64,000 nt of DNA, from the NCBI GenBank assembly GCA_963762565.1, contig CAVXLD010000003.1, positions 64,001 through 128,000 of the forward strand, read 5' to 3'. A model generated the notes under the pieces. The model was given only the letters and a program-made list of their open reading frames with translations, did not search any database and was not told where the DNA came from. This DNA comes from an uncultured Verrucomicrobiae bacterium (GTDB lineage: Bacteria > Verrucomicrobiota > Verrucomicrobiia > Chthoniobacterales > JAFAMB01). This document shows, piece after piece, positions 1-64,000 of the stretch (position 1 is its first letter; every line of letters begins with the position of its first letter). The position numbers and the translations under genes were made by a program.

Positions 1-1
1 G

Positions 2-829
2 ATCATCGAGCGCGGACCGCGGCTCATTCCAAACTCTGAACCGTTTGCCAGCGCTATCCTGCAGAGCGCCTTTGAGCGACGGGGCGTAACGGTTTTGACC
101 GGAACAACCGTTCTTCGCGTTGAAGGGAATGTAGATGGGGATGTGGAGCTCTCCTTGGATAGTGGCAAAACCATTGTCGCCGATGAGATACTTGTGGCTA
201 CGGGACGCCGGCCGAAGACTGACAATCTCGGGCTTGAGACGGTGGGCCTTGAACCTGGCTCGTGGCTAGAGGTGGATGATAGCATGCGCGTTCAGGCAGT
301 CGCTGGAGGTTGGTTGTACGCTGCCGGAGACGTCAACCATCGCGCATTGCTCACCCACATGGGAAAATATCAGGCTCGGATCTGTGGCGACGCGATTGTG
401 GCGCGCGCTGCGGGCAAGCTGAATGATTCTAACCCCGCGCCCTGGTCACGCCACGCGGCGACTGCCGACACCGTAGCTGTGCCCCAAGTCATCTTCACTG
501 AACCGGAGGTTACCATTGTCGGACTAACCGAACAGCAAGCACGAGCTCGCGGCATGACCGTGCGTGCCGTCGACTACGAGATCGGCCGGGTCACCGGCGC
601 GTCGCTTTACGCCGATGCCTACACCGGTCAGGCACGAATGGTTGTAGACACGGACCGCAACGTGATCGTTGGCATGACGTTAGTAGGGCCATCGGTGGCT
701 GAACTGCTCCACGCGGCAACCATCGCGATTGTCGGAGCCGTCCCCCTTGATCGACTTTGGCATGCCGTGCCAGCTTATCCCACGATTAGTGAGATTTGGC
801 TGCGGTTGCTGGAGACGTTTGGACTGTGA
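2..829 (+). CDS. Pyridine nucleotide-disulfide oxidoreductase (dihydrolipoamide dehydrogenase/mercuric reductase-like), 5'-truncated by window edge
   Basis: Frame open from base 2 (IIERGPRLIP...). Motifs ATGRRP, YAAGDVN and PQVIFTEPE, plus a C-terminal dimerisation domain ending PAYPTISE. Confidence 0.85.
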   Translation: MIERGPRLIPNSEPFASAILQSAFERRGVTVLTGTTVLRVEGNVDGDVELSLDSGKTIVADEILVATGRRPKTDNLGLETVGLEPGSWLEVDDSMRVQAVAGGWLYAAGDVNHRALLTHMGKYQARICGDAIVARAAGKLNDSNPAPWSRHAATADTVAVPQVIFTEPEVTIVGLTEQQARARGMTVRAVDYEIGRVTGASLYADAYTGQARMVVDTDRNVIVGMTLVGPSVAELLHAATIAIVGAVPLDRLWHAVPAYPTISEIWLRLLETFGL

Positions 830-855
830 GCAATGCTCTCGACACCTTACCAGGA

Positions 856-1045
856 CTTCGTTCTCGTCCTCGTCGTCGTCCTTCCGACTTCGCCAACGTC
901 CGGTTGTGGAGCGCGCCTCGCTTGCGAGGCCGACTTCGAGCGGTCGGCAACATAGAGCCCGGGCTACGGCGGACAGGCTGTCCTCGAATCCTGGCGAACG
1001 GAGTATTGGAGTAATGGAGTGTCGGAGTAATGCGCCAAGTCTGAA
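856..1045 (+). repeat. Intergenic repeat family A, copy with internal hairpin insert
   Basis: CTTCGTTCTCGTCCTCGTCGTCGTCCT...GTCCTCGAATCC...GGAGTATTGGAGTAATGGAGT; near-identical copies at 11608, 29466 and 30375. Confidence 0.9.
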
Positions 1046-1174
1046 TCGTGCCCGCTCTGATGATTGAAATGGGGACAGGTCATCTGCTCATGGAAAATTG
1101 ATGCGAAGAATACTTCAAGAGATCGACCTCTTTTATCAAAAGTTAGACAAGAAAGGATAGTCACTAAGCTCGTC

Positions 1175-2197
1175 ATGAATACGAAAATGAAAGTCGCTCA
1201 GATTGGCAAGCCAGGCGGGGATTTTGAGTTGGTGGAACGCGATATTCCCGAACCGGGTCCGGGCCAGGTGCGCGTAAAGGTAGAGGCTTGTGGGGTCTGC
1301 CACAGCGATATCTTTGTAAAAGAAGGACAGTGGCCCGGCCTGCAATATCCACGTGTCCCGGGCCACGAAATCGCCGGCCAGCTTGACGCTCTTGGACAGG
1401 GAGTCTCGACCTGGAAAATAGGCGATCGAGTGGGCGTCGGCTGGCACGGTGGCCATGATTTCGTATGCGATGAATGTCGACGCGGAGATTTCGCGATGTG
1501 CGTTAATCGAAAGGTGACAGGTATCGACTACGACGGGGGTTACGCCGAATACGTCGTCGTACCCGCAGAAACACTCGCAACGATTCCCGACCAATTACCG
1601 GCGGAAGAAGCCGGACCATTCATGTGCGCGGGTGTGACGGTCTTCAACGCTCTGCGCAACTCGGGCGCACGTCCCGGTGACGTCGTCGCGGTGCAAGGAA
1701 TCGGCGGTCTCGGGCATCTCGGTGTGCAGTACGCCCGCAAAATGGGATTTAAAACCGTTGCGCTCGGACGTGGCAAAGACATAGAACCGCTTGCGATAAA
1801 GCTCGGCGCACATCATTACATCGATTCGTCTGCCGTCGATACGGTGGCTGAACTGCAGAAGCTTGGCGGCGCGCGAGTGATTTTGGGAACGGCGCCAAGC
1901 GCGAAGGCAATCTCTGACGTAGTCGGTGGACTGGGTATAAATGGCAATCTCCTAATTCCGGCCGCGCCCAACGATCCGCTCACCGTTGGCATGTTTCCGT
2001 TGATAATGGGCCGCCGGCAAATCGCGGGCTGGTATGCCGGCACCGCCCGCGACTCTCAGGACACATTGGAATTCAGCGCACTGAGCGACGTACATCCCAT
2101 GATCGAGAAATTCCCTTTTAGCCGCGTGGCCGACGCTTACGAACACATGAAAGGCGGTAAGGTGCGCTTTCGCGCTGTTCTTATGATGGAGAGCTGA
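1175..2197 (+). CDS. Zinc-dependent alcohol dehydrogenase (MDR family)
   Basis: GVCHSD, GHE, CDECRRGDFAMC structural Zn site and GIGGLG. Start more likely at ATG 1175 or 1187 than 1064. Confidence 0.92.
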   Translation: MNTKMKVAQIGKPGGDFELVERDIPEPGPGQVRVKVEACGVCHSDIFVKEGQWPGLQYPRVPGHEIAGQLDALGQGVSTWKIGDRVGVGWHGGHDFVCDECRRGDFAMCVNRKVTGIDYDGGYAEYVVVPAETLATIPDQLPAEEAGPFMCAGVTVFNALRNSGARPGDVVAVQGIGGLGHLGVQYARKMGFKTVALGRGKDIEPLAIKLGAHHYIDSSAVDTVAELQKLGGARVILGTAPSAKAISDVVGGLGINGNLLIPAAPNDPLTVGMFPLIMGRRQIAGWYAGTARDSQDTLEFSALSDVHPMIEKFPFSRVADAYEHMKGGKVRFRAVLMMES

Positions 2198-2572
2198 GCC
2201 CAGGCAATCCGGCGCCTCGAGGAGCGGTTTTTCAGTTCGACAAGAAAGTTAACAAAACCTTGCCCAAGTGCTGCTCGCATGGGCGGTGCAAGGCGGCACG
2301 GCCCTTCTAACCACATCCAAAACTCCCAGTCGCATCAAGGAGAACTTTGATATCTCCGCGCTCCTGAAGCCATCGAAGAAGTAATCAAGGCGGCAAAGCA
2401 GAGCATCGCTAGCTTGCCGGCTGAAGAACTCGAAAAACTGTAGTCAATAGGCCATTCGCAAAGAACGCCAGCCAAGGATCGATCGACTCTTACTAACTAG
2501 AGCAATTTGTTATGAAGGAATTGCTCATTTAGCCGGGAAGTAAGCACCCAATCGGGACTGAGGCCGAGGCCA

Positions 2573-3406
2573 TCAAGTTGGGCAGTTAGAAATCGGTCTG
2601 TCAACGTACGGTGGCGGCTGAGATCCGGAATTCACTAATTCATTGGAAATCTGCATTTCGGTTAGAATCGCGTTGCCAAAAATCGTCGCAAACGACGTGT
2701 CTGCCGCGTCCCTCCCTTGCCCGATCCTGATAAAGCTCGACTGGGGCGACAGTCGAGTCGGATCCGCGAGAATCCAACGTCCGCCGAGAAACGCCTCAAA
2801 ATGAGCATGAAAGTCCGGCGGATTAAGTCCATACGCGTAAGCACTCACAAAACGCGCCGGGATTCCAAGCGCGCGACAAAGGGCGATTCCTAGATGGGCG
2901 AAGTCACGGCACACCCCCGCTCTTTGGGTGGCAGTATCAAAAGCGGACGTACTCGAGTTGGTCGTACCCTGCAGATATTCGACGTACTCATAGATCCAGT
3001 TGCAGATTCGGGTTAGTCGCTCAAAACCGGACTCGATGTTGGTAAACTCGCGCGTCGCGAAACGAGCGAGCAGGTCCGATTGGCAGAACCGACTCGGGTA
3101 CAGAAATAGGAGCGCTTCTAAGGGAAGTTCGTGCAACGGAGCGACATCCAGCCCTTTGTCTTCCAGCAATTCAGGTTCGATGGAAACCACCGCATTGTAA
3201 GCGAGTTCGAGGCGACCGTTCGTTACAGCGACGCGATGCAAGCGCTGCTCGCCGTTCAGTAGCTCCTTTGGTGCTCCCGTCCCTGTTACCCGGAGATCCT
3301 CTGTGATGACCCTTTGGAACGAATTGCGGACCGCCGTCACATTGAAAAGAAACGAGGCCGCACCGATAACCTGGTAGCCCAGACGGCAGGCAATTTGAAA
3401 TTCCAT
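2573..3406 (-). CDS. Transglutaminase-like family protein
   Basis: GVCRDFAH, DFHAHFE and WILADPT (Cys-His-Asp triad). Confidence 0.9.
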   Translation of the reverse strand: MEFQIACRLGYQVIGAASFLFNVTAVRNSFQRVITEDLRVTGTGAPKELLNGEQRLHRVAVTNGRLELAYNAVVSIEPELLEDKGLDVAPLHELPLEALLFLYPSRFCQSDLLARFATREFTNIESGFERLTRICNWIYEYVEYLQGTTNSSTSAFDTATQRAGVCRDFAHLGIALCRALGIPARFVSAYAYGLNPPDFHAHFEAFLGGRWILADPTRLSPQSSFIRIGQGRDAADTSFATIFGNAILTEMQISNELVNSGSQPPPYVDRPISNCPT

Positions 3407-3543
3407 GATTTACTAAGATTGAGAGCTCTCCTTTTGGGGAGGTAGTGACCTCGGCGCGTAGGACCCGCGTAAAGGTGCTTCTGTCAGGGTAAGGCTAGGC
3501 CGAGTCTCGATCGGCGGCTTCACCCTCTTTCTTTTCGTGACCC

Positions 3544-3712
3544 ATGGCGGTATCCCCTGAGGACCGCACTATCAACCCGGACTTGGAGCGAATCATGGGC
3601 CAAGCGCATGAACGCGCAGACCATTGAGATCAAGGCTGGCCATCTCTCACTGATCTCGCACCCACGCGAGGTCGCTGATCTCATTCTCAAGGCCGGCGAA
3701 TCTGGAAGATAA
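3544..3712 (+). pseudogene. C-terminal fragment of an alpha/beta hydrolase, frameshifted
   Basis: Manual translation AVSPEDRTINPDLERIM / +1 nt / AKRMNAQTIEIKAGHLSLISHPREVADLILKA; the rest of the gene is absent. Confidence 0.7.
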
Positions 3713-3725
3713 AAATAGAAGCTCC

Positions 3726-4619
3726 CTAAGTCGATCTCTGGTCGCGCCCTCTGTAGGATAACTCCTTCTCCGCTCTCAGCCAGTCATCGCGTTCGTCGCC
3801 CGGCGTCTCACCCCGCTCTAAATAAAGTTCAAAGGCTCGACGCGCGATTTGTTCATGCGTAGGCGCTGGAGCATTCGCGTCGCCCGGGTCGATTCCTATG
3901 TTTTCCTCGACGGTAGATCCCTCAATGGCGAGGGGTCTGGGCGTGTCTGCAATGACGGTGCCATGCTCTTCTATCGGGCGAGTTTCATCTCCTTCCCCAG
4001 CAATCGGGGCGCCGCCGGTTTTCCCCATCCCCGATGCTATCGCTTCCGTAATGATGGCTGCCGGCGGTATCTCTCGGTCTTGAAATGAGGGCTTCTGCTC
4101 AGCCGGTTGTTCGACACTTGAGGTGTGCGCCCCTACCAGGTTCGGTTCGGTCGAGCCGGGGGTCTCGAATGCCTCAATCGGGCCCCTCCTCGTGCCGGTC
4201 TCGCTTCCTCCGTTTTCCATGAATTCTCGGAATCGGTTAAGGTCACTCTCAACTTCGCTAAAAGGAATGCCCAGCACATCCGCAGCCTTCTCGACAAATC
4301 CCTCCGGCTCATATTCCATCGTCAACGTGACCCGGGTTCGCGAAACCTCTAGCGCCTCAAAAGTGACCGCGCCCCTATTTGGCGTTCCGCCTACACTTTG
4401 CCATGCGATTCTTTCGTTGGGAACCTGCTCAGAAATTTCTGCTTCCCATTGCTTTTCTATGCCGCCAATCTTCGCTTTCCAAAAGAGCTGATTTGGTCGC
4501 ACTTCCCTGACTTCGTCTACACCCTCCATGAAGCGGGGGAACTCTTCAAAGTGGGTCCATTGATCATAGACCCTTTGTAGCGGTGCGTTTACTTCTATCG
4601 AGTGCGTGATTGTTCCCAT
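3726..4619 (-). CDS. SRPBCC/polyketide cyclase domain protein with C-terminal DUF2934-like module
   Basis: N-terminal SIEVNAPLQRVYDQWTHFEEFPRFMEGV; C-terminal HEQIARRAFELYLERG...DDWLRAEKEL. Confidence 0.8.
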   Translation of the reverse strand: MGTITHSIEVNAPLQRVYDQWTHFEEFPRFMEGVDEVREVRPNQLFWKAKIGGIEKQWEAEISEQVPNERIAWQSVGGTPNRGAVTFEALEVSRTRVTLTMEYEPEGFVEKAADVLGIPFSEVESDLNRFREFMENGGSETGTRRGPIEAFETPGSTEPNLVGAHTSSVEQPAEQKPSFQDREIPPAAIITEAIASGMGKTGGAPIAGEGDETRPIEEHGTVIADTPRPLAIEGSTVEENIGIDPGDANAPAPTHEQIARRAFELYLERGETPGDERDDWLRAEKELSYRGRDQRST

Positions 4620-4903
4620 AATTTTTAAGAGTTTGCAACTTTTGCTGTGATTATGATTCGTGCACAGCCTCAGCGATGGTCTGGCTTCTAAGGCATTCTT
4701 TTGCCAACTTGGTCCCGGCGCTCACTAAGTTTTGGGACCAGCTGTTTCAACCGGAGAAGCGAATCCTAACGTGCAGGGACCCGATTTAACCTAACAGCTC
4801 GAGCGAAGCGTCGCTGCCCTGGGACGTAGTTTAAGTCCGCCGCTTCGGGGAGAAGCGAAAAGGTTAGAGGCGAAAGCGAAACATTGATGATGGGGAAAAT
4901 CGG

Positions 4904-6118
4904 ATGGACCGGATGGAAACTCGGCAATCGAATCAGTCCGACTTCAAACGCAGTGAGCCGGCCGACAAGGAAACGAAGGCGGGTTTCGGGGCTGACGGAG
5001 ATCAGGATCACCAGGAGAAAAGCCCAAAATCGCGACGCGAAACGCGACGAATGTCGATCAAGTGGATTATCCTCGCTGTCCTTGTTCTGCTGGTCGCCAG
5101 TTATTTTGGGAATCGCTATTGGCAGTATGCGAGCACCCACGAATCCGCTGAGGACGCTTACACGACCAATCACATCCATCAGGTCAGCCCCAGGATCAAT
5201 GGCACCGTGCAGCGTGTCCTGGTTGACGACAATGTTCGAGTCAAGGCGGGACAGATTCTGGTCGAACTGGACCCGCGCGATTATGAGGTTAGCCTGAGAC
5301 AAGCTGAAGCAAATCTCAATTCGGCGGAGGCGGCCGTTGCGCAAGGGGAAGCTCAGCTACAGGTAGCGAAGGCAAACGTAGGTCAGACCCAAGGCAGTCT
5401 TGCAAGCGCACAAGCTAACGCCGACAACGCGAATGCCGACCAGAACCGGAATGCCGAACTACTGAAAAACCATGTGATTTCACCTCAGGATATGGATCAT
5501 GCGAATCAGGCCGCCCGCACCAGCAACGCCTCTTTAGATGCCGCAAAAAAGCAAGTCACTGGAGCGGAGGCACAGGTTGCCTTGGCCGACGCTCAGATCA
5601 AGGCTGCGCGCGCTCAGGTCCGGCAGGCGCAGGAAGAGGTCAATCAGGCATCACTTAATCTCTCCTATACAAAAATCGTGTCACCGACTAACGGTCGCGT
5701 CGCACAACGTACGGTCGAGAGCGGCAATCGAGTCCAACCGGGACAGGCTCTCATGGCCATCTCGGAATCTGATGTCTGGGTGGTCGCAAATCTCAAAGAA
5801 ACTCAAATGGAAAAAGTCCGCGTGGGCCAGCCGGTTGCGATTAGAATCGATGCCTTCCCGCACCAAGAATTCAGGGGTTGGGTGGATAGCGTCCAACCAG
5901 GAAGTGGAGCGACCTATGCTCTGCTGCCGCCGGACAATGCTACAGGAAACTTCATTAAAATTGTGCAGCGCGTTCCGGTGAAGATTGTCTTTGATCCAGC
6001 CAGCTTGGGTGAGTTTTCCGGGAGCATTGTTCCGGGACTATCTTGCGAGCCCTCCATCGCGTTGACGGAGCCGTCCCGCCCAATGCCCGAGGAAAAGCAG
6101 CCAGACATGAATCACTGA
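4904..6118 (+). CDS. HlyD/EmrA-family membrane fusion protein
   Basis: N-terminal TM segment, lipoyl-like motif VKAGQILVELD, coiled coil and LLPPDNATGNFIKIVQRVPV. Confidence 0.93.
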   Translation: MDRMETRQSNQSDFKRSEPADKETKAGFGADGDQDHQEKSPKSRRETRRMSIKWIILAVLVLLVASYFGNRYWQYASTHESAEDAYTTNHIHQVSPRINGTVQRVLVDDNVRVKAGQILVELDPRDYEVSLRQAEANLNSAEAAVAQGEAQLQVAKANVGQTQGSLASAQANADNANADQNRNAELLKNHVISPQDMDHANQAARTSNASLDAAKKQVTGAEAQVALADAQIKAARAQVRQAQEEVNQASLNLSYTKIVSPTNGRVAQRTVESGNRVQPGQALMAISESDVWVVANLKETQMEKVRVGQPVAIRIDAFPHQEFRGWVDSVQPGSGATYALLPPDNATGNFIKIVQRVPVKIVFDPASLGEFSGSIVPGLSCEPSIALTEPSRPMPEEKQPDMNH

Positions 6119-6204
6119 ATGCACCATGGTCGGCACCAAGGAGAAATTTGGCTGGTAAACCTGGACAGCGATTTTCGGTCCAAGCCAGGGGCTATTGATC
6201 GCGT

Positions 6205-7806
6205 TTGTGTCGGATCTTCTGTACCGAATTAACTCGCAAAATTGCCGTGCCGGATCCATCAGACCAAAGGGTAACTATTCGTACTTGGATCGCCGTTCTG
6301 GGCTCCATGCTAGGAGCCTTTATGGCAGTTCTCGATATCCAAATCACTAACGCCTCGTTGCGCGAAATTACTGGAGGTATTGCTGCGACATCAGTTGAAG
6401 CCTCATGGATTTCGACAAGTTACCTGATTGGAGAGATCGTTACCATACCGTTGACAGCGTGGTTAGCGCGAGTTTTCGGTTTACGCTGGTATCTGCTCGG
6501 CAACGTCGCACTTTTCCTGGTGTTCTCAGGACTCTGTGGCACCGCGACAGAGTTGACTCAGATGGTGATCTTTCGGGCGCTGCAAGGATTTACTGGGGGC
6601 GTGATGATTCCCGTTTCATTCACGGTGGCTAACACAATGTTGCCTCCGAATAAACGTCCGCTCGGCTTGGCGCTCTTTGGAATAACAGCGACGCTGGCGC
6701 CGGCGGTGGGTCCCTATATTGGTGGCCTACTGACGGATAATTTCGGATGGCAGATGGTATTTTATATTAATTTCCTTCCAGGCGCCGTGATGCTCGTCGC
6801 GATTGTCTATTCGATTGACGCGCAACCGCTCAATCTTAAGCTACTGCGACAGGGCGATTGGATTGGAATCGTCTGCATGGCCATTGGTCTCGGTTCCTTC
6901 ATTGCTTTTTTAGAAGAGGGCCAAAATCAAGACTGGTTTGGCAGTATCTTCATCCAACATTGCTTTGAACTGGCCGCGATTTTCATACCGCTCTTCCTGA
7001 TCATCGAGTTCGTTGTCAAAAGACCGGTTGTAAATCTTCGGTTGTTTCGCGATCGAAATCTGGCTTTTGCTAGTATCGTTAATTTCGTAATGGGAGCCGG
7101 GCTTTACGGTTCCGTTTTTCTGCTACCCCAGTACCTGGAACAAGTTCAGCAATACAGCGCTCGCCAAACCGGGGAGTACATGGTTTTAATCGGTCTACCG
7201 CAACTGCTAATCTTTCCATTTGTTCCGCGTCTGATGAAAATGATCGACTTAAGACTTATCGTTTTTTTCGGCGCCGCCATCTTTGGTGCAAGCTGCTTTC
7301 TTAACACTCACATGGCGCCTCAATTTGGTGGACCGCAATTCCAACTGGCTAACGTGATCAGAGCTTTAGGGCAGCCGTTTACAATCGTGCCTCTCTCTGC
7401 GATCGCAACGGCCGCCTTGGCGAGGGAGCAACAGGGTGATGGCTCTGCGCTTTTCAATATCGCTCGCAACCTTGGCGGAAGCGTCGGTACGGCCCTCCTA
7501 AGCACCATGATCACTCAGCGGGAGCAGTTTCACGATTTTCGGATCGGTGAACGGGTGACGATTTACAGCCTGGAGGTTCAGCGATTTCTCAACTCTCAGG
7601 CAGCACAGTTCACGAGGCAGGGCGGTGACCCTGTCTTAGCGATGAAGCGCGTTTACAAAACCCTGCAGAGCTCGGTACAGCTATCTTCTTTTGTCATGGC
7701 TTTCAGCGAATGTTTTTTAGTAGTGGGAATCGTCCTTCTCGCAGGATCGATGACAATTTGGTTGTGCCGGAAAACGAAATCAGCGGGCGAGGCACCAGCC
7801 GCGTAG
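6205..7806 (+). CDS. DHA2 (EmrB/QacA) MFS efflux permease
   Basis: GAFMAVLDIQITN, WISTSYLIGE and FRALQG motifs; many TM segments; follows the EmrA-like gene. Confidence 0.93.
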   Translation: MCRIFCTELTRKIAVPDPSDQRVTIRTWIAVLGSMLGAFMAVLDIQITNASLREITGGIAATSVEASWISTSYLIGEIVTIPLTAWLARVFGLRWYLLGNVALFLVFSGLCGTATELTQMVIFRALQGFTGGVMIPVSFTVANTMLPPNKRPLGLALFGITATLAPAVGPYIGGLLTDNFGWQMVFYINFLPGAVMLVAIVYSIDAQPLNLKLLRQGDWIGIVCMAIGLGSFIAFLEEGQNQDWFGSIFIQHCFELAAIFIPLFLIIEFVVKRPVVNLRLFRDRNLAFASIVNFVMGAGLYGSVFLLPQYLEQVQQYSARQTGEYMVLIGLPQLLIFPFVPRLMKMIDLRLIVFFGAAIFGASCFLNTHMAPQFGGPQFQLANVIRALGQPFTIVPLSAIATAALAREQQGDGSALFNIARNLGGSVGTALLSTMITQREQFHDFRIGERVTIYSLEVQRFLNSQAAQFTRQGGDPVLAMKRVYKTLQSSVQLSSFVMAFSECFLVVGIVLLAGSMTIWLCRKTKSAGEAPAA

Positions 7807-8417
7807 GCGGAGCCAAATCAATTAACGCGTGGACCATTCGATGGTCCGACGCGACATGGCCGGGTTATTTGGTGGACTCTCTGTTTGGTAATGCGCGAAT
7901 TCACCAAACAACGGAGATCAACCTTTCCCATTCTCGCTAAATCTCGTTAATTCCCGGTTGATCGCATTGTTCACTGCGTTTTCGATGCCGTGTGAAGGGG
8001 AACCGACCAACTCAATCTTTTTGTACACCGGTTTCGCCTCTGCCGTCATGACCCCCGGTGTCGGCTTGCCCTAAACTGGCGCCCTCGGGGTGCGCATCAA
8101 CAATTGCTGGGTTGAAACGATCTGAACGATTAATTCGAAATAGGGAAAACCACATAAGCGCTGCGGATCGAACCTTTTTGGCCTGCGTCGCTGGGCAGCA
8201 GTGCCGGCCCGCAAAAGCGAACAACGGGGTCAGCGGGAGGCGATTCTCGCTGACCTCCGTATCACGTACGACAGCTTGAAAAGCCCGGTCCGCGCCGGTT
8301 CCACTCAATCTTCTCGACCTTTCCATCGCATCGGGTGCTCTGGCTCCAGTCGGGAACCGTAGAATTGCTTTCCGCGTCTAGATTACGACCTGCCGTCCTA
8401 TCAAAACGACGCTTGTC

Positions 8418-10067
8418 CTAAATCTGCGTCTTCTGCCGCAACCGAAGCCAACTGAACCCAAACGCTGGTAATTCTAAGCTGATCTCCGCCTTCTTTATTT
8501 TCTCATTCGGGCGCTCATCAAAGAGGTGAATGAAATGATCAAACGTTTTCTCCCAAAGCTTGATAACAACTTTAACCGAAGCGCCGGTTAGGTTATGGGC
8601 GGCGATGACCGCGTTCCCGTTTTCATCCTGACAACTGTGGGCAAAAATTTTAGTCGGTTCAGTCGTTTCCAGGACACGATAGGTTCCAGTACTGAATTCC
8701 GGGTATTCTTTACGGGTTCTAATCATCCGCTCTAAATAGTTCAATAGCGACTTGGGATCGCGCCGCTGAGCTTGCACATTAACTTTTCGATAGCTGAATG
8801 CGCCTTTGTCAATCACCGGACGGACGAGGCTCGCTGGATCTGCTGTGGAAAAGCCCGCATTCATGTCCGCTGTCCATTGCATTGGTGTCCGAACACTATT
8901 TCGTTCTGCTTGATTGAGATCTTCACCCATGCCGATCTCCTCGCCGTACCAAAGAATTGGCGTCCCCGGGACAGTGAAGATCAAACTATAAAGCAGTAGC
9001 TGCAGATCGAGGCGCCCACCGAGCATTGGCGCCAACCGGCGCCGAATGCCTCGTTGATAAATTTGCATGGTTGGCTTCGGACCAAAAGCGCGAAAACAAA
9101 TTTCGCGTTCCGACTGGCTCAAACGGCTAAGGTCCAGTTCATCATGATTTCTTACGAAATAAGCCCAGTGACTCAGGATCGGTATCTGAGGTAATTGGCG
9201 AAGAGCACGCTCGATCGGTTCCGGTGATTGCTCGGCGATAGCTAGAAAAAGATGGGGATTGACGAAGAAATTAATCACCATCGTCATTCGTTGACCCCGC
9301 TCGCCGAAATAGTTCAAAATCTGATCGGGAGCGACGTTCGCTTCTGCCACCAAAATTGCATCGCCGGTCTTCCAGCGAAGGAACTCGCGAAATTCTTCCA
9401 AGTAATCAAACGACTCATGTGGCTGCTTCTCCGCATCCGGTCCCTTGTACGCTATCACGAAAGGCGCAGCGTCCACGCGGAAGCCGGAGACGCCCAACGC
9501 CAGCCAAAAACCCATGACCTTCTTGATTTCGTCGCGCACCGTCGGGTTCCCTGTATTGAGATCGGGTTGATACGAATAAAACCGATGGAAATAGTAAGCC
9601 TTCGCCAGCTTGTCAAATTTCCAGACACCGGATTCCTTGCCCGGGAACGCAGCTTGGGCCGATGTATCGCCTGGGTCATCCTTTCGCCAAACATAGTAAC
9701 CGTAGTATTTAGGATCGTTACGACGAGCGGCTTGAAACCAAGGATGTTGGTCGGAGGTGTGGTTGACCACCAGATCGATGATCACGCGAATGCCGCGATC
9801 ATTCGCTTCACACATGAAAGCGGCGAAATCGCCAAGATCGCCCAAATGTGGATGAACCGACAGATAGTCGGTGATGTCGTATCCATTATCCCGATCCGGC
9901 GAGTTGTAGAATGGAAGTAACCAGATGCAGGTTACGCCCAAGCCAGCTAAATAACTTAACGCCTGTCGCAACCCAATAAAATCTCCGATACCATCGCCGT
10001 TGCCGTCGCGAAACGTGTCAACGTCGACGCAATAAATAACCGCATTTTTAAACCATCGATTCTCCAT
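8418..10067 (-). CDS. GH13 alpha-amylase family, trehalose synthase-like
   Basis: DGNGDGIGDF, DLVVNHTS, GFRVDA (nucleophile), VAEAN and RNHDEL. Confidence 0.9.
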   Translation of the reverse strand: MENRWFKNAVIYCVDVDTFRDGNGDGIGDFIGLRQALSYLAGLGVTCIWLLPFYNSPDRDNGYDITDYLSVHPHLGDLGDFAAFMCEANDRGIRVIIDLVVNHTSDQHPWFQAARRNDPKYYGYYVWRKDDPGDTSAQAAFPGKESGVWKFDKLAKAYYFHRFYSYQPDLNTGNPTVRDEIKKVMGFWLALGVSGFRVDAAPFVIAYKGPDAEKQPHESFDYLEEFREFLRWKTGDAILVAEANVAPDQILNYFGERGQRMTMVINFFVNPHLFLAIAEQSPEPIERALRQLPQIPILSHWAYFVRNHDELDLSRLSQSEREICFRAFGPKPTMQIYQRGIRRRLAPMLGGRLDLQLLLYSLIFTVPGTPILWYGEEIGMGEDLNQAERNSVRTPMQWTADMNAGFSTADPASLVRPVIDKGAFSYRKVNVQAQRRDPKSLLNYLERMIRTRKEYPEFSTGTYRVLETTEPTKIFAHSCQDENGNAVIAAHNLTGASVKVVIKLWEKTFDHFIHLFDERPNEKIKKAEISLELPAFGFSWLRLRQKTQI

Positions 10068-10103
10068 GGAGACTCCTTTTGCGGATGAATTTCTAGCTGG
10101 TTT

Positions 10104-10225
10104 TTACCCCGAGGTAAGAAACATTCCGATGGTAGCGAGCGCCATGATAGCGGCCGCCGCCCAGCCAACCGCTCTTAAGTATACCGGAAGATGCAGCTTT
10201 TCGATGACCTTCGGTTGATTGGTTT
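10104..10225 (-). pseudogene. C-terminal remnant of a membrane transporter (NRAMP/MntH-like tail)
   Basis: TNQPKVIEKLHLPVYLRAVGWAAAAIMALATIGMF resembles the last TM of NRAMP-family proteins; upstream part missing. Confidence 0.4.
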
Positions 10226-10370
10226 TTTCGGATGCGGCAGAGACTGTAGCCATGCGTTTCGAGGCCATGGCTATGGTCCCGGGGTTTCGCTTGCGCCGCC
10301 GCGACTGTTCCATAAAATGGAAGTTCGCATTCCGGGCATGCAACGGATTTATCATAGGTTCCACCGTTAG

Positions 10371-10490
10371 ATTGACCTTGATCCCAGTCGACTCTAACTC
10401 AATCGCATGGCGAGCGGCATAGCGTTGAGAGCCGTCTTGGACGCAGGGTAGAAGGGGGCCGAACATCGAGCGCCAGGGGAAGGCCGGGCC
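10371..10490 (-). pseudogene. Degenerate SDR fragment paralogous to the SDR at 54179
   Basis: Across frames: PAFPWRSMFGP / YPASKTALNAM / AIELESTGIKVN, matching PAYPYRSIFGPVYPASKTALNSMTVAMAIELESTGIKVN of 54179..54937. Confidence 0.75.
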
Positions 10491-10600
10491 GTTAGAGATA
10501 TTCTGCAAGACAGCTGATCTGTCATCATGACGTTCACTTCGAGCGGGGATTTGACAAAGCTGGTATCGTCAGGGAGCCTGTTCGCCTGATTCACTCATCC

Positions 10601-11575
10601 GTTAGGGAAGGTAAGGAACTGATTTTAGCAACAAGACCGTACGCGGCCGATGAGCCAAGGAGGAGCTGGTGGTGTATTCTGTCCACGGGGAGCCTTTTAA
10701 TTGCTGCAATCGCCGGTACGCATTGGAACTTTGATGCGATAGGACAGATCGCCTGCAGCGTTCTCAGCGGTTTGTTGCTCCTGAGGCTTTTCGTGATCTA
10801 TCACGACCAGCAGCATCAGGCGATTTTGGCCAAGTCCGGGCTAGCCGACGCTTTGATGAGGATCTTTGGAATTCTCTCCCTTAGTCCGTCGAGCATTTGG
10901 ACCAGCTCCCACAATCATCATCACAATCACAACTCCAAGCTGCGTGGTTCCAATATCGGGTCTTTCCCAATAATGACTAAGGACCAGTTCTTGAAATCAT
11001 CGTGGGCTGTACGGACGCAATACCTATTTTTTCGTCACCCGTTCACGATCTTGTTCGGCTACATTTTTATTTTTCTTGGTGGAATGTGTGTTTTTCCACT
11101 ACTCCGCAAGCCGCGCGAACATTACGATTGTCTGATCGCGCTGGTGATCCATGTCGCCGTCGGGGTAACGCTTACGTTGATGTTTGGTTGGCAGGCGCTC
11201 CTGTTAACACAACTGGTCCCAGTTTTAATCGCCGGCGCGATCGGCTCCTACTTGTTTTACGCACAACACAATTTCCCAGACGTAGTGTTCAACGACGCGG
11301 CTGGCTGGACGTATCACAAAGCCGCCTTGCAGTCCTCCAGTTTTTTGCGAACCGGGCCAATTATGGGATGGTTTACCGCCAATATCGGTTATCACCATAT
11401 CCACCATTTGAACGCGCGCATTCCGTTCTACCGGTTGCCGGAAGTCCTGAGAAATGTACCCGAATTGCGGGTGGCCAAGACAACCTCGCTGCATCCGATG
11501 GAGATCTTTCGTTGTTTGCGTTTGAAGGTTTGGGATGTCGAGTCCCAGCGCATGATAGCGCTAGCAGAGATCTAG
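10601..11575 (+). CDS. Membrane fatty acid desaturase (omega-6/Delta12-like)
   Basis: His boxes HDQQH, HNHHH and HHIHH. Frame open upstream of TTG 10772 to VREGKELILATRPY at 10601; start codon unclear. Confidence 0.85.
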   Translation, partial: VREGKELILATRPYAADEPRRSWWCILSTGSLLIAAIAGTHWNFDAIGQIACSVLSGLLLLRLFVIYHDQQHQAILAKSGLADALMRIFGILSLSPSSIWTSSHNHHHNHNSKLRGSNIGSFPIMTKDQFLKSSWAVRTQYLFFRHPFTILFGYIFIFLGGMCVFPLLRKPREHYDCLIALVIHVAVGVTLTLMFGWQALLLTQLVPVLIAGAIGSYLFYAQHNFPDVVFNDAAGWTYHKAALQSSSFLRTGPIMGWFTANIGYHHIHHLNARIPFYRLPEVLRNVPELRVAKTTSLHPMEIFRCLRLKVWDVESQRMIALAEI

Positions 11576-11607
11576 CAGCAGGGGACGTATCCAGCGCTCA
11601 CAACGCG

Positions 11608-11770
11608 CTTCGTTCTCGTCCTCGTCGTCGTCCTTCCGACTTCGCCAACGTCCTGATTGTGGAGCGCGCCTCGCTTGCGAGGCCGACTTCGAGCGGTTGG
11701 CAACATAGAGCTTAGGCTTCGTCGGACAGGCTGTCCTCGAATCCGGCCACGCGGAGTGATGGAGTGTGGG
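11608..11770 (+). repeat. Repeat family A with insert, 3'-truncated
   Basis: Matches 856-1030; lacks the GGAGTACTGCGCCAAGTCCG tail. Confidence 0.9.
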
Positions 11771-11787
11771 GGTGTTTTATTTCAGTC

Positions 11788-12069
11788 TTACGATAGCCAA
11801 GACTGGGAATGCTTTGCCTCGTATTTCTCCGCGTACTCCATTGCCTGCTTTAGGGCGTCACCCTCTTGAACGGAATCGAAAATCTTGGTCACCTTTTCCG
11901 CCTTAAAATCATCAGGCAAAATGTCTAATACCGCTGCATCGCCAACCATGAGCATGATTTGATACTTGGGCATATTACCGACGTGTCGATGTGAAAAAAG
12001 CCGTTCGCCGGTCTTGCCGCCTATGTACCAAAACGGATTGTTGATAATCTCTCTTATGTGCTTCGGCAT
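11788..12069 (-). CDS. Hypothetical protein
   Basis: 93-aa ATG ORF with protein-like composition; no recognised motif. Confidence 0.4.
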   Translation of the reverse strand: MPKHIREIINNPFWYIGGKTGERLFSHRHVGNMPKYQIMLMVGDAAVLDILPDDFKAEKVTKIFDSVQEGDALKQAMEYAEKYEAKHSQSWLS

Positions 12070-12137
12070 AAGTCATACCTTAATCAGCCTCCCTATCCAC
12101 TCCGTTATTTCGGCTTCTTCCTTCCCCAGGTGAAGTT

Positions 12138-12941
12138 TTAGAACGTCATCGGATCATCGACCGCTTTGAACGGTACTTGGTCTCCTACTTTAAGCGGAGA
12201 TTTGCCTGCACCAGAAATTGCGAATGAGTGTGTGTCGGGGTCTATGTCCGAAACAGGAGAAGCGTCGGCCTCCGCGCAAATGCCCCTAAGTATAAGCTCG
12301 ACGCGTCCTAGGTTGCCTGGCTTAAGATTGAGCGTTGCGCAATAGCCGTCGGCGTCTTCCTGAACGTTTATGACTGTGGCTAGTGAATTCATCATCAATA
12401 AAGGATCGATACAGTGACGGCGCTCAAGTTTTTTTTCGTCCACGAACTTCGAGGTACACGAGATTACAAAGGACCTGGTCAAGGCGACCGCTCGGCGTTC
12501 GGCACCTGAAAGATCGTCGTAATTTCGTTGATCATTTCTCGGGTCAGGCCCGGTATACGGCGCCTCAAGATTAGGGATCTCTCCGGCAGCTTCCCGGTTA
12601 GTTTCAGATACCGGCGACGCTTCTCCTTCTCCCTCTCGGACAGCATCGGTGGCGGCTCCAGATGTCTCGGCAGTTCCGACCGTTTCAGCGGGTACGGCCT
12701 CGACAGGTAACGTATCACCCCGCAAATTACCGTGCTCGGCTTGTTGTTGCAAATGGTCCACAAGAGCACTAGCGGCGTTATCTGGACCGGGATTAGGCGC
12801 CGGTGAATTTTTCACTTGCAAAGTGCGAAAAAAGTCTAGTTGCTGCCAGACCATGGATGATTTTGATTTGCCAGAGCAACCGGAAACCAACGAACCAAAA
12901 GGGCATAGATTGCACCCCCTCATCAAGGAATGAGTGGGCAT
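12138..12941 (-). CDS. Hypothetical protein with acidic disordered linker
   Basis: 267-aa ORF; real start possibly at MVWQQLDFF; no recognised family. Confidence 0.55.
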   Translation of the reverse strand: MPTHSLMRGCNLCPFGSLVSGCSGKSKSSMVWQQLDFFRTLQVKNSPAPNPGPDNAASALVDHLQQQAEHGNLRGDTLPVEAVPAETVGTAETSGAATDAVREGEGEASPVSETNREAAGEIPNLEAPYTGPDPRNDQRNYDDLSGAERRAVALTRSFVISCTSKFVDEKKLERRHCIDPLLMMNSLATVINVQEDADGYCATLNLKPGNLGRVELILRGICAEADASPVSDIDPDTHSFAISGAGKSPLKVGDQVPFKAVDDPMTF

Positions 12942-13316
12942 ACCGGGAAAGGCGTCCAGTCAGAAAACTGGGTAGAGCGAGGCATTCACAATCGCGCAGG
13001 GGGAGACACTAAAAGCCTTATGCCGCTCGTTAGAATGGATGTTTTAAAAGGTTCAACGCCTTTAGGGTATTTCGTCATTGATTCACCAGGGATAGATCAG
13101 GCATCGATTCTAGGTTACCTCACCGAAAGAGATAAAGAGCATATCTCCTACAAGCTTAGTTTGGGTGACTATCCACGGACACCAGGCTTACCGCCTGAAT
13201 TTCATTTTTTGTTCCGTGCTAATCCGCAGCCACTATTGCCACAGGATTTCGCGAAGCGTAGCCCTGACTTTTCGACAGAAAAAGGATGCCGGGTCTGGAT
13301 CACTAAGCTTCCCTAA
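12930..13316 (+). CDS. Hypothetical protein
   Basis: 128-aa ORF (likely start MPLVRMDV); stop overlaps the convergent ORF. Confidence 0.4.
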   Translation: MSGHTGKGVQSENWVERGIHNRAGGDTKSLMPLVRMDVLKGSTPLGYFVIDSPGIDQASILGYLTERDKEHISYKLSLGDYPRTPGLPPEFHFLFRANPQPLLPQDFAKRSPDFSTEKGCRVWITKLP

Positions 13317-13657
13317 ATATCCCTAACGCCGCCCGAATCACCCATCTGCTCTAAAACACGGATCCCATCGCCGGAATGAGAAATGAAAAGTTCGTCTTTG
13401 GTTCTGGTCGCCGGATCGAAGCCTTCGATATGCACCTTCGGCGAATCCGCTAGTGGTCCTTTCCGCAATCCTCTTATCGCCGATGCGATACGCTGAAAAT
13501 TTGCCCAATCCGATACGCCGAAGTGAAGCATGCCACCGGTGGCGTGTAAGGCTGTACCTCCTGTACCGCCACCCTCCAGTATACTAATCACTTCTTCTGC
13601 GTCTCCTGCCGATCGCAGATCATTATAGAAAGCGTTTTTTTCTTCGATGATGGTCAT
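13313..13657 (-). CDS. Hypothetical protein
   Basis: 114-aa ATG ORF with protein-like composition. Confidence 0.5.
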   Translation of the reverse strand: MTIIEEKNAFYNDLRSAGDAEEVISILEGGGTGGTALHATGGMLHFGVSDWANFQRIASAIRGLRKGPLADSPKVHIEGFDPATRTKDELFISHSGDGIRVLEQMGDSGGVRDI

Positions 13658-13982
13658 AGTTCAAGTCACTCCAGCAGCCTGATTATTGCGGTGGCACTTA
13701 TGTAGTCTATAACGTTTCGATGTTCTTTAATCCCTCTGTATGGCGGTCCCATTCTGCCGCTGAGCATGTATCGTATAAAGCGTAAACCTCGGTCATATTG
13801 TGTACTTCGTGTTCTGCCAAGAGTTCCAATAGCACACTCTTGTTCTTCTTCGGTCATAGCGCAGAGGATATCAGAGAAAAAGAGCCGAGAAAATCCCGAT
13901 CGGGCCGCGAGGTTCTGGGCGATCATGCCGCCGAAAAAAGGCACGCGAAAAATTGTGGCGTTTGCTTAGTCTTCAACCGTAT

Positions 13983-14348
13983 CTACAGCAAATTCGACGC
14001 GCTTTTGTCTACGCATTCGGGAGTGCACGCGGGCAGTGACAAGAGGTTATCGCTCAAAATGCCGTCTGCTTGGGTTTCGACGTATGCAGGTCTTCCGGTC
14101 GGCCTAACCACGTAGAGGTACACCTTCTGAGTCTTGAAGATCTTGAAAGTGTAGAATTCCTCGTTTCCGCCTTCGATTCTCCGTACAGCCGATCCCCGGC
14201 TAATTTTCCAGAGCGAATCATTGTTTCCTATGTGGGTGATATGCTCGAGAGTATTATGCTGACCAGTCCGTGATATCAGCACACTATTTACTTCATGTTC
14301 TTTAATCTCAAAAGATCCAGATTCTTGCACGTGTACGAATTGGGTCAT
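13983..14348 (-). CDS. DUF3892-like small protein
   Basis: HITHIG...AVRRIEGGNEEFY...YVETQADGILSDNLLSLPAC resembles the DUF3892 consensus. Confidence 0.7.
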   Translation of the reverse strand: MTQFVHVQESGSFEIKEHEVNSVLISRTGQHNTLEHITHIGNNDSLWKISRGSAVRRIEGGNEEFYTFKIFKTQKVYLYVVRPTGRPAYVETQADGILSDNLLSLPACTPECVDKSASNLL

Positions 14349-14580
14349 CGAAGAACTAAATTCGATTTAGCCTTCGCTTGGCAATACGTAGAATGACGTA
14401 TTGAGGCGCGGGGGACGCGCGAAAGCTTCAGTTTTAACGCTTTAATATCACCTCTTAAAGCGTCAACCCCATTCATATCCCAAAAATCTCTGAGGCTATC
14501 CACGGCCTTTTTTGCTAGGTTCCACTTTGATTAGTTCGAGGCCTGCTAGTCCAGCTAAGGCTTGCGACGGAATAAAGTTT

Positions 14581-15906
14581 ATGTCAGAGAGCGCGGTTTT
14601 CCTTGATACCAACGTTTTTATCCAGTGCAAGCTGCTCGAGGAGTTGCCATGGAACGAGATTAGTCCTCACAGCAGCATCAGGCTTATCGTGGCTAACGCT
14701 GTCTTCGACGAATTAGATAGGCTCAAGAGTGACGGCAACAGCCGAAGATCGAAACGAGCCAGGACGGCTTGCGCTCGCTTTCGCAAGATTTTGCGTCCCC
14801 TCGAAAGAATAGTGATCAAGCAAACCAATCCGAACGTAACACTGGAGTTGGCACCGGAAAATTGGGAAGACACGCAGGACTTTTCCGACATTGATCTGTC
14901 CCGTAGCGACCACCGGCTGGTAGCCGAGGCCTTAGCTTTTAGCAATGCAAATCGTGATACCGACGTAATGCTTCTAAGCCACGACCTTGGGCCGATAAGA
15001 ACCGCAACGAGGAAGGGTTTGGCTTGCCTGGAAACGCCCGAGTTGTGGTTGCTACCTTCGGAGAACGACGAAAGGGACAAAAAAATAGACTCCCTGACTC
15101 AAGAAAACCAGCGATTGCGAACACAGTTCGCCAGCATTGATTTATGGGCCGGAGATGATCCGAAGGTTGATCAGGAAAGCATTTGTCTCGACGTCCCGTG
15201 CTTCACTGTTTTGACCGGACCTCAGATTGAGGAATTGATTGGTGAGAGTACGAAGCGCTTTCCGAACGAAACGACCAAACTGGATCCTGGAACGCAGCAC
15301 GCTTACAAGCAAAGAATTGTAGGTTCTGGAGAATTTGCTGAGCACAACCGTAGATATTCAGAATGGCTGGATAGGCTCAGAAACTTCCTCAGTAACGTTC
15401 ATTTCGACTTCAACTTAAACCATCAAAAGAAGGTCGTCGGATTCACGCTGCACTCTAATGGAGTCCGACCAGCCGAGAATCTAAGAATCGAGCTTGAAGC
15501 TTTCGGTGACCTGCTCATCCAACAAGCCAGCTCTCCAGAGTCCGTCATCGAGGCTCCAAACCCTCCGAAGCTAGGAGCCAATCGACCACCGACCAATCAG
15601 TTTATCCGAAAGACGGCGCCTGCGGATGGACCGTTCATTTGCGAATCCACTGACCCAACCCCGACAAAACTCCTTCGATATTCTCGGATGCACTTCTTTC
15701 ATAATAGAGATCCGGAGAGACTCTTATTTGCTGTGCGGCCTTCTAGCGACCCGAGCTCTGGGGGTATGGTTCGATGCACAATTATCGGAGAAAATTTGCC
15801 GGAACGTCTGACAAAAGAAATAAAGGTATCGTTCAGCTATCACGATTCGGATTCTCGCGCCCCGGCTTTAGAATGCTTGAACCGCATGAAATGCTTGGAA
15901 TGGTGA
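14581..15906 (+). CDS. PIN-domain nuclease with coiled coil and uncharacterised C-terminal domain
   Basis: VFLDTNVF, AVFDELDRLK, SDHRLVAEA and LLSHDLG acidic PIN motifs; start taken at ATG 14581. Confidence 0.8.
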   Translation: MSESAVFLDTNVFIQCKLLEELPWNEISPHSSIRLIVANAVFDELDRLKSDGNSRRSKRARTACARFRKILRPLERIVIKQTNPNVTLELAPENWEDTQDFSDIDLSRSDHRLVAEALAFSNANRDTDVMLLSHDLGPIRTATRKGLACLETPELWLLPSENDERDKKIDSLTQENQRLRTQFASIDLWAGDDPKVDQESICLDVPCFTVLTGPQIEELIGESTKRFPNETTKLDPGTQHAYKQRIVGSGEFAEHNRRYSEWLDRLRNFLSNVHFDFNLNHQKKVVGFTLHSNGVRPAENLRIELEAFGDLLIQQASSPESVIEAPNPPKLGANRPPTNQFIRKTAPADGPFICESTDPTPTKLLRYSRMHFFHNRDPERLLFAVRPSSDPSSGGMVRCTIIGENLPERLTKEIKVSFSYHDSDSRAPALECLNRMKCLEW

Positions 15907-16032
15907 AACCCTTATTTTTGGCTTTCCCCGCTATCCGCATTTACTCCTTAATCAGCCTGCCATATGGCATTTACCAACGCAAGCACCGGCTGCAACCTCG
16001 CTCTTGAACGCTTCTAGAGCTACAGTTCGGGC

Positions 16033-16239
16033 CTATTTGCCCGATCTCACTCGCCTGGTGTGTCTCCCAATGAATTTTCGGCACATATCTTGAAAGTTCT
16101 TTTCTGCGTAAGCCTCGTTTACGACGATCTTCGATGCCTCTTCAACAACGTCCGATTTGCTTAGTGCGATCAAAACAGCTAAGTCGTCTCTCAGGTCATT
16201 GAGCGTATCCTCAATTTTATCAAGCTGGCTCTGGCTCAT
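16033..16239 (-). CDS. Small hypothetical coiled-coil protein
   Basis: 68-aa ATG ORF. Confidence 0.4.
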   Translation of the reverse strand: MSQSQLDKIEDTLNDLRDDLAVLIALSKSDVVEEASKIVVNEAYAEKNFQDMCRKFIGRHTRRVRSGK

Positions 16240-16868
16240 AAAACCAAATCATCTCACCTCGATCCGATCGAGGCAACGTAACCGTTTACTTTCTGCCTAT
16301 CGTGCGCCCCGTCATCCAAGCCCGAACTCCGTCAACGTTCGCGCATAATTCGGCGGCTAGCTCAGTCTTCGACATTCCGTAGCACATGCGCACGGCTTCG
16401 ACTTTGCGCATTAAAGCGGCGAACTGCTTTCGCTCTTCGTCACGACGACCCGGTCGCCGTATCCAGCCAGGCCGTCAAAAAGAAAAAGCGGTCTGCCATC
16501 GCCGTCTGTTACTGCGTAGATGTCCATAATCTAATTCTTGGAATATTCTTCCTCTTGTGCCCCTTTTGCTTCTGTCTACAGTGAGCCCGCTTCCCGGCGC
16601 GATGTGGTTTAAGTCGTCCCATAATTATTTGTTCCTGTCTTCGTATCTATCCCACGCTTCAAGAAAAGGCTCATACACAGCCGCGGACGAATTTTGCAAA
16701 TTCACCAAAGACATGGGCGCGAATCGAACGAACTACCATCGAGCAATATCAGCAAATATGCAATAACAGCAATCAGCCTCGAGAGCGGGCTTTGCAATAA
16801 GCGCAATATATTGCAACATCATCTCTCAGTGTTGCTTGAAGTCTGAGTTTAGGTTACTGTCCACACCA

Positions 16869-17102
16869 ATGAAAACTCACCGAATGCCAGTCACTACCGA
16901 ACCGAACCAAACCCGCGAATTCCGAGTAGCGCCCGCGTTATCGCCCTACGACCGATATTTGACCGTCGAAGCGCAAAGGCCGAGTGGCGAATGGGCAAAC
17001 GTGTTGTCGAATCTTGTTTGCAGGGACAGCGCCGAAGCCGAAGAAACAATTCGTATGATTCGCGAAGGCGAAGATCGGAACGACGCGAAAATGCGCTCAT
17101 AG
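16869..17102 (+). CDS. Small hypothetical protein
   Basis: ATG ORF inside 16836..17102; no motif recognised. Confidence 0.35.
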   Translation: MKTHRMPVTTEPNQTREFRVAPALSPYDRYLTVEAQRPSGEWANVLSNLVCRDSAEAEETIRMIREGEDRNDAKMRS

Positions 17103-17150
17103 TTAATTCTGTCGTGGGGGATTGTTTTGGCAAGGGCATTGCGGTCGCCG

Positions 17151-17615
17151 TTACTTCAGAATTCCCTTGAGGGTTTGCCCATCGGAATACTTGATGTCAG
17201 TTATTCTCCAACCTTGCGCGGTGTTCGATAGTAAGAACACGATTCTTTCGTTGGTATCGATGTTTTTGAAGGAGGCCGCAACTTCGGCCGAATCCTTCTT
17301 CTCGGAGACGAGTGCGACCGAGAAGTTTTTGATGTCAAAATCCTGTGCATGGTAAAGGGGATCAAAATCCAGTTTCCCGACTTCACCGTGAGATTCCGAT
17401 TGGTCTTTTAAAAACAGAGACAATAGACTTTTCTCAAAATAGATGCCCAACAGTTTCTTGCTGGCCGGGTATAGCAAGGGGTCGGCCTTCTCATTTTTAT
17501 GTGCGGCATAAAGCTCGGCCACCACTTTTTCCGGGGATATCGCTGCGGAACTGGTCTCCGTCCATAGTCCACAGAGAGTGGAGAGAAATAGGGTAACGAC
17601 AATGGACTGTCTCAT
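17151..17615 (-). CDS. Secreted DUF3828/YbjP-like protein
   Basis: Signal peptide, LDFDPLYHAQD and GWRITDIKY. Confidence 0.75.
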   Translation of the reverse strand: MRQSIVVTLFLSTLCGLWTETSSAAISPEKVVAELYAAHKNEKADPLLYPASKKLLGIYFEKSLLSLFLKDQSESHGEVGKLDFDPLYHAQDFDIKNFSVALVSEKKDSAEVAASFKNIDTNERIVFLLSNTAQGWRITDIKYSDGQTLKGILK

Positions 17616-17702
17616 GTTTCCTTTATGCCTACCAAAATAGGTTGCGAGTTGCGATCTATTTGTAGCTCGATCGGCAACCGAGAATAGATGCGAAAACGGA
17701 CA

Positions 17703-17847
17703 ATCTAACGCAGCCCCGAAATTCTCCGGGGTGAAATCGACGCAGATTTACGCAGATATTCTATCTGGGCTTCGGCCAAGCCCCGACTCCAATCTGCGTA
17801 CATCTATGTTAATTTCACCCCGGAGAATTTCGGGGCGGCGGTTAGGT
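17703..17847. repeat. Long palindromic repeat (ACGCAGAT family) with mini-hairpins in both arms
   Basis: CTAACGCAG-CCCCGAAATTCTCCGGGGTGAAAT ... ATTTCACCCCGGAGAATTTCGGGG-CGGCGGTTAG; related to 45527-45612. Confidence 0.8.
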
Positions 17848-17867
17848 TTTCTTTGGAGTTTATTCGC

Positions 17868-17995
17868 GGCCAATTGGCTGTTTTTCCGCGTTGCTCGCTC
17901 GACCCTTATGAACCAGATATGGGCGCTTCGCTCGCGCCTTGGAAAACAGCCAACTGGCCGACGGCGAAAGCCACGTTATTTATGGGACAGGACAC
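17868..17995 (+). mobile_element. Half copy of IS630-type MITE
   Basis: Matches 23940-24067; ends ATGGGACAGGACAC|TAG. Confidence 0.8.
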
Positions 17996-18043
17996 TAGCT
18001 TGATTATGACTGATCGTTCATTTATGACTGCTGAAGCGGAGGA

Positions 18044-18757
18044 GTGGGAGGCGCAGACATGCCAACAGACTTACCCGTTGCCGGTTCAGTAGCATTGGCG
18101 CCAGGCGTGGTGTCGGGAGAGGCCGGTCCTCCCGTTAGCGCCCTCATCGGCGTCGGGTTGCGTGCCTCCAAAGGGGGCGCCGTAGCGGTCGGCCTTATGG
18201 TCGACAAAGGCGCACCTCGCGTCCTGGTCTCCACGTTCCTCAAAACCAGCGCCGATGGCGACAGACTTTCATTGGAGCCCTACCGTGTCGCGTTCCAGAT
18301 GGCGGCTGCTTCGCAGGGAGCTTCGGCGGAGGCGGTTGCTGTTGTAGCGGAGGGGCGCAGACGGCAGGACGAGCTGGCGGCAAAGGTCCTCCAACACATC
18401 ATCGGTGAGCTGGAGAAAGCGGGGCGTCGGCCGATCGTTGCAGCATTGCTCGTCAATCGTAGCGGCTGGATCATCGACCTCCTCAAGTACAGTCTCGCCT
18501 TCGCGGAACATGTGCCGGTCGCAGAGGGCTTGGCTGTCCGCGAGGCGCTTCGTTTCGCCTTCCGCCGATGCGGGATCGACGCTGCCGAGCTGGACGAGAA
18601 GTCGCTCCCCGGAGTCGCGGCGGAGACGCTCGGCCTGTCGACGACGGAGATCGACTCGCACCTGAAGAGGCTGGGCGCGACCGCCGGAAAGCCGTGGCGG
18701 AAGGAGCAGAAGCTCGCCTGCCTGGCCGCGTGGGTCACGATTGTGGGGCGTCGTTGA
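18044..18757 (+). CDS. Conserved-looking hypothetical protein
   Basis: 237-aa GC-rich ORF with GVGLRASKGGAVAV and KPWRKEQKLACLAAW; start uncertain. Confidence 0.65.
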   Translation: MGGADMPTDLPVAGSVALAPGVVSGEAGPPVSALIGVGLRASKGGAVAVGLMVDKGAPRVLVSTFLKTSADGDRLSLEPYRVAFQMAAASQGASAEAVAVVAEGRRRQDELAAKVLQHIIGELEKAGRRPIVAALLVNRSGWIIDLLKYSLAFAEHVPVAEGLAVREALRFAFRRCGIDAAELDEKSLPGVAAETLGLSTTEIDSHLKRLGATAGKPWRKEQKLACLAAWVTIVGRR

Positions 18758-18927
18758 TACAGAAGCGCGATCCGTTGAATGCGAGAGCTGCGACCGGGAG
18801 CAAGGCTAACAAGAGGAGCTTGAAAAGCTTCTTGAGTCCTTCCGAAGGGTGCTCGAGAGCGAAATTGTCAAAACCTAAGTGAATTCTGTATCGCTGTGAT
18901 AAATTTGTATTTGGTTGAAAGGGCCGC

Positions 18928-18962
18928 TTGACTTGTCGTTTACTGTTACTATTATCTTAACA
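18928..18962 (+). promoter_or_regulatory. Putative sigma70 promoter with overlapping inverted repeat (Rrf2 autoregulatory site)
   Basis: TTGACT at 18928, TATTAT at 18950; TGTTA-N9-TAACA at 18944-18962, directly before the Rrf2 ATG. Confidence 0.55.
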
Positions 18963-18964
18963 AT

Positions 18965-19384
18965 ATGGCGACCAACACCCAGTTCTCTATTGCAGCCCAC
19001 ATCATGGCTTGCTTGGGGCGGGCAGAGGGTGAGGAAGTCAACTCGGCCGCCATTGCCGGAAGTGTGAACACTAGCGCCAGCTTCGTCCGGCGGATCCTGG
19101 CGAAGTTGTCCAAGGCGGGCTTGGTCACGACCGCCACGGGGAAAGGGGGGGCCTGTTGGCTCGCCCGGCGGGCCGGTGATATCTCTCTGCTCGAAATTTA
19201 TCGGGCCGTTGACGCACCAAAAGCTTTCGCCATCCATCAATACCCGGCCGAAAAAAGTTGCACTGTAAGTCGCAATATCAAATCGGCTATGGGCCGGGTT
19301 CTAAATGAGACCCAGCAAGCTCTGGAACAACGTTTGAGCCGGATCAGCCTGGCGCAGGTAATCGCGGATTTACGCAAAAAATAA
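18965..19384 (+). CDS. Rrf2 family transcriptional regulator
   Basis: NTQFSIAAHIM, IAGSVNTSASFVRRILAKL, GKGGACWLAR and ISLLEIYRAV. Confidence 0.92.
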   Translation: MATNTQFSIAAHIMACLGRAEGEEVNSAAIAGSVNTSASFVRRILAKLSKAGLVTTATGKGGACWLARRAGDISLLEIYRAVDAPKAFAIHQYPAEKSCTVSRNIKSAMGRVLNETQQALEQRLSRISLAQVIADLRKK

Positions 19385-19481
19385 TCGGACCGGGTCCAGG
19401 TCAGGCGCAACGGCCTTGGTCATTATTGTTACGGAAAAAGAAACAATTGACTCTAATCTAAACCCACAAAGAAAGAACCTC

Positions 19482-20228
19482 ATGAGTAAATTAAACGGAA
19501 AAATAGCTCTTATCACCGGCGGAACCACTGGCCTCGGCTTTGCCACTGCTGAGCGCTTTCTGAGCGAAGGAGCAGACGTCGTTATCACCGGCCGTCGAAA
19601 GGCTGAGCTCGATTCCGCCGTCAAACGCCTAGGCAAGAATGTCCTCGGTGTTCAAGGTGATGTCTCTAATCTTGCGGACCTAGATCGGCTCTACGCCACC
19701 ATCCAAAAAGAGAAAGGCCACCTCGATATCGTTTTCGCGAACGCCGGGGGAGGCAGTTTCGCTCCACTGGGCGCCATCACGGAGGAACATTTCGATCAGA
19801 TCTTCAACATCAACGTCAAAGGCCTGCTCTTTACCGTTCAGAAAGCGCTTCCGCTGTTGAAGGATGGGGGATCTATCATCCTGAACGCCTCGATCGCCGC
19901 CTCAATTGGCATGGAAGCCTTCAGCGTTTACAGCGCCACGAAAGCGGCCGTTCGTTCCTTTGCCCGCACCTGGACCACCGACTTAAAGCAGCGTAAAATT
20001 AGGGTTAACGCTATCAGCCCCGGCACGGTGCCGACTGAGGGATATAGAAGCCTGGGCAACGAAGAGCAAATCACGGAATTCGCTGCTCAGCAGGCGACCC
20101 TAATCCCGCTGGGACGTGTGGGTCAACCCGATGAAATCGCTAAAGCGGTTGTTTTCTTGGCTTCAGACGACAGCAGCTTTGTTGCCGGCGCCGAGCTGGT
20201 GGTAGATGGCGGAATGATCGCGGTCTAG
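19482..20228 (+). CDS. Short-chain dehydrogenase/reductase
   Basis: TGGTTGLG, FANAG, YSATK and VDGG; ATG 19482. Confidence 0.93.
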   Translation: MSKLNGKIALITGGTTGLGFATAERFLSEGADVVITGRRKAELDSAVKRLGKNVLGVQGDVSNLADLDRLYATIQKEKGHLDIVFANAGGGSFAPLGAITEEHFDQIFNINVKGLLFTVQKALPLLKDGGSIILNASIAASIGMEAFSVYSATKAAVRSFARTWTTDLKQRKIRVNAISPGTVPTEGYRSLGNEEQITEFAAQQATLIPLGRVGQPDEIAKAVVFLASDDSSFVAGAELVVDGGMIAV

Positions 20229-20834
20229 CTGGGCAATTGTTCGACGAGTCGTTGCCTTTGTCTTGATGCCCAACGTGCCAGCTTCTCTTTCTGATTATCA
20301 TGAGCAACAAGTGCGATCCTCTTCTGGTTAAGCAACGGTCGAGGTGAACTACCATTCATGTGATTAGGGACGCTACACCAGCCCGTGACAAGCACTCCGA
20401 GTCGGTCACATGCTCACTTGCCTTTCAGGCAATCGATGAACAGTAACGAGTGCCCTTCTAGTGCAAGCGCCTTCATTTCTTCTTGGGTTGGGCGATAGTC
20501 AAAACATTCTTGACCCAGAAGGTGGTCGCCAGCGTCAGCCTGTTTGAGCAGGAATCCATCTGTGAATTCGCGCCATAGATCGCTATTTTCATTCATTTGA
20601 TCAGTTACTAGACATCAAGATTGGAAGGGCTAGCGGTTCGCTGTCTCAATTGCTGTATTTTTTGTCTTAACCCAGCTTAGCGCACTCTGGTTGTATTGAC
20701 CCTAGGCAGGCTGTTGAGAGACCGGTTCTTTTGTCCCGGAGGGACAAACCGATGGTAGCCTGGCACGAAGTGCCTGGAATTACGGCAAATTATGACCCGT
20801 CCCGTAGAGAGCCTGAGGTGGTCTGCAAGTTTTT

Positions 20835-22109
20835 TTAGGAAGAGTTTTTCACCGCGGCGAGTGGAGAATCGCGTTTAGCGAGGGCGGTGAGATAAAGTTG
20901 TGGGTCGTAGGGTTGACGGGTTTTCCAGCAACGGAAAAGAATACGGATCCATTTGTAAGCCAGAGCACGCACCGCGGCATGATGGCCTTTACCTTTGGCC
21001 TTTTGTTGGTCATAAAAAACCTTGGCCCAATCACAGAAGCCCACCGAGTGGCTGGCAAACTCATGAAAAGATTGGCGCACAAATTTCGGACAAGCCCAGC
21101 GGAAATGAACCCGAGAGCTTTTGCCGCTGCGTTCAGTGACTGGAGCGATACCAAAGAAGCTCAGTGCCTCCAGTGGGCTAGTGAAACGGTCCCGGTCGGA
21201 GCCGAAAGCGCTGAGCAAACGCGGGCCCAGCGCCTCTCCGGCTCCTGGGAGATTGTTGAATAAAGTGCTGTCGGGATGCTGAGCAAAAAGCTGGGCAATT
21301 TCTTTTTCGTACAGGACAATATAAGGGGCCATTGCTTTGAGCTGCTGGGCTAACATGAGGGTGGTCAAAGTCCCTGCGTCAATGATGGCTTTATCCCGAG
21401 TCAGAGGTTGGCCGGTCTCCACGCGTTGGATGCGGGCTTGAATCTTTTGTTCACTCCGGCACTGATGGCCATAAAAGAATCTGCGCAGTTTGTGAGTGGA
21501 GGCCTTTTTGAGCGACTCGAAGTTGGGCCAGTTGAGCAAAAAATCCGCCGCTAAGACCGTGGTCAGATCGTTATCCAATACGGCCAGAGCCAGAGGAAAA
21601 AAGGCCTTTAGTTCGCTTTTGAGCTGATTGCTCAAAGCGCTGCGAGCATCGACGGCTTGGCGCCGCTTTTCACAAAGAAGCGCTAACTTACGGGTTTGCT
21701 CGTCGTCGGGCCGCCAGGGATGCAACTGCTGGTAGTGCAGACTAACAAATTGACAAAGTAGCTGCGCATCACTGGGATCATCCTTAGCGCCGCTAGGCCG
21801 AAAGGCTTTGCGGTAGTTGTCGAGCTGTTTTGGATTAATGGGGTAGAGCTCAAAACAGTCATAACCCATTAAGAAATGAATCAGTGCTCCCCGACTCTGT
21901 TCCAGGCAGATCAGGATTTTACCTTCAGAACCAAAGCGTTCTCGCAGTTCCAAGACCCAGTCGCTCAAAGCTTCCGGCTGGCTCTCAATGCTGCGACCCT
22001 CCAGCTTGGCTTCCTCGGCGGCCGCTCGCAGAGCGATATCATGTTTTTGATCTGCCCAGTCGATTCCGACAAAAGCACTAATGGTTTTTTGATTGCTAGT
22101 GCTAGACAT
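20835..22109 (-). CDS. IS110-family DEDD recombinase/transposase, intact
   Basis: GIDWADQKHD, CLEQ and KDDPSDA (DEDD RuvC-like); GIAPVTERSGKS catalytic Ser motif; AVRALAYKWIRIL. Confidence 0.95.
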   Translation of the reverse strand: MSSTSNQKTISAFVGIDWADQKHDIALRAAAEEAKLEGRSIESQPEALSDWVLELRERFGSEGKILICLEQSRGALIHFLMGYDCFELYPINPKQLDNYRKAFRPSGAKDDPSDAQLLCQFVSLHYQQLHPWRPDDEQTRKLALLCEKRRQAVDARSALSNQLKSELKAFFPLALAVLDNDLTTVLAADFLLNWPNFESLKKASTHKLRRFFYGHQCRSEQKIQARIQRVETGQPLTRDKAIIDAGTLTTLMLAQQLKAMAPYIVLYEKEIAQLFAQHPDSTLFNNLPGAGEALGPRLLSAFGSDRDRFTSPLEALSFFGIAPVTERSGKSSRVHFRWACPKFVRQSFHEFASHSVGFCDWAKVFYDQQKAKGKGHHAAVRALAYKWIRILFRCWKTRQPYDPQLYLTALAKRDSPLAAVKNSS

Positions 22110-22139
22110 GGCTGGCTTTAAACTAAATTGATTACAACA

Positions 22140-22400
22140 AACACTGGCGACGCCCAGAGTGACGACAAACCCTTATAGTGAGACGTAAATCGCACTTGGG
22201 CGAGTTCGTCACGGCCTGAGTATTGTTCTGCACTCCAGGCTGATCAGCCACCCGAAACTCTACGGGGATTCGTTACCGAAGGGGACGGTTATTCGTGGTG
22301 GCTGACGCGCCTTGGGCGAAGTTATTCACAATCTGGGCTCGCTCACGCTCCAAAGCTCTTTTTGGGGGCTTTGGCCCCAGATCGATGAATAACTTCGGAC
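22140..22400 (-). ncRNA. Putative bridge/seek-type guide RNA of the IS110 element
   Basis: Stems CGAAGTTATTCA/TGAATAACTTCG, TCAGCCACC/GGTGGCTGA and GTGACGA/TCGTCAC; internal loops carry target- and donor-matching segments. Exact ends unknown. Confidence 0.8.
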
Positions 22401-22726
22401 CACCTATAAGGGACGGTATGATCGAGTAACATCGATGGGGCGATGTCCGAGGGCCTCCAACCGCGAACTGAGACTTGCATTAAAGATCCGTCTCACGCCT
22501 AGCAATCGCCAATCATACCGTCCCTACAGGACGGATCCGCTTGGGGGACGCCTTCCCAGGCACTTCGTGCCAGGCTACCATCGATTTGTCCCTCCGGGAC
22601 AGAAGGGCCCCGTTTTCAATCCGGCAGCTGCCGGCAGCTGCCGGACTAGACTATAACCTTTCAGCCCCGACGTGCTCCGGGGTAAACGCTTCGCGACGCC
22701 TTCTAAGTCAACTGGGCAACAACTTG

Positions 22727-23731
22727 TCAGGCTACGAGGTTGTTTGGTTCGTCTTCTAAAATAGTAGTTAGACGAGGCGCTAATGGCCGTTTGTTAAGCT
22801 GCTTCTGGCTGTGACGTGATCTGTCGCGAATGCTGCGAGCCGCGATACGAATCTGATCACGCAGCCACAGATGTGCAGGCTCATTCGTTAGGCGTGGATG
22901 CCAGCTCATGAAGTAGGGAAACGCCTTTAGCTCGCGAGGAGGTTCGATCGTCCGTAGAGTCGATATCTGTTTGATCACGTTCGCCAAGGTGCGCGGGATG
23001 GTGAGCACCAGGTCCGTCTGTGCTATTGCGAGAACGGCAGGAATATAAAACGGAATTCTGAGTGCAACCTGGCGTTTTTGACTGAGTGCTTTGAGCGGCT
23101 GGTCGATCATTGCTTGATGACCATCACCGGTCAGAACCATCGCATGCGGTAGTTCTAAATATTGTTTCAGTGTAAGTCTGCGGCCCTTTATTCGTTGGCG
23201 GGCGCCGACGAGACAGACAAAGTCGAGGTTCAAAACGATCTCGTTTTCCAGCGCAGGCGGAACGTCTTCTGCGCAAAGAATCAGATCAATCCGGCCGGCC
23301 GCAACCTCTTCATAGGTTTGCGGTCCAACTGCGCTCAGGACTAATTCAGAGTCAGGCGCGTCTCTCCGTAGTCGCTCGAGCACATTGGGCAGCAGAATCG
23401 TCGAGCCGTGGTCTGTCATTGCTATTCGAAAGCGCTCGCGACTCCGTCCAGGGATAAATTCCTGGTCGGTCACGAGAGCATTCAGGCGACGCATGATCGC
23501 TTCGGTCTCGCGCAGTACCCGTTCACCTCTCGGTGTGCGTTCATAGGTGCCATCGGAACGAACCAGCAGAGGATCGCCAAAGGTTGCCCGCAGTCTGTTC
23601 AATGCGCGGCTCATCGCGGGCTGGCTTAAGAAAGCACGTTTTGCCGCGCGGCTGATGTGCCGCTCTTCTAACAATGGTTGGATCGTGCGCAGCAGATTCA
23701 GGTCAACATCTCGCAAATGCGTGTCACGCAT
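22727..23731 (-). CDS. LysR family regulator (NodD/LeuO-like)
   Basis: DLNLL...HISRAAKRAFLSQPAMSRALNRLR...GDPLLVR; WHPRLTNEPAHLWLR. Confidence 0.92.
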   Translation of the reverse strand: MRDTHLRDVDLNLLRTIQPLLEERHISRAAKRAFLSQPAMSRALNRLRATFGDPLLVRSDGTYERTPRGERVLRETEAIMRRLNALVTDQEFIPGRSRERFRIAMTDHGSTILLPNVLERLRRDAPDSELVLSAVGPQTYEEVAAGRIDLILCAEDVPPALENEIVLNLDFVCLVGARQRIKGRRLTLKQYLELPHAMVLTGDGHQAMIDQPLKALSQKRQVALRIPFYIPAVLAIAQTDLVLTIPRTLANVIKQISTLRTIEPPRELKAFPYFMSWHPRLTNEPAHLWLRDQIRIAARSIRDRSRHSQKQLNKRPLAPRLTTILEDEPNNLVA

Positions 23732-23777
23732 GCCTCATATTTTCACAATGCACAGGCCGAATGCAAGTGAGTCAATA

Positions 23778-24067
23778 GTGTGCTGTCCCATAAATAACAT
23801 GGCTTTCGTTGCGATCAAAATGGGCCGCCGGCAAGGCGGTCCGAGCCGGACTGGCGGTAGAGGGCGCATATCTAGATTGATACGTAACCGACGAGCAACG
23901 CAGCCGCCGGCCCATTTTCATCGCAACCCTCCGGGCCGTGGCCAGTTGGCTGTTCTTCCGCGTTGCTCGCTCGACCCGTATGAACCAGATATGGGCACTT
24001 CGCTCGCGCCTTGAAAAACAGCCAACTGACCGACGGCGAAAGCCATGTTACTTATGGGACAGCACAC
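23778..24067 (+). mobile_element. Complete non-autonomous IS630-type MITE (290 bp)
   Basis: TA|GTGTGCTGTCCCATAAATAACATGGCTTTCG ... CGAAAGCCATGTTACTTATGGGACAGCACAC|TA: terminal inverted repeats, TA flanks and two internal hairpins. Confidence 0.85.
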
Positions 24068-24111
24068 TAGATTCGATCAAGAACAGAAAAGCAGATCGTT
24101 CCTCAGAAGCG

Positions 24112-24363
24112 TCAATCCAATGCGCCAGCATCTGTCAGTTCGCGGATCTTTTCTGGACTGAGTCCTTGAGGCCCTGCCTGCTCGGCTCCGGGCGCTGGCA
24201 GGACCCGTCCGAACTCAACGGCAACCGCGTTGAAAAGTACCTGAGCGAAGAAAGCGGGTGCGCCGGTGTTGACGTGATGAGATTCGGTGATCGCCTCAGC
24301 AATGGAGTTTTCCTGCTCGGTTGTGAGCGACAGGTTAGCTACGGTTACTGTATAGGTGGGCAT
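24112..24363 (-). pseudogene. Truncated tautomerase (cis-CaaD-like N-terminus) with unrelated tail
   Basis: MPTYTV...IAEAITESHHVNTGAPAFFAQVLF with Pro-1; tail GLSPEKIRELTDAGA resembles a CoA-transferase III C-terminus. Confidence 0.55.
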
Positions 24364-24503
24364 GGGGAGGGGTGGAGGGGCGGAGTGATGGAGTAATGGA
24401 GTGGTGGAGTGGTGCTCGAAACACTACCGCGATGTTTAAAACCCTTACAGAAACATGCAACAAACGGGCACGACAGGCATTCTGGAACGTGCGCAGAGAT
24501 TGA

Positions 24504-24648
24504 ATTACTCCATCACTCCAATACTCCATTACTCCAATACTCCATTACTCCAATACTCCATTACTCCAATACTCCATTACTCCATTACTCCATTACTCCA
24601 TTACTCCATTACTCCATTACTCCCATTACTCCATTACTCCATTACTCC
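24504..24648 (+). repeat. Octamer tandem repeat, 18 units (mostly ATTACTCC/AATACTCC)
   Basis: Counted 18 units, one ATCACTCC and one with an extra C; inverted partner GGAGTGATGGAGTAATGGAGTGG at about 24382-24410. Confidence 0.95.
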
Positions 24649-24661
24649 ACACCCCTTCCGT

Positions 24662-25042
24662 TCAGACCGCGTACTGGGCGATGCCGTTACCGAAAGACCA
24701 ATTCTCTTTTTTGACTTCAATCAGATTAATGAAGACGTCTTCACGCCGAAGCCCAACCGCGGAGTACAGGCCGTCGGCGATCGCCTTGTAGAGCGCCTTT
24801 TTTTGTTCCGGGTTCCGTCCTTCATTCCAGGTGATCTGGATGATCACGAGGTTGTCGGTGCGATGGATATCGATGTAATCGGGGTCAAAAAGAAAGCTAT
24901 CGGCATCGTACTCACTAATGACCTGGAAACGGTCATCTTTGGGGACGCCGACCCCCACCAGCGCCTCATAGACGACCCGGCCTATTTTCTGCCGGTAGGC
25001 GGCATCCTTACCTTTGCGAACATCAATCCGAACTAGTGGCAT
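24662..25042 (-). CDS. Tautomerase family protein (MSAD-like)
   Basis: MPLVRID (Pro-1), VPKDDRFQVI and ENWSFGNG. Confidence 0.9.
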   Translation of the reverse strand: MPLVRIDVRKGKDAAYRQKIGRVVYEALVGVGVPKDDRFQVISEYDADSFLFDPDYIDIHRTDNLVIIQITWNEGRNPEQKKALYKAIADGLYSAVGLRREDVFINLIEVKKENWSFGNGIAQYAV

Positions 25043-25066
25043 AGAACTTTCTTCCTCGTGTTTCTA

Positions 25067-25113
25067 TACTTGCATATGCAAGTATATACCGATATTACTT
25101 GCATATGCTGGTA
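25067..25113. promoter_or_regulatory. Tandem palindromic operators, likely MarR sites
   Basis: Perfect 18-bp palindrome TACTTGCATATGCAAGTA (25067-84) and variant TACTTGCATATGCTGGTA (25096-113) between the divergent tautomerase and marR-type genes. Confidence 0.75.
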
Positions 25114-25144
25114 ATCAGTCAAAAGATATTCCTATAAATCCACC

Positions 25145-25642
25145 ATGCCCAAGTCTAACCAGCCAAACTCTCAACACAGCCATTGCAATTGCACCGCGCT
25201 GCGAAAGGCTTCTCGCCGGATTTCCCAGCTTTACGATGTTGCCTTAGCGCCGAGCGGCCTGAAAACCACGCAAAGAGCGATCCTCGCCCAGATCCGCCGA
25301 AGCGAGCCAACCACCGTCGGTAATCTAGCCGAGGCGTTGATCATGGACGCCGGGGCGCTTGCGCACACGCTCAAACCATTAGAAAGAGACGGCCTGATCT
25401 CTATCGATGTCGATCCCGATGACCGGCGCAATCGGGTCGCCAAGCTTACATCGGCCGGCAACGCCCGCCTTTCTGAATCCGACAGGCTTTGGGAGAACGC
25501 ACAACGCGGCTTCGAAGTAGCTTTTGGCCGGGGAAAATCCGAAGCCTTGCGTGAGGCAATGCAATTCCTCGTCACCGGCGACTTTGTTCGCGCTTTCGAA
25601 AAAAGCATCGCCAAAGGCGCTGGGCAGTCGCGCATCCCATGA
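25145..25642 (+). CDS. MarR family regulator
   Basis: CNCTALRKASRRISQLYD, LKPLERDGLI and DPDDRRNRVAKLT. Confidence 0.92.
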   Translation: MPKSNQPNSQHSHCNCTALRKASRRISQLYDVALAPSGLKTTQRAILAQIRRSEPTTVGNLAEALIMDAGALAHTLKPLERDGLISIDVDPDDRRNRVAKLTSAGNARLSESDRLWENAQRGFEVAFGRGKSEALREAMQFLVTGDFVRAFEKSIAKGAGQSRIP

Positions 25643-25714
25643 ACGCGCCACGCCTGTCGAGGACGAGGACGACGACGAGGACGAGAACGACTATCCGGGA
25701 GCCGCGACGCCACT

Positions 25715-25747
25715 CCTAGCTCCTAGCTCCTACCTCCTAGCTCCTCC
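25715..25747 (+). repeat. Heptamer tandem (CCTAGCT)n
   Basis: CTCCTAGCTCCTAGCTCCTACCTCCTAGCTCC; same unit at 54942-54972 and 55090-55122. Confidence 0.7.
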
Positions 25748-25878
25748 TGAACACAACCTGACCCAGGACAGGCGCTGCTTCGCGCGTTCTAAGTCAATTA
25801 GGCAATCCCCGGCTGGCCGGAGAATTCGGATTATTCCTTTGGGCATTATCGAATCTTCCATAGAGCTATTTGACTGAG

Positions 25879-25921
25879 TAATTGCATATGCAAGTATTAT
25901 GTGATGAAAGCATATGCAAGG
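25879..25921. promoter_or_regulatory. Second pair of the same operator upstream of the ketopantoate reductase gene
   Basis: TAATTGCATATGCAAGTA (25879-96) and AAGCATATGCAAGG (25908-21), just after TTGACT at 25870. Confidence 0.7.
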
Positions 25922-25978
25922 ATCTGGCCACCCGGTTTGATGGTCGAACTATTGCCGTGCTTAAACGCAGGAAAAACT

Positions 25979-26059
25979 ATGCCATTGGTTCGTATTGATT
26001 TTCGCAAGGGTAAAGATGTCGCTAAGCAACTCTTAATCACGAAAGTAGAGGTAGAATGA
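25979..26059 (+). pseudogene. 26-aa tautomerase 5' stub, stop overlapping the next start
   Basis: MPLVRIDFRKGKDVAKQLLITKVEVE* versus MPLVRIDVRKGKDAAY of 25042; ATGA overlap with 26056. Confidence 0.7.
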
Positions 26060-26985
26060 TGCGTATTCTGGTTGTGGGCGCAGGATCAACGGGTGGATAT
26101 TTCGGAGGCCGGCTGGCAGAGGCCGGACGCGACGTAACCTTTCTAGTACGACCGAAGCGGGCTGAGCAGTTGCGATTGAACGGTCTTCAGATCATCAGCC
26201 CACACGGTGATGTCACGATCTGGCCGAACCTCGTCGTTGCCGGCGAAATCGCAGCGCCGTTCGATGCCGTATTAGTCGCAGTCAAGGGGTTCTCGCTGGA
26301 ATCAGCCCTTGACGATCTCGCCGGCGCCGTTGGGCCCGAGACGATGATCCTGCCAGTTCTCAATGGCATGAGGCATCTGAACGTACTCGCCGCTCGTTTC
26401 GGCAAGAATTCGGTGGTCGGGGGCGTCTGCAAGGTCGCAACCATTGTCGACGATCGAGGTCGGATTGTTCAACTCAGGAAACTCCAAGAGTTAACCTATG
26501 GAGAAATGAGCGGAGATCGATCATTGCGGACCGATCGACTCGACGAGGTTATGCAAGGGGCCGGATTCGATGCCAGACTGTCACGAACGATCGAGCGCGA
26601 AATGTGGGAGAAGTGGGTTCTCCTGGCTACCATCGGCGGTATCACTTGTTTAATGCGCGGTAATATCGGCGATATTGCGCGTGCGCCTGGCGGAACCGAC
26701 TTCTCGCTGCGGTTTCTCGATGAGGTAACGGCTGTCGTCACTGCCGTTGGCAAAAAGCCGAGCGATGTGTTTCTGACCGACACGCAAGCGCTATTGACGG
26801 AGAAAGAGTCAACGGTGACATCGTCGATGTACCGGGATCTGCAGAACGGCGCCCTGGTCGAAGCCGAGCAAATTATCGTTGACCTGGTGGCGCAGGCACG
26901 AGGGGCTCGGATTACCACACCGCTTCTTGACGCCGCGTTCGCCCATCTCTCGATCTATCAAAGCAGGATAACTAAGTCTTCTTAA
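26056..26985 (+). CDS. panE: 2-dehydropantoate 2-reductase (ApbA/PanE family)
   Basis: RILVVGAGSTGGYFG, LPVLNG, MWEKWV, SSMYRD and VEAEQI. Confidence 0.85.
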   Translation: MMRILVVGAGSTGGYFGGRLAEAGRDVTFLVRPKRAEQLRLNGLQIISPHGDVTIWPNLVVAGEIAAPFDAVLVAVKGFSLESALDDLAGAVGPETMILPVLNGMRHLNVLAARFGKNSVVGGVCKVATIVDDRGRIVQLRKLQELTYGEMSGDRSLRTDRLDEVMQGAGFDARLSRTIEREMWEKWVLLATIGGITCLMRGNIGDIARAPGGTDFSLRFLDEVTAVVTAVGKKPSDVFLTDTQALLTEKESTVTSSMYRDLQNGALVEAEQIIVDLVAQARGARITTPLLDAAFAHLSIYQSRITKSS

Positions 26986-27028
26986 TGCAGAGCGTTTATC
27001 GCGAACTGCCTTAAGAAAACACCGGACA

Positions 27029-27538
27029 GTGTTGCTTTCGACCCAAGGCAATCCGCAGTCGCGGGGGAGCGCATCAAATGAGCGGCTAGGAGGCGGGGAC
27101 GGGGTGAGTGCAAATGTAGAATATCGAAAGGACGGGCTCTCGGCTATATGGAGAGATCTTACCGCGGAACCGGTTTGGAAGTACGAAGAACTACCTCCGC
27201 TACTATTACCTGACTTAACCGGCCTCGATTTATTCGAACTTGGTGACACAGAGCTCGCTCGGGCCCATTGGTTTTGGTCGCGCCGGCCCAAGCTGACGTT
27301 TCCTGAGCGCGCAGCGGTAATGATTGTGGCGTTGTGTGTGTTGATCTGTTTGTCCATTGCGTTGGTTTACTGGCATCACACTTCGGTACTCAAACGCGCT
27401 GTTGAGATGATTATTGTACTCTTCGAAGTAGCGGTTGAGATCTACGCAATCGGACATCGCCTCGAGTTTCTTCGTTGGCGACGCGAGTACGAGCGAAGCA
27501 TCGATCGACTCATCCGGACCCATCATGCGGGGATGTGA
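27029..27538 (+). CDS. Hypothetical membrane protein
   Basis: Two hydrophobic segments; start uncertain. Confidence 0.5.
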   Translation: MLLSTQGNPQSRGSASNERLGGGDGVSANVEYRKDGLSAIWRDLTAEPVWKYEELPPLLLPDLTGLDLFELGDTELARAHWFWSRRPKLTFPERAAVMIVALCVLICLSIALVYWHHTSVLKRAVEMIIVLFEVAVEIYAIGHRLEFLRWRREYERSIDRLIRTHHAGM

Positions 27539-27587
27539 AAGGCCAATTTTTCTTATATGCATACAACGCATATAGGACATTCTAACA

Positions 27588-27953
27588 ATGCATGTAAGAA
27601 AGATTTGGGATGGCCGGGCTCAGGTCGAGGAGGTTGAAGCCGATGGTCCGAACGGCCATGTCGAAGATATGCAGTTAGCTTTGTATCGTCCTGAGACTCA
27701 CCAGTGGACCCTTAATTTCGCAAGCAGCGCCGACGGCATCTTGAGCGTGCCGGCAATCGGCGAGTTCAAGAACGGACGTGCCGAATTTTATGACTAAGAG
27801 ACGTTAAACGGCAGGGCCATTCTAGTTCGAATCGTCTGGTCCGATATCACTCCGAACTCCCATCGTTTTGAACAGTCATTCTCCGAGGACGGCGGCAAGA
27901 CTTGGGAGCCGAATTTTGTTGCCAATGTGACCAGGGACAACCCGAAAAGCTAA
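27588..27953 (+). pseudogene. DUF1579-like protein remnant with in-frame stop
   Basis: ...GEFKNGRAEFYD*ETLNGRAILVRIVWSDITPNSHRFEQSFSEDGGKTWEPNF continues past TAA 27795-97; N-terminus missing. Confidence 0.7.
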
Positions 27954-28178
27954 TTCAGCTCCTCACTGGCGGACGAAGCTAAAGAAGGCACGCGCCGGAA
28001 TCTATCAAAACCGGCGCGTGCATATGAACTTGCCCTTATGGCGGGGCAAGGTACAGACAGAGGAAACAGATAGGCAAGGCGGCATTTTTGCTTTGGTGAA
28101 GATTTGCGGAATATGGACATTAGCCGCGTTCGATTCCACCTGACTTTGTTGCCTGAGAGTTCAGTAGTAGAATCGATC

Positions 28179-28403
28179 ATGGATAATCTTCAACCTGTGA
28201 GCTATGGGGCGGATTCGTCGCCAACCCATCAAGAGGTGATTGTTTCTCGCTTCGATTTTGAGGAAACCCTTGTACAGCTGAGACAGGCGATAGCCAACAC
28301 TGGTGTATGGCTGATTCAAGAGATCAATCCGCAGATGTTCCTTGCGCGCGCGGGCTACGCCATCCAACCCGTTCGCCAGCTTTTCTACTTTCATCCATGG
28401 TGA
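28179..28403 (+). pseudogene. N-terminal half of a DUF302-like protein
   Basis: SRFDFEETLVQLRQAI...IQEINPQ...RQLFYFHP; ends abruptly inside the 3' end of the convergent ADH. Confidence 0.6.
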
Positions 28404-29403
28404 GGACCATGCGAAACCGAGCGTTTCCGGCTATCATCTTGGCGTAGGCCTCTGGCGCTTTCTCGAGCGGAACCGTTTCGATCATGGCGGAGACGCCGCT
28501 TAGAGCACTGAAACGAAGGGTTGCATCACCGGTTGCCGGATCACCAGTGAGAGCGCCTTCCAGCTTGCGGCTCCCAAATATTAGGTCCATGCTCGACACT
28601 TGAATCGGCTCTGGTCCGATGCCGACAACGATCGCGGTTCCATTTGGACGCAGTCCCTTGAAGGTTTGAGAAACGACCTTACCGCTGGAAGCTGTTATCA
28701 GGATAACCTGTGCGCCGCCGAGCGCCTGCAAAGCCGCAACGGGATCGGTAGCAGCGGTGTCGATATAGTGGTGAGCACCGAGCTTCTTGGCCCGGTCCGC
28801 CTTGTCGGCGCCGCGGGCAATTGCAACAACCTGAAACCCCATGTGGCGAGCGTATTGGACTCCTAGATGGCCCAAACCGCCGATGCCAAGCACCGCAACA
28901 ACATCGCCGACCTTTGCCCGGGCGTCTCGGAGAGCGCTGAACGTCGTAATGCCTGCACAAAGTAGGGGAGCAGCGGCAGCCGATGACAGATCGTCAGGGA
29001 TGGAGACCAGCCCGCTCGCTTTTGCGATCATCACTTCGGCGTATCCGCCGTCATGGTGGATCCCGGTAAATTCCTGATTTTTACAGTTCACCAGGTCGCC
29101 GTTGCGGCAGAACTCGCAATAACCGCAAGAGCCCGCCAGGAACCCAACCCCCACACGCTGGCCGACCGTCCAACCTTGAACACCGGACCCGAGCGCATCG
29201 ATCTTTCCTACGACCTCATGGCCGGGAACCCTCGGCCATTCGATGGCAAATAGTCCATCAACCGTACCGGCATCGGAGTGACAGACTCCGCAAGCTGCGA
29301 CCCGAATGCGAACCTGCCCCGGACCAGGATCTCTGAGTGGCTTGTTTGCCAGAGAGAATTTTCCGGGCTCTGTGACCTCGATCGCCTTATATGTTTCGTT
29401 CAT
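28324..29403 (-). CDS. Zinc-dependent alcohol dehydrogenase, paralog of 1175..2197
   Basis: GVCHSD, GHE, CGYCEFCRNGDLVNC and GIGGLG. Start MNETYKAIEV at 29403; the upstream extension is repeat A. Confidence 0.92.
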   Translation of the reverse strand: MNETYKAIEVTEPGKFSLANKPLRDPGPGQVRIRVAACGVCHSDAGTVDGLFAIEWPRVPGHEVVGKIDALGSGVQGWTVGQRVGVGFLAGSCGYCEFCRNGDLVNCKNQEFTGIHHDGGYAEVMIAKASGLVSIPDDLSSAAAAPLLCAGITTFSALRDARAKVGDVVAVLGIGGLGHLGVQYARHMGFQVVAIARGADKADRAKKLGAHHYIDTAATDPVAALQALGGAQVILITASSGKVVSQTFKGLRPNGTAIVVGIGPEPIQVSSMDLIFGSRKLEGALTGDPATGDATLRFSALSGVSAMIETVPLEKAPEAYAKMIAGNARFRMVLTMDESRKAGERVGWRSPRAQGTSAD

Positions 29404-29465
29404 AGTGCTTTCTGTTGTGCGAATGTTAGTTCTTGGGTGCCTAACTTGAGAGCACTCGCAAGGCG

Positions 29466-29680
29466 CTTCGTTCTCGTCCTCGCCCTTCCGACTTCGCCCA
29501 CGTCCCGGTTGTGGAGCGCGCCTCGCTTGCGAGGCCGACTTCCAGCGGTTGGCAACATAGACCATGGGCTTCGTCGGACAGGCTGTCCTCGAGTCCGGAC
29601 ACGCGGAGTGATGGAGTGTGGGAGTGTTGGAGTACTGCGCCAAGTCCGAAAAGCATCCGCCTTGGCGGATTGGAGATGCT
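29466..29680 (+). repeat. Repeat family A with insert
   Basis: Matches 856-1045, plus terminal hairpin ATCCGCCTTGGCGGAT. Confidence 0.9.
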
Positions 29681-30037
29681 GGAGGTGCGAATGATTCCTT
29701 GCCGAAATTTGGCGGTTGTTGGTGGGTGGCTGTTCTCTAAGCAAACGGAGACCATTTGATCTTGTTCTGGGTCATTACAAAAAAAATCAGATACTACCCG
29801 TTCGTGCAAAAACGCGGACGCAAGGTTTTTGGTTGCTGCTACTGGACGAAATAAAACTCCCTCGTTCGAGGTATCGTCACGATTGTGGAAGGGATTATGT
29901 TACAGACGGGCGCGTCTTAAACATTGGATAAAGGTAAAACTCGCAGAGAATTTGTTTTAGATGTCCGAAGTGATTGCGCTGAAGAACCCCGGGCGTTCAA
30001 GCCCACTCGGGCGTTTCGTGTGGTCTCGTTAGCGGCC

Positions 30038-30055
30038 CATAGGCGTCAACTTAAG
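30038..30055 (+). mobile_element. Solitary IS4-family (IS231-like) terminal repeat
   Basis: CATAGGCGTCAACTTAAG resembles IS231-type ends (CAT...TCAACTTAAG); no partner end or transposase seen. Confidence 0.4.
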
Positions 30056-30374
30056 GGGCGTAGCAGCAGGCGGCGTGCACGCACCACCCCTTGCGGAGGG
30101 GAGCCGCATTAAAATGGTTCCGTCCTTGGACCGAGAAAAGGAATTATAGCGAGATGGGCCCAAACGCGTGGACTGCTGCGGCTCCCTGTGCGCGTGGAAC
30201 AACCTAGAGACGCTATCAACCCCAGCGTGTTGAGCGTGCGTTGGGTTCTGGGGCGTCGCATCTCATCGAACGCCATCCCAGCAAACGGTCTGTTTGCGCC
30301 GACATCCGATAGATCTTAAGACGCGGAATGCAACGCCCCTCCGGGCTGGGTCCTGGTGGCGTGCCAGCTGCTGC

Positions 30375-30524
30375 TACTCCGCTTGGCCGGATTCGAGGAC
30401 AGCCTGTCCGACGAAGCCCACGTTCTATGTTGCCAAGCGCTCGAGGTCGGCCTCGCAAGCGAGGCGCGCTCCACAACCAGACGTTGGCGAAGTCGGAAGG
30501 ACGACGACTAGAACGAGAACGAAG
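30375..30524 (-). repeat. Repeat family A with insert (inverted)
   Basis: Reverse complement of 11608-11760. Confidence 0.88.
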
Positions 30525-30553
30525 CGCCTTCAGCGCTGAACGCTAAGGAATTT

Positions 30554-31648
30554 CTAGGAGGGATAAGACGATTCTGGCTGACGCCGGATGCGCAGGGCCA
30601 AGCGAATTTCCCGGCGTAAGCGGGCCAACGCTTCGCGGGTGATCACAATATCATTTGCCCGATGCTCGGTCCATTCCCGTGCAGCGGCCTGCAACCTCTG
30701 GTAGCTCCCTCTGATATGCTCTGCGGTTCGTACGGAGAGGGCGCTGTTGGTCAGATGTTCTCGGAGTTTCCGTTCCGCTTCAGCGAGTTCGCTTAGAATG
30801 ATCTTCTCCGATGGGACGGTGCGAAGCTGCTTGACCAGGCCGATCTTGGAAAGGAGCCATATAATCCATTTGGTCGGGTCGATCTGCCACGACTTTACCC
30901 CGTTGCGGTAGTCGTGCTGAAACTCGTGATGGTAGTTGTGGTAGCCTTCTCCCAAAGTGATAATCGCCATCAGCCATGAGTCGCGGGCGCTGCATTTAGA
31001 CGAATACGGTTGCGAACCGAGGTAGTGACAGAGCGAATTAATACAAAAGGTACAATGCTGAAGAACAACCACACGTAGCACCCCTGCAACCAGCAGAGCT
31101 CCCAGCGCTGGTCTCCAGCCACCCCAGGCAAAAGCGATGGCGCAAGGGAAAACGAAGGCCGTCGCGAAAGCAATGATGTTGATGTGGCGATGCTGCCAGA
31201 GGAGAAGTGGATCTTTTTTCAAATCAGCGACGTTCTCCAAATCGGTTTCCGGTCTCAACTTGAACATCAGCCAACCCATGTGCGCCCAGAACAGGCCTCT
31301 CGAGATACTATAGAGGTCATCGTCGTGATCCACGTGCTTATGATGATTTCGATGTTCGGAAGACCACCAGAGGACAGAACTTTCAAACGCGCCAGCTCCG
31401 AAGACGACTATGAATAGACGCACAAGCCAATGTGCCCGAAAACTTAGATGCGAAAATAGGCGATGGTACCCTAAGGTGATAGAGAACCCGCATGCAAAAA
31501 GCATGAAGAAAAACAATACAACTTGGAATGCGTCGATTCCGAAGAAGTAGAGATAAACCGGTACCGCCGTGAGCGAAAGAAACAGGGTACTGATGAGGAA
31601 TGAACTAACGAGCCAATTAACTCTTTTGAAAGGAAACCGAGAAAACAT
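30554..31648 (-). CDS. Acyl-CoA Delta9-type desaturase
   Basis: GYHRLFSH, HRNHHKH, GEGYHNYHH and DPTKW. Confidence 0.92.
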   Translation of the reverse strand: MFSRFPFKRVNWLVSSFLISTLFLSLTAVPVYLYFFGIDAFQVVLFFFMLFACGFSITLGYHRLFSHLSFRAHWLVRLFIVVFGAGAFESSVLWWSSEHRNHHKHVDHDDDLYSISRGLFWAHMGWLMFKLRPETDLENVADLKKDPLLLWQHRHINIIAFATAFVFPCAIAFAWGGWRPALGALLVAGVLRVVVLQHCTFCINSLCHYLGSQPYSSKCSARDSWLMAIITLGEGYHNYHHEFQHDYRNGVKSWQIDPTKWIIWLLSKIGLVKQLRTVPSEKIILSELAEAERKLREHLTNSALSVRTAEHIRGSYQRLQAAAREWTEHRANDIVITREALARLRREIRLALRIRRQPESSYPS

Positions 31649-31669
31649 AGGGGGATCTGGAACATTGCC

Positions 31670-31945
31670 TCAACCTGGTAGGGCATCAAACGAGGATGTG
31701 CGTCGTACAGCATGTACGCTGAACTGATTCATGACCTCCTGAAAAATACGGGTTTTGCTTAAGCCGTGGTCGGGGCCGGCGAGACGCTCACATCCTGTAT
31801 CACTAATGATTAGAAGACTACCGCTGCACTTGTAGACAGTGAAAGTCCTCTCCTGGCCAGTTAAATCATCGATGCCGACTAATTCCCCCCACAGCGCCTG
31901 AGCAGAGTCGTTCATTTTATCGGAATCAATTTTTCCTGGTTTCAT
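31670..31945 (-). CDS. Hypothetical protein
   Basis: ATG ORF MKPGKIDSDK...; no motif recognised. Confidence 0.35.
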   Translation of the reverse strand: MKPGKIDSDKMNDSAQALWGELVGIDDLTGQERTFTVYKCSGSLLIISDTGCERLAGPDHGLSKTRIFQEVMNQFSVHAVRRTSSFDALPG

Positions 31946-32149
31946 ATAAAGAAACAGCAAGCTGCGCTTAGAACCAACCAGCCACCGGCAATCAACTAAG
32001 CACAATCGCGGGCGAAAACTTCGATCAGATTCGATAAATAGCAAGAAAAGCCTCTTTCGGAGGCGTGGCGTCTTAGCTTAGCAGCCAAACCTTCATCGGT
32101 GGCGATGGAGAGAAATGTTTTTCTGGGAAAACCCAGACCATTGTCCACC

Positions 32150-32518
32150 TTAAACGCTCGCGCCCGGATTTTTTTGTCTTGCTTGCCCACGTTTATCAAG
32201 AAGCTCCTGAAGATGGGATGGCTTCTTAATGACCCACGCGCGGCACCCATCATCAGCCAGCGAGGTGGGCTCACCAAGCGACTCAAGGTTTTTTACCTTT
32301 CCTTTGGTACAAGACACCAAGCTCATGTGGTATTCTGGTTTGTTTGAGCCATCCGCGTACCTGATTTCTGATGCTATTTCGTAGGCTCTCGTTTCGAGGC
32401 TGATTTTTCTGGCGTTAAGGTCGGCCACCGCCGTGTCCGGGATTTCGATCATCAGGACGAAACGTGGCGAATCAGGACGAAGACCTCGTGAAAATTCAAC
32501 TCGCATGAGAGTGGGCAT
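32150..32518 (-). CDS. Hypothetical protein
   Basis: 122-aa ATG ORF; no motif recognised. Confidence 0.45.
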   Translation of the reverse strand: MPTLMRVEFSRGLRPDSPRFVLMIEIPDTAVADLNARKISLETRAYEIASEIRYADGSNKPEYHMSLVSCTKGKVKNLESLGEPTSLADDGCRAWVIKKPSHLQELLDKRGQARQKNPGASV

Positions 32519-32616
32519 TATAAATGCGATGGTCGTCTAGCGTTGTCTCAGAAGCAAGTCGGGGACAAAAAGTCTGGTCAAAGGCTTTTAAGAGCCGGCA
32601 CACAGAAAATATCCCA

Positions 32617-33582
32617 TCAACGGCGGGTTTGGCTGGAATGCGCCCATCTTTGCGCCGCAGCGTCTAACAGCAAGTAAAAGGCTTGGCCCTCCGCCGCGAC
32701 GCCGGGCTTATCAAAATGCGGCGATCCGCAAACACCCTGCACGAGGCCGAATCGGTCCACTTTGCCAGAAACGGCCTGCTTAAGCGAGCGTGCGGGTTCT
32801 TCATATTCGTCGGGCAGCCACCCCGTAGCCAACCCACGATAAATGGTGTAGGCCAACATTTGCGATAAATTCACCTCCATGAAGCTTCCGGGATCATCGA
32901 CAACATCGTGAAACAGCCAATCAGACCGCTTGTATTCTAATAAGGAGTCAACGAGCGAGCGTGTGATCTGTACTAGTTCTTGTTTTTGCGAGGACATTGT
33001 TTCAGGCAGCAGGTCAATTGTTCTAGCGAGCCCGGCGGCAGCCCAACCGTTTCCGATGCCCCAAAAGTCTTTTCGCACGAACGCCTGCTTTTCGTCGTCC
33101 CATCGATGACTGAACAGCCCTCTTTGCTGGTCAAACAACGCGGTCCGATAGCCATCGATTTGACGGAGCGCTTCTTCCGGATGGCCCGCGGCTGCCAGAT
33201 ACGGCGGCAGCATATACATGGAGTCAATCCAAAATTCCGGACGATTCGGAGTGTGATACACCACTCCATTATGATTTCGGGGCGCTGATTTGAGCGCCCA
33301 GTTCAAGAGGGAGTCACACGCATCTCCCAGATCCTTATCGTCCGTTTCCCGAAAGGAAAAAATCAATGTTTCTCCGACGCTGCACGGATCGGTTATCCCT
33401 TCGTCCGGACGGATCATGGCGGGGCGGCCGTCCGGCATTCTGCGGTTAGCGGCTTCTTTAGCGAGTGCGATGACCACATCGCGGTCGCCCTGTTCGAAAA
33501 AAGCATCCATCGCGACGCCTTGTTCCCATGAATTCCGCTGCATGGACAACAGGGCCAGCTTTACCAGATCAATCGTTTTCAA
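32617..33582 (-). CDS. Glycoside hydrolase GH88/GH105-like
   Basis: WIDSMYMLPP, GLFSHRW, FWGIGNGWAAAG and FHDVVDDP. Confidence 0.85.
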   Translation of the reverse strand: MKTIDLVKLALLSMQRNSWEQGVAMDAFFEQGDRDVVIALAKEAANRRMPDGRPAMIRPDEGITDPCSVGETLIFSFRETDDKDLGDACDSLLNWALKSAPRNHNGVVYHTPNRPEFWIDSMYMLPPYLAAAGHPEEALRQIDGYRTALFDQQRGLFSHRWDDEKQAFVRKDFWGIGNGWAAAGLARTIDLLPETMSSQKQELVQITRSLVDSLLEYKRSDWLFHDVVDDPGSFMEVNLSQMLAYTIYRGLATGWLPDEYEEPARSLKQAVSGKVDRFGLVQGVCGSPHFDKPGVAAEGQAFYLLLDAAAQRWAHSSQTRR

Positions 33583-33640
33583 AAAGAGGATCCTTTCGGG
33601 GCTGATAGATTTTAGCGTAGGGCTCGCAAGCTCACCCTAG

Positions 33641-33947
33641 CAGACTGTTGAAAAACGGATAGGCGACGAGGTTTAGCCGCGAAGCGGCGATTCATGATAG
33701 CCTAGGGCGAAGCCCTAGGAATAAGATAATAAGGGGTTTAGCGCTGAAGGCGCGTATCAATTTTGCGTGCGTGCTTCGATCCTGTTGCCTGGCCAAACGC
33801 ATATCGGGGCCGCGCCGATAATTGAAACGCACCTTCAGTGCGTGGCCCATTTTCAATGGGTTCCTAGGGCTCCGCCCTAGGCTATCATGAGTCGCAACTT
33901 CGTTGCTAGAGACTATGCGTCGATGAGGCTCCGTTTTTCAACAATCT
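33641..33947. repeat. Nested palindromic element: IS-like terminal repeats around a REP-like doublet
   Basis: AGACTGTTGAAAAACGGA / TCCGTTTTTCAACAATCT outer arms; inner arms ATGATAGCCTAGGGC.../...GCCCTAGGCTATCAT and CTGAAGGCGCG/CGCACCTTCAG. Confidence 0.85.
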
Positions 33948-34093
33948 TAGAATCCGTTCGCGCCAGCACCTGCGTACAAATCCCGGTGGACCAATACCTT
34001 AGTCCAATAGCATCAGGCGCGGCCGAATCGTACGGTCAGTTGCTTCTAGGCGTAAGCGTCGGCTGCGCAATCAAATGTATCTCTGTCTCCGAT

Positions 34094-36034
34094 ATGAACT
34101 TTGGCGAACTCCCTTCCGAAGGTGATCATCCGGCTAACCCCGGCCGCAGCAGCCGCCGCGAATTTCTCGGTCGGACCATTCGCGGCGGAGCCCTGTTTGC
34201 TGCTTCCTCGGTCCTCGGAAAAGAGGCTTCCTCACCTGAAGAACGGACTAAGTCTCAACAGACCGATTTAACTCAAGACCGGTCTCGGCCGGCTGGCGCA
34301 ACCACCGCTGATCTTTTGGTCGAGAAGTTAGTTGAATGGGGTGTACAGGTGGTTTTCGGCCTCCCCGGCGATAAGATTGCGCACGTCATGGACGCAATCC
34401 GGCGGCGCCAAGACGAAATTCGCTTCATCCTGGTCCGTCATGAAGAAGGTGCTGCTTTTATGGCGGGTGGTTACGCGAAGGTTACGGGTAAGTTGGGCGT
34501 TTGCCTCAGCACAGCAGGCCCGGGAGCAGTGCACCTACTCAACGGGCTTTACGATGCCAAATTCGATGGAGCTCCGGTCTTGGCCATCACCGGCGCGCCG
34601 CCTCGCGCGCTATTGGGCACCCGATTTACGCAGGGCGTGGATACGATCAGCCTGTATGAAGACCTCACGAGCGGAGTTTACAACGAACTGATTACCAGTC
34701 CGTACCATTTGCTTTTGGTCGCGGACACTGCGCGCCGCGCTGCCCTCGCGTATCGAGGGGTAGCTCATCTCAGTTTTCCTATCGATGTACAAACCAAACG
34801 GCTTGCTGATGACGACGAATCGCTTGGCGCGGATGTGCAGCCGGCCTCGGCGTCGAGTTGGGTGCCACAGGTCGAGGCGCCCGCACCCGATGCGGTCCGG
34901 GCAGCCGCCGATTTGCTCAACGCCGGACGCCGTACCGTCCTTCTGGTTGGTCAAGGTGCACTCGGGGCGACCAAGGAGGTAGAGGCCGTCGCAGCCCGCC
35001 GGGCCGCGCCGGTGGCCAAAGCGTTTCTTGGTAAAGCGGTCATTTCCGACTCTTTTCCGTACTCCACGGGCGGCATCGGAGAGTTTGGCACCACGGCTTC
35101 ATCCGCAGCCATGCGGGGCTGTGATACTTTGCTCATCGCCGGCTCAACTATGCCCTGGTTACACTACTACCCCAAGCCCGGACAGGCTCGCATTGTGCAA
35201 ATCGACCGTGACCCGACGCGCCTCGGGCTGCGTGCCGCCGTTGATGTTGCCATCGTGGGCGACGTGCGTCGGACGCTGGCGGATTTGCTGCCGCTCTTAG
35301 AGCCGCAAACAGATCGCACTTTTCTTGAACAGATCCAAGCCAAGATGAGCGAATGGAATGAGGGATTGCATCGGATCGAGACGAGTTCAAAACTGCCGCT
35401 CCAACCGCAATTTGTGGCGCGTCAGTTATCAGAGCTGCTCGCTCCCGATGCCATAATTACCTGCGATTGCGGAGCTAACACGTTCTTTGCTGCCCGCCAT
35501 ATCTCCATGGTGACAACCCAGAAACTGGTAGCTGGCGGAAACCTCTCCACCATGGCGTGTGGACTCCCTTTTGTGATCGGCGCACAATTCGCCTATCCGC
35601 AGCGGCAGTGCGTCGCCTTCGTGGGGGACGGCGGCTTTACCATGTTGATGGGAGAATTCGCCACCGCAGTAAAGTATAAGCTTCCGATTAAGGTGATCGT
35701 GCTGAAAAACGATCACTACTCACGGATAGTTAGCGAGGATCAGACACTCGGTATTCCACCGTTCGGAACTGAGCTACAACCAATTGACTTTGTCCGATTC
35801 GCCGAAGCCTGTGGAGGCGCCGGTTTCGCCTGCGCGCGGCCGGAAGAGGTGCGCCCTGCGCTTGAGGCGGCTTGGCGCATCGCGGACCGGCCGGCATTGG
35901 TGGAGGCGACGATCGACAACGACGCAGATGTATCTCCGCCGGATGAATACCTTTCGAGAATCTTAAAAGGCACTTCGTTCTCGTCCTCGTCGTCGTCCTC
36001 GTCCTCGAATCCGACACGCGGAGCGATGGAGTGA
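34094..36034 (+). CDS. TPP/FAD pyruvate oxidase/PoxB-like enzyme with N-terminal Tat-like signal
   Basis: VFGLPGD, VRHEEGAAFMA, GPGAVHLLNGLYDA and GDGGF..N. SRREFL before a hydrophobic stretch. ATG 33887 lies inside a repeat, so 34094 is preferred. Confidence 0.88.
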   Translation: MNFGELPSEGDHPANPGRSSRREFLGRTIRGGALFAASSVLGKEASSPEERTKSQQTDLTQDRSRPAGATTADLLVEKLVEWGVQVVFGLPGDKIAHVMDAIRRRQDEIRFILVRHEEGAAFMAGGYAKVTGKLGVCLSTAGPGAVHLLNGLYDAKFDGAPVLAITGAPPRALLGTRFTQGVDTISLYEDLTSGVYNELITSPYHLLLVADTARRAALAYRGVAHLSFPIDVQTKRLADDDESLGADVQPASASSWVPQVEAPAPDAVRAAADLLNAGRRTVLLVGQGALGATKEVEAVAARRAAPVAKAFLGKAVISDSFPYSTGGIGEFGTTASSAAMRGCDTLLIAGSTMPWLHYYPKPGQARIVQIDRDPTRLGLRAAVDVAIVGDVRRTLADLLPLLEPQTDRTFLEQIQAKMSEWNEGLHRIETSSKLPLQPQFVARQLSELLAPDAIITCDCGANTFFAARHISMVTTQKLVAGGNLSTMACGLPFVIGAQFAYPQRQCVAFVGDGGFTMLMGEFATAVKYKLPIKVIVLKNDHYSRIVSEDQTLGIPPFGTELQPIDFVRFAEACGGAGFACARPEEVRPALEAAWRIADRPALVEATIDNDADVSPPDEYLSRILKGTSFSSSSSSSSSNPTRGAME

Positions 36035-36095
36035 TGGAGCGTTGGAGTACTGCGCTAAGTCCGAAACGCACCCGCGTAGCGGGTTCGAGAATCTG
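35973..36095 (+). repeat. Repeat family A, empty form, overlapping the 3' end of the pyruvate oxidase-like gene
   Basis: CTTCGTTCTCGTCCTCGTCGTCGTCCTCGTCCTCGAATCC with no insert; encodes the poly-Ser tail. Confidence 0.88.
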
Positions 36096-36156
36096 AAGCA
36101 GTGCAGCGCTAAAGGCACTCGAGTGAGAGCGATACTCGCATTTAGTGCCGCCAACA

Positions 36157-36560
36157 TTACTTGACCGATTTCAGCAAACTCTGCCGCACGGCCTTGATCT
36201 CGCGTAGAAGTTTGCGCAGATCCGCAAGAGAAAGGCCACTCGCCGCGAGAATACATTGCGGGATGCCGCGGGCTTTCTTTTGCAGGGCGCGGCCGGCATT
36301 CGTCAAGCGAACTCGGACCTGGCGTTCATCGGCAGGATCCCGGTTGCGGCTAAGATACTCGATGGCCTCGAGGCGCTTGAGGAGCGAGGGTACTCGATTC
36401 TAGAAAGAGGGTTTCTCCCAGTTCTCCGACGGTTTGGTCGTCTTTGCCCCAAAGGGAGAGCATCACGAGATATTGCGGATAAGTGAGACCGAGCTCGTCG
36501 AGAAGCGGCTTGTAGACCCGATTGAAGGCGTGCCCAGCCGAGTAGACGCTATGTAAAAAT
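36157..36560 (-). pseudogene. OhrR-like MarR regulator, frameshifted and 5'-truncated
   Basis: VYSAGHAFNRVYKPLLDELGLTYPQYLVM...LESSTL / shift near 36385 / LKRLEAIEYLSRNRDPADERQVRVRLT. Confidence 0.8.
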
Positions 36561-36599
36561 CCGCTGCAAACAGACAATCGGGATGGTTACCAGCATTTC

Positions 36600-36845
36600 C
36601 CTAGTCCAGGAGATATTACGGTCGAGGTTCGAGACTCGGGACCGGGCCCCGATCCGGAACATCTCAATCAACTTTTCGAAGCCTTTTATACGACGAAACC
36701 TCAGGGTCTCGGCATCGGCCTAACGATCAGCCGGACGATTGTGGAAGCTCATGGAGGACGCCTCTGGGCGAAGCCGAACGAGCCACGCGGAGCGGTCTTT
36801 CAGTTCTCGTTACCAGTCCGGAGGTTGGTGCGGACATATTCATAG
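36600..36845 (+). pseudogene. Orphan HATPase_c C-terminus of a sensor histidine kinase
   Basis: Manual translation VEVRDSGPG...LFEAFYTTKPQGLGIGLTISRTIVEAHGGRLW...GAVFQFSLP; no start codon or HisKA domain. Confidence 0.85.
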
Positions 36846-36894
36846 GTGCAGGAGTTCAGGAGTTACAGGGGGAGTCAGGGGGCCACTATTTTGG

Positions 36895-37821
36895 CTATCC
36901 GGTTGCTTCGAGTTCTTGCAGAAGTGGCGGCCGGTGAGACCCGGCCTGCTTGGCGGCGGCTATGAAATTTGTGGTCGATGTCGAACGCTTCGACTTCCTG
37001 TAGGCGATACCCACAATGAGCGGCGGGGGCGAAGGACGAAGGGGGCGAAACTTTAGTCGCGGCCCGGCGAAGCAGGTGAGGGCTTGTGACACTAGGGCGA
37101 CGCCCCGACCCCCCTCGAGTGCAGCGATAAGGCTGGTGGCGCTGTCGAATTCTTCCGCAATTTCTGGCGGGCGATTCAGCGGTGCAAACACGCGGTCAAT
37201 AATTTCGTGATAATCGGGATACTCGGAAAGCGTGACCGCAAGAAGACGTTCCTTTGCGATTTGTTCCAATCCGACTTTGCGCACGCGCGCCAGTGGATGC
37301 GCCGGATGTACGGCCAGACAGAACGGGTAGCGCTGCAGTTCCTCAAAAACCAAGCCGGCTGTGACTTTGATTGATAGCGACTCCAGCAGCGCAACCTGTA
37401 ATGTTCCGTCGACTAGACCAAGAAGCATTTCTTGAGTCGACAAATCGTGAAGCCCCACCTGTACGCCGGGACTAGACTCGTGGAAATATTTCAGAGCACG
37501 CGGAAGAAGTTCCACCGCTAATGAAGGCGCGTAGCCGACCTGAATCTCGCCGCGCTGTCCACTGCCAACGATTTTCGCCGTTTGCACCGCATCGTCCACT
37601 CGCTGCAGTGCCGCGCGCGCCTCCGGTAAGAACGCTCGCCCGGCATCGGTCAGCCGCAATGCTTTGGCGCTGTGCTCGAACAGGGCAACGCCAAGTTCGT
37701 CTTCGAGATCCCGAATTTGGCGGCTCAATGGAGGTTGCGAGACATGCAGCTTCGCTGCCGCGCGAGTTATATTTTGCAATTCCGCAACAGCAACGAAGTA
37801 GCGCAGATGGCGGAGTTCCAT
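36895..37821 (-). CDS. LysR family regulator
   Basis: MELRHLRYFVAVAE...LHVSQPPLSRQIRDLE; divergent from the hydrolase cluster. Confidence 0.93.
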   Translation of the reverse strand: MELRHLRYFVAVAELQNITRAAAKLHVSQPPLSRQIRDLEDELGVALFEHSAKALRLTDAGRAFLPEARAALQRVDDAVQTAKIVGSGQRGEIQVGYAPSLAVELLPRALKYFHESSPGVQVGLHDLSTQEMLLGLVDGTLQVALLESLSIKVTAGLVFEELQRYPFCLAVHPAHPLARVRKVGLEQIAKERLLAVTLSEYPDYHEIIDRVFAPLNRPPEIAEEFDSATSLIAALEGGRGVALVSQALTCFAGPRLKFRPLRPSPPPLIVGIAYRKSKRSTSTTNFIAAAKQAGSHRPPLLQELEATG

Positions 37822-37997
37822 TTCGGCAGCATATCTGACGGGTATGGTTAGCCAAGCAACAAAGTAATTTTCCCTTTCATCGGCGGGGGCTAGTTCTTTC
37901 CTTAGGACAGTCGTCCCAAAGCAGCGGGCGTCGGCTATTGCCGGCACGGTCGAACGTTAGTTCAAATGGATAGCTAGTTGGTTGTAGAAAAGAAACA

Positions 37998-38081
37998 ATG
38001 AGTCGATACCACAAACTCTATACTCCGAAAGACAGCGCTATTTGTCTTCATCGATCACCAACCGCAAATGACATTTGGCGT
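37998..38081 (+). pseudogene. Duplicated, frameshifted 5' stub of the downstream YcaC-like gene
   Basis: ATGAGTCGATACCACAAACTCTATACTCCG...ATGACATTTGGCGT aligns with 38307-38389 with one extra T. Confidence 0.85.
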
Positions 38082-38306
38082 AAGGCGATACTAAATTTCG
38101 TAAGTTCGGGATACCGTACCGTGTCGACAGGTTCAACTTTAGTGCGTAAGTCTCTGCTGTAGAGGCACTAACCGTGCGTTAGAAATGCTTGGCACGCAAT
38201 GTGATGAGCGCGTTCTACACATAGCTAAACCCCAGAAGCATCGTCGCAGGGCAGACCCTGCCACCAAAAAGTTTAAATTATCAGAACTACTAATAAATCG
38301 CAGACT

Positions 38307-38984
38307 ATGAGCCAATACCATAAACTATACACCCCGGAAGACAGCGCTATTGTCTTCATCGATCACCAACCACAAATGACATTTGGCGTTGCCAGTATTG
38401 ACCGAGCTTTGCTCATCAATAATGTGACGCTGCTTGCCAAAGTCGCCAAGGAATTCGGCGTCCCAGTAGTCCTCACCGCCGTCGAAACGGAATCCTTTAG
38501 CGGTTATGTTTGGCCTCAACTTCTCAACGTTTTTCCAGGACAACCCGTCATTGAGCGAAGTTCCATGAATTCCTGGGATGAGCCCGGGTTCCGGGCAGCG
38601 ATCGAGGCTACCGGTAAAAAGAATATCCTCTTGTGCGGCCTCTGGACCGAGGTCTGCGTGACCTGGCCAGCGATCGAGATGCTCGGCGCCGGATATAACA
38701 TTTACGTGGTTGAAGATTGTTGTGGGGCGACTTCCCCGGCGGCTCACGAAGCTGCTTTGTCGCGAATGGTGCAAGCGGGCGCAGTCCGACTGACGACGAT
38801 TCCGGCATTACTCGAATGGCAGAGGGATTGGGCCAAGCGCGAACACTACAATCAGTTGATGGATCTATTGAAGCCGCAGGCCGGCGCCTACGGGGTCGGC
38901 GTGGAATACGCCTACACCATGGTTCACCACGCTCCGCAATCGGCTGCGAAACCGCAAATCGTGCCGAAGAAAGCTGCTCACTAG
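38307..38984 (+). CDS. Isochorismatase-family cysteine hydrolase (YcaC-like)
   Basis: FIDHQPQM, ERSSMNSWD and GLWTEVCV. Confidence 0.92.
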   Translation: MSQYHKLYTPEDSAIVFIDHQPQMTFGVASIDRALLINNVTLLAKVAKEFGVPVVLTAVETESFSGYVWPQLLNVFPGQPVIERSSMNSWDEPGFRAAIEATGKKNILLCGLWTEVCVTWPAIEMLGAGYNIYVVEDCCGATSPAAHEAALSRMVQAGAVRLTTIPALLEWQRDWAKREHYNQLMDLLKPQAGAYGVGVEYAYTMVHHAPQSAAKPQIVPKKAAH

Positions 38985-39002
38985 CATTCACCGAGAGCTT
39001 TC

Positions 39003-40841
39003 ATGAAGCAGATTGCTGACCTTATCCTGCAAAATGGGCGAATCACGACGCTCGATTCACAGTACCCTTCGGCTACCGAGGTTGTGATTGTTGGCGACAA
39101 AATTGCCGGAGTCGACAATTCCGCAGAATTCGAGCGAGGGCCGCAGACGAAAGTCGTCGACCTAAAAGGACGAAGAGTGATTCCTGGTCTCTATGATTCG
39201 CATCTGCACGTCATTCGCGGCGGTCTAAATTACAATATGGAGCTGCGTTGGGAGGGGGTACCTTCATTGTCCCTCGCTTTGGAGATGCTGCGTGCGCAAG
39301 CTGCCAGAACACCTGCACCCCAATGGGTGCGGGTGGTGGGGGGATGGACTGAATTTCAGTTCGTTGAGCGGAGAATGCCAACCTTGGAGGAGATCAACGC
39401 CGCCGCACCGGATACACCGGTCTTCGTTCTCCATTTGTACTGTCGGGCCTTGCTCAATCGTGCGGCACTGAAGGCGTGCGGCTATACGAAAGATACGCCC
39501 AATCCACCGGGAGGCGAGATCATACGGGACAAGGCTGGTAATCCGACCGGTATGTTGGTCGCCCGTCCCAATGCAGCGATCCTCTACGCCACGCTCGCCA
39601 AGGGGCCGAAACTTCCACCAGAATACCAGTATAATTCCACCCGGCATTTCATGCGGGAGCTCAACCGTCTCGGAGTAACCAGTGTATGCGACGCAGGAGG
39701 CGGATTTCAGAATTATCCAGAAGACTACGAGATCATCCAACAACTTCATCAGCGCGGTGAGATGACGGTTCGCATCGCTTACAATCTTTTCACCCAAAAA
39801 CCAGGCGGTGAGTTAGAAGATTTTGTGCGCTGGTCGAAGGTCGTTAAGCCGGGCCAAGGTGACGACATGTTCCGATGCAATGGAGCGGGGGAAATGTTAG
39901 TTTTCTCGGCGGCAGATTTCGAGGACTTCTTGGAGCCACGCCCTGACCTTCCGGAAAAACTTGAGAGCGAGTTAGAGCGCGTTGTTCGCTTTCTGGCCGA
40001 AAATCGATGGCCGTTCCGGATCCACGCGACCTACGAGGAATCGATCGACCGTTTCTTGAACATCTATGAAAGGGTTAATCACGATGTGCCTCTCGATGGG
40101 CTGCATTGGTTCTTCGATCATTGCGAGACGATATCGGATCGCAACATCGAGCGAGTGAAAGCACTCGGAGGCGGGATCGCCATTCAACATCGGATGGCGT
40201 TCCAAGGGGAATACTTCGTCGATCGCTATGGTGCGAAAGCGGCTCAGCGTACCCCGCCTCTGCGGCGCATGTTGGAAATGGGCGTACCGGTTGGAGCCGG
40301 CACTGACGCCACTCGAGTCGCCAGCTACAACCCTTTCGTTTCCCTGTATTGGATGACGGCGGGAAAAACCGTGGGAGGACTTCAGCTTTATCCGAATAAC
40401 GCATTGCTCTCGCGGGAAGAAGCGTTACGTCTCTACACTCAGGGCAGCACCTGGATGTCTCGGGACGAAGGAAAACGCGGCGCAATCTCGCCGGGTCAAC
40501 TAGCAGATCTAGCCGTCCTGAGTGACGACTACTTCGCGATTCCCGAAGAGGAAATAAAATCGCTCGAGTCGGTGTTAACTATCGTGGGTGGGAAGGCAGT
40601 TTACGCAGCCCAGGAATTTAAACCACTCGATCCAGATGATCTTCCGGTGATGCCAGATTGGTCACCGGTTCGTCACTATCCGGGATATTGGAAACAGGAA
40701 CACGAGTTGCACATGCATGGCTGTTGTGGGCATGAGCATCATGGAGAGCAGGCGGCTCGACGCAATCCCTCAAATATACCGCAGTGGATGCTTGGACCGC
40801 GCGGTCTTCTCGATGGCGGCTGCGAATGTTTTGGCTTCTGA
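39003..40841 (+). CDS. Amidohydrolase_3 (YtcJ-like) metal-dependent hydrolase
   Basis: PGLYDSHLH, RIHATY, DHCET and GTDATR; His/Cys-rich tail ending GCECFGF. Confidence 0.92.
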   Translation: MKQIADLILQNGRITTLDSQYPSATEVVIVGDKIAGVDNSAEFERGPQTKVVDLKGRRVIPGLYDSHLHVIRGGLNYNMELRWEGVPSLSLALEMLRAQAARTPAPQWVRVVGGWTEFQFVERRMPTLEEINAAAPDTPVFVLHLYCRALLNRAALKACGYTKDTPNPPGGEIIRDKAGNPTGMLVARPNAAILYATLAKGPKLPPEYQYNSTRHFMRELNRLGVTSVCDAGGGFQNYPEDYEIIQQLHQRGEMTVRIAYNLFTQKPGGELEDFVRWSKVVKPGQGDDMFRCNGAGEMLVFSAADFEDFLEPRPDLPEKLESELERVVRFLAENRWPFRIHATYEESIDRFLNIYERVNHDVPLDGLHWFFDHCETISDRNIERVKALGGGIAIQHRMAFQGEYFVDRYGAKAAQRTPPLRRMLEMGVPVGAGTDATRVASYNPFVSLYWMTAGKTVGGLQLYPNNALLSREEALRLYTQGSTWMSRDEGKRGAISPGQLADLAVLSDDYFAIPEEEIKSLESVLTIVGGKAVYAAQEFKPLDPDDLPVMPDWSPVRHYPGYWKQEHELHMHGCCGHEHHGEQAARRNPSNIPQWMLGPRGLLDGGCECFGF

Positions 40842-40996
40842 ACCCGCCTTCGCCAAGCCTACGGCGCGGCAGGCTACGAAATCACAACCGCGAATTAACA
40901 CGAATAAGAAACGCGAATGCACACGAATTTGAACCGCCAATCCATCTGTTACGGCGCGGCAGGCAGCGAAAAATTGCAGGCAAAATCCAACCACCT

Positions 40997-41719
40997 ATGA
41001 AAAACATCTTTGCAGTTGGCGCATTGCTTCTTGTCTATGCAGCGGCTTTTGCTGCGGATAACACCGCACCGGCCGAAAAGACTTTCGACGGGCCGCATGG
41101 CTTGAAGGTTTCAGTCAAAATGGCCGGCCCCTATTCAGAACCGGCCGATCTCCAAATTATCTGTCTCTTCAAACACAAGCCCGACGGTGACACCTACCAG
41201 GGAGCCGCCAAAGATACCGATCAGCACTTGCATGGCTTACTCTCCGGGTTGCGAAATCGTGATGAGTTTGTCGGCGAACTCGGAGAAACAATCCTTTTCA
41301 CCCCGTCCGCAGGCTCAATTCCTGCCAAGCGTTTTATGGTGATTGGGTTGGGCGACGAAAAAGATTTGTCGCTGGATTCACTCCGGGTAGTGGGGCGCAT
41401 CGCGGCTCGCGAAGCCGTTCGACTTCAGGCCAAGCACGTTGCTTGGGCGCCCGTCATTCGGGATGAAGGCAACAGTACTATCGACGTCGGCGAAGGTGAC
41501 CGGGTTTTTATCGAGCAAATGCTTTCCGCATATGACACGGAGAAACGTCTCCAGGAGCAGGAACTCGCGCCCAATTTCAGTATAGAGGATATCGTCATTG
41601 AAGCGGGACCGACGTTCTTCGAGAGCGCTGCAAAACAAGTCCACGAAGGTATTGAGGCCATGGCTGCGCAAGTGGCTCGGCGCAGCGCCACTCCCTATGC
41701 CTCCGCGACGATGCAGTGA
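40997..41719 (+). CDS. Secreted protein resembling the peptidase M17 N-terminal domain
   Basis: Signal peptide MKNIFAVGALLLVYAAAFA; FVGELGETILFT...KRFMVIGLGD; no M17 catalytic domain. Confidence 0.7.
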   Translation: MKNIFAVGALLLVYAAAFAADNTAPAEKTFDGPHGLKVSVKMAGPYSEPADLQIICLFKHKPDGDTYQGAAKDTDQHLHGLLSGLRNRDEFVGELGETILFTPSAGSIPAKRFMVIGLGDEKDLSLDSLRVVGRIAAREAVRLQAKHVAWAPVIRDEGNSTIDVGEGDRVFIEQMLSAYDTEKRLQEQELAPNFSIEDIVIEAGPTFFESAAKQVHEGIEAMAAQVARRSATPYASATMQ

Positions 41720-41739
41720 AACGAGGGCGGTGGCAAACC

Positions 41740-41925
41740 GGGAGGGCGCGCGTCCTCGCGCGCCGCGACGACGTGCCATAACCCAAAGATGCATTTCGCC
41801 GGTCGTTGGAATACGTGCTCGGCTCCGTTAACGACGGATCGCGAGGGTCCGACGTCGCCGAAGCTGGGAGAAAAGGAACCAGGAAGAGAAGGCTATGTCG
41901 GACAGGCAGCGATCCCTCCCGGGCG
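41740..41925 (+). repeat. Repeat family C with hairpin insert
   Basis: GGGAGGGCGCGCGTCCTCGCGCGCCGCG ... GCGATCCCTCCC; relatives at 46137, 46285 and 53241. Confidence 0.8.
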
Positions 41926-41962
41926 GTGGGCCGGCATTCAATCTGACAACGAAGGCCGCGAG

Positions 41963-42743
41963 CGTGACTAACCCACAATTACCATTTGCCCGAATCCTTC
42001 GAGACAGCCTGCTCGAGCTGGTCCTGACTTTTCTCATGCTTTTTGGCGTGGTCAGCATCGTCAGGTGGGTAATCGGGCCTTCACTGATTTCTCAAATGGT
42101 GCCGGACATCCATGCGGAGCTGTTGATCGTGGGTGTGGCCGTAGGGATCCTGATAGCCGGGCTGATCCTCAGTCCACCGGGAAGGATGAGCGGGGGACAC
42201 ATGAATCCAGCCATCTCTCTTGCGATGTGGCGATTCGGTGTCTTCCCTGGAGTTGGTGTAGTGCCCTATATCATCGCCCAGCTGCTCGGGTCCGTTCTTG
42301 GAGGGGTAGCAGCCCGTGTGGTCTGGGGTCCGGTCGTAGCAGCAGGGCCTGTTGCTTACGCGGTGCTACAGCCCGGACCAGGTTGGTCGACCGTGACACT
42401 GTTCACGGCGGAGACCGTCAGTATGGCGATCATCGTTCTGCTGGTAGGCTCTTGTCTGGCAGTTCCCCGGCTTGCCCCGCTTGTCCCTTGGATTGTAGGT
42501 GGAGCGATCGGAATAGCGATTGCGGTGCTCGGCACCTCCACTGGGGGCAGCGTGAATCCGGCTCGCCAATTTGGGCCGGCTACGCTGTCGAGCCAGACAA
42601 ATTTTCTTTGGGTGTATTTGCTTGCCCCAATGGTGGGGGCGTTACTTGCCGCATGGCTGCGGGAGATTATTCAACGACATCGAGAGGTACTAACACATAG
42701 GCTATGCGGAACTAATCGCGATGGCGGCGCATTATCGGGTTAA
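41963..42743 (+). CDS. MIP/aquaporin family channel
   Basis: SGGHMNPA and GGSVNPAR with six TM-like segments. ATG 41895 falls in repeat C, so GTG 41963 is preferred. Confidence 0.88.
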
Positions 42744-42774
42744 AAGACGAGCGAAATGTGTAATGGATATCTCC

Positions 42775-42856
42775 CGCCCCTTCGGGGCGGACGTTTTTTT
42801 CGTCGATACCCGGGGTTAAAACCCCGGGCTGAGTTCTATAGTCCCTTTGGGACAAA
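42775..42856. repeat. Half REP-like element (three short hairpins)
   Basis: CGCCCCTTCGGGGCG, CCCGGGGTTAAAACCCCGGG and GTCCCTTTGGGAC; same layout as the arm at 22517-22601. Confidence 0.65.
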
Positions 42857-44409
42857 CCGGAAGGCGTCGGTCTTCCAAGAATCTGCTAAGTCCGGTGAAA
42901 GCTTTCGCTAATTTCCCACTGATCTTGAGCGCGTCCGCGTCGCTCGCACTGATCCCAAGCGCAATGGGCGCCCAACCGGCCCTTAATAATTCGTTGTCGG
43001 TTCAGGACACTGCGATCCAACCGGAGTCAATCGTTTCGGGCTACCCAGTCTCACCGACTTATACTCTTTTGCGCTACGATGAAGATTATAGCTTCCTGGC
43101 CAATCCAGCCAATCGAACTGAGGCCCTGGATCTGATAAAATACATCCCGCTTTTTGACTGGGGTCAATTTTACTTTGTCTCTCTTGGTGGCGATATCCGC
43201 GAACAGTATGAGTTTATTGAAAACGATAACTTCGGGTTAGGTTCTGTAAATAACCACGGCTACTGGCTGCAGCGTATCATGCTGCATAACGATTGGCATT
43301 TCGGGCCGTTCTTTCGCGCCTTCGTACAACTTAAAACGTCCGAGGAAGAAGGACGGCAACCCGGGCCGCGCCCAATCGATCGAAAACGGCTCGACTTTAG
43401 TCAAGCGTTTGTCGATTTCAGTTATCCTCGAACAAATCTGTCGGCGGACACGAGTTGGCTCAAGCTTAGACTCGGGCGACAAGAGATCGATTTTGGGGAC
43501 GAAAGACTCCTGGCCGTCCGTGAAGGGCCGAATTCTGAACAGAGCTTTGATGGTGCTCGCCTGACTCTTAACTCGCCCCAAGGCCGGGTGGATCTCTTTG
43601 CGCTACGGGTTGATGCGGACCGATCCGGTTACTTTGATAACGATCCAGGTTGGAGTAATGAGACCGTCTGGGGTCTGTATTCAACTTTTCCTCTGACGAC
43701 CAAGTCCACGGCGGCGGCGTTCAATAACATCAGTTTGGACCTGTTTTATATTGGGTTTCAACATAGCGATGCGAGGTTTAATGAAGGTATTGGGGACGAG
43801 GTTCGTCATTCAGTCGGTGGACGACTATGGAGAGCGCACCACATCAACGGACTCGATTTTAACCTGTTTGGCGTTTACCAATTTGGAAGCTTCGCTGGGA
43901 GGCAGATCAGCGCGTTCAGCGCCGCGATTGATGCCGGGTACAAGCTGTTCAATCTTCCGTGGGCGCCCAGAATCGCTAGCAGTCTGCAGATCTCGAGCGG
44001 CGGTGGTAACGGACGGTTGGAGACCTTTAATGCGATGTTTCCGGCGGGTTATTACTATGGCGGGAGCTTGGTGGGACAGATTGGTCCGGCCAACGCGATC
44101 ATTGTCCAGCCAGAACTCGACTTACACCCTACGGCAACTTTAGGCGTCTATCTGAAGACCTTGTTCGTTTGGCGCGAGGATACCGCTGATGGATTATACA
44201 ACACACCCGGTGGGGTAATCGTTCCGGGCTCGAGCAACAACCGGCGATACGTCGGGGCATCGCCTGAGCTACTTGTTACCCAGCAAATAGGCAGACATCT
44301 GTCCATTTCCCTAAGCTACTATCATTTCTCTCGAGGAGGATTTCTAACCAGCCAGGGGGGAACGAAGGATGTCGATTATTTTTCTACTTGGATGAGCTAC
44401 ACTTTTTAA
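42847..44409 (+). CDS. Alginate-export-family outer-membrane beta-barrel
   Basis: LRYDEDYSFL...IKYIPL, LGRQE, VREGPN..QSFDG and terminal aromatic YTF; true start likely downstream of 42847. Confidence 0.85.
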   Translation: MGQTGRRRSSKNLLSPVKAFANFPLILSASASLALIPSAMGAQPALNNSLSVQDTAIQPESIVSGYPVSPTYTLLRYDEDYSFLANPANRTEALDLIKYIPLFDWGQFYFVSLGGDIREQYEFIENDNFGLGSVNNHGYWLQRIMLHNDWHFGPFFRAFVQLKTSEEEGRQPGPRPIDRKRLDFSQAFVDFSYPRTNLSADTSWLKLRLGRQEIDFGDERLLAVREGPNSEQSFDGARLTLNSPQGRVDLFALRVDADRSGYFDNDPGWSNETVWGLYSTFPLTTKSTAAAFNNISLDLFYIGFQHSDARFNEGIGDEVRHSVGGRLWRAHHINGLDFNLFGVYQFGSFAGRQISAFSAAIDAGYKLFNLPWAPRIASSLQISSGGGNGRLETFNAMFPAGYYYGGSLVGQIGPANAIIVQPELDLHPTATLGVYLKTLFVWREDTADGLYNTPGGVIVPGSSNNRRYVGASPELLVTQQIGRHLSISLSYYHFSRGGFLTSQGGTKDVDYFSTWMSYTF

Positions 44410-44440
44410 AGCAGTAGCTTCAAGTTCTGCGCGAATCAAA

Positions 44441-44817
44441 GCGTTCGGCGTTTGGCGTTCGGCGGGCGAGCAATGTGGGCGTAGCCGGACGATGGCACAG
44501 GATGCCGCGAATCCGCGCTGCGACCGAATGGGACCCGCCTCCGCCAAGCCTACGGCGCGGCAGGCTTTATAGGACCTATGGGACCTATGGGTCATCCTAT
44601 TAGTCCCATCAGTATCTCCAACCCGCTACGCGGGTGCTTTTCGGACTTGGCGCAGTACTCCAACACTCCCACACTCCATCACTCCGCGTGGCCGGATTCG
44701 AGGACGAGGACGACGACGAGGACGAGAACGAAGCGCCTTGTGAGTCCTATAGGTCCCATCCGCTCGCAGCGCCAAACGCCAAACGCCGAACGCCACGTTA
44801 TTTATGGGACAGGACAC
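44441..44817. repeat. Composite nested repeat cluster (heptamer arms, 9-mer arms, mini-hairpin, empty family A copy, MITE end)
   Basis: GCGTTCGGCGTTTGGCG / CGCCAAACGCCGAACGC outer arms; family A (minus) about 44608-44738; MITE end 44792-44817. Confidence 0.8.
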
Positions 44818-44846
44818 CAAAAGTAGGATTAATAGATCCGAAGCTC

Positions 44847-45446
44847 ATGAAGATTCCTATTTGGGTCGTCACACTCTTTCTGTTTGTCTGCGACGCGACT
44901 CTCTTGTTTGCTCAGAGTTCATCCCCAAGTCCGGCGCAGGCTCATCTGCCCGATCTTAAATCGCATCCAGATTGGCCAAGAGCGAATGAGGCCGATGTTG
45001 CCACCATCGAAAGTACGGTGCGAGCGTTCTGTGACGCGATTTCAGCGCCGGCCGGAGGAAAATTGAATCGGGATCGTTTGCGTTCCTTATTCGTGCCCGC
45101 AGGACGCATCGTTGCGAGTCGTCCCCCAGGCTCTTCCCGAGCTGCAGATGTGATATTTCTATCGCCCGACGAGTATGCGGATATCTCTGACTCTCAGACC
45201 GTTTCCAAGGGATTCTTCGACCGCAATCTGGCTAACCAAATCGAGCGCTTCGGCGTCATGGCGCACGTCTACTCAACCTACGAGTCGCGCTTCGATCCCA
45301 ACAGTACCAAGCCCGTGGCACGCGGCATCAAATCATTTGAGCTATTAAACAGCGACAACCGTTGGTACATCGTCCAGATGTACTGGGATTCAGAACGGTC
45401 CGACAATCCAATTCCTGATCACTATCTGCACGACAGCGTTGAATAG
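44847..45446 (+). CDS. Secreted NTF2/SnoaL-like fold protein
   Basis: Signal peptide; FGVMAHVYSTYE, RGIKSFELL and RWYIVQMYWD. Confidence 0.7.
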   Translation: MKIPIWVVTLFLFVCDATLLFAQSSSPSPAQAHLPDLKSHPDWPRANEADVATIESTVRAFCDAISAPAGGKLNRDRLRSLFVPAGRIVASRPPGSSRAADVIFLSPDEYADISDSQTVSKGFFDRNLANQIERFGVMAHVYSTYESRFDPNSTKPVARGIKSFELLNSDNRWYIVQMYWDSERSDNPIPDHYLHDSVE

Positions 45447-45462
45447 AGGTCGCCCAATTATC

Positions 45463-45671
45463 TTTCACACAGAAGGCCACAGAGGTAACCGCGAATGGAC
45501 ACCAAGGGACGTAAGAAGAGAAAACGAACCGCAGATTAACGCAGATGGACGCAGATCGGGGTCAATGGCGTAGTCGAAGTCCAAGCCGAAATCTGCGTCC
45601 ATCTGCGGTTAGGTTTTCCTTGGCGTTCATTTGTGCCTATTCACGGGTGCCTTTGTGGCGTTCTGTGTGAA
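45463..45671. repeat. Triple-nested palindrome (about 210 bp)
   Basis: TCACACAGAA/TTCTGTGTGA outer, CCAAGG/CCTTGG middle, AACCGCAGAT/ATCTGCGGTT inner arms. Confidence 0.8.
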
Positions 45672-45689
45672 GACAGAGGAGCAAATGCC

Positions 45690-46076
45690 ATGACTAAAAC
45701 AGATCTGTCCGCCATTTACGGAGACTATATCGACTGTCTTAATAAGCAGGACTGGCAGAGGCTGGAACAGTTCGTTCACGACGAAGTGTACTACAACGGA
45801 AAGCAGATCCGCTTACAAGGCTATCGCAAGATGTTGGAGGGAGATTTCGAGGAAATTCCTAATCTTCGTTTTAATATCCAATTGCTAATTTGCGACCCGC
45901 CTTACATAGCAAGCCGGCTGGCATTCAACTGTTCTCCAAAGGGAAACTTCCTTGGCCTCCCGGTAAGCGGGAAGAGAGTTTCTTTTACCGAAAACGTTTT
46001 CTACGAATTTCGAGCAGAAAAGATTTACGAAGTGTGGTCGGTAATAGATAAGGCAGCTATCGAAGCGCAGATCTAG
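45690..46076 (+). CDS. SnoaL-like ester cyclase
   Basis: YIDCLNKQDW, IASRLAFNCSPKG and VWSVIDKAAIEAQ; GAGGAG RBS. Confidence 0.88.
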   Translation: MTKTDLSAIYGDYIDCLNKQDWQRLEQFVHDEVYYNGKQIRLQGYRKMLEGDFEEIPNLRFNIQLLICDPPYIASRLAFNCSPKGNFLGLPVSGKRVSFTENVFYEFRAEKIYEVWSVIDKAAIEAQI

Positions 46077-46136
46077 GAAGGCAAACTATTTCTCATCGGC
46101 GCTCTGCGCGGAGCCACGCGGTCTCGGTGCAATTTG

Positions 46137-46367
46137 GGGAGGGCGCGCGTCCCCGCGCGCCGCGAGGATGTGCCACAGCCCAGGGCGTATTTTCGTCGGT
46201 GATTAAAACAAGTGCTCGGCTTCGTTAACAACGGATCGCGAGGACGCGATCCCTCCCGGCGATGGGCCCGTGGTTACGTATTCGGGGAGGGCGCGCGTCC
46301 CCGCGCGCCGCGAGGACGTGCCATTCCTCAAAGGTGTATTTTCGTCGGAGGACGCGATCCCTCCCGG
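46137..46367 (+). repeat. Two tandem empty copies of repeat family C
   Basis: GGGAGGGCGCGCGTCCCCGCGCGCCGCGAGGA...GAGGACGCGATCCCTCCC twice. Confidence 0.85.
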
Positions 46368-46441
46368 ATGTAGGTCCGTATTTGTTAGGAGGACGAGAAC
46401 GAAGCGCCGAACGCCGAACGCCGAACGCCAAACGCCAAACG

Positions 46442-47077
46442 TCACGAAACTCGCCGCCAGGACGGTTGCGTAGGGTCCACGAGACGGATGTCCACTGGGC
46501 CCTCGCCGAAGACCGCGATGATCACTGGCTCTTTTCCTTCGGCGGGCACACCGTCGTAGTGCCAGGTGCGTGCGTGGCGCAGAACAAATCCTCCGGCGCG
46601 AACCGGTACGGCCTGTACGGGAGTGAAGTCCGAGCCGCTGTTGACCCACCACGTTCCGGACAGAACCACGCAGATACGGTCCGTTCTGTAGTTGTGTGGC
46701 GCACTGAACCAGCCCGGGTTCCACTTCATCAAGACCAGGTATGGGCCGGGCTTGTTCAGGTCGCCATACATCATTGCCATCTCGCCGCTGCCGGAAGGCA
46801 GACCTTCCCACGGCTTAAATTGAATCTCGTTTGGCTGTACGACGAAAGTTTCGTTCGGACTGATTGGGCCGGCTTGGGCTTCCGAACTGGCAAGCTCCAG
46901 CAGCAAGCCGGCGATAGGTCCTCCAACCAGGCCGAGTAAGGCAGTACCCAATGCCATTCGGCGAGTAACGTATAAGGCAGACGCGCTTGGGTCTGCGGTG
47001 ACGGATTGTTGACTATCCTGCAAGGCATGGTTAGTGCGGAGGCTTCCCGGCTTCGTGTTAGCGATCTTGTTGGACAT
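46442..47077 (-). CDS. Cupin-domain protein with possible Tat signal
   Basis: TRRMAL plus hydrophobic stretch; GDLNKPGPY, SAPHNY, VVLSGTWW and WHYDG. Confidence 0.8.
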   Translation of the reverse strand: MSNKIANTKPGSLRTNHALQDSQQSVTADPSASALYVTRRMALGTALLGLVGGPIAGLLLELASSEAQAGPISPNETFVVQPNEIQFKPWEGLPSGSGEMAMMYGDLNKPGPYLVLMKWNPGWFSAPHNYRTDRICVVLSGTWWVNSGSDFTPVQAVPVRAGGFVLRHARTWHYDGVPAEGKEPVIIAVFGEGPVDIRLVDPTQPSWRRVS

Positions 47078-47249
47078 GGAATTCTCTTTTCTAACTTAGA
47101 ATTCCACTGTTTCACGTTTCCCAGCTAGTACCGCGACGGGTGTTTATTTCCCACTCGAACGGGTAGGGGAGTTCGCCCGATATGTGTCTTGCTGGGCAAA
47201 TAGGACCAAGGCGAGAAAACCGGCTAAACGCGCACATTGACACGCGCCT

Positions 47250-47415
47250 TCAGCATCTCCAATCCGCCAAGGCGGATGCTTTTCGGACTTGGCGCAGTAC
47301 TCCAACACTCCACACTCCCCGCCCGCAACGCTTCGCGTAGCGATGCGGGCGGGCATCACTCCGCGTGCCGGATTCGAGGACGAGGACGACGACGAGGACG
47401 AGAACGAAGCACCTT
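47250..47415 (-). repeat. Repeat family A, empty form, with a 36-bp palindrome in the octamer tract
   Basis: Matches 44608-44738 apart from CCCGCCCGCAACGCTTCGCGTAGCGATGCGGGCGGG at 47318-47353. Confidence 0.85.
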
Positions 47416-47645
47416 GTGAGCGCTAGACCGTTTGTCGTCGCAATCCTTGGGCTTCGCCCACTTCATAAGCAAACCTCTCGGCTGGAACGGTGTAACGATG
47501 GGAGTATGCAAGAGTGGGTAAAATGGGGTCCCAAAACGTCGAAGCTCCGCCGGCAATAAGGGCCAATGAGGCTACGAACAAGATTATACTTATCATCCAA
47601 ACAGATTATGTATATAATCTATGGTAGTCAAATCAGTTTTCCGTT

Positions 47646-48257
47646 ATGGGCTATTCACAAGATCAGAAAATTAAAACTCATGACCGTATCGTCCGCACCG
47701 CCTCCAAACGTTTCCGCGAGAAGGGCCTTGCCGGCGTCGCCATTGCCGATCTGATGAAAGAGATCGGCCTTACCGTTGGCGGCTTTTATAAGCACTTCGA
47801 TTCCCGCGACGATCTGGTAGCCGAATCAGTCAAGGCCGCCACCGGACCCTTGCAAAAACAATTGTTGGCGGCCGAGTCGGGCGAGGCCGCGTTGACCTAC
47901 GGTAGCCTGGTCGATTCCTATCTGAGCGAGGCTCATCGTGATCATCCCGGCACCGGATGTCCGGTAAGCGCACTGGCATGCGACATCGCCCGAGGCAGTA
48001 AACATATTCGTTCTCTCCTGACCGAAAAGGTCAAAAGCAGTCTCGAGCTGTTTGCAAATTTGCTGCCTCCCGAGGAAAGCGCAGCCCGACGAAAAGCGAT
48101 CCTCACCGTGTCCGCATTACTTGGGGCCCTTGAGCTGGCGCGGGCGGTGTCGGATCAAACACTGTCCGATGAAATATTGGAATCGACGCGGGAGGCACTG
48201 CGACAACTCGTCAGCGGAGACGGCGAAAGCCATGTTACTTATGGGACAGGACACTAG
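47646..48257 (+). CDS. TetR/AcrR regulator; C-terminus supplied by a MITE end
   Basis: ASKRFREKG...IADLMKEIGLTVGGFYKHFDSRDDL; last residues DGESHVTYGTGH* come from MITE sequence 48219-48254. Confidence 0.9.
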   Translation: MGYSQDQKIKTHDRIVRTASKRFREKGLAGVAIADLMKEIGLTVGGFYKHFDSRDDLVAESVKAATGPLQKQLLAAESGEAALTYGSLVDSYLSEAHRDHPGTGCPVSALACDIARGSKHIRSLLTEKVKSSLELFANLLPPEESAARRKAILTVSALLGALELARAVSDQTLSDEILESTREALRQLVSGDGESHVTYGTGH

Positions 48258-48277
48258 CAACAGGCCGGGTCCTGGGA

Positions 48278-48820
48278 TCAGGTGGCGTGATGGGGCAGGC
48301 CAAGCATGTGGCGAGCCTGTGCTGAGGTAGCGATATCGGCGCCGAGCGCCTCAACGATGCCGCGAACCTTTGTGACCATTGCCGCGTTGCTCGACGCGAG
48401 CACGCCGCGGGAGAGATAGATGCCGTCCTCGAGACCGACACGGACATGCCCGCCGGCGAGATAGCTCTGGGTCGCCGCGGTGAAGACACTCCGGCCGATG
48501 CCGATCGCGGTGAACTGGGCGCCTTGCGGTAACAGGGATCTGGCGTAGAGCACCGTCTCTGGCAACGGCTGAAAGCCATATTTCACACCCATGACGATGG
48601 AGCAGAGCGGGGCCGGATCCAGCGTGCTATCCGCGATGAGGTCTTGCAGCAGGGCGATGTCGCCGGAATCAAACAACTCGATCTCCGGTTTCACTCCGGC
48701 CTCGCGGATGATGCGCGCCATGCGGCGCACGTTACGCGGCGTGTTGATGACGACCTGGCCGGCGGAATTCATCGTGTTGAGGTCGAGTGTGCAGATGTCG
48801 GGCCGCAGCGCTGTGATTGC
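48278..48820 (-). pseudogene. C-terminal half of a beta-keto acid cleavage enzyme (BKACE/DUF849)
   Basis: ITALRPDICTLDLNTMN, KPEIELFD and GHVRVGLED; the N-terminal HxH region is missing. Confidence 0.8.
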
Positions 48821-48825
48821 GCCCT

Positions 48826-49767
48826 CTACTTGATCGGGGGAATCGGTCGCTTGGCCTCGCCCGGTTGCATGATCAAGCTGTATTCAAGAGTGTACCAGGG
48901 CGCCTTCACTTCTGGCGCTGGCGGCGTCTCATTCGCGTTGTGGCGGAGATAGCGGCCAATAAGATCTTTGGTGACACCAAACACCACATCGCTTTCCAGG
49001 CGTTCGTCGTCATCGACGAAGACCTGGGTGATCAGTGTCTTGTAGCCTGGCTTGAAGCCGAGGAAATGAAGATGGGCCGGGCGGTAACAGTGGCGCTGCT
49101 GGGCACGCAGCATTTCCCCCGTTGGTCCGTGTGTCGGCACAGGGTAGCAGGCAGGCTTGACGGAGCGGAACCAGAATTTCCCGTTTTCATCAGTATAAAA
49201 CCGCCCCCGCAGATTCATGTCCGCTTGCTCCGGGTCCTGGTTCTCGTAAAAACCGGCGGGCGAAGCCTGCCAGACATCGACCTCTGCCCCCTGGATCGGC
49301 TGACCATCGGGATCTGTGACGCGGAGGTTAGCGAATAGCTCGGGACCGGTCGTGGGCGAGCGCACGATGCTACGGCCGTTCGGCGTTTCAGGTGAGTTGT
49401 CGCGCCAGAACGGCCCGAGCAAGGCGGCGGCGGTTTCCGTCGGGCCTTTTCCGCCATTGTTCATGAGGACAACAAGGGTGGAGAACCCGACTGCATCGGC
49501 GAAGAGAATGCCCTCATTGTGGATGTCAGTGGTGGCCTTGCCGATCCGGTTGAGGAAATCGATCGCAAAATCGTACTCGTCCTGCGTCAGCCGCACCTCG
49601 CGGGCGAAAGCGTGCAAGTGGCTTACGAAAGCGGTCATCACCTCCCGCAGGCGTGGGGTCGGAGCGCCCGACATGGCGCGAAGAACGATTTGGGTGACGT
49701 CGTCGATATTTTCGATGATACCGTAGGACGGCACGGGCCCCGGCGGGGATGGCATATCTGGTTTCAT
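48826..49767 (-). CDS. Intradiol ring-cleavage dioxygenase (hydroxyquinol/catechol 1,2-dioxygenase-like)
   Basis: LLGPFW, VDVWQA..GFYENQD, YPVP and RPAHLHF. Confidence 0.9.
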   Translation of the reverse strand: MKPDMPSPPGPVPSYGIIENIDDVTQIVLRAMSGAPTPRLREVMTAFVSHLHAFAREVRLTQDEYDFAIDFLNRIGKATTDIHNEGILFADAVGFSTLVVLMNNGGKGPTETAAALLGPFWRDNSPETPNGRSIVRSPTTGPELFANLRVTDPDGQPIQGAEVDVWQASPAGFYENQDPEQADMNLRGRFYTDENGKFWFRSVKPACYPVPTHGPTGEMLRAQQRHCYRPAHLHFLGFKPGYKTLITQVFVDDDERLESDVVFGVTKDLIGRYLRHNANETPPAPEVKAPWYTLEYSLIMQPGEAKRPIPPIK

Positions 49768-49864
49768 CGTATACCTCCGATGTTTCGCTAAGGGTGCTGC
49801 AAAATAAATGGTGTATCCGTTCGCAACCGCATCCTAGCAGTTAGATAATTTGGATAACATTAAC

Positions 49865-50833
49865 ATGCGAGCGCTAAAGTTTTTTGAGACTGGCAGTTTG
49901 GATAATCTGCGGGTTGAGGAGGTGGCATCGCCAAAGCCGGCGGCAGGCGAGGCTTTGGTGCAGGTGAAAGCGGCGGCTATCAATCCCAGCGATGTGAAGA
50001 ACGTGCAGGGCAAGATGCACGAGACCACGGTCCCGCGAATTCCCGGACGCGATTTTGCCGGGATCGTGACTGAGGGGCCGGATGCACTCTTGGGTCAATC
50101 CGTGTTCGGTTCTGGTGGGAATCTCGGCTTCGGGCGGGACGGCAGTCACGCGGAGTATGTCGTCGTCCCTGCGACAGGAGTGCTTCCGTTGCCGAAGAAC
50201 CTGAGTTTTGCTGAAGCCGCGGGAATCGGCGTAGCCTACATCACAGCTTGGGCAGCGGTGGTCAACGCCGCGCAAATCCAGTCGGGAGAGACGGCGTTAA
50301 TCCTGGGAACGACTGGCGCCGTTGGAAGTGCGGCCGCTCGCATTGCACACAAGTTCGGAGCGCGGGTCATTGGTACTTCCAGAAAAGCCTCGGACATACC
50401 CGCTTCCGGTACGCTCCCGGTTGATGATTGGATCAGTCTTGAGGGCGTTGATCTAGCCACCGAAACGAGAAAGCTGACTAACGGCCAGGGAGCCGACGTG
50501 TTGTTGGACGTGGTTGGTGGACCCATGTTTGAAAAATGTCTCGCCGCTCTGGCTTTGCGTGGACGCCAAGTGTCGATCAGCTCGGGTTCGCAGCCCCGGG
50601 TAAGCTTCAATCTCGTGGATTTTTATCACAACGAATCGAGGCTGCTGGGGGTGGATTCGCTCAAACTCGGTTTCGAGGAGACGGCCGAAATTCTTCGCCA
50701 GCTCACCCCGGGGATCGAGTCTGGCATCTTTCCTGCCCCGCGTGCTGAAACCTTTTCATTGGAGGAAGGGCCTCGGGTTTATCGAGACATTGACGAGTCC
50801 AAGATCAAAGGTAAACCGATTCTGGTTCCGTGA
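49865..50833 (+). CDS. NADPH:quinone oxidoreductase (MDR family)
   Basis: AAAINPSD, PGRDFAG, GSHAEY and GTTGAVG. Confidence 0.9.
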   Translation: MRALKFFETGSLDNLRVEEVASPKPAAGEALVQVKAAAINPSDVKNVQGKMHETTVPRIPGRDFAGIVTEGPDALLGQSVFGSGGNLGFGRDGSHAEYVVVPATGVLPLPKNLSFAEAAGIGVAYITAWAAVVNAAQIQSGETALILGTTGAVGSAAARIAHKFGARVIGTSRKASDIPASGTLPVDDWISLEGVDLATETRKLTNGQGADVLLDVVGGPMFEKCLAALALRGRQVSISSGSQPRVSFNLVDFYHNESRLLGVDSLKLGFEETAEILRQLTPGIESGIFPAPRAETFSLEEGPRVYRDIDESKIKGKPILVP

Positions 50834-50837
50834 AGGC

Positions 50838-50905
50838 CCTTCGTGCTCGTCCTCGTCCTCGTGCTCGAATCCGGCCACGCGGAGTATTGGAGTGATGGAG
50901 TATTG
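50838..50905 (+). repeat. Short family A copy
   Basis: CTTCGTGCTCGTCCTCGTCCTCGTGCTCGAATCCGGCCACGCGGAGTATTGGAGTGATGGAGT. Confidence 0.8.
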
Positions 50906-50967
50906 AAGCGATGCGCTATCTTGGAGTTGCACCTGATGGAGAAAACACTAGGGAGTCTAATTGAACC

Positions 50968-51942
50968 ATGGATCAAATCGACACTGCATTAGCTCAAGCT
51001 GCTCGGAACGTTGTGGAACACTGTCTGGCCATCCAAGCCGGCGAGATCGTCTCTATTGTAACCGACAGCGGTGCTCCCGAGCGGATTGAGATTGCCCGCG
51101 CTTTTTGGGAACAAGCTCGAGGCAAAGGAGCAGAGGTGATTTTCGCTGAGATGCTCCCGCGCAAGACCAGCGGTGAGGAACCGCCGGCGCCAATCGCGCA
51201 ACTCATGGCAGAAAGTAACGTCGTTCTTTGTCCAACGACCAAGTCGCTTTCGCATACCCGAGCGCGCCGGAACGCGTCCGCGCGAGGCGCACGGATGGCT
51301 AGCCTGCCAAGCATAACCAAAGAAATGATGATCCGCTGTCTGGCGGCCGATTATGGAAACATTGCTGCTCTCACCAAACGTGTCGCCGAAAAGTTAAGCC
51401 GAGGCTCAAAGTTCAAAGTTGAGAGCGAGCTCGGCACCAGCCTTGAACTGGAACGCCAAGGTAGGACTGTGGGCGCCGACACCGGGCTGCTGACCCAACG
51501 AGGAGAGTTTGGCAACCTACCGGCGGGTGAGGCTTTCTTCGCACCCATGGAAGGCACGACGAATGGCAAGCTTGTGTTCGATGGATCGGTCGCCGATCTC
51601 GGCAAACTAGCGGAGCCGATCGAATTGCAGGTCGAAGGCGGTATTGCCCGGATCGTCTCAACCTCGGCGGCGTCCCAGAGGCTTGAAGGCTATCTCGCTG
51701 CCCAAGGGCCCGATGCCTATAACATCGCTGAGTTGGGAGTAGGCACTAACGATCGGGCAATCGTCTCAGGTTATATTCTAGAGGACGAAAAAGTTTTAGG
51801 TACTGTCCACATCGCTCTCGGTAACAACGCGGGGATGGGAGGCACTGTAAACGTACCCATTCATCTCGACGGCCTCATCCGGAACGCCACGCTCTTCGTC
51901 GATGGTGAACTGGTTCTGGATAAAGGTACGCTCGTCGTTTAG
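50968..51942 (+). CDS. Aminopeptidase, M29/thermophilic leucyl aminopeptidase-like
   Basis: GEEPP, SLSHT, NLPAGE, IAELGVGTN, EDEKVLGTVHIALG and HLDG. Confidence 0.85.
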   Translation: MDQIDTALAQAARNVVEHCLAIQAGEIVSIVTDSGAPERIEIARAFWEQARGKGAEVIFAEMLPRKTSGEEPPAPIAQLMAESNVVLCPTTKSLSHTRARRNASARGARMASLPSITKEMMIRCLAADYGNIAALTKRVAEKLSRGSKFKVESELGTSLELERQGRTVGADTGLLTQRGEFGNLPAGEAFFAPMEGTTNGKLVFDGSVADLGKLAEPIELQVEGGIARIVSTSAASQRLEGYLAAQGPDAYNIAELGVGTNDRAIVSGYILEDEKVLGTVHIALGNNAGMGGTVNVPIHLDGLIRNATLFVDGELVLDKGTLVV

Positions 51943-52567
51943 CGAGAACCGGATCGGCGTTCGCACAGGAGGACAGAAAGATCACAGAGAAATCTTTTTG
52001 AACAGGAGCTAACAGAGGAAACGGAGGTTAATGCTCCTCCGGATTTTGTCCCGAAGGGACTGAATGAATGCAGGCGTCGTTTCGGTAGACCCCTGGGTCG
52101 TGGCTCGCATGGCGATTCCGGCAGTTCGGACAATTAGCAACTAGTAACGGTTAGTCCGTGGTTCTGTTCACTCATTCACTTATGAATACCGCAAAGCTGC
52201 CACGAGAGCAGAACCCATATCTACTGACCGGCCGAGGCAAGAAGAAAAAGTGGTTTTTTCTACGTTGGACTTCTGCGGTCAGAAAGGTGCGTTGAGCTCA
52301 GCCTGCGAATCTGTGACCGCGATCATCGCCCGCACCGACCACCCGAACAGGGAAGCGTTATCTTGCTGCCGGAGCTTGAAAGCATTCATCTCCGATGAGC
52401 GATTGAAGTAGGTATCCGGTGACGAAGGGCGGGCGGCGCCAGTTGAATATATGTATTGACATCGATATAATATGCGTGGATAGGAGTGATATCGATACAG
52501 GGAAGTCATGCTGAAAGCCGCTAGTGCGGCTTTCACTTTATCATCTAACCACAATTGAAGTAGCTTT

Positions 52568-53188
52568 ATGCCTACATTGCTCCATCTCGATGCTAGTCCA
52601 CGCGGCGATTTTTCGATCTCTCGTCAACTTAGCCAAGCAGCGGTAGCTGCCTGGAAAACCAGATATCCCGGTGGAAAAATCATCGAAAGAGATCTCACTA
52701 AGACCGAAATGACCTTTGTCGATCTCGACTGGATCATGGGCGCGTTTAGTCCACCGGACCAGGTGGCGGACGATCACAAGAGGGCGTTGGCGATTTCAGA
52801 CACGCTCATCGCGGAATTATTGGAGGCCGATGAGATCATAGTTGGTACCCCTATGTACAACTTTGGGGTGCCAGCCGTGCTGAAAGCGTGGATCGACCAC
52901 GTCGTGCGAGCAGGAAAGACTTTCCAATATGGCGCCTCGGGTCCTGAGGGACTGGCCAAAGGTCGAAAAGTGCTAGTGACAATTGCGAGCGGTGGCGTTT
53001 ATGACAAAGCGTCCGGCATGGAAAGCTATAACTACGTAACGCCTTATCTTCGGCTCATCCTCGGCTTTATTGGGATCACTGATGTAACCTTTGTTCACGC
53101 GGGGGGAACGATCCAAGTAGTTCAAGGAAAAGTGTCACTCGAAGAGTTCATCGCGCCGCTGCTTGAGCAGATCAAGGCCGCTGTGTAA
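52568..53188 (+). CDS. azoR: FMN-dependent NADH-azoreductase
   Basis: LLHLDASPRG, PMYNFGVPAVLKAWID, GKTFQY and ASGG. Confidence 0.9.
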   Translation: MPTLLHLDASPRGDFSISRQLSQAAVAAWKTRYPGGKIIERDLTKTEMTFVDLDWIMGAFSPPDQVADDHKRALAISDTLIAELLEADEIIVGTPMYNFGVPAVLKAWIDHVVRAGKTFQYGASGPEGLAKGRKVLVTIASGGVYDKASGMESYNYVTPYLRLILGFIGITDVTFVHAGGTIQVVQGKVSLEEFIAPLLEQIKAAV

Positions 53189-53240
53189 AGCGGCCATAGC
53201 GGCCATGGCGGCCATCGCGGCGGTCGCGCGTTGCAATTGA

Positions 53241-53441
53241 GGGAGGGCGCGCGTCCTCGCGCGCCGCGAACAGGTCTGCGTTGTGAAGCTACCTAAAACG
53301 TTGGACCTGGTCTCTCGCGGGGCTTCGGTAAAGACGGATCGCGGGGATCCGACGTCGCCAACGCTTGCAAGAAAGACCTGCAGAGAGAAGGCTGTGTCGG
53401 ACAGGCAGCGATCTCTCCCGGATTCGAGGACGAGAACGAGC
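53241..53441 (+). repeat. Repeat family C with insert, fused to a family A fragment
   Basis: Matches 41740-41920; GGATTCGAGGACGAGAACGA tail. Confidence 0.8.
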
Positions 53442-53444
53442 GCC

Positions 53445-54086
53445 TCATCGGCGGGCACCGTACCGTAGGCCGTCTACCAGTAGAGCTACCAAGCGCCGGG
53501 CGAGCAATGGATCGCTATCGCCAGCCGGCGAACTGAGGCGCGCGACCGCTTTTAATAGGTCGTCTGGTTCGACGCCGGGGCGCACTTCGCCGGCCGCAAC
53601 GGCTGCTTCAAGCAAGCTCTGGAGTGCGGGCCGGAGTCGCTTTTGAAAGTAGGCGGGTAAATTGTCATATGCCGGGTCGCCCGAATGCAGAGCTGCTGCC
53701 AGTCCGCGTTTTGCGGAAATGAAGTCGACGTAACGCTGCATCCATCGAGCTAGCGCTTCCCCGGGTTCATGTTTGCTCGCCAGGATCGCTGCCGCGTCTG
53801 CGCAGCCATCGACCTCACGGCGAAAGACAGCCACGATCAGGTCCGAGCGCTGCGGAAAGTGCCGGTAAACCGTGCCGATGCCGACGCCGGCTTTCTCGGC
53901 GATTTCTCGCACCGGAGCATCCACGCCGGACCTTGCGAACACCATCATGGCCGAGCGGAGCAGCGTATCAAAGTTGCGTTGTGCGTCGGCGCGCAGGCGT
54001 CGCTTGACGCCATCACGGGCCTCCGAGTCATCCCCTTGTTTTTGCGTCTTCCTTTTCACCGGATCACCGTTTGACAAGCGGAACAT
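53445..54086 (-). CDS. TetR/AcrR regulator
   Basis: RADAQRN...IAEKAGVGIGTVYRHFP; LLVDGLRYG. Start may be GTG near 54059. Confidence 0.9.
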   Translation of the reverse strand: MFRLSNGDPVKRKTQKQGDDSEARDGVKRRLRADAQRNFDTLLRSAMMVFARSGVDAPVREIAEKAGVGIGTVYRHFPQRSDLIVAVFRREVDGCADAAAILASKHEPGEALARWMQRYVDFISAKRGLAAALHSGDPAYDNLPAYFQKRLRPALQSLLEAAVAAGEVRPGVEPDDLLKAVARLSSPAGDSDPLLARRLVALLVDGLRYGARR

Positions 54087-54118
54087 TGTTCCGTATAAAG
54101 TGGAAGGCTGTTCCGTTT
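54071..54118 (+). promoter_or_regulatory. Sigma70 promoter with palindromic operator in the spacer
   Basis: TTGACA(54071)-N17-TATAAA(54094); CGGAACA-T-TGTTCCG at 54079-93; degenerate second site TGGAAGGCTGTTCCG downstream. Confidence 0.8.
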
Positions 54119-54178
54119 ATCCTCTTTAACACAGGTGGACGGTGTTGGCCACACAACGATTTAAAAAAGGAGATTACT

Positions 54179-54937
54179 ATGCAGAACAAACCCGTCGCTC
54201 TGATTACCGGGGCAAATCAAGGGATTGGCCTCCAGATCGCAAAGGATCTGGCCGCAAAGAACTTCACTGTCCTGGTCGGCTCGCGGGACTATGCGCGAGG
54301 AGAAGAAGCGGTCAAGACGATCGAAGGAGAGGCCCATGCCCTCCAGCTCGACGTGACGGATCAGGCTTCCATCGCTGCCGCGGCGGAGCGCGTCCGGAAC
54401 GAGTTTGGCCGCCTCGATGTGCTCGTCAACAACGCGGCCATCACGCATACGCGACGGCTGCAGCCGGACGAGACCGTCCAGGACTACGCTAAGTCGACCC
54501 GCCCGAGTGTTGTGTCGCTCGATGAAATGCGTGCAGTGTTCGAGACCAACGTATTCGGTGTCATAGCCGTTACCCAGGCACTGCTGCCGCTCCTGCGCGA
54601 GGCGCCGGCGGCGCGCATTGTCAACGTGTCGAGCGGCGTTGGCTCGTTGACACGGAACTCGGACCCGGCCTACCCCTACCGCTCGATTTTCGGCCCCGTG
54701 TATCCGGCCTCGAAGACGGCTCTCAATTCTATGACCGTCGCCATGGCGATCGAGTTGGAGTCGACCGGGATCAAGGTTAATGCTGCCTGCCCGGGTTACA
54801 CCAAGACGAAGCTCAACAACTATACGGGCACGCGGAGTGTCGAGGAGGGAGCTCATGAACCCGTGCGCCTCGCGCTCCTAGACGCGAACGGTCCGACCGG
54901 CACGTTCTCGAACGAGGACGGACCGCTGCCGTGGTGA
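54179..54937 (+). CDS. Short-chain dehydrogenase/reductase (carbonyl reductase-like)
   Basis: TGANQGIG, NNAA, NVSS and YPASK; AAGGAG RBS. Confidence 0.92.
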   Translation: MQNKPVALITGANQGIGLQIAKDLAAKNFTVLVGSRDYARGEEAVKTIEGEAHALQLDVTDQASIAAAAERVRNEFGRLDVLVNNAAITHTRRLQPDETVQDYAKSTRPSVVSLDEMRAVFETNVFGVIAVTQALLPLLREAPAARIVNVSSGVGSLTRNSDPAYPYRSIFGPVYPASKTALNSMTVAMAIELESTGIKVNAACPGYTKTKLNNYTGTRSVEEGAHEPVRLALLDANGPTGTFSNEDGPLPW

Positions 54938-55107
54938 GGACAGGAGCTAGGAGCTAGGAGCTAGGAGCTAGGAAGCGCGCATTCAGAATTGCGAACAAAA
55001 CCGGGAGCTGTAAGCGCGGCCTGATGAGTCCCGACAATCTTATAACGCCCATCGTGCCATGTCGCTTGTGCTGACCTAGCCCCAGCGCCTCTCCTAGCTC
55101 CTAGATT

Positions 55108-55506
55108 CTAGCTCCTATCTCCTTTAGCCATCTGAGCGATCTCTTTTTCGAATGGATCAGTGGTGAACGCCCGGACCTCAACGGTCTGTCCAACGTCTAG
55201 TCCAGGACATCCTTTAGCCGTCTCCACCGCTTCCTCTAAACTGGTTGCTTGAATAACAAAGAAGCCTGCAACCGCTTCTTTCGATTCGGCAAACGGCCCA
55301 TCGATCACCATATTCCTGCTCGCCAGGGTTTTTCCGTTGGTCTCGAGAGGGCCACCGCTTTTCAACTTGCCCTCTCTGACTAGTTGGTCGGCCCAGGCTG
55401 TGAATCGATTCATGCTTTCTTCGATCACCTCAGGAGCCAGGCCTTGGTACCAAGCGTTATTGCGGAACAATAATAGGTATTCTGAAGCGGGCGGATTTGC
55501 GCTCAT
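55108..55506 (-). CDS. YciI/DGPF family protein
   Basis: IDGPFAESKEAVAGFF and VEVR. Confidence 0.88.
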   Translation of the reverse strand: MSANPPASEYLLLFRNNAWYQGLAPEVIEESMNRFTAWADQLVREGKLKSGGPLETNGKTLASRNMVIDGPFAESKEAVAGFFVIQATSLEEAVETAKGCPGLDVGQTVEVRAFTTDPFEKEIAQMAKGDRS

Positions 55507-55623
55507 AGGTCTATCGGCTGGTTTTTCAGCAGGAATCGCTTGCTGAGAGACCCCGAATGATCCCGCTAAGGATTGCGGTAATCACCGATTGTGAATGATT
55601 GGTACTCAGATGCGGTACTAGTC

Positions 55624-56580
55624 TTACGGACAGCACCTTCCAATCTTGGCGTACAACCGCATCTTTTCGAGCATGCAATTCGCTATTGTCGCGAGAGAAC
55701 TTAACTGTTGCATATTAGCTCGCGTGAAACGCTTCGGCTTTCTGTGCACAATACACAGCGCACCGACAGCAACTCGATCCTGCGCGAAGAGGGGAACGCC
55801 AGCATAAAATCGGACATCTTCTCTGAATCCCGGATGGTTTCTCCATTGCTGGTCCCGTCTGGCGTCCTGAATTACAACTGGCATGCGCAGGGCGGCAACA
55901 TGCGCGCAAATAGAACAGTCGAGAGGCATCTCGGATTTTGAACAGCCGTAGTGGGACGCGAACCACTGGCGATTACGATCGATGAGCGTAATCATTGCGC
56001 GATCCGTACGAAAACTAGCTGCGGCGAACTCAGTAAGGGCGTGGAAAGCCCCGGGCACAAGGGAGTCGAGGATCTCGTACTCCTGCAGGGCCTGATAGCT
56101 TCGCTCTGCCGCCTCCAGAATCGTGGCGTCGTCACATGGATAAGTGCAATAAGACAGCTCCAGAGCAGGCTTGCCAAATTCGCCACCAGGGCGATTGGAA
56201 AAACGAATTTCGTTACCGTCTAAATCTAGGGCGCAAAAGTTTAGAACTCCGAACGGTTTACTAGTCAGCTGCCCTCTCAGGCGCATGCCCCGCGTCCTCA
56301 GTCGATCATAAAGAAAAGCGGCATCCGGGCAGAATAAGGTGACTGAAGAGCGCTCAAGGTCGGGCCGGGTCGTTTCTTTCAAGGTTACGCGCATTTCTCC
56401 TAAGGCTAGCTCCAAGGCGTTAGGGCTCTGCCGGATCCACTCGAAGCCCAACCCTCGCACGTAATAATCGGCCGAGTCGGTGAGGCTACTAACCAATAAC
56501 TCGCCAGCAACTGCGGCGTTCTGACTTTCAAACTTAGCCCAATTTGAGAAAGATAACTCTTGTTTCGACGGCATCGCCAT
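55624..56580 (-). CDS. Glyoxalase/VOC-like plus GAF domain fusion
   Basis: YYVRGLGF...KPFGVLNFCALDLDGNEI, then ITLIDRNRQWF...SICAH...RFYAGVPL...GALC; start uncertain. Confidence 0.7.
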   Translation of the reverse strand: MAMPSKQELSFSNWAKFESQNAAVAGELLVSSLTDSADYYVRGLGFEWIRQSPNALELALGEMRVTLKETTRPDLERSSVTLFCPDAAFLYDRLRTRGMRLRGQLTSKPFGVLNFCALDLDGNEIRFSNRPGGEFGKPALELSYCTYPCDDATILEAAERSYQALQEYEILDSLVPGAFHALTEFAAASFRTDRAMITLIDRNRQWFASHYGCSKSEMPLDCSICAHVAALRMPVVIQDARRDQQWRNHPGFREDVRFYAGVPLFAQDRVAVGALCIVHRKPKRFTRANMQQLSSLATIANCMLEKMRLYAKIGRCCP

Positions 56581-56812
56581 AGGAGAACCGCAGTGAGCGT
56601 AAGATATCCAATCGAATTTAAAACACTTTTTGGTGACGCCGCCATATCCAACGGTACTCACTATAATCCCAGGAATCACTGTAAGAAGACCCGTGCCTGA
56701 GCCGGCTTCGGTCCGCTCGGAAAGCGCCACCGACTCGGCAGTTCCATCACTGATCACTCCCGCACGCATCGCTAAGCGAAGCATTGCGGGCGCGGCCATC
56801 ACTCTGGGGCGT

Positions 56813-57289
56813 TTATGGTGTGTCCAGTCTTTTGCCGCTAACCTGATCGTCGTCGCTGTCCCTCACGTTCCAATTCTGATCCAAGAATTCGACGTGACAC
56901 CCCTTCGAGATAAAGTCGTTCCCTGACTCGGACAAGGTCAAAGTGCTGCTGACTCGCATGTATCCGTTCACTGCGCCTTCCTTCAAGAGAACCGCATAGA
57001 AAGTCAGTTTGAAATCTCTGTTGCCCGCTTGAGCCCATCGCCCGAACCCAGGACCGCGTTGATCTGCCAGGCCGGCGACATCAATCTTGCTATTGCCAGT
57101 CGTGGTAAAACTGCCGTCCCCGCCGAAAATGGCTAAACTTAGTAAAGGCGGTGGTGCTACCCCGCCAGCCTCTATCTTTACTTCCCACACGCCCGTTAAT
57201 GTCTTTCCCTCGGTTGACTGAGCGAACATCGTGATCGGATTGGTCAAGAACAGAAGAGCTAACCAAATCAGAGGCTTCCTGAGTCTCAT
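56813..57289 (-). CDS. Secreted hypothetical beta-barrel-like protein
   Basis: Signal peptide; LTGVW and GFGRW. Confidence 0.65.
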   Translation of the reverse strand: MRLRKPLIWLALLFLTNPITMFAQSTEGKTLTGVWEVKIEAGGVAPPPLLSLAIFGGDGSFTTTGNSKIDVAGLADQRGPGFGRWAQAGNRDFKLTFYAVLLKEGAVNGYMRVSSTLTLSESGNDFISKGCHVEFLDQNWNVRDSDDDQVSGKRLDTP

Positions 57290-57360
57290 ATTTTCTTAGC
57301 AGAAATAGACCGAACACTGCTTCGGGCAAATAGCCACTCCGCGCGAATTGGAAAGGACCA

Positions 57361-57404
57361 CTTACAGGTTTCAAGTTACAGATTTCAATATTTGACATCT
57401 GTAT
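57361..57404. promoter_or_regulatory. Putative operator repeats upstream of the AKR-TetR pair
   Basis: TTACAGGTTTCAA-G-TTACAGATTTCAA direct repeat; TACAGAT...ATCTGTA inverted; TTGACA nearby. Confidence 0.5.
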
Positions 57405-57435
57405 AAACTAGGGCTATTAGCGGGGCAAAGCATAA

Positions 57436-58356
57436 ATGAGTAAACCACGAATGAATACTTCCAAGCTTGGCGGTCAGTTCACCTTTTCTGGTACGTCGCT
57501 CACCGTTCGGCCCATGGGCTACGGCGCCATGCAGCTAGCCGGACGCGATGGAAACAAACTCGTCTGGGGTCCGCCCCGCGATATCGACGGCGCCATTGCC
57601 GTGTTGCGTGAGGTGGTGGCCAGTGGTGTCAACCATATCGATACCAGTGATTTTTATGGTCCGCATATCACAAACCAGCTTATCCGGCGCGCGCTCCATC
57701 CGTACCCGGAAGATCTGGTGATCGTCACCAAAGTCAGCGCCCGCCGGGGTGCAGATGGCTCTTGGATTCCGGCCATGTCACCCGAAGAGCTGACTCAGGC
57801 GGTGCATGATAATTTGCGCAATCTCGGGCTCGACGCGCTCGATGTGGTGAACCTGCGGAGCATGTTCGACGTGCATGGACCGGCCGAGGGATCGTTGGAG
57901 GGGCCGTTGAGCACGCTGGCCGAGCTCCAACAGAAGGGCTTCATTCGTCACATCGGTCTGAGCAACGTTACCCGGAAACAAATCGAAGACGCGCGAAGAA
58001 TGGTCGAAATTGTTTGCGTGCAGAATGCGTACAACGTTGCTCACCGAGCCGACGATCCGTTGATAGACGAACTAGAAAAACAGGGCATCGCTTACGTGCC
58101 GTTCTTTCCGCTCGGTGGCTTTAACCCCTTGCAGTCGTCGGCCTTATCCGACGTGGCTCAGAGCCTCAACGTGACGCCGATGCAAGTTGCTCTTGCTTGG
58201 TTGTTGCAGCGTTCCTCGAATATGCTGTTAATACCGGGCACCTCATCGGTGGAACATCTGCGGGAGAACCTCGCAGCTGCTGAATTAACGCTTCCACCCG
58301 ATGCTTTGACGGTGTTAGATCAGCTCGCTAACCAGACCGAAGCGGCGCAACCTTGA
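57436..58356 (+). CDS. Aldo/keto reductase
   Basis: MGYGAMQL, IDTSDFYG, VIVTKV, IGLSNV and LIPGTSS. Confidence 0.92.
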   Translation: MSKPRMNTSKLGGQFTFSGTSLTVRPMGYGAMQLAGRDGNKLVWGPPRDIDGAIAVLREVVASGVNHIDTSDFYGPHITNQLIRRALHPYPEDLVIVTKVSARRGADGSWIPAMSPEELTQAVHDNLRNLGLDALDVVNLRSMFDVHGPAEGSLEGPLSTLAELQQKGFIRHIGLSNVTRKQIEDARRMVEIVCVQNAYNVAHRADDPLIDELEKQGIAYVPFFPLGGFNPLQSSALSDVAQSLNVTPMQVALAWLLQRSSNMLLIPGTSSVEHLRENLAAAELTLPPDALTVLDQLANQTEAAQP

Positions 58357-58994
58357 GTTCGAATCGTTCAACAATTCTCACTCGCGACCGCATTGTGGCC
58401 ACCGCCGAGGATGTGTTGCGGCGGTTCGGCCCGGAAAAAGCCACGGTGGTCGATGTGGCGCGGGCGCTTGGCGTGAGCCACGCCGCTGTTTACCGGCACG
58501 TAAAGACCAAAGCGGAACTTCGGGATCTGGTCGTTCAGCGTTGGGTAGACGAGACGATGCCTCCGCTCCGGGCGGTCGTAGCCCGGCCGGGTCCGGCGCC
58601 GAAGCGTCTTCGCCAACTCTTCGATACCTTGATTAGCATCAAACGAAGGCGGGCAGCAGCTGATCCCCAGCTCTTCAGCGCTTACCGATTGCTCTCGGCC
58701 GGAGCTCAATCCATCGTCGCCGCTCACGTGGACGAACTAGTCCAGTTGGGGGCGGCGATCATTAACTCCGGAGTTGAAGAAGGTACCTTTCGCCAGGTCG
58801 ATCCGGTGGCAGCGAGTCAGGCGATCCTGTTTGCAACGTTTCCGTTCCATCACCCAGCCCACGCCATGGAGTGGACTAATCCAAAGCTCGACAGTGTGTA
58901 TGAAGATATCTGGCGTTTACTCATGGAAGGGTTGAGCCTGGAAAAGAACCTTCGGGTAGCAAAGAGAAAAATTAGCTCTAACCGATTTCAGTAA
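58353..58994 (+). CDS. TetR family regulator
   Basis: EDVLRRFGPEKATVVDVARALGVSHAAVYRH; 4-nt overlap with the AKR gene. Confidence 0.9.
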   Translation: MSSNRSTILTRDRIVATAEDVLRRFGPEKATVVDVARALGVSHAAVYRHVKTKAELRDLVVQRWVDETMPPLRAVVARPGPAPKRLRQLFDTLISIKRRRAAADPQLFSAYRLLSAGAQSIVAAHVDELVQLGAAIINSGVEEGTFRQVDPVAASQAILFATFPFHHPAHAMEWTNPKLDSVYEDIWRLLMEGLSLEKNLRVAKRKISSNRFQ

Positions 58995-60346
58995 AGATCG
59001 CCTCCGGTATGCGATGAGGCGTTGTAGAATGTTTTCACCGCATCGTAACCCTTAAACAGCTTTCGGGTGATGTTCGGATTGCTGCCGCCGTAGAGGGATT
59101 GATCCACGCTACTAGTGACACCGAACCCGGCCTCATCATAATAGCTGCCGGCGAGAGAACCACCCATGAATTCACCATTCGGGCCACCTTGCTGAACACT
59201 GGGGTTGTTGGCTTTGTAATATTCATCCGACCATATAAAAACAAATCCGCCCACGCACACTTGGGCCGATTTCGCGCCGATATTGGCGGTAATTGCATTC
59301 CATACTGAGGTCAGGAAGTCCGCGACAGGTAGGGCATCGTAATAAGGATTGCCGGCGCCCATTTGGCTTTTCGGCACATCATCAAGATTTTTGATGGGCA
59401 ATACGCATTCTGTCCCGTAGTTGGGGGGAGCAGGCCTGGTGGTGTGAGGCGTGCCCCATTCGCCGATGATCAAGGGCTTTATCACACCTAATGAATTCAT
59501 TACCTGCGCGTACTGGATAAAAGGCGAGCCGCTGCCGGTCCCGCCAAAATATGGACCGCGATAGATGTTGATGGTCCATGCGTCAATATTCTTGAGTTTG
59601 CCCGACTGTTCGCCCTTTACGATGGCCGGCCAACTTGCTTCCGGCGTGAAGTTGTCGTTGGTCGCAGTCGTGAGGAACGGTTTCTTGCCCTGGCTGAGAC
59701 CAGCGGCGTTCGCTGCATCGATCAATTTTCCGAAATTGGTCCAAAACTGCGCGTTGCCGGTTACGCCATCGTAGATCTCATTGCCAATCATGTAACCAAC
59801 AACCGCCGGGTGCGTGACCGTGCTCTTTACGAGTTTTTCGTACGCCGTGATGTAACCGTCTAAACCCGATCCGCCGTCCCTGATCACGCCGCCCTGGGTG
59901 TAGGAAAACATCATCACATAAATGGGTTCGTTTCCGCCATGGTAGCAGTAGTCGAGAAATTGTTTCCAATTCCCGGCTGTGCCGGGGTTTCCCGCGTTAA
60001 GGTCAGGATTCCCGGCATACAACTTGATCATGTTGACGCCGGCCGCACGCATGTTATCGACGTCGGATTTCCAAACGTTCTTGTAATAGGGTATGAAATA
60101 ATCGCCGTAAGGCATAAACTTTGGCTCCGCGCCAGTCGGAACGGGCGCGTAGTTCATCCCTTTAATGGCAAAAAGCTTTCCGTCGATCTTCAGGACGAAT
60201 CCGGATGTCGTAACCGTGGTGTCGGTTTTTATGCTTTCTCCGTATGCGCTGATGACGAAGAAACCGAGCAGAATTGCAACACTCGCGCAGCAAGATGTCG
60301 TAATGGCGATCCACGTCCTCGAGGTCCCTCGAATTGGGTGACTCAT
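58988..60346 (-). CDS. Secreted clan GH-A glycoside hydrolase (GH2/GH5/GH72-like TIM barrel)
   Basis: FAIKGMNY, AGVNMIKLY, IGNE (acid/base), IIGEWG (nucleophile) and GGFVFIWSDE. Confidence 0.75.
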   Translation of the reverse strand: MSHPIRGTSRTWIAITTSCCASVAILLGFFVISAYGESIKTDTTVTTSGFVLKIDGKLFAIKGMNYAPVPTGAEPKFMPYGDYFIPYYKNVWKSDVDNMRAAGVNMIKLYAGNPDLNAGNPGTAGNWKQFLDYCYHGGNEPIYVMMFSYTQGGVIRDGGSGLDGYITAYEKLVKSTVTHPAVVGYMIGNEIYDGVTGNAQFWTNFGKLIDAANAAGLSQGKKPFLTTATNDNFTPEASWPAIVKGEQSGKLKNIDAWTINIYRGPYFGGTGSGSPFIQYAQVMNSLGVIKPLIIGEWGTPHTTRPAPPNYGTECVLPIKNLDDVPKSQMGAGNPYYDALPVADFLTSVWNAITANIGAKSAQVCVGGFVFIWSDEYYKANNPSVQQGGPNGEFMGGSLAGSYYDEAGFGVTSSVDQSLYGGSNPNITRKLFKGYDAVKTFYNASSHTGGDLY

Positions 60347-60740
60347 AAATAATGCGGGTTAGGGGGGGTGGTTAACTGCGGGGCCGCCGTTTTACGTGGG
60401 GGCGGAATCGCTGTCAAGCATATATATTGCAAACATGGAATTTATAGGCGTTCGATTGCTTTTTTCAGGGAAGCAACATCCTTGGCGCGAGGCGTTAATG
60501 AAAATTGCCAGGCAGGAAAACGCGGCGCTATTGGTTTGCGTTCAATCAACGCTGTACGGCAAAGACATATCAACCATTGCTCCAAACGGCGAGTCTGCTT
60601 TGTTAACTAACGGCGGTACAGTTGCGAATGGTGAGACGTTAACGATTATTCAGATCCGGGAGTAGCCTCGGTTAGCGAAAGGGCAAAGAAAAAAGGATTC
60701 ACAGAAGATCGCTAAGAACACAAAGGAAAACTGATCGCGA

Positions 60741-61232
60741 ATGACGAAGTTCTGGCTGCTCAGCTTGGTGTTGGCTTACGGTTTGGCCCACTCGGTCTAC
60801 AGCGAATCGGTCCCTGCGGATTTACATCCGGACCCGAAGCTCAGTCCGCGTGATGTGGTTGAGTTCCAATTGGCGGCGCTGCGCGCGAACGACGTTCCCA
60901 CCGCTGACGCTGGAATTGAAAAGACGTTCCGGTTTGCCTCTCCTGAGAACAAAGCAGCGGTCGGGCCTCTTGAGCATTTCACCGGCATTGTACATGGGCC
61001 ACAGTATTCTTCGCTTATAAATGCCCCCGAAAGCTCGGTACTCAAAGTGGCTATCCAAGACACTAGGGCCCGTGTACTCGTGCGGGTTATGAGTGCGGGC
61101 GGATCCAAGGTATACTATGTCTTTATCCTCTCGAAGCAGACAAAAGGCGACTACATCAACTGCTGGATGACAGACGGAGTCTTGCCACTAGATGAAACCG
61201 AGAAAAGCGACGAACCGGGAACAGCAATTTAA
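60741..61232 (+). CDS. Secreted DUF4864-like protein
   Basis: LSPRDVVEFQLAAL, FRFASPEN and CWMTDGV. Confidence 0.7.
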   Translation: MTKFWLLSLVLAYGLAHSVYSESVPADLHPDPKLSPRDVVEFQLAALRANDVPTADAGIEKTFRFASPENKAAVGPLEHFTGIVHGPQYSSLINAPESSVLKVAIQDTRARVLVRVMSAGGSKVYYVFILSKQTKGDYINCWMTDGVLPLDETEKSDEPGTAI

Positions 61233-61720
61233 TCGGATTCGTACGCCAGCTCGACTGCTACCGTCACTGATTTTAACTTGTTTGCGTCCTCGGTCGGCAA
61301 AGTGAGCTCATGCCACGCATCGATCGGGGAATTGGGCGGAATCATGTTAAATGATCCTTCTTCGTCCGGGCAACATATCCACCGGGTCTCGGTTTTGATG
61401 GGTTTACGGTTCTGGTCAAAATAGGTGAACTGAAGCTTGAATGCCCGGATCCAAACTTCAGTACTGGCCGTCCAGTGCATCCGGATCAATTGATGGTCGT
61501 CTCTGGTATCGTTGGTCACTTCAGTGACCCTCGCATGAACCTGATTTGCTACGTTGTAATAGTTGGCTTGGTCGCTATCTAGTTCAGCTGCAACCTCGTC
61601 GGTAGCTTCTTGTATCCGTCCTGCGTCTTCGTCAGTGCTATTCTTGGGGACGACAGTGACAGCGGATAAGAGAGGGACAATCGCGGTGGCGCTCAGCAAC
61701 GCGATCAGGACGTTTCTCAT
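61229..61720 (-). CDS. Secreted hypothetical protein
   Basis: Signal peptide; 163 aa. Confidence 0.6.
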   Translation of the reverse strand: MRNVLIALLSATAIVPLLSAVTVVPKNSTDEDAGRIQEATDEVAAELDSDQANYYNVANQVHARVTEVTNDTRDDHQLIRMHWTASTEVWIRAFKLQFTYFDQNRKPIKTETRWICCPDEEGSFNMIPPNSPIDAWHELTLPTEDANKLKSVTVAVELAYESD

Positions 61721-61727
61721 AGAAGAA

Positions 61728-62195
61728 AAATCTCACGCAAAGACGCAAAGACGCAAAGGTAAGACGGGGGAAAAGTGATTGGTGATGGGAGAGCGTAGAC
61801 CATTTCAAAACTAACGCCTAGTGTCCTGTCCCATAAGTAACATGGCTTTCGCCGTCGGTCAGTTGGCTGTTTTTCAAGGCGCGAGCGAAGTGCCCATATC
61901 TGGTTCATACGGGTCGAGCGAGCAACGCGGAAAAACAGCCAACTGGCCACGGCCCGGAGGGTTGCGATGAAAATGGGCCGGCGGCTGCGTTGCTCGTCGG
62001 TTACGTATCGATCTAGATATGCGCCCTCCTCGCGCCTTGCCGGCGGCCCATTTTGATCGCAACGAAAGCCACGTTATTTATGGGACAGGACACTAGCATC
62101 TCTCCAATGCGGCTCCTCTCCTGCCCGGCTCCGCGACTACCGATCACCTTTCACCTCTCTTAACCTTTGCGCCTTTGCGTCTTTGCGTGAGATTT
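61728..62195. repeat. Palindromic element with (ACGCAAAG)n arms hosting the MITE
   Basis: AAATCTCACGCAAAGACGCAAAG / CTTTGCGTCTTTGCGTGAGATTT. Confidence 0.8.
61821..62093 (-). mobile_element. Complete IS630-type MITE (273 bp), inverted relative to the 23778 copy
   Basis: cTA|GTGTCCTGTCCCATAA...TTATGGGACAGGACAC|TAg; the empty site would read CTAG. Confidence 0.88.
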
Positions 62196-62233
62196 CTCTG
62201 TGCCTTTTAGCAGCTAATCCGGTTTTCAAACTT

Positions 62234-63383
62234 ATGGGCATCGAACCCTTCACTATCCCTTTCTCGCAACCGGCAGTGGACGATCTCCGTGATCGATTAC
62301 GGCGAACACGTTGGCCGGATGAAATCCCAGGAGCCAATTGGGAGTATGGGGTGAACTTAAGCTTTCTGCGGCAGATCTGCGAATACTGGCGAGACCGTTT
62401 CGATTGGAAGGCTCAGGTCGAAAGATTCTCAGCGTTTCATCATTATCGGTACTCGTCAGAAGATCTTGGGATCCACTTCATTTATGAACGGGGTAAAGGC
62501 CCCGCGCCGATCCCGTTGATCCTGACCCATGGGTGGCCTGGATCATTTGTTGAGATGATGCGCATCATTCCATTGTTGACAGACCCGGCCAGCTACGGCG
62601 GGAGGTCGTCAGATGCGTTTGACGTGGTGATTCCGTCGCTACCCGGCTACGGGTTTTCCGACCGGCCAGCTGTTACCGGTGTGAATGTGTTTCGCGTTGC
62701 TGAGTTGTGGACGGGTCTTATGAACGAACTCGGGTATAAGCGTTTTGCCGCCCAGGGAGGGGACCTGGGTGCTGGGGTGAGCACGGCCCTGGGACTGCGT
62801 CACCCTGATCGCGATCATGGCTCTTCATCTGAACTACATTCCCGGTTCTTACCGGCCGTTTCTGGAGCCGAGCGCAAAACTCACTTCAGCAGAAGAAGAG
62901 TTCTTTAAAGTGCTAGGCCACTGGGCGGATGAACGGGGCGCTTACTCCCATGTTCAGCGAACACGACCGCAAACGGCCGCTTACGGGCTGAACGATTCCC
63001 CGGCCGGGTTGGCCGCCTGGATTCTGGAAAAGTTCCGTGAGTGGTCCGATTGCGACGGTGACGTTTACCGCAGATTTACACCGGACGAACTCTTAGCGAA
63101 TATAACACTCTATTGGATGACGCAGACGATTCACTCCTCGTTCCGCCTGTATTTTGAGGGCAGAAAAGCTCCGCTCCAGTTCGGTAAAGGGGAATTCATC
63201 CATGCGCCCACAGCTGTCGCCCATTTTCCCAAAGAACTGCCTTTCCCTCCTCGGGGCTGGATCGAGCGTGGGTACAACGTGCAGCATTGGACCGAGATGC
63301 CTTGCGGAGGCCATTTCGCGGCCGCAGAAGAGCCGGAGCTTCTGGCCGAAGATCTTCGGGCATCCTTTCGCCGGTTTCGGTGA
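62234..63383 (+). pseudogene. Microsomal-type epoxide hydrolase split by a +1 frameshift
   Basis: HGWPGS and QGGDLG in frame 1; LNDSPAG and GGHFAAAE in frame 2; extra base in CGCGATCATG near 62812. Confidence 0.85.
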
Positions 63384-63384
63384 A

Positions 63385-63436
63385 GGCGGCCCATTTTGAT
63401 CGCAACGAAAGCCACGTTATTTATGGGACAGGACAC
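63385..63436 (+). mobile_element. MITE terminal fragment
   Basis: Same sequence as 62042-62093, followed by TA. Confidence 0.8.
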
Positions 63437-63444
63437 TAATGTTC

Positions 63445-64000
63445 TTAAGCGTCCTTGTGCCAGATTTGGCGGGCAGAGGTTTGGTCTGGTTCTGCGCCGA
63501 GCTTTAGGCTGTAAGCAACCTCTATGGTGTTGCCGTCATCTGTCAGCGCCCTTTTGATAATCAGTTGGCCGTCTTTACCCTGTTTGGTTCTGATCTGATG
63601 AGTCTCGACGAGTTGTCTTTTGTCCTTGGACCAAGTCGTTTTAGCGTTGACGGAAGTCGCTCCCAAGAGTTGTAGGGCGCTTGTGTCACTGCGTCCGTCG
63701 AGGTAAAGGGTCTGATTAAAAGCGAAGGCAGGTCCGCGGGCTTCTATCGTCAGCACGTCGTCACTTTGACGCAAGATGGCCTTAAGCTTGGTCCAGGCGG
63801 CGTATTTTCGGTCGATGAAACTGGCTCCGAGGTGGCTCATCAGCGTGTCGAGTGAACTTGACGCTCTCAAGTCCAGGGTCCAGTTGCCGCTGAAATTGGG
63901 TTTGTCCGATTCAGCCGGCTTGGGTGCAGCGGAAGTGTGTAGTGGGCCGAAAACAACGAGCCAGGCGATAGCGGACAGCGAGCTGAGCAGGAGGTACCTC
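63445..64000 (-). CDS. Secreted lipocalin-like hypothetical protein, 5'-truncated by window edge
   Basis: Frame open to the edge: hydrophobic signal, then KPNFSGNWTLD (GxW motif). Confidence 0.6.
   Translation of the reverse strand, partial: RYLLLSSLSAIAWLVVFGPLHTSAAPKPAESDKPNFSGNWTLDLRASSSLDTLMSHLGASFIDRKYAAWTKLKAILRQSDDVLTIEARGPAFAFNQTLYLDGRSDTSALQLLGATSVNAKTTWSKDKRQLVETHQIRTKQGKDGQLIIKRALTDDGNTIEVAYSLKLGAEPDQTSARQIWHKDA

Follow-up and report, generated by a model that had tools for sequence, protein, structure and literature searches.

A probable bridge RNA in the left end of an IS110-family insertion sequence from an uncultured Verrucomicrobiae bacterium

Introduction

Does the non-coding left end of an IS110-family element from an uncultured Verrucomicrobiae bacterium encode an RNA that specifies both the target of the element and the element's own ends? 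RNA-guided recombination by IS110 elements was established in 2024 (PMC11208160; PMC11208158). As these two papers describe the bridge RNA of IS621, its 3' side pairs with the top strand, and each right guide is followed on its 3' side by a 2-nt handshake guide, which serves the exchanged strand. Four nucleotides of the IS621 right target guide (G77-G80) pair with the target, and the left donor guide pairs as far as the first core base (PMC11208160, PMC11208158).

The element studied here lies in a stretch of 64,000 nt (the window), positions 64,001 to 128,000 of contig CAVXLD010000003.1 in assembly GCA_963762565.1. All coordinates given below are those of the window. A first-pass annotation of the raw letters had proposed that the left end of this element encodes a bridge RNA with a target loop and a donor loop, and that recombination uses a CT core. 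We examined this proposal by comparing the element, its recombinase and its leader with those of related loci. A covariance model of the RNA (R1, below) and the covariation of its guides bore it out at the level of the family.

Results

The element and its insertion site

The IS110-family element occupies 20806..22408 on the minus strand. It is 1603 bp long including one copy of the CT core, as defined by its junctions and by an empty paralogous site. It comprises a left non-coding end of 299 nt, a gene for a recombinase of 424 aa and a right end of 27 nt. On the minus strand the left junction reads ACCGTCC-CT-TATAGG (22417-22403) and the right junction GGCTCT-CT-ACGGG (20813-20801), with one CT core copy on either side of the element (22409-22410 and 20806-20807). 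The left copy follows the left target flank ACCGTCC (22411..22417) and the right copy precedes the right target flank ACGGG (20801..20805). The left end TATAGG (22403..22408) is the right donor half-site and also a -10-like hexamer of a putative circle-junction promoter. In the right end (20808..20828), a -35-like TTGCAG (20823-20828) is followed by ACCAC and by the left donor half-site CTCAGGC-TCT (20808-20817). The last letters of the element, 27 nt past the stop codon, are ...CTCAGGCTCT, ending at 20808.

An uninterrupted paralogous site in the same genome (L002) reads ...TACCGTCC-CT-ATGGGACGGGTCATAAT..., with a single CT. Because this repeat copy matches, we take the element ends and the reconstructed target ACCGTCC-CT-ACGGG, which the first-pass annotation had already read, to be correct. 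One metagenome contig also joins 20805 to 22409 with the 1603 bases skipped; its shorter side is 29 letters, a weak match of which a paralogous repeat is a possible source. An inverted-repeat search found no terminal inverted repeats between the element's own ends, and the sole end-to-end inverted repeat (I8) was the target palindrome itself. A 2-bp CT core on both sides, ends free of terminal inverted repeats and of a long target duplication, and sequence-specific insertion into a repeated extragenic palindrome are all features of the IS110 group.

The insertion site is within the hairpin of a REP/MITE-like repeat unit of ~90 nt that has 62 matches genome-wide, and the target itself is a hairpin-forming palindrome. 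Two repeat units in inverted order flank the element. Stem-loop-forming repeats are known insertion sites of IS621-type elements and of ISPpu10, as reported in bioRxiv 10.64898/2026.03.19.712850. Four exact 14-nt target sites in the genome are empty (two ACCGTCCCTACGGG and two ACCGTCCCTATGGG).

The window genome contains only one copy of the element. This genome gives seven matches to the IS110 DEDD domain, and the bridge RNA model matches in only one place. Among 42 other genomes of the family, we found no full-length copy closer than 76% nucleotide identity. One of the genomes searched (G034) has a 117-nt left-end fragment that is 89% alike to the window element.

The recombinase

The recombinase gene (20835..22109, minus strand) was assigned by its Pfam domains, by a structure match to IS621 and by its catalytic residues. 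DEDD_Tnp_IS110 (PF01548) matched residues 14-172 over profile positions 1-155 of 155 (E = 2.5e-26), and Transposase_20 (PF02371), the C-terminal Tnp domain, matched with E = 1.6e-10. In the PDB the protein matched only IS621 (8wt6, E = 5.9e-7) and ISCro4 (9t56, E = 6.1e-7). Both matches are weak, and the PDB match spans the C-terminal domain only, where S328 of the query is aligned with the serine of the IS621 'YESG' motif. D17, E70, D111 and D114 were equated with IS621 D11, E60, D102 and D105 by their position in the motifs and not by an alignment to IS621. All four and S328 are present in the window protein. Among 49 distinct proteins of the family, the residue is conserved in 47/49 at D17, 45/49 at E70, 47/49 at D111, 45/49 at D114 and 37/49 at S328. 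The open reading frame is open and the predicted catalytic residues are in place.

Relatives of the element

Relatives were collected in a scan of one genome per species, which gave 206 encoding stretches, and the best 80 of the 206 were taken. The top relative among these best 80 has 77% amino-acid identity to the window protein. By their record labels they belong to Verrucomicrobiota, Acidobacteriota, Planctomycetota, Gemmatimonadota, Thermodesulfobacteriota and other groups. Leaders of the nearest relatives can be aligned end to end.

The closest multi-copy relative (G007) has 75-76% nucleotide identity and seven full copies with the consensus right end. Seven of its copies were fetched; their scaffold is the same, but it carries another guide pair. 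From the right target guide of these copies the right flank CT-CCGGGA is predicted, and this flank was found in 7/7 copies; the left flanks are more variable than the right flanks.

A conserved RNA structure upstream of the gene

With RNAfold, the folding energy of the 299-nt leader was -113.6 kcal/mol, whereas shuffles averaged -86.0 (z = -5.56); none of 200 shuffles equalled the leader, in line with the structured RNA that the first-pass annotation had expected. We built a covariance model, R1, from 12 sequences. It covers the region past the 5' stem-loop in 184 positions and 45 pairs, and its structure was set by hand. R1 matched the window at 22138-22316 (123 bits, E = 6.7e-32, model positions 1-184 of 184), and this was the sole match in the window and in the whole genome. 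Among the related loci (best 80 of 206), 72/80 had a full-length match on the gene strand just upstream of the open reading frame, with E from 3e-52 to 1.7e-7. Five more matches were weak and on the opposite strand. Eight loci had no R1 match, and in five of them (L049, L052, L055, L059, L079) the protein match covered the C-terminal part only.

In an alignment of 55 distinct sequences, standard pairs occupied 91.9% of cells, compared with 66.1% in shuffled alignments. Two-sided (compensatory) changes were seen at 39/45 pairs, and 0/500 shuffles reached any of the five measures used. As a control, the partners were slid by 1-3 columns, and pairing fell to 32-44%. The alignments (A3 and A4) were fitted to the structure that we had set, which biases these pairing values in its favour.

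The RNA starts with a 5' stem-loop (22317..22398, minus strand) whose basal stem of 12 bp pairs 22386-22397 with 22317-22328. The two arms are 100% complementary (I7), as had been read from the raw sequence. The bridge RNA core that R1 matches (22138..22316, minus strand) has two binding loops, one for the target and one for the donor, and an outer helix. The outer helix P1, taken from the covariance structure, has 4 bp (22308-22311 with 22146-22149) and brackets both loops.

The target-binding loop module (22244..22305) is closed by a stem of TCAGCCACC (22297-22305) with GGTGGCTGA (22244-22252), and CGAA (22292-22295) with TTCG (22253-22256) forms the inner part of this stem. Within the loop there is an internal hairpin, TTCG-GTAA-CGAA (22269-22280). 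Helices 2 and 3, which belong to this loop, are paired in 97.5% and 97.7% of cells, with two-sided changes at 12/15 and 3/4 pairs. In the donor-binding loop module (22152..22240), the closing stem pairs GCCTGGAGT (22232-22240) and ACTCTGGGC (22152-22160), and a conserved hairpin (22182-22210) lies inside. Its helices 4 and 5 are paired in 77.1% and 90.2% of cells, with two-sided changes at 8/9 and 12/13 pairs. A bridge RNA is expected to be a conserved, structured product of the left end and to have two internal loops, each with a hairpin of its own, as is the case here.

A scan of 20500-22800 against Rfam 15, with E up to 1, found no bridge RNA match, and Rfam 15 may hold no such family. Its sub-threshold matches to c4-a1b1 (20.6 bits), SNORD65 and Acido-Lenti-1 (twice) belong to unrelated families and were discarded. 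We also rejected two pairings in the RNAalifold consensus of 12 sequences. One, between CCTTATAG of the left end and the right donor guide, is simply the match of this guide to the donor. The other, a TTGAGT/ACTCAG helix, had two-sided changes at 0/6 pairs and is incompatible with the covarying closing stem of the donor loop.

Guides in the window copy

In the target-binding loop, the left target guide ACCGTCCC (22282-22289, minus strand) has the same sense as the left target flank plus the first core base, over 8 nt. The right target guide CCCGTAG (22260-22266) is the reverse complement of CT-ACGGG, over 7 nt, and is followed by the handshake guide AG (22258-22259), which is complementary to the final CT of the right end (20808-20809). 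The longest common runs in the window are 8 for the left target guide against the left flank and 9 for the right target guide region against the right junction. The ninth base of the left target guide, C, faces the core T, and 8/9 of the positions used in IS621 pair. The guides of this first loop thus fit both target flanks in the strand orientation of IS621.

The second loop fits the element's own ends. The left donor guide CTCAGGC (22214-22220, minus strand) has the same sense as CTCAGGC in the right end (20811-20817), in a register that is set back from the core relative to IS621. The right donor guide CTATAAG (22172-22178) is the reverse complement of CT-TATAG. The adjoining handshake guide GG (22170-22171) is complementary to target positions 6-7 (CC, 22411-22412), the end of the left flank. 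Both handshake dinucleotides are fully matched, AG with CT and GG with CC.

The predicted guides follow the IS621 plan position by position. The motifs on which the first-pass annotation had built its reading, including TCAGCCACC/GGTGGCTGA, ACCGTCCC, TTCG-GTAA-CGAA, CCCGTAG and CTATAAG, are all present on the minus strand at the positions given here. Its identification of the left target, right target and right donor guides was also upheld.

Covariation of guides with insertion sites and element ends

The ends of the related elements were located in two ways. Left ends were found at 63/73 RNA-matched loci by a search with the right donor guide of the locus itself, reverse-complemented; the match between this guide and the left end thus exists by construction and is no test. 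Right ends were found at 65/73 RNA-matched loci by the motif TTGAC-N-CTCAG, independently of the guides. Both ends were located in 55 loci, which represent 36 distinct guide sets. The CT core was present in 57/59 right ends and 61/63 left ends. The right donor guide is nearly invariant across the family, where the left end is TATAGT or TATAGG in the relatives, and for this reason it stands outside the covariation test.

Over the 36 sets, the left target guide and its own left flank had a mean longest common run of 7.14, compared with 3.36 for non-cognate flanks. The right target guide region and its own right junction gave 8.11, compared with 3.86. In both tests 0/2000 permutations were as high. 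The loops therefore covary with the insertion sites among homologues, as the first-pass annotation had anticipated. Four guide sets score only 4-5 on one side. The relatives carry these differing guides on one common scaffold.

The left donor guide and the handshakes were compared in the same manner. The three positions after the conserved CTCAG fit the element's own right end in 25/27, 21/27 and 17/27 sets, where the non-cognate fractions are 0.86, 0.37 and 0.35. In the target loop, the first handshake base is complementary to donor position 7 in 25/27 distinct sets (non-cognate 0.64). In the donor loop, the first handshake base is complementary to target position 7 in 30/32 distinct sets (non-cognate 0.43). 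The second handshake bases fit less often (11/27 in the target loop and 9/32 in the donor loop). Handshake guides that pair with position 7 of the other DNA are a further feature of bridge RNAs. It is this homologue evidence, and not the single sequence, that places the matches in the leader beyond chance.

The right end, the junction promoter and the mobility of this copy

The right ends of the relatives follow the consensus TTGAC(A/G)-N6-CTCAG-N4-CT, and joined to the left end in a circle they would give the layout TTGAC(A/G)-17-TATAG(T/G), an arrangement of -35 and -10 boxes that has been described for IS621. At the would-be junction of the window element there are also 17 nt between TTGCAG and TATAGG. 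Its -35 box is TTGCAG, whereas TTGACA or TTGACG is found elsewhere among the located right ends and TTGACA in the closest multi-copy relatives. This box is one base short relative to the nearest relative, and TATAGG is without the usual final T. From these sequences, the junction promoter of the window copy would be weak. A promoter scan found no minus-strand sigma-70-like promoter in the integrated element.

The spacer from CTCAG to the core is also unusual. It has 5 nt (GCTCT) in the window instead of 4, which is unique among the 65 located right ends, and there are therefore three unpaired bases between the left donor guide duplex and the core. The first-pass annotation had called the element intact and reprogrammable. 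This stands in part: the open reading frame, the catalytic residues and the RNA are intact, the relatives' guides do differ on the same scaffold, and the right end has the two oddities described.

Variants 90-99% alike to the window element occur on contigs from three soil metagenome runs, all belonging to other studies. These contigs match the window only for 12-15 nt to the left of the core (to 22422-22425) and then diverge, and one contig diverges on the right side from 20797, 10 nt past the core. The soil contigs that span 20796-20830 have neither an insertion nor a deletion there. Because the flanks diverge and no indel is seen, the unusual right end is apparently common to copies that have moved. 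At 90% likeness, the contigs point with moderate strength to other insertion contexts with the same target word.

The contigs of one RNA library cover parts of the open reading frame and both ends; they leave 22042-22285 uncovered, which is itself uninformative. These contigs give neither start nor strand, and DNA may be present in the library. The contigs searched, from the soil metagenomes and the one RNA library, contained no circle junction.

Discussion

The locus very probably holds a single IS110-group insertion sequence whose left end encodes a bridge RNA that specifies both its target and its own ends. The anatomy, the conservation of the RNA, and the covariation of base pairs and of guides with flanks are observed here; transcription of the RNA, its complex with the recombinase, and catalysis are inferred. 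In the circular form of the element, the right-end -35 (TTGCAG) would come to stand 17 nt away from TATAGG, the -10-like hexamer at the left end, and transcription would begin at about the foot of the 5' stem-loop. The circle would insert into ACCGTCC-CT-ACGGG, in the hairpin of a repeated extragenic element. By analogy with IS621, the recombinase would cut beside the CT core via a serine intermediate, and after top-strand exchange the handshake guides AG and GG would pair with the swapped strands.

Two other accounts of the leader were considered, and the covariation argues against both. The first-pass annotation had folded the donor region differently. In its fold GTGACGA (22206-22212) and TCGTCAC (22159-22165) close the donor loop, CTCAGGC lies in a linker hairpin, a proper left donor guide is absent and donor recognition would be unlike that of IS621. 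Both helices are possible in the window sequence, and RNAfold draws them. In the 55 relatives, however, the share of paired cells is 38.5% for the GTGACGA/TCGTCAC stem and 50.9% for the linker hairpin, and the two jointly reach 46.1% compared with 45.9% in shuffles, of which 225/500 are as high. The closing stem that competes with them (22232-22240/22152-22160) has two-sided changes at 8/9 pairs, and the bases that follow CTCAG vary together with the right end of the same element, as expected if CTCAGGC at 22214-22220 is the left donor guide. The GTGACGA/TCGTCAC complementarity is thus present in the window but does not close the donor loop, and this fold is very improbable. Slightly less credible still is a structured 5' UTR that regulates the recombinase gene, with the matches to the flanks arising as by-products of a palindromic target and conserved ends. 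The target is indeed a hairpin-forming palindrome (I8), and the conserved ends (TATAG, CTCAG) make some of the matches uninformative. Yet the targets vary widely over the 36 guide sets, and the loops follow them at fixed positions and in the IS621 orientation. The handshakes also covary across the loops, in that the donor loop follows the target flank and the target loop follows the donor end, which a UTR does not predict.

A third possibility concerns the fate of the element more than the nature of its RNA. The bridge RNA architecture may be real while the window lineage, or this copy of it, is poorly mobile or immobile, with a weak promoter, a mis-spaced left donor half-site and a lone resident copy. 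The -35 TTGCAG, where the other located right ends have TTGACA or TTGACG, and the 5-nt spacer between CTCAG and the core, seen in 1/65 right ends, are consistent with this. So is the presence of one genomic copy while four exact 14-nt targets are empty, and the closest relative (G007), with the consensus right end, has seven full copies. On the other side, the open reading frame is open, the catalytic residues are present, and all RNA helices and guides are intact. The soil metagenome variants, 90-99% alike, have flanks that differ past 12-15 nt and a right end without an indel, although this contig evidence is weak. We consider poor mobility possible but rather doubtful.

We return to the bridge RNA as the preferred reading of the leader. 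The element and its 70-odd relatives (from Verrucomicrobiota, Acidobacteriota, Planctomycetota and Desulfobacterota-type bacteria) might even constitute a distinct structural subclass of bridge RNAs. The marks of such a subclass would be an outer helix that clamps the two loops, right guides of 7 nt which with the 2-nt handshake read 9 contiguous bases per integrated junction, and a left donor guide whose reading of the donor stops 1-3 bases short of the core. This gap would have become one base longer in the lineage of the window element, without loss of mobility. We think this unlikely, more so than poor mobility, and the orthologue sets of PMC11208160 may already list the group. If the gap of the window lineage did grow while mobility was kept, the donor duplex would lie at a flexible distance from the site of cleavage.

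The locus leaves the established mechanism unchanged and contributes a natural bridge RNA, fully annotated, of a soil bacterium and distant from IS621. The R1 covariance model and the ~36 natural guide sets on one scaffold could be used for mining orthologues and for the design of longer right guides. Two natural variations bear on engineering rules, namely the offset of the donor guide from the core and the donor spacer that is one base longer. A reading of the raw sequence made with no tools recovered target and donor guides, and a fold of the single sequence misplaced the donor loop.

Comparison with known systems

In elements of the IS1111 group, the guide RNA lies downstream of the recombinase gene. 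The window RNA, in contrast, is upstream of the gene, and terminal repeats were not found in the window element. What the element has in common with the seekRNA elements of the IS1111 group (Siddiquee et al. 2024, PMC11187229) is the type of recombinase and the RNA-guided choice of target. Subterminal inverted repeats are described in PMC11187229 as present in the IS1111 group and absent from the IS110 type. The ISCro4 transposase (PDB 9t56) has the same Pfam architecture as the window protein and is a distant relative (E = 6.1e-7).

ISPpu10 of Pseudomonas putida is likewise an IS110 element with a bridge RNA and a target in a stem-loop repeat, and all of its insertions are reported to fall in a single kind of conserved intergenic repeat, whose copies form a stem-loop (bioRxiv 10.64898/2026.03.19.712850). 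The likeness to ISPpu10 is one of description, and the hairpin around ACCGTCC-CT-ACGGGACGG is a candidate structural determinant in the window.

The closest comparison is with IS621 of E. coli, as described by Durrant et al. 2024 and Hiraizumi et al. 2024. Both elements combine a DEDD and serine recombinase with a CT core, and both have the RNA in the left end on the gene strand, where a 5' stem-loop is followed by target- and donor-binding loops. Each loop has a 5' guide in the sense of the top strand and, past an internal hairpin, a 3' guide that is the complement of that strand, and handshake guides of 2 nt lie directly 3' of the right guides. The promoter of IS621 is split, with the -35 in the right end and the -10 in the left end, and the putative junction promoter of the window element has this layout. 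Both elements are inserted in repeated extragenic palindromes. The window protein is distant from that of IS621 (E = 5.9e-7, C-terminal domain only) and has 424 aa, compared with a chain of 328 residues. The window RNA region is ~250 nt (22398 to 22146), compared with the 177 nt given for IS621, and differs from the published IS621 RNA in a short outer helix around both loops. The right target guide of the window has 7 nt, and pairing of the left target guide extends no further than the first core base. In the family, the left donor guide lies farther from the core than is described for IS621; it covers CTCAG and 2-4 further bases and leaves 1-3 unpaired before CT. In each feature open to a test by sequence the element agrees with IS621, and these differences from IS621 are matters of degree.

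Insertion site and neighboring genes

The IS110 element is enclosed by a composite repeat of ~320 bp, which is made of two inverted units of ~90 nt each. The repeat occupies 22411-22660 and 20715-20805 in the window, and its counterpart in L002, the locus with an empty paralogous site, is at 1400-1720. The ~90-nt unit, which includes the sequence …gtcccggagggacaaatcgatggtagcctggcacgaagtgcctgg…, has 62 matches in the genome of the window. Further out there are two open frames, one of 334 aa at 22727-23731 (-) and one of 270 aa at 19416-20228 (+). Judging by their sequences alone, they are a putative LysR-type regulator and a putative short-chain dehydrogenase, respectively.

Variation in the leader of the recombinase gene

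At window 22165, every covering contig from three soil metagenome runs carries a single additional base. This base falls within one arm of the stem GTGACGA/TCGTCAC (22206-22212 with 22159-22165), which was proposed in the first-pass annotation and is not conserved. Among the relatives (L003-L082), the 5' stem-loop region is very variable in length, and the left end, which is upstream, lies 44 to 289 nt from the conserved RNA core. This spread suggests an insertion of ~120-150 nt in the 5' stem-loop region of some lineages.

Related and additional IS110 elements

In G007, the genome with the closest multi-copy relative, the 'cttcgtgccaggctac' repeat unit also adjoins several copies of the related element. 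Two divergent copies (C2:165145-166748 (-) and C2:167111-168714 (+)) are separated by ~360 bp, and on another contig a truncated copy, a right-end fragment and a full copy are consecutive (C12:97675-102263). Such arrangements could have arisen because the element inserted repeatedly where repeats are clustered, or because its copies recombined with each other.

The genome of the window has four matches to the IS110 DEDD domain with identical scores (30.6 bits), all in 370-aa open frames (C1:471817-472236, C3:319565-319984, C4:142755-143174 and C9:31301-31720). These equal scores suggest that the genome carries another IS110-type element, which is multi-copy. R1, the covariance model of the bridge RNA core, had no match at this element when the genome was searched.

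Comparison of the repeat with Acido-Lenti-1

The outer ends of the composite repeat matched Acido-Lenti-1 of Rfam weakly, at 20732-20777 (-) with 17.8 bits and at 22556-22601 (+) with 17.0 bits, both below the gathering score of 37. The matches may be due to chance, or they may mean that the composite repeat is related to Acido-Lenti-1 but has diverged from it.
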